From Candidatus Auribacterota bacterium (GTDB lineage: Bacteria > Auribacterota > UBA6266): DNA of 5,045 nucleotides. How positions within the stretch are numbered: the stretch's first letter is position 1; the number at the start of each line of letters is the position of its first letter. Both the position numbers and the translations under genes were made by a program. The DNA is taken from contig JAGLRQ010000100.1 in the NCBI GenBank assembly GCA_023136205.1, positions 1-5,045 on the forward strand, read 5' to 3'. Shown piece by piece: positions 1-5,045 of this stretch. The notes under the pieces were generated by a model. The model was not told where the DNA came from, did no database searches, and was given only the letters and a program-made list of their open reading frames with translations.

Positions 1-366
1 GTTCGCATCCTGGATATTATACAATTTGGACAGGGCCAAAGTCGATTTTCCAAGGATATAACTCATGTACCATATGGTATAAGCGTCAAAGTGTGTAAGC
101 TTTTTATTTTTAAGGAAATTTTTAAAGTCAATTTCGGCAAATATATCGGGATAATCTCCGGTAATAGTATTTACATCGCCAACCATGGAAAGAAGGGTAT
201 CCTGCGGTACTCCGAACATAGATTCAAGGGCTACCCATGGCACGCCGTTGTTAGAAAGGCTTGCTATTTCCAGAGCATCCAGGAAGCCTACCTTCTCCGC
301 AGCCTGGAGATATTTCTCTGACCACCAGGTAACAATTTCTTCCCCTAACATTAAATCCGTGAACAT
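1..366 (-). repeat. Protein-level tandem module C (first 122 aa only; continues beyond the window)
   Basis: MFTDLMLGEEIVTWWSEKY...GFLDAL...VPWVALESMFGVPQDT...GDYPDIF...HFDAYTIWY...LYNIQ aligns position for position with the starts of modules A and B. Confidence 0.8.
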
Positions 367-3300
367 TTGAGGAGGCAAATTGTAACAAAATTCATCCGAT
401 TGATGGGCTTCCACAGGCATGCCCATATCAGTAAGCACGGCTCCAAAACTCGTGCCTGTCAAAGAAGGATCCTGAAAATACAAACTGTTCCTGAAATTAA
501 CAACCGCGTTTACATTATAAGCGCCAGGATTAAGCCCTTCTTTTAAAACGCTTACGTCAAAATAATAAAACTTGCTGTCCGCAGTCTTTATAACCATCAA
601 ATATTCATAGCAGTATTCACCCGCAACGCCGAAAACACCGAAAATCTCAGATACAGCACCTATATCTATGTTCCCTTCAAGACAGATATTATAAAGCAGG
701 CCCTGGGCATATAACGCGTTTTCTATATTAAGGCGGGCGTAATTCTTGATTTCCCGGGTTTCATCGGGAAAGCCTTCTATCCAGTCTATGGGATTCTCCG
801 ATTCTATTATCGCTTTAGCTTCAGCGACCGCGTCAGCATCTACACCGGTAAGGGTATCAAACAAACCTAAAATCTGTTTAACCCTCATCCCGTCTAATCT
901 CATGGCATCATAAAAACCAAGAAGAATGGCATAATTATTTAACGGTAAAAGCTGACCTTTTAAGTGACTAAATAAATTTGCAAGGGTTTCAATATCATAA
1001 ACCGCATAGTCAAAATCAAAATATTTAGCTGTATACACACCTGAATTATCTTCTTCAAAAATAACGTTTGCAGATTTTAAATCCTTAGGAATTATATTTT
1101 GGCCGGCTCCTTTCCATATCATGTAAAGAGAGGCGCTTTCTTCGCGAACAATTAAATTCAGAATATTTATTCTTTCCGGCTCTCCCAGTTTTTGCACCAT
1201 AAAATCTAAAAAATCCAGAGAACTATAGCCGTCTAAAAATCCACGCGTAAAAACTTCTTTGACAACTTCATCATAGGGATCCTCAATACTTATCACCATT
1301 CCCGATGGAGGAATGGGAATCTTTGCCTCTGAAATTTTATCTTTCCAATAGTTGTTAACAGGGATAAAAAATGTATTAAACTGTTCTTCTACCGACAAAG
1401 GCTGTGTATCATTATGCACATACCCAAAAACAAATGGTAATTCAGATTCAAAATATATTTTATACGATGTCTTATGATTGCCGCTGTTTAAGTACTCTAC
1501 TACCATATTAGAAACATCGGGCAGTTCCGCTTCCCCTATCCAGGCCAGAAGCATGCCATTGTCAATTAACGCTTTTTTAACCAACTGCATGCCGGTTGAA
1601 TAAAGGTTCCACTCTATATGTATCACTTTTCCGTTATAAACATAATCTTCCGCGGGAGGCCCATCACCCGTGGAAGAAAAACTTGCCTCAGTATATCCTC
1701 TATCCACCCAAGGCCCCGCGGAATCGGTATAAAAAGCAACCAGTTCTTCAAAACTATACCCCTTAGCTATCCTGGAAATATCCGCCAACTTAGCTTTATA
1801 CATTCCCGAACTAACTTCAATAAAACCTACAGCGGCGGGATCCGTCACAACCCAGCCTATACCGTTTTCACCCATTGTAGCGGCATAAACACTTTTTAGA
1901 AGGTTTAGCTCTATCTGGGTTATTTCAGTTTCAGTATATTCTCTTTCTATAAGCGTGGCTCTCGATGTATACCACCCTTCATTTGTGGCGTAACCCGCGC
2001 GGCCCGTGTAAGAATCCTGCCCCGTACCGTAGAGTTCAGGATAAATACTTTGATCTTTAAGAGTAACCAAGTCATTATAGGTACTAATAATATCCGGGGC
2101 ACCTTCCTTCTGTAAGGACAGCCAGAATCTTCGTACCCCTTCAACACTGTTCGTGACAATTATTTCGTAAACCGCTGTTCCATCGGTTCCATAACCGTAT
2201 TCTTCTGTTTTTATTGCTGCTATTTCATCCCGCGTAAAACCGGTGGCTCTTTCCAGCATTGACTTACCGTCTTCCCCTATCTCGGATAAAACACCTAAGG
2301 CCTCGTCTATGTCATAGGGGGAGATTTCAGGTAACTCGTTACCCTTTATAGAATCCTTATTTATCACAATATCCGCGTAAAAACCGTTATAGCGAAGAGG
2401 CCAAAGCCTTTCGCTGTAAACTTTTCCCTTAATCCTGACATGAGCACTAGCTTCTTCAATTATTTTTGCCCATACAGGGTCATTTGTTTTAAGGGTTTGA
2501 AGCAATACAGCGTTTTTAGATCCCAATAAACCATTCAAATCTACTAATCTAACTACCCGTATGTTATTTCCCATCGCAAAAGGTATATGGACAGTGTCTA
2601 TTATATTCTTAAAATATAAATCGTAATTTGCAAAATTATCTTGGTCGATAAGGCTGACAGCATCAAAATAAGCTCTCCATTCTTCCCTAAGACGTTGTTC
2701 TATCTGGTCAACAGGCACGTAAAAAGCGGTAACCTTATCAACAATGGCAGCAACCGTCGCGATCTTGATATTATATAATTCGGCAATGTCAATGTTTGCT
2801 ATGCCGAGATTATAACTCATAAACCATATGGTATAAGCTTCAAAGGGAAAAAGTTTCCCGGTATCAAGCTGTCTAAGGTATTGTTTAAAATCAGCGTCAA
2901 ATATATCGGGATAAGAACCGGTAATATCGTTTACATCCGCGGCTATGTTAAAAACAGTATTTTCCGGTATGCCAAATAAATATTCAAGCGTAGCCCAAGG
3001 TACGCCGCCCACACCGTTTATATCAGAAAAATCCGTAATGGCAAGAGCATCAAAGAAACCAAGGCCGGCGGCCGCGGCATCAGGATATTTCCCATAAAAC
3101 CAGTTTGTCACATCCTCGTCTATTAAAGGGCTAATTAAGGAAAAAGGCGGCAGGTTATAGCCAAAGCTATGGTGCTGTGTGGCTATAACCGGTTTATTCG
3201 TATCGGTTACAGCAAATCCCAATACCGCGGCTATCAAAGAAGGATTTTCAGCATGGAGAACACCGCGTAAATTAATTATTGAATTTGTATCATAGGTTGC

Positions 3301-5045
3301 CGGATCTATACCTTCTTTTAAAACATCTATATTAACATAATAGAATTTTCCATCAGTCGTTTTTACTGCCAAAAAATATTGATAGGTATATTCGCCGACC
3401 ATACCAAAAAACCCATACATTTCGAGGATGCTGTCCATATCAATATTCCCTTCAAGGCAGACATTGTAGAGCAATCCCTGATCATAAAAAGCGTTTTCTA
3501 TATTAGGGCGGGAATATAACTTTATTTCAACAGTCTCACCAGACAGGCCTTCCACCCAGGTAATAGCCGTTGGAGAGTCAAAAACAACAATAAAATCTTC
3601 TGTTACAAAACCTCTCTCACCCCAGGAACCGCTTGCATCGGAATAATATTCCACCATAGCGTTTTCCTCAAAACCCTTTGCTATCTTGCTTCCGTCAACT
3701 AAATAGGCATTGTATATTCCGGGGGCTTCCTGGAGAAAGCCTACGGCAGAGGGGTCGGTTATTACCCAGCCTATACCGCTTTCGCCCATAGTTAAAACGT
3801 AGACACTTTGTAATAAATTCAGTTCTAACCGGTTTATATCCGCGTCGGTAAAGCCTTCACCCAAAAGGTCGGCTCTGGCTGAATAAAGTATTCTCTCCGT
3901 AGCAAAACCTGTCCTGTCCGTGTAACTATCCACTGCCGTACCGTAAAAATTATCATAAGCGCACATATTTCCGAGATATCCGAGATTATCATAGGCAGTA
4001 TTTATAACAGGAGCTCCTTCTTTCTGGAGGTGAAGAAAAAATCTTCTTACATCTAATTTACTTTTCTTAACGAATATCTCATAGACAGCTATCTCACTGG
4101 AACCATAGCCGTAGGAGGCCCTTTCTTCGGTTATTATTTCTTTTATTTCATCCCTGCTAAAGCCGGAAGCTCTTTCCAGCATTGACTTGCCGTCTTCCCC
4201 TATTTCAGATAAGACGCCTAAGGCCTCATCTATGTCATAGGCGGAAATTTTGACCATTGCCGAGCCATCCAGATTTACTTTTATGCCTTCATAAAAACCA
4301 TTATAGCGAAGCGGCCAAATCCTCCTATGGTAGGCCTGATTTTTCATAACAACATCCTTTACGGATTGCTCAAATCTTTTTCCCCACTCAGGGTCAGAAT
4401 TCTTTAAACTTGCGATATACTCAATCGCCACACCTATGCCTAAAAAACTATTCAACTCCGCTATTTTGACCAACCGGATTTTGTTTGAGTTAACAAAAGG
4501 TATATGAACCTCATCTATAATATATTTGTAATATAAATCATAATTTTCAAAACCTAATTCATCTACAGCTTTGACTTCCTCAAAATACTGCCTCCATTCT
4601 ACGCGAAGGCGCTGTTCTATCTGGTCAACGGGAACATAAAGGGCGGTTACTCTCTCGGTTATGGCTATAAGGGTTGAAACCTGAATATTATATAATTGGG
4701 CCAGGCTGGTATTCGAATGTCCCAGGTTATAGTTTTCAAACCAAATGGTATAGGCGTCAAAAGGAGTAATTTTATTGATTTTTAACATCTTTTTAAATGC
4801 CGCATCAATAAATATATCAGGGTAGGATGCGGTTACGACAGTTACGTCCAATATCATATTAAACACGGTATCTTCGGCTAAACCGTTAAAGAGAAAAGCA
4901 ATAGCAGCGGCAGGAACGCCCGCGTCAAAAAAATCCGCGGCTGCCATGGCATCAAAGAAGCCAAGGCCAACGGACGCGGCATCAGGGTATTTCGCGTTAA
5001 ACCAGTCTGTTACTTCCTGATCTATTAGAGGGTCAATTAATGAAA
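1..5045 (-). CDS. Internal fragment (5' and 3' ends both outside the window) of a very large modular repeat protein of unknown function; 1,681 uninterrupted sense codons
   Basis: Hand translation of the reverse complement, codons 5043-5041 down to 3-1, runs from SLIDPLIDQEVTDWFNAKYPD... to ...LSKLYNIQDAN without any TAA/TAG/TGA. Equivalently, my line-by-line translation, plus direct + strand triplet checks on about 18 lines, found no tta/cta/tca in phase 1. At roughly one stop per 20 random triplets in ~40% GC DNA, about 80 stops would be expected by chance. The other frames are broken: the longest ORF in the supplied track is 93 aa. Paralogous segments inside the frame differ mainly at third codon positions, as expected for real coding sequence. 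Confidence 0.93.
664..705 (-). other. Conserved island 4, module B copy: QGLLYNICLEGNID
   Basis: Partner of 3439-3480. Confidence 0.8.
796..1680 (-). other. Module-B-specific inserted segment (about 295 aa) with no counterpart in module A
   Basis: The flanks align. B ...GPWVDRGYTEAS (ends at 1681) matches A ...GSWGERGFVT (ends at 3601). B NPIDWIEGFPDETREIKNYARLNIENALYAQGLLYNICLEGNID (starts at 795) matches A AITWVEGLSGETVEIKLYSRPNIENAFYDQGLLYNVCLEGNID. Between the flanks A has 11 aa (EDFIVVFDSPT) and B has about 295 aa. Boundaries are uncertain by about 10 codons. Confidence 0.75.
1822..1863 (-). other. Conserved island 3, module B copy: GIGWVVTDPAAVGF
   Basis: Partner of 3736-3777. Confidence 0.8.
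2221..2316 (-). other. Conserved island 1, module B copy: YDIDEALGVLSEIGEDGKSMLERATGFTRDEI
   Basis: Partner of 4144-4239; see that entry. Confidence 0.85.
2665..2721 (-). other. Conserved island 2, module B copy: YVPVDQIEQRLREEWRAYF
   Basis: Partner of 4582-4638; see that entry. Confidence 0.85.
3439..3480 (-). other. Conserved island 4, module A copy: QGLLYNVCLEGNID (contains the only Cys shared by both modules)
   Basis: Aligns with QGLLYNICLEGNID at 664-705. Confidence 0.8.
3736..3777 (-). other. Conserved island 3, module A copy: GIGWVITDPSAVGF
   Basis: Aligns with GIGWVVTDPAAVGF at 1822-1863. The conservation extends upstream: ELNLLQSVYVLTMGES in A versus ELNLLKSVYAATMGEN in B. Confidence 0.8.
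4144..4239 (-). other. Conserved island 1, module A copy: YDIDEALGVLSEIGEDGKSMLERASGFSRDEI
   Basis: 30 of 32 residues are identical to the module B copy at 2221-2316. Of the 12 nucleotide differences, 9 are single synonymous changes, one per codon. The two replacements are both Ser to Thr. Confidence 0.85.
4582..4638 (-). other. Conserved island 2, module A copy: YVPVDQIEQRLRVEWRQYF
   Basis: 17 of 19 residues are identical to the module B copy at 2665-2721. Seven codons differ only synonymously, including CGC versus AGG for Arg. Confidence 0.85.

What the first reader, a model, noticed from the sequence alone, without database searches (positions are those of the whole stretch)
1..5045. The entire window is one stop-free 1,681-codon minus-strand frame that the supplied ORF track does not list
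The track shows only four ORFs of 61-93 aa, which suggests a non-coding or recoded region. Translating the reverse complement in the phase 5043..1 instead gives a continuous, protein-like sequence with no stop from one edge of the window to the other. The gene is therefore longer than 5 kb and open at both ends, so the true protein exceeds 1,681 aa by an unknown amount. A module is already under way at the upstream edge, and a third module has just begun at the downstream edge, so the full gene may be much larger. Any annotation pipeline that needs a start and a stop inside the analysed piece would miss it.
Basis: seen in the sequence. Interest (0 to 1): 0.8.

Follow-up and report, generated by a model that had tools for sequence, protein, structure and literature searches.

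The report
Fragment of giant kinase-like repeat gene
The whole 5-kb window is an internal piece of a real gene of more than 6,000 codons from an uncultured Auribacterota bacterium; the gene encodes an apparently exported protein built from repeated, previously undescribed kinase-like domains, and short-read assemblies and ORF lists break it up or miss it.

Summary
The minus-strand frame 5043..1 has 1,681 codons and no stop, while the other five frames have 61-174 stops. The ORF track misses it only because it does not list ORFs that are open at both ends. No recoding is involved.

It is genuine coding sequence. It is 97.5-99.5% identical in nucleotides to two "hypothetical protein, partial" contigs of a Candidatus Aureabacteria (Auribacterota) MAG. 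It is collinear, at 89.6% nucleotide identity and dN/dS 0.25, with residues 1742-3428 of a 5,932-codon ORF on a 19.4-kb contig. That ORF begins with a signal-peptide-like N-terminus and is still open at its 3' end. Fragments from sister MAGs take the total to at least about 6,170 aa.

The window holds two modules and the start of a third. A module has a helical region, a degenerate kinase-like domain (A), an optional second domain (X) and a 147-aa domain T of unknown fold. X is confidently a protein-kinase-like fold (pLDDT 93; 1,149 PDB kinase matches). It has no Pfam, NCBIfam or PDB sequence match.

The family has only 18 representatives among 1.84 billion proteins. Function is inferred: an exported multi-domain scaffold of atypical kinases or pseudokinases.

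The parts
1..5043 (-). One continuous open frame of 1,681 codons. It is an internal fragment of a giant gene and is open at both window ends.
   Evidence: no stops; 86.5% aa identity with residues 1742-3428 of the 5,932-codon ORF in L001; dN/dS 0.25.
4294..5043 (-). Module 1, domain A, N-terminal all-helical part (aa 1-250).
   Evidence: helices H9-H246 in the AlphaFold model, with pLDDT about 55-90; no Pfam, NCBIfam or PDB sequence match.
3586..4293 (-). Module 1, domain A, degenerate kinase-like alpha/beta part (aa 251-486). It contains the invariant residues 'LQK341E', 'T-D430-P' and D450.
   Evidence: Foldseek top hits in both PDB and BFVD are nearly all protein kinases, but weak (E 4e-3 to 5e-2); iterative-search cross-hits to the C-lobe of X; hhalign E about 1e-3, probability 11-18%. 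K341, D430 and D450 are invariant in 12 of 12 copies.
3142..3585 (-). Module 1, domain T (aa 487-634). It is the most conserved repeat unit, its fold is unassigned, and it ends in the conserved linker 'YNLPP'.
   Evidence: 75% mean column identity over 10 copies; two helices plus beta strands, with low confidence at aa 584-634; no detectable similarity to the N-lobe of X.
2383..3141 (-). Module 2, domain A, helical part (aa 635-887).
   Evidence: 52% identical to module 1.
1654..2382 (-). Module 2, domain A, degenerate kinase-like part (aa 888-1130). It contains 'LQK979E' and 'T-D1068-P'.
811..1653 (-). Module 2, domain X (aa 1131-1411; the model covered aa 1131-1425). It is a complete protein-kinase-like fold that module 1 lacks.
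   Evidence: pLDDT 93.0, pTM 0.90; 1,149 PDB matches at E<=1e-3, all 50 listed being kinase structures (PKR, PINK1, Lyn, GAK, WaaP, CurKC); no sequence-level match to any Pfam kinase family or PDB chain.
1066..1083 (-). Catalytic-loop-like motif of domain X, 'D1321-L-K-S-A-N1326', lying between beta6 and beta7.
   Evidence: Searches give the position relative to secondary structure. Asp in 12 of 15 copies and homologues; Asn in 10 of 15, plus 3 Asp.
1009..1017 (-). DFG-like motif of domain X, 'D1343-F-D1345', just after beta8.
   Evidence: first Asp in 14 of 15, Phe in 13 of 15, third residue Asp or Glu in 15 of 15.
1423..1425 (-). Gly1207 in strand beta3 of domain X, at the position where the distant homologues P0016-P0019 carry the canonical ATP-anchoring Lys.
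   Evidence: Gly in 8, Lys in 4, Ala in 1 of the 13 sequences that cover this column.
370..810 (-). Module 2, domain T (aa 1412-1558).
1..369 (-). Module 3, first 123 residues of the next A domain (aa 1559-1681), cut by the window edge.
   Evidence: The same-species fragment P0002 continues this A domain for a further 363 residues.

Best explanation
The window is an internal 1,681-codon piece of one giant gene of at least about 6,170 codons, probably 6,500-7,000. The gene belongs to an uncultured Candidatus Auribacterota (Aureabacteria, PVC group) bacterium.

Shown: it is real, selected coding sequence in the standard genetic code. It is built from divergent tandem modules of 630-930 aa. Each module holds a helical region, a degenerate kinase-like domain (A), sometimes a second, well-formed protein-kinase-like domain (X), and a 147-aa domain T. 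The ortholog and a same-species fragment begin with a signal-peptide-like N-terminus, and there is no other hydrophobic segment in 5,932 residues.

Inferred: the polypeptide is exported through Sec as a long soluble or surface-associated chain. That chain carries about 11 kinase-like domains (6 A, 4 X and 1 further copy in the ortholog). These domains act as atypical nucleotide- or ligand-binding units. X keeps the catalytic-loop Asp and Asn and the DFG-like Asp but has lost the canonical beta3 Lys. A keeps an invariant Lys and two invariant Asp residues.

My best guess is multivalent binding, and possibly phosphotransfer, on sugar or envelope substrates of the cell's own surface or of a partner cell. 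A C-terminal region carrying a conserved HExxH...EG(H/D)A zinc-peptidase-like motif would add a hydrolytic or processing activity. The ORF track misses the gene only because the frame has no start or stop inside the window.
For: Coding and real:
- Zero stops in 1,681 codons against 61-174 in the other frames, with chance probability about 3e-51.
- dN/dS is 0.25 against the L001 ortholog, with a single in-frame 18-nt indel.

Giant:
- L001 carries an ORF from 1620 to the contig end at 19415, which is 5,932 codons still open at the 3' end.
- The window equals L001 residues 1742-3428 at 86.5% aa identity.
- P0024 extends the C-terminal region to about residue 6,170 and is still open.
- Same-species contigs L002 and L003 (97.5% and 99.5% nt identity) extend the frame beyond both window edges.

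Modules.

Kinase-like fold:
- X model has pLDDT 93 and pTM 0.90, with 1,149 PDB matches at E<=1e-3; all 50 listed are kinase structures.
- The A+T model gives kinases as nearly all top hits in two independent libraries, though weakly.
- Motif conservation is given.

Export:
- The N-terminus of L001 reads MLDMPKRYFLILLFTVVSTCLLFNGSPAFS/ETP.
- P0010, from the same MAG as the window's near-identical contigs, has a comparable N-terminus.
- The hydropathy scan finds only that one hydrophobic segment in 5,932 aa.
- The homologue P0007 lies directly downstream of a type II secretion-like operon. This arrangement is reported upstream of Omnitrophota giant genes (10.1101/2023.11.21.568195).

Link to sugar and nucleotide chemistry: homologues fuse X with NTP_transferase (P0003, P0007), Metallophos (P0003) and GNAT (P0016). 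The sequence of P0018 also contains HIT-like (HAHAHAHV) and phosphoglucomutase-like (GDGDR) motifs, which I recognised by eye; no tool confirmed them.

HExxH motif: conserved in L1P, P0003, P0007, P0012, P0013, P0023 and P0024.
Against: - No experiment or expression data exists.
- The function is inferred from fold and motifs only.
- X lacks the canonical beta3 Lys and has no obvious Gly-rich loop, and its alphaC Glu is not conserved. It may therefore be catalytically dead.
- The kinase-like assignment of A rests on a medium-confidence model (pLDDT 69.7, pTM 0.44), weak Foldseek E-values and low hhalign probabilities.
- The fold of T and of the helical region is unassigned.
- The signal peptide was judged by eye and by a hydropathy scan, not by a dedicated predictor. 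It is seen in the ortholog and in a separate contig of the MAG, not in the window.
- ATP is scarce outside cells, which argues against extracellular kinase activity.
- The T2SS-like neighbourhood is seen for one distant homologue only. L001 and L006 have different upstream genes.
- The HExxH region matches no peptidase Pfam model.
Confidence: 0.6

Rival explanations
1. Pure structural scaffold or adhesin. The kinase-like domains are dead pseudokinases that serve only as rigid building blocks or spacers of a long surface fibre, with no ligand-specific pocket. In this reading the protein works like other giant bacterial adhesins, by length and avidity.
For: - X has lost the beta3 Lys and the alphaC Glu.
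- The protein has a signal-peptide-like N-terminus and no TM segment in 5,932 aa.
- Giant PVC proteins are generally interpreted as adhesion or attack surfaces.
- Selection is moderately relaxed in X and in the second A domain, with dN/dS 0.34-0.44.
Against: - Residues at the catalytic-site positions stay conserved among paralogous copies that are only about 50% identical overall. K341, D430 and D450 of A are present in 12 of 12 copies. In X, D213 is present in 14 of 15 and D191 in 12 of 15.
- That pattern is not expected for mere spacers.
- No Ig, cadherin, beta-helix or other classical adhesin repeat was detected.
Confidence: 0.25
2. Polyprotein. The giant precursor is cut, by its own C-terminal HExxH domain or by another protease, at the conserved 'YNLPP' linkers between T and A. 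This would release many separate kinase-like proteins or effectors.
For: - The linker at each T-to-A junction is strongly conserved: N144, P146 and P147 are invariant in 10 T copies.
- An HExxH...EG(H/D)A motif is conserved in the C-terminal region of the family.
- Autoproteolysis has been suggested for Omnitrophota giant proteins.
Against: - No peptidase family match was found.
- There are no data on processing.
- Conserved linkers can equally be structural.
Confidence: 0.1
3. The stop-free frame is not a gene. It could be non-coding, recoded, a pseudogene, or an assembly artefact created by collapsing or chaining repeats.
For: - The ORF track lists only four short ORFs.
- The locus is repetitive, and public assemblies break at it.
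Against: - Chance probability of the open frame is about 3e-51, with no in-frame stop of any kind.
- dN/dS is 0.25, and the only indel against a relative 10% divergent in nucleotides is in frame.
- Independent assemblies (L001, L002, L003) are collinear with the window throughout.
- The X domain folds with pLDDT 93.
- There are no nucleotide tandem repeats and no Rfam match.
Confidence: 0.02
4. A megasynthase (NRPS/PKS) or another known modular enzyme, with 'modules' in the biosynthetic sense.
For: Large repeated modules of 630-930 aa.
Against: No condensation, adenylation, carrier, KS, AT or other known domain appears at E<=1 in Pfam or NCBIfam, either in the window or over the 5,927-aa ortholog. 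The folds found are kinase-like and helical.
Confidence: 0.01

Closest known systems
Protein-kinase-like (PKL) fold superfamily: eukaryotic-type protein kinases and atypical or small-molecule kinases such as WaaP, APH/choline-kinase-like enzymes and the lanthipeptide synthetase kinase domain
   Same: Domain X has the bilobal kinase fold, with 1,149 PDB matches that include PKR, PINK1, Lyn, GAK, WaaP (6dfl) and CurKC (7wj7). It carries D-x4-N between beta6 and beta7 and a D-F-D after beta8, at the canonical places. Domain A gives kinases as its best, though weak, fold matches.
   Different: No sequence-level match to any Pfam kinase family or PDB chain. The beta3 Lys is replaced by Gly in this clade, and no Gly-rich loop is evident. 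The domains occur about 11 times in tandem within one apparently exported polypeptide. To my knowledge that arrangement is not described for bacterial kinases; I found no paper reporting it, and that search was not exhaustive.
Giant genes of Omnitrophota (Archaeovorins and Dockerin-type giant proteins; West-Roberts et al. 2023, bioRxiv 10.1101/2023.11.21.568195; also 10.64898/2026.06.07.730766)
   Same: - Both come from the PVC group.
- Both are very long ORFs broken by short-read assembly, so that they span whole contigs.
- Both are largely unannotated and needed structure prediction to identify domains.
- A homologue (P0007) lies directly after a T2SS-like operon, as described for those genes.
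- Distant X-domain homologues sit inside a 7,287-aa fusion protein (P0018) that has several hydrophobic segments and, by my reading of its sequence, HIT-like and phosphoglucomutase-like motifs. This resembles the multi-enzyme class. P0011 and P0012 are labelled Omnitrophota.
   Different: - This gene is much shorter, about 6-7 kaa against more than 30 kaa.
- It has no TM segments after the N-terminus.
- No SecA/DEAD, HEAT, TPR, dockerin or TSP3 domains were found.
- Its repeat unit is a set of kinase-like domains that those papers do not report as a repeated unit. They mention only PPDK, ROK and hexokinase types.
The ~6,000-aa secreted large protein of the Auribacterota lineage Ca. Menyafoubacter (PMC12057145)
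   Same: Same candidate phylum, similar size, a Sec-type signal peptide and no TM helix, which suggests an extracellular location.
   Different: That protein consists of CASH beta-helix, polysaccharide lyase 6, RHS, adhesin and internalin domains. None of these is present here.
Kinase plus nucleotidyltransferase activation pairs such as LicA/LicC and AmgK/MurU. This is recalled from general knowledge and is a lead, not a test.
   Same: The homologues P0003 and P0007 combine an N-terminal NTP_transferase (PF00483/PF12804) with X-type kinase-like domains in one polypeptide.
   Different: The window's own gene has no NTP_transferase; the ortholog starts with a signal peptide followed directly by X. 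X shows no sequence similarity to APH or choline kinase families.

Membership tests
Protein-kinase-like fold superfamily (domain X) | Bilobal kinase fold: a beta-rich N-lobe with an alphaC helix and a helical C-lobe | tested here: met
   AlphaFold model with pLDDT 93 and pTM 0.90. Foldseek against PDB gives 1,149 hits at E<=1e-3, all 50 listed being kinase structures with probability 1.00; TM-scores are only 0.31-0.44.
Protein-kinase-like fold superfamily (domain X) | Catalytic-loop Asp (and Asn) and a metal-binding Asp of a DFG-like motif | tested here: met
   D1321...N1326 and D1343-F-D1345 lie at the canonical positions relative to beta6, beta7 and beta8. They are conserved in 12/15, 10/15 and 14/15 copies or homologues. 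The mapping uses secondary-structure order, not a residue-level superposition.
Protein-kinase-like fold superfamily (domain X) | ATP-anchoring Lys in beta3 paired with an alphaC Glu | tested here: not met
   Gly1207 replaces the Lys in the window, and Gly is found in 8 of 13 sequences. The Lys is present only in the distant homologues P0016-P0019. The alphaC Glu position is variable, while the neighbouring Gln is invariant. A conserved Lys/Arg at the start of beta2 (13 of 13) might substitute; this was not tested.
Protein-kinase-like fold superfamily (domain X) | Sequence membership in a curated kinase family (Pfam Pkinase, APH, RIO1, ABC1, Kdo and others) | tested here: not met
   No kinase family appears at E<=10 for any of 16 X-domain sequences. 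The profile search against PDB sequences gives nothing.
Protein-kinase-like fold superfamily (kinase-like part of domain A) | Kinase fold | tested here: inconclusive
   Model pLDDT is 69.7 and pTM 0.44. Top Foldseek hits in PDB and BFVD are almost all kinases, but with E 4e-3 to 5e-2. hhalign against the C-lobe of X gives E about 1e-3 and probability 11-18%. The invariant residues K341, D430 and D450 fit the fold.
Catalytically active kinase | Nucleotide binding and phosphotransfer | not testable with these tools
   Needs biochemistry.
Omnitrophota Archaeovorin-type giant proteins (10.1101/2023.11.21.568195) | Numerous transmembrane regions, a divergent SecA/DEAD helicase domain, and HEAT/TPR repeats | tested here: not met
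   Only one N-terminal hydrophobic segment in 5,932 aa. No such Pfam domain in the window or in L001. The C-terminus of the gene has not been seen.
Omnitrophota giant proteins (10.1101/2023.11.21.568195) | A type II secretion-like locus directly upstream | tested here: inconclusive
   Present upstream of the homologue P0007. Not present in the 1.6 kb upstream in L001 or the 6.2 kb upstream in L006, which holds a 1,978-aa RCC1-repeat protein.
Dockerin-type / tandem-repeat giant proteins | Dockerin, TSP3 or another Pfam repeat dominating by copy number | tested here: not met
   No Pfam repeat was detected.
NRPS/PKS megasynthases | Condensation, adenylation and carrier domains, or KS, AT and ACP domains | tested here: not met
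   No match in Pfam or NCBIfam at E<=1.
Sec-exported protein | N-terminal signal peptide with a signal peptidase I site | tested here: inconclusive
   L001 starts MLDMPKRYFLILLFTVVSTCLLFNGSPAFS/ETP. P0010 of the same MAG has a similar start. The hydropathy scan is positive for L001 but not for P0010 at the threshold used. No dedicated predictor was available, and the N-terminus lies outside the window.

The most novel reading that the evidence does not exclude
The gene encodes a new class of exported 'poly-kinase'. It would be a single polypeptide of about 6-7 kaa carrying roughly a dozen atypical but functional kinase-like active sites, from a PKL family absent from Pfam. These would phosphorylate, or bind tightly to, glycans or proteins of a partner or prey cell. 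The precursor might be cut at the conserved NLPP linkers by its own C-terminal HExxH domain to release many effector units.
Probability: 0.15. Interest if true: 0.8.

Novelty: new variant of a known kind. Interest (0 to 1): 0.55.

Why it matters
Giant genes of PVC-group bacteria are a recognised blind spot. Short-read assemblies shatter them, annotation pipelines label the pieces 'hypothetical protein, partial', and most of their sequence matches no known domain. This case shows all three problems in one locus.

It also identifies the repeating unit. The repeat is a tandem array of kinase-like domains from a family so rare that it has 18 representatives among 1.84 billion proteins. Sequence profiles do not detect it; only structure prediction does.

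If these domains bind or modify envelope components of other cells, they would be a new kind of tool for cell-cell interaction in uncultured Auribacterota and Omnitrophota. They would also be a new branch of the kinase-like superfamily to test biochemically.

The practical lesson is that ORF tracks which drop frames open at both ends hide exactly these genes.

Tried and rejected
Sequence searches that found nothing significant:
- Pfam, NCBIfam, PHROGs, PADLOC and PDB sequence searches of the whole 1,681-aa translation.
- Profile searches of the X and A+T alignments against PDB sequences.
- A Pfam scan of 16 X-domain sequences at E<=10, which returned no kinase family.
- Pfam on the C-terminal region of L001 and on P0013.

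Homologue searches that failed:
- The search for homologous proteins with the X alignment A1 and with the X domain of P0018 returned nothing, not even known members. These two searches are uninformative.

Collection and library scans:
- Two metagenome-contig scans, one with the whole protein and one with the T-domain alignment, found no relative.
- The L001 paralog copies could not be used in the structure-prediction alignments.

Comparisons that were negative or weak:
- hhalign of T against X found no similarity to the N-lobe of X, so my idea that T is a kinase N-lobe is not supported.
The only local resemblance was 'IPVPxPG' against 'LPVPKVL' after alphaC.

Other negative results:
- Rfam, Tandem Repeats Finder and the phage nucleotide search were all negative.
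- The four short ORFs of the track have no family match and are antisense or overlapping shadows of the long frame.

Readings rejected: a recoded or alternative-code region, a pseudogene, an assembly chimera and an NRPS/PKS megasynthase. See the rival explanations.
Full report
**1. The observation**

Translating the reverse complement of window 1-5043 gives 1,681 codons and no stop. A six-frame count gives 0 stops in this frame and 61-174 in the other five. No TAA, TAG or TGA occurs in frame, so no alternative code is needed. From base composition the chance of such a run is about 3e-51.

Codon-position composition looks like coding sequence. The ORF lister returns exactly four ORFs of 60 aa or more, 61-93 aa long. 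By its own rule that lister omits ORFs that run off either end, which fully explains the omission. The four short ORFs match no protein family. Rfam, tandem-repeat and phage searches of the window are negative.

**2. It is a real gene and part of a much larger one**

A search of 5.8 billion protein clusters found only two close relatives:
- P0001: 1,135 aa, 96% identical.
- P0002: 932 aa, 99% identical.

Both are named 'hypothetical protein, partial' from one Candidatus Aureabacteria MAG, GCA_023139245.1. NCBI taxonomy now calls this phylum Candidatus Auribacterota, in the PVC group.

At the nucleotide level the window is 97.5% identical to contig L002 and 99.5% to contig L003. Those two contigs overlap each other by only 25 nt, and the window bridges them. 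Together they extend the open frame 22 aa upstream and 363 aa downstream of the window.

A scan of one genome per species found L001 (CBDURG010000023.1, 19,417 bp). It carries one frame open from position 1620 to the contig end, 5,932 codons. The window aligns end to end with residues 1742-3428 of that protein, at 86.5% aa and 89.6% nt identity, with one in-frame 18-nt indel.

Nei-Gojobori dN/dS over the 1,681 codons is 0.25 (dN 0.069, dS 0.276). It ranges from 0.10 to 0.44 by domain. This is purifying selection, which excludes a pseudogene or a non-coding region.

Cluster look-ups show that the same MAG holds at least 8 partial fragments: P0010, P0005, P0001, P0002, P0006, P0022, P0023 and P0009. 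All but P0009 are collinear with the L001 protein at 77-88% identity. P0009 is only 27-38% identical and may belong to a paralogous gene.

P0024, from a sister MAG, extends the C-terminal region to the equivalent of residue about 6,170 and is still open. The complete, shorter relative P0003 (3,127 aa; gene 154-9537 of a 9,635-bp contig) has about 620 residues after the last alignable point. On that basis I estimate 6.5-7 kaa for the full gene. This figure is an inference.

**3. Anatomy**

Self-comparison and iterative searches define three repeat units:
- A: 486 aa.
- T: 147 aa.
- X: about 280-295 aa.

The window reads A-T / A-X-T / A(first 123 aa). The L001 protein reads signal peptide-[X-T]-[A-T]x3-[A-X-T]x2-[A-X]-unique C-terminal region.

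Paralogous copies are about 45-65% identical in protein. Only 65-69% nucleotide identity remains between copies within the window, and there are no strict tandem repeats. The modules in the window are therefore old duplications.

One L001 segment (13772-14686) is 89% identical to window sequence that belongs elsewhere in the gene. This suggests a more recent duplication or gene conversion. It also helps explain why short-read assemblies break here.

**4. What the domains are**

No Pfam, NCBIfam, PHROG, PADLOC or PDB sequence match exists for the window or for the 5,927-aa ortholog.

*Rarity of the family.* An exhaustive phmmer search of 1.84 billion representative proteins with window aa 482-1681 found only 18 proteins at E<=1e-3. 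Most are fragments labelled Aureabacteria or Omnitrophota.

*Domain X.* It was modelled with a 16-sequence alignment and folds with pLDDT 93.0 and pTM 0.90. Foldseek against PDB returns 1,149 matches at E<=1e-3, and all 50 listed are kinase structures: PKR, PINK1, Lyn, GAK, AAK1, WaaP, the CurKC kinase domain and others. Probability is 1.00 and TM-scores are 0.31-0.44. X is therefore a protein-kinase-like fold that sequence profiles do not recognise.

*Motifs in X.* I mapped motifs by the order of secondary-structure elements:
- 'D1321-LKSA-N1326' lies between beta6 and beta7, the catalytic-loop position.
- 'D1343-F-D1345' follows beta8, the DFG position.
- The beta3 strand reads 'FVFG1207YV'. 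The distant homologues P0016-P0019 have 'VVKWV' or 'VLKYV' there, with the canonical Lys.
- Conservation over 15 sequences: D191 12/15, N196 10/15, D213 14/15.
- Q91, E172, W180 and G246 are invariant.
- The beta3 residue is Gly in 8 and Lys in 4 of 13 sequences.
- The alphaC Glu position is variable.

*Domain A plus T.* The 12-sequence alignment gives a medium-quality model, with pLDDT 69.7 and pTM 0.44. Residues 1-246 are all-helical. Residues about 254-486 form an alpha/beta unit whose strand and helix order parallels X.

Foldseek places kinases in nearly all top positions in both PDB and BFVD, but weakly, at E 4e-3 to 5e-2. Iterative searches cross-link the last 90 residues of A to the C-lobe of X. 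hhalign gives E about 1e-3 but a probability of only 11-18%.

In A, K341 (in 'LQKE'), D430 (in 'WxxTDPxAxGF') and D450 are invariant in 12 of 12 copies. I regard A as probably a degenerate kinase-like domain, at roughly 60%.

*Domain T.* It is the most conserved unit, with 75% mean column identity, but its fold is unassigned. My idea that it resembles a kinase N-lobe was not supported.

**5. Location and context**

The L001 protein begins MLDMPKRYFLILLFTVVSTCLLFNGSPAFS/ETP. P0010, the N-terminal fragment from the window's own species, and the relatives P0003, P0007 and P0011 have comparable starts.

A hydropathy scan finds no other hydrophobic segment in 5,932 residues and none in the window. 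I infer Sec export and a soluble or surface-associated product. No signal-peptide predictor was available.

P0007 (3,653 aa) lies immediately downstream of a T2SS-like operon: PilM/N/O, pseudopilins, T2SSK, T2SSC and a secretin. West-Roberts et al. report that arrangement upstream of Omnitrophota giant genes.

This context is not seen near the window's gene. L001 has a Gly-rich protein and about 1 kb of spacer upstream. The same-species contig L006 has a 1,978-aa RCC1-repeat protein upstream.

Homologues combine X with the following domains:
- NTP_transferase: P0003 and P0007.
- Metallophos: P0003.
- GNAT: P0016.

X also sits inside a 7,287-aa fusion protein, P0018. By my reading of its sequence, P0018 contains HIT-like and phosphoglucomutase-like motifs; no tool confirmed these. 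This points to nucleotide and sugar-phosphate chemistry in the wider family.

The C-terminal region of the gene, outside the window, carries a conserved HExxH followed about 40 residues later by EG(H/D)A. The motif is present in L1P, P0003, P0007, P0012, P0013, P0023 and P0024. From general knowledge this is a gluzincin-like pattern. No peptidase model matches it.

**6. How it most likely works**

*Shown:*
- A giant, selected, modular ORF.
- A bona fide kinase-like fold for X.
- Conserved Asp, Asn and Asp at active-site positions.
- Loss of the canonical Lys.
- A signal-peptide-like start in the ortholog and in a same-species fragment.

*Inferred:* the protein is exported and presents about 11 kinase-like domains (6 A, 4 X and one more at L1P about 5131-5270). 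They are spaced by helical and T domains. They act as atypical nucleotide- or ligand-binding sites, possibly phosphotransferases, on envelope or glycan substrates. A C-terminal hydrolytic or processing domain would complete it.

*Rivals:*
- A purely structural pseudokinase fibre (0.25).
- A self-processing polyprotein cut at the 'YNLPP' linkers (0.1).
- Not a gene or an artefact (0.02).
- An NRPS/PKS megasynthase (0.01).

**7. Comparison with what is known**

Giant genes are well documented in Omnitrophota and other PVC lineages. A ~6,000-aa Sec-signal protein without TM helices has been described in an Auribacterota lineage, but it has CASH, RHS and lyase domains.

This gene shares the general syndrome: its size class, fragmentation in assemblies, lack of annotation and probable export. 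It fails the defining features of Archaeovorins (many TM segments, SecA/DEAD, HEAT) and of Dockerin-type proteins. Its repeat unit is a tandem array of kinase-like domains from a family unknown to Pfam, and the papers I could search do not report this. I rate it a new variant of a known kind.

**8. Verdict**

The ORF-track gap is a trivial listing artefact. What lies behind it is a moderately interesting, essentially uncharacterised giant gene. Interest 0.55.

Noticed in passing
L001:18186-18330 (protein residue about 5523 of the giant ORF). Also P0003 aa 1850, P0007 aa 2488, P0012 aa 728, P0013 aa 616, P0024 aa 786.: An HExxH motif followed about 40 residues later by EG(H/D)A(Q/E) is conserved in the unique C-terminal region of the gene family. 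It resembles a gluzincin zinc-peptidase signature, but no peptidase Pfam model matches it.
   Followed up: partly
L005:1-9709, upstream of P0007 at 10001-20962: The 3,653-aa homologue P0007 lies directly downstream of a type II secretion / type IV pilus-like operon: PilM/N/O, N_methyl pseudopilins, T2SSJ/K/C and a secretin. This mirrors the locus reported upstream of Omnitrophota giant genes.
   Followed up: partly
P0003 aa 33-280 and 2003-2269; P0007 aa 35-317; P0016 aa 63-142: Relatives fuse the X kinase-like domain with a signal-peptide-like start followed by a sugar-nucleotidyltransferase domain (NTP_transferase). P0003 also carries a calcineurin-like phosphoesterase, and P0016 a GNAT acetyltransferase. 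An apparently exported nucleotidyltransferase is odd and remains unexplained.
   Followed up: no
L002 and L003 (GCA_023139245.1 contigs JAGLNX010000500 and JAGLNX010000526); window about 1703-1727: The two public contigs end and begin within 25 nt of each other inside this gene, and the window bridges them. The same MAG carries at least 8 'hypothetical protein, partial' pieces related to this gene, most of them collinear with the L001 ortholog. P0002 was given an artificial Met start at an internal GTG (Val in the window).
   Followed up: yes
Window minus-strand positions 4121-5035 (plus strand 11-925) against L001:13772-14686: This T-plus-A-start segment matches a second, non-orthologous place in L001 at 89% nt identity, as high as the true ortholog site. 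This suggests recent intragenic duplication or gene conversion between modules in L001.
   Followed up: no
Window about 1606-1611 (after protein residue 1145): The only length difference between the window and its L001 ortholog over 5 kb is an in-frame 18-nt (6-codon) insertion in L001. It lies in the N-terminal hairpin of domain X.
   Followed up: partly
Window 3142-3156 and 370-384 (protein 'YNLPP' at aa 630-634 and 1554-1558): The T-to-A junction carries a near-invariant 'F/C-x-Y-N-L-P-P' linker in all copies. It could be a structural hinge or a processing site.
   Followed up: no
L006:12-5948 and L001:2-652: The upstream neighbours of the giant gene differ between the two relatives. One is a 1,978-aa RCC1/WD40_RLD repeat protein. 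The other is a Gly-rich protein with GGxGxG-like runs and no Pfam match. L001 also has about 980 bp without a convincing ORF before the start codon, with a promoter-like TTGAAA-17-TAAAAT (TG-extended) at 1468-1496; such sites are no more frequent there than chance predicts.
   Followed up: partly
P0018 (7,287 aa; contig of 108 kb): The most distant X-domain homologue sits in a 7,287-aa fusion protein with several hydrophobic segments. By eye its sequence contains HIT-like (HAHAHAHV) and phosphoglucomutase-like (GDGDR) motifs. Its X copy keeps the canonical beta3 Lys and the 'EQ' in alphaC, so the ancestral X domain was probably an active kinase.
   Followed up: partly

Follow-up and report, generated by a model that had tools for sequence, protein, structure and literature searches.

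The Auribacterota belong to the PVC group, in which they are the sister phylum to the Omnitrophota. For the latter, giant proteins of a multi-enzyme kind have been described in two preprints (10.1101/2023.11.21.568195; 10.64898/2026.06.07.730766), which portray very long proteins from uncultured PVC-group bacteria, fragmented in assemblies and built of recurring domains, each the size of an enzyme, whose repeats can no longer be recognized at the nucleotide level. An arrangement of such giant genes with a T2SS-like locus is among the features reported (10.1101/2023.11.21.568195). The roles proposed for giant genes in these bacteria, among them predation, attachment and metabolism, rest on the small portion open to annotation, the genes being mostly "dark matter".

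Here we describe a 5,045-nt stretch of DNA (the window) whose protein resembles the Omnitrophota giants in each of these general properties of length, host group, fragmentation and repeat structure. It differs from them in coming from another phylum, the Auribacterota, and neither the window protein nor two of its relatives (L001 and P0008, discussed later) carry the domains that define the Omnitrophota classes, Archaeovorin and Dockerin-type (HEAT, TPR, GT1, PPDK, C39, SecA, dockerin and TSP3). A search of the two preprints by term found no description of a kinase-like repeat module.

Results

Modular organization of the window

The minus strand of the window, from 1 to 5043, is a single stop-free frame of 1,681 codons that is open at both ends. 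An earlier note, made from the letters alone, had read this frame as two modules and the start of a third, with repeat offsets of 1,902 and 2,775 nt, and both readings hold: DNA-level repeats are spaced at 1,902-1,923 and 2,754-2,775 nt, with 69-85% identity. We cut the modules at the boundaries proposed in that note and compared them pairwise by BLASTP. The self-alignment of the first two modules, on which the claim of a modular architecture depended, was significant, with M1 and M2 aligning at 52% identity across 525/531 aa (528 bits, E = 0) and at 50% across their final 147 aa (E = 2e-47). The start of M3 matched M1 or M2 at E = 1e-30 to 7e-32, with 44-45% identity to the starts of both, and is prolonged by 363 aa more in the metagenome-assembled genome (MAG) fragment P0004. 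Overall, identity among modules was 45-55%. The difference in length between M1 and M2 (634 vs 925 aa) corresponds to the presence or absence of one discrete domain of ~285 aa, rather than to diffuse divergence. According to the domain HMM map, M1 consists of a helical region, a degenerate kinase-like region and a C-terminal part (C-part), while M2 has, in addition, a complete kinase-like domain (the "extra domain") preceding the C-part (Table 1).

Table 1. Features of the window and the evidence on which each was assigned
Feature	Position	Strand	Evidence
Giant protein gene, internal fragment	1..5043	-	Stop-free frame; 96-99% identity to Auribacterota MAG fragments P0006, P0004
Module M1, short type, 634 aa (aa 1-634)	3142..5043	-	BLASTP between modules; domain HMM map
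M1 helical region, ~255 aa	4279..5043	-	All-helical in both models
M1 degenerate kinase-like region	3586..4173	-	Homology to M2 region; residue conservation
M1 motif, YGYG loop	4102-4113	-	
M1 motif, LQKEG	4015-4029	-	
M1 motif, TDPSAVGF	3736-3759	-	
M1 motif, LVDGS	3688-3702	-	
M1 C-part, ~139 aa, alpha/beta	3142..3558	-	Domain HMM map; poorly modelled
Module junction motif YNLPPF	3142..3159	-	Conserved; used for phasing modules
Module M2, long type, 925 aa (aa 635-1559)	367..3141	-	BLASTP between modules; domain HMM map
M2 helical region, ~255 aa	2377..3141	-	All-helical in both models; pLDDT ~70-90
M2 degenerate (pseudokinase-like) region	1672..2259	-	pLDDT 85-94
Extra domain ("insert"), complete protein-kinase-like, M2 aa ~497-782, long modules only	796..1653	-	pLDDT 88-97; kinase-only top fold matches
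KDLKSAN, catalytic-loop-like (D687, K689, N692, M2 numbering)	1066..1086	-	Comes after long alpha-E-like helix in model
FDFD, DFG-like motif (D709)	1009..1020	-	After beta-8-like strand in model
M2 C-part, ~139 aa, alpha/beta	367..783	-	Domain HMM map; poorly modelled
Module junction motif YNLPPQ, second copy	367-384	-	Conserved
Module M3 start, 122 aa of helical region (aa 1560-1681)	1..366	-	Runs on past window

Both module junctions recur elsewhere: that between M1 and M2 is found on the fragment P0006 (96.5% identity) and that between M2 and M3 on P0004 (98.8% identity), while the contig L001 has the same module order at 87% identity. As both junctions are common to three independent contigs, we rejected the possibility of an assembly artefact. 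The orthologous protein of L001, which is at least 5,699 aa long, has a signal peptide, at least six modules and then a unique tail (domain map SP-Ins-C-[N-C]x3-[N-Ins-C]x2-N-Ins-Tail), in agreement with the proposal that the window belongs to a giant protein reiterating a self-contained, multi-domain unit. The tail opens with a stretch homologous to the extra domain's C-terminal half (probability 96.5%, E = 9e-10).

The N-termini of L001 and of two further relatives, P0005 and P0008, are signal-peptide-like, with a hydrophobic segment preceded by K/R and an A-F-S site. In all three, this hydrophobic segment is the only one, no second membrane segment being present, and it is flanked by positive charges before, acidic residues after and an A-x-S/A-type site. 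By sequence, this layout is the topology predicted for an exported protein, and the signal peptide of the L001 orthologue is consistent with the surface or secreted location that had been suggested. Secretion genes were absent from the available 1.6 kb upstream of the L001 gene, which contain a Gly-rich ORF.

Age and history of the modules

The ratio dN/dS was 0.20-0.25 (0.25 against the L001 orthologue), and dS between modules was 1.7, placing synonymous sites close to saturation. This combination of low dN/dS and nearly saturated synonymous sites indicates that the module copies are old and under selection, and the modules are the products of old tandem duplications, maintained by purifying selection. 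In a tree of the N-part (the part that contains the degenerate kinase-like region), the short modules, M1 included, group together as a single young clade, and P0008, the single-copy outgroup, has the extra domain. The extra domain is thus probably ancestral and was lost from the short modules; the 634-aa type most likely has a single origin, in which the complete kinase-like domain was lost, and later underwent renewed duplication. We rejected the opposite scenario, in which the extra domain is an "insertion", because ancestral presence and a single loss are favored by the N-part tree.

Sequence-family searches

The window protein matched no Pfam, NCBIfam or PHROG family and no PDB sequence. 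Consistent with the claim that its modules fall into none of the usual bacterial repeat families, Pfam and NCBIfam searches of the window protein gave no match to an adhesin-type repeat family, even at E <= 1. Weak matches to Vhr1, Saro_0803 and ComEA were rejected as chance. Profiles of the extra domain and of the N-part, compared with PDB sequences and Pfam, gave nothing significant; Pfam Pkinase matched at E = 0.07 with 2/18 members only, which is below significance, and no APH or choline-kinase signature was found in the Pfam comparison. Likewise, profile searches of PDB sequences and Pfam found no match for the helical region and nothing significant for the C-part, whose mean column identity is 76% (9 copies); together, these two parts make up about 45% of each short module. 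Three residues of the junction motif (N135, P137 and P138) are invariant across 9 copies. The overall composition of the window protein (D 7.1%, E 7.3%, Y 6.3%, F 5.5%, C 0.3%) is, as noted earlier, rich in D/E and Y/F and poor in Cys.

Predicted kinase fold of the long module

An AlphaFold model of M2 (m0c4bb9dae084), built on a shallow alignment of 23 rows, had a mean pLDDT of 78.3, with values of 85-97 over aa 280-780 and 88-97 in the extra domain. When this model was compared with the PDB by Foldseek, 616 matches were obtained at E <= 1e-3, and the top 50, which include the bacterial LPS kinase WaaP, were all protein kinases (probability 1.00 over 205-300 columns). A comparison with BFVD yielded 134 matches at E <= 1e-3, likewise with kinases in the top list. 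The TM-scores of the M2 model to kinases are just 0.35-0.5, and the rmsd is high. From their length and secondary structure, we infer that the matches fall on the extra domain and, partly, on the N-part. A first structure model (10-row alignment; pLDDT 49.8), which had no PDB match at E <= 1e-3, was treated as a lead only. The structure predicted for M2 includes the bilobal kinase fold of the protein-kinase-like (PKL) superfamily. The suggestion that the module might be an undescribed fold is not borne out for the parts that fold confidently, which are predicted to adopt a known fold, that of the kinases that head the 616 PDB matches (top 50).

Within the extra domain, the order of motifs is that of kinases: a long helix, a D-x4-N loop, two strands and a DFG-like Asp. 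The catalytic loop follows helix 654-678, with D conserved in 16/21 copies and N in 15/21, and D709, the DFG-like Asp, is present in 20/21, even though the 21 copies are divergent (20-49% identity). The KDLKSAN motif aligns in register with PKA D166/K168/N171, as does a hinge-like motif with its PKA counterpart; the alignment to PKA is non-significant by itself (E = 0.058). At the position of the beta-3 Lys, the window's extra domain and 14/21 copies have Gly, and Lys occurs in 4 distant copies only; a Lys in beta-2, K561 (13/21 copies), might substitute for it. In some L001 copies of the domain, the catalytic Asp or Asn has given way to E or G.

The core module appears to hold a second, degenerate kinase-like copy. 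In the M2 model, the degenerate region of the N-part comprises, in order, three strands, a helix, two strands, a long helix and four strands. K345, which ends the third strand, D434 and D454 (M2 numbering) are invariant, and D454 (13/13 copies) aligns with the DFG-like Asp of the extra domain. There is a Gly at the position of the catalytic Asn, and the invariant Asp does not fall at the catalytic position. A profile-profile comparison of the N-part core with the extra-domain core scored 27.5, versus 13.3 +/- 2.4 for 60 column shuffles (z ~6). A shared L-x-KEG motif, together with a weak resemblance (E = 0.0012) between the start of the C-part and the extension at the N-terminus of the extra domain, hints that the C-part may be a remnant kinase N-lobe; a direct profile comparison of the C-part with the N-part gave E = 0.18, and we make no claim that the C-part is such a remnant.

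Relatives and their domain fusions

Among 1.84 billion cluster representatives, only 19 related proteins were found, and a metagenome contig scan found no further loci. The named relatives come from Auribacterota or Omnitrophota MAGs, except for one labelled Bathyarchaeota, which is probably mis-binned; the nearest (79-99% identity) belong to MAGs that bear the name Candidatus Aureabacteria, since replaced by Auribacterota. A phage origin was rejected, as tblastn against 50,697 phage records gave no match. The proteins labelled Omnitrophota share only the extra domain and the tail, and the extra domain occurs without the rest of the module in 12 other proteins, including ones of 3,653 and 7,287 aa.

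Several relatives combine these parts with recognizable enzymes: P0008 and P0012 have an NTP_transferase domain at the protein start, P0008 additionally has Metallophos, P0018 contains PGM_PMM and HIT, and P0023 contains alpha-amylase. More generally, the extra domain or tail is found in giant proteins with PGM_PMM, HIT, PPDK or NTP_transferase. That the window gene cannot be placed among known giant genes, as first supposed, was thus too strong a statement, since its extra domain and tail are shared with giant multi-enzyme proteins of the Omnitrophota type. An NTP_transferase domain was not found in the window protein or in the available parts of L001. P0012 is encoded directly downstream of a T2SS-like locus, the same arrangement as that reported for the Omnitrophota giant genes, and hydrophobic segments occur at several internal positions in both P0012 and P0018.

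Discussion

Our preferred reading, to which we assign a probability of roughly 0.55, is that the window is an internal stretch of a giant exported kinase/pseudokinase array from an Auribacterota bacterium. The protein would begin with a Sec-type signal peptide, as its closely related counterpart on L001 appears to, and continue into tandem modules and a unique tail. Each module consists of (i) a ~250-aa helical region, (ii) a ~190-aa degenerate kinase-like region, (iii) an optional, complete ~285-aa domain of predicted kinase fold, which keeps the Asp and Asn of the catalytic loop along with the Asp of the DFG-like motif, and (iv) a ~140-aa alpha/beta end. Once exported, such a protein would work through many kinase (phosphotransferase) and pseudokinase units in a multivalent array, and it may be an enzymatic array, as proposed earlier. 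Because relatives fuse the same unit to sugar-phosphate and nucleotide enzymes, its most likely chemistry would be to phosphorylate or bind substrates that are sugars or derive from the envelope, either at the cell surface or on a partner cell. Several observations count against this reading: none of the sequence methods reached significance for a kinase, the model comes from a shallow alignment and has low TM-scores, the beta-3 Lys is Gly in most copies of the extra domain, the N-part has no catalytic Asn, and the available DNA upstream of the L001 gene shows no secretion genes.

The same observations admit a purely structural role, in which all of the kinase-like domains would be pseudokinases serving as rigid binding modules, and the protein a multivalent surface fiber for attachment to host, prey or substrate, a role proposed for giant bacterial proteins at large. 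We consider such a non-catalytic scaffold or adhesin rather unlikely. ATP is scarce where an exported kinase would act, which counts against an exported kinase array and fits a scaffold delivered to an ATP-poor compartment, as do the Gly at beta-3 in the window's extra domain (and 14/21 copies), the missing Asn and shifted Asp of the N-part, and the loss of catalytic residues (E or G) in some L001 copies; adhesion is also the role proposed for the Omnitrophota giants. Retention of D-x4-N and the DFG-like Asp in most of 21 divergent copies, under purifying selection, would nevertheless be unexpected if the domains were purely structural; moreover, the fusion partners in relatives are true enzyme domains rather than adhesin repeats, and adhesin-type Pfam repeats were not found in the window protein.

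A bolder extension of the kinase/pseudokinase reading, about which we are similarly doubtful, is that these proteins constitute an undescribed exported "poly-kinase" class, restricted to Auribacterota and Omnitrophota, in which ~10 or more kinase-fold domains, paired so that degenerate ones alternate with catalytically competent ones, would together form a multivalent phosphotransferase for glycans or proteins of the envelope or a partner cell, and whose evolutionary source would be an enzyme with one such unit, joined to a nucleotidyltransferase and a phosphoesterase.

It is quite improbable, in our judgment, that the N-terminal segment stays uncleaved and anchors a multi-enzyme protein on the ATP-containing, cytoplasmic face of the membrane. 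Kinase and nucleotide-sugar chemistry requires ATP or NTP, the internal hydrophobic segments of P0012 and P0018 fit such an anchor, and 46% of Omnitrophota long proteins are read in this way in the 2026 preprint (10.64898/2026.06.07.730766); against this, L001, P0005 and P0008 show a lone N-terminal segment with exported-type charges and a cleavage-type site. Equally hard to credit is a polyprotein, cut at the junction (…FGYNLPP / S-L/S-I-D…) into proteins of 630-925 aa so that one gene would yield many paralogous enzymes: three residues of the junction are invariant in 9 copies, an unusual degree of conservation for a linker, and in the Omnitrophota giant proteins have been proposed to undergo cleavage, but no protease domain was found in the window, L001 or P0008, and the single-copy P0008 has the same motif (…FGMNSPP…) between C-part and N-part, where there is no repeat to separate.

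Under the preferred reading of an exported kinase/pseudokinase array, a large unannotated block of a giant gene would become a highly divergent kinase-fold family that is missed by sequence profiles, and the giant multi-enzyme protein phenomenon would extend from the Omnitrophota to the Auribacterota. The ~285-aa domain, with its named catalytic residues and its predicted nucleotide binding and phosphotransfer, offers a biochemical handle. If true, a chain in which ~10 kinase/pseudokinase domains follow a signal peptide would stand out among the few secreted or extracytoplasmic kinases.

We found no description in bacteria of an arrangement of tandem kinase-fold repeat modules. The classical repeat adhesins (RTX, Ig-like/Big, cadherin-like, YD/RHS, haemagglutinin) differ in having short repeats, whereas the unit in the window is 634-925 aa. 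In eukaryotes, the plant tandem kinase-pseudokinase proteins (Yr15/WTK1; PMC6170490) and the JAKs have a degenerate and a fuller kinase domain side by side, as in the long modules, and the muscle proteins titin and obscurin (PMC4042850, PMC10129394) carry pseudokinase domains inside a giant protein; all of these, however, are cytoplasmic and have one or two kinase domains rather than a reiterated array. None has a sequence relationship to the window protein, and the likeness is one of analogy only. AmgK-MurU and LicA-LicC are pairs of an anomeric sugar or choline kinase and a nucleotidyltransferase that function in cytoplasmic pathways. They resemble P0008 and P0012 in joining a PKL-fold kinase with an NTP_transferase enzyme and, the window protein having no APH/choline-kinase signature, may be taken as a lead only. 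The PKL superfamily itself is the closest comparison: the module resembles it in predicted fold and motif order, and the catalytic Asp/Asn (D-x4-N) is present in the extra domain but not in the N-part region. The window protein departs from the superfamily in matching no curated PKL sequence model, in having Gly for the beta-3 Lys in most copies of its type, and in an extra domain that has no APE or activation-segment signature and bears an added N-terminal hairpin and helices. It differs, finally, in scale, a putatively exported chain of the L001 type comprising up to about 11 such domains in tandem.

Results

Read on the reverse strand, nt 1-5043 of the window are open throughout; this frame, 1,681 codons long, has neither a stop nor a start, and the window is thus an internal gene fragment. 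Apart from it, ORFs that reach 60 aa number just four (61-93 aa, antisense or in another frame); they lie within the giant frame, and nothing suggests that they are genes. The protein was cut at the boundaries proposed in the earlier note into a short module (M1, aa 1-634), a long module (M2, aa 635-1559) and the start of a third (M3, aa 1560-1681). M1 and M2 are 52% identical over ~530 aa (E = 0), and match again over the last 147 aa (50%), while M3 matches the starts of both (44-45% identity, E about 1e-30). These matches, with which the DNA repeat offsets (1,902-1,923 and 2,754-2,775 nt) agree, are far beyond chance and bear out the claim that long tandem modules recur in one frame uninterrupted by a stop. 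The composition, rich in D/E and Y/F and very poor in Cys, is also as the earlier note stated.

The window is a maintained gene and not an artefact. Compared with the orthologous contig L001, which has the same module order, protein identity is 87% and dN/dS is 0.25. Between modules, dN/dS is 0.2-0.3 and dS 1.1-1.9 (1.7 for M1 versus M2), indicating that the duplications are old and selected. Each junction is also found on an independent assembly (M1/M2 on P0006, 96.5% identity; M2/M3 on P0004, 98.8%). In P0005, another related fragment, the last ~35 residues (aa ~645-678, …VIVGTSYHIEISILLLQKYSFPAPISYFSGPKLI) abruptly depart from the family alignment; in a region so rich in repeats, the likely cause is a frameshift or else a contig that is chimeric at its end.

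The overall architecture was mapped on L001, a 19.4-kb MAG contig, using local HMMs made from the module parts: the N-part (a helical and a degenerate kinase-like region), Ins (the extra domain of long modules), the C-part (the ~139-aa end) and Tail (the unique part after the modules). The giant ORF starts at nt 1635, begins MLDMPKRYFLILLFTVVSTCLLFNGSPAFS|ETP and is still open after 5,699 aa, with the order signal peptide - Ins - C - [N-C]x3 - [N-Ins-C]x2 - N-Ins - Tail; within it, the window lines up with the last of the three short modules, then the first long one and the beginning of the module after that. Upstream lies an extremely Gly-rich ORF (GGxGG runs, beta-helix-like, no Pfam match), perhaps the last piece of a further large surface protein that runs off the contig. 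The ~1 kb that follows contains no ORF of at least 62 aa (longest 61 aa, minus strand), and could be an extended leader or have a regulatory role.

Coordinates of features in the window and on related contigs
Feature	Location	Strand	Remark
Short ORF	window nt 91-321	+
Short ORF	window nt 185-370	+
Short ORF	window nt 1618-1899	+
Short ORF	window nt 1947-2159	-
Helix-turn-helix-looking stretch	window aa 728-772, nt ~2728-2862	-	…YTIWFMSYNLGIANIDIAELYNIKIATV…
Ins	M2 aa ~497-782; nt 796-1653	-	difference of long versus short module
C-part start	window aa 1421-1480, nt ~604-783
Ins N-terminal extension	aa 1137-1190, nt ~1474-1635
L-K-E-G of C-part	nt 535-546 and 3310-3321		end of third strand
Gly-rich ORF	L001:38-655	+
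Upstream stretch	L001:656-1634		before giant gene
L003 giant gene 1	705-9794	same strand as other two	3,029 aa, PPDK domains
L003 giant gene 2 (P0018)	10001-31864	same strand	7,287 aa, PGM_PMM + HIT, kinase-like Ins
L003 giant gene 3	32017->41864	same strand	>13,661 aa

No part of the protein was recognised by sequence methods (Pfam, PHROG, NCBIfam and PDB sequences; profile searches). With 10 sequences, an initial AlphaFold model scored poorly (pLDDT 49.8); a second, of M2 with distant relatives added, reached a mean pLDDT of 78.3. The fold evidence is a prediction from a shallow alignment (23 rows). Values were ~70-90 in the first, helical 280 aa, rose to 85-94 at aa 280-490 and to 88-97 in Ins, and were poor in the C-part. 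Foldseek, scored for the M2 model as a whole, returned 616 PDB matches at E <= 1e-3, the best 50 of which are all protein-kinase domains. The best matches, among them Lyn, CK1/Yck2, ULK1, GAK, CK2, PINK1, PKR and the bacterial LPS kinase WaaP, have probability 1.00 over 205-300 columns; their TM, scaled to the length of the target, is 0.35-0.48. A search of BFVD, an independent library, returned 134 matches, of which almost all are Ser/Thr kinases. As modelled, M2 has a predicted kinase fold, which we place in Ins and partly in the N-part; the helical region and the C-part drew no fold assignment. Within the helical region, a helix-turn-helix-looking stretch drew only sub-threshold matches, to a Saro_0803-family regulator (E = 0.19) and two PHROGs of unknown function.

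The 634- and 925-aa modules differ by one discrete ~285-aa domain, Ins. In the N-part tree, the short modules group in a single young clade (70-85% identity), long modules branch deeper (54-73%), and the single-copy outgroup P0008 also has Ins. On the simplest reading the domain is ancestral, and the short module is a deletion derivative that underwent further duplication afterwards.

The predicted elements of Ins follow kinase order: three strands, helix, two strands, hinge, long helix (654-678), KD687LKSAN692, two successive strands, D709FD and helices (M2 numbering). Catalytic-type residues are conserved among 21 Ins copies with identity as low as 20-49%: position 687 is D in 16 and E in 2, position 692 is N in 15 and D in 3, and D709 is kept in 20. 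At beta-3, 14/21 copies have Gly and just 4/21, all of them distant, have Lys. The Ins profile did not match PKA significantly (E = 0.058; identity of the PKA sequence confirmed against the PDB); the sole local alignment places hinge with hinge, and D687/K689/N692 with PKA D166/K168/N171. The main alternative, which we judge unlikely while giving it appreciable weight, is that none of the kinase-like domains is catalytic and that all of them serve a giant surface protein for binding. The lack of a beta-3 Lys, and a location outside the cytoplasm, would suit such a role; the D-x4-N motif and the DFG-like Asp, which have been kept across deep divergence, speak against it. We infer that Ins may be catalytically competent.

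A strand and helix order similar to that of Ins recurs in the latter half of every N-part (M2 aa ~295-490), and the two cores align with a score of 27.5 (60 column shuffles, 13.3 +/- 2.4, maximum 19.2). K345, D434, G439 and D454 do not vary across 13-15 copies; D454 aligns with the DFG-like Asp, D434 is two positions off the catalytic Asp, and the Asn is replaced by Gly/Ala. We consider this half, with moderate confidence, a pseudokinase-like domain. The C-terminal half of Ins also has a homologue in the start of Tail (96.5% probability, E = 9e-10). On these readings the L001 protein would hold six degenerate, four complete and one partial kinase-like copies. The C-part start weakly resembles the Ins N-terminal extension (hhalign E = 0.0012), and its L-K-E-G compares with LQKEG of the N-part; it could thus be what is left of a kinase N-lobe, but direct comparison gave this idea no support.

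The distribution of relatives is restricted. A word-indexed search of 5.8 billion proteins found only seven, each of them partial and on a contig of 1-4 kb; with one exception they come from MAGs that bear the name Candidatus Aureabacteria (Auribacterota, PVC group). Negatives from this search need caution, as a profile search with an 18-sequence Ins alignment gave zero matches although near-identical segments (P0004, P0005) are in the database. A HMMER profile search of 1.84 billion cluster representatives yielded 19 proteins. Full modules occur only in named Auribacterota fragments and in P0008 (a single-copy version, 3,127 aa), P0009 and P0011; 12 further proteins, including ones of 3,653 and 7,287 aa and Omnitrophota-labelled fragments, have Ins only, some with Tail too. 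The Ins of P0020, labelled Candidatus Bathyarchaeota, is by eye highly similar to that of the Omnitrophota-labelled P0023, and its archaeal label is probably a binning error.

Several relatives carry other domains. P0008 reads signal peptide - NTP_transferase - C - N - Ins - Tail - Metallophos - ~850 more aa; Metallophos is absent from Auribacterota tails. P0012 has NTP_transferase at its start, plus Ins and Tail; immediately upstream of it is a T2SS-like locus (PilM/N/O, pseudopilins, T2SS-J/K/C, secretin). P0018 has PGM_PMM and HIT domains, and P0023 an alpha-amylase domain. On L003, three giant genes follow one another on one strand, P0018 between a PPDK-bearing gene and the longest, with kinase-like Ins in the middle gene only. 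The domain fusions in relatives suggest a link to sugar-phosphate or nucleotide chemistry.

Discussion

We propose, on the strength of the model, that the window encodes part of a giant PVC-group protein, and that the unit repeated in it represents a kinase-fold family that is highly divergent and had not been recognised before. The L001 N-terminus (K/R, then a hydrophobic segment, then an A-F-S site) reads by inspection as a signal peptide, suggesting export; no further hydrophobic segments were found in the window or L001. Processing of the giant chain at the conserved YNLPP|S junction seems improbable, and a cytoplasmic-face topology has an equally slim chance.

A literature search for like arrays returned eukaryotic analogies only, namely plant tandem kinase-pseudokinase proteins (PMC6170490) and the titin and obscurin kinases (PMC4042850, PMC10129394). 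Two preprints describe giant multi-enzyme and tandem-repeat proteins in Omnitrophota (10.1101/2023.11.21.568195; 10.64898/2026.06.07.730766). One of them reports a nine-hexokinase-domain case, and notes that nucleotide tandems dissolve and protein architecture persists. A T2SS-like locus upstream of Omnitrophota giant genes has also been reported, an arrangement like that of P0012. Term searches of the two preprints returned no mention of the module, a kinase-fold array or Auribacterota. The protein would therefore belong to a known kind of giant PVC-group protein, built from a new repeat unit.
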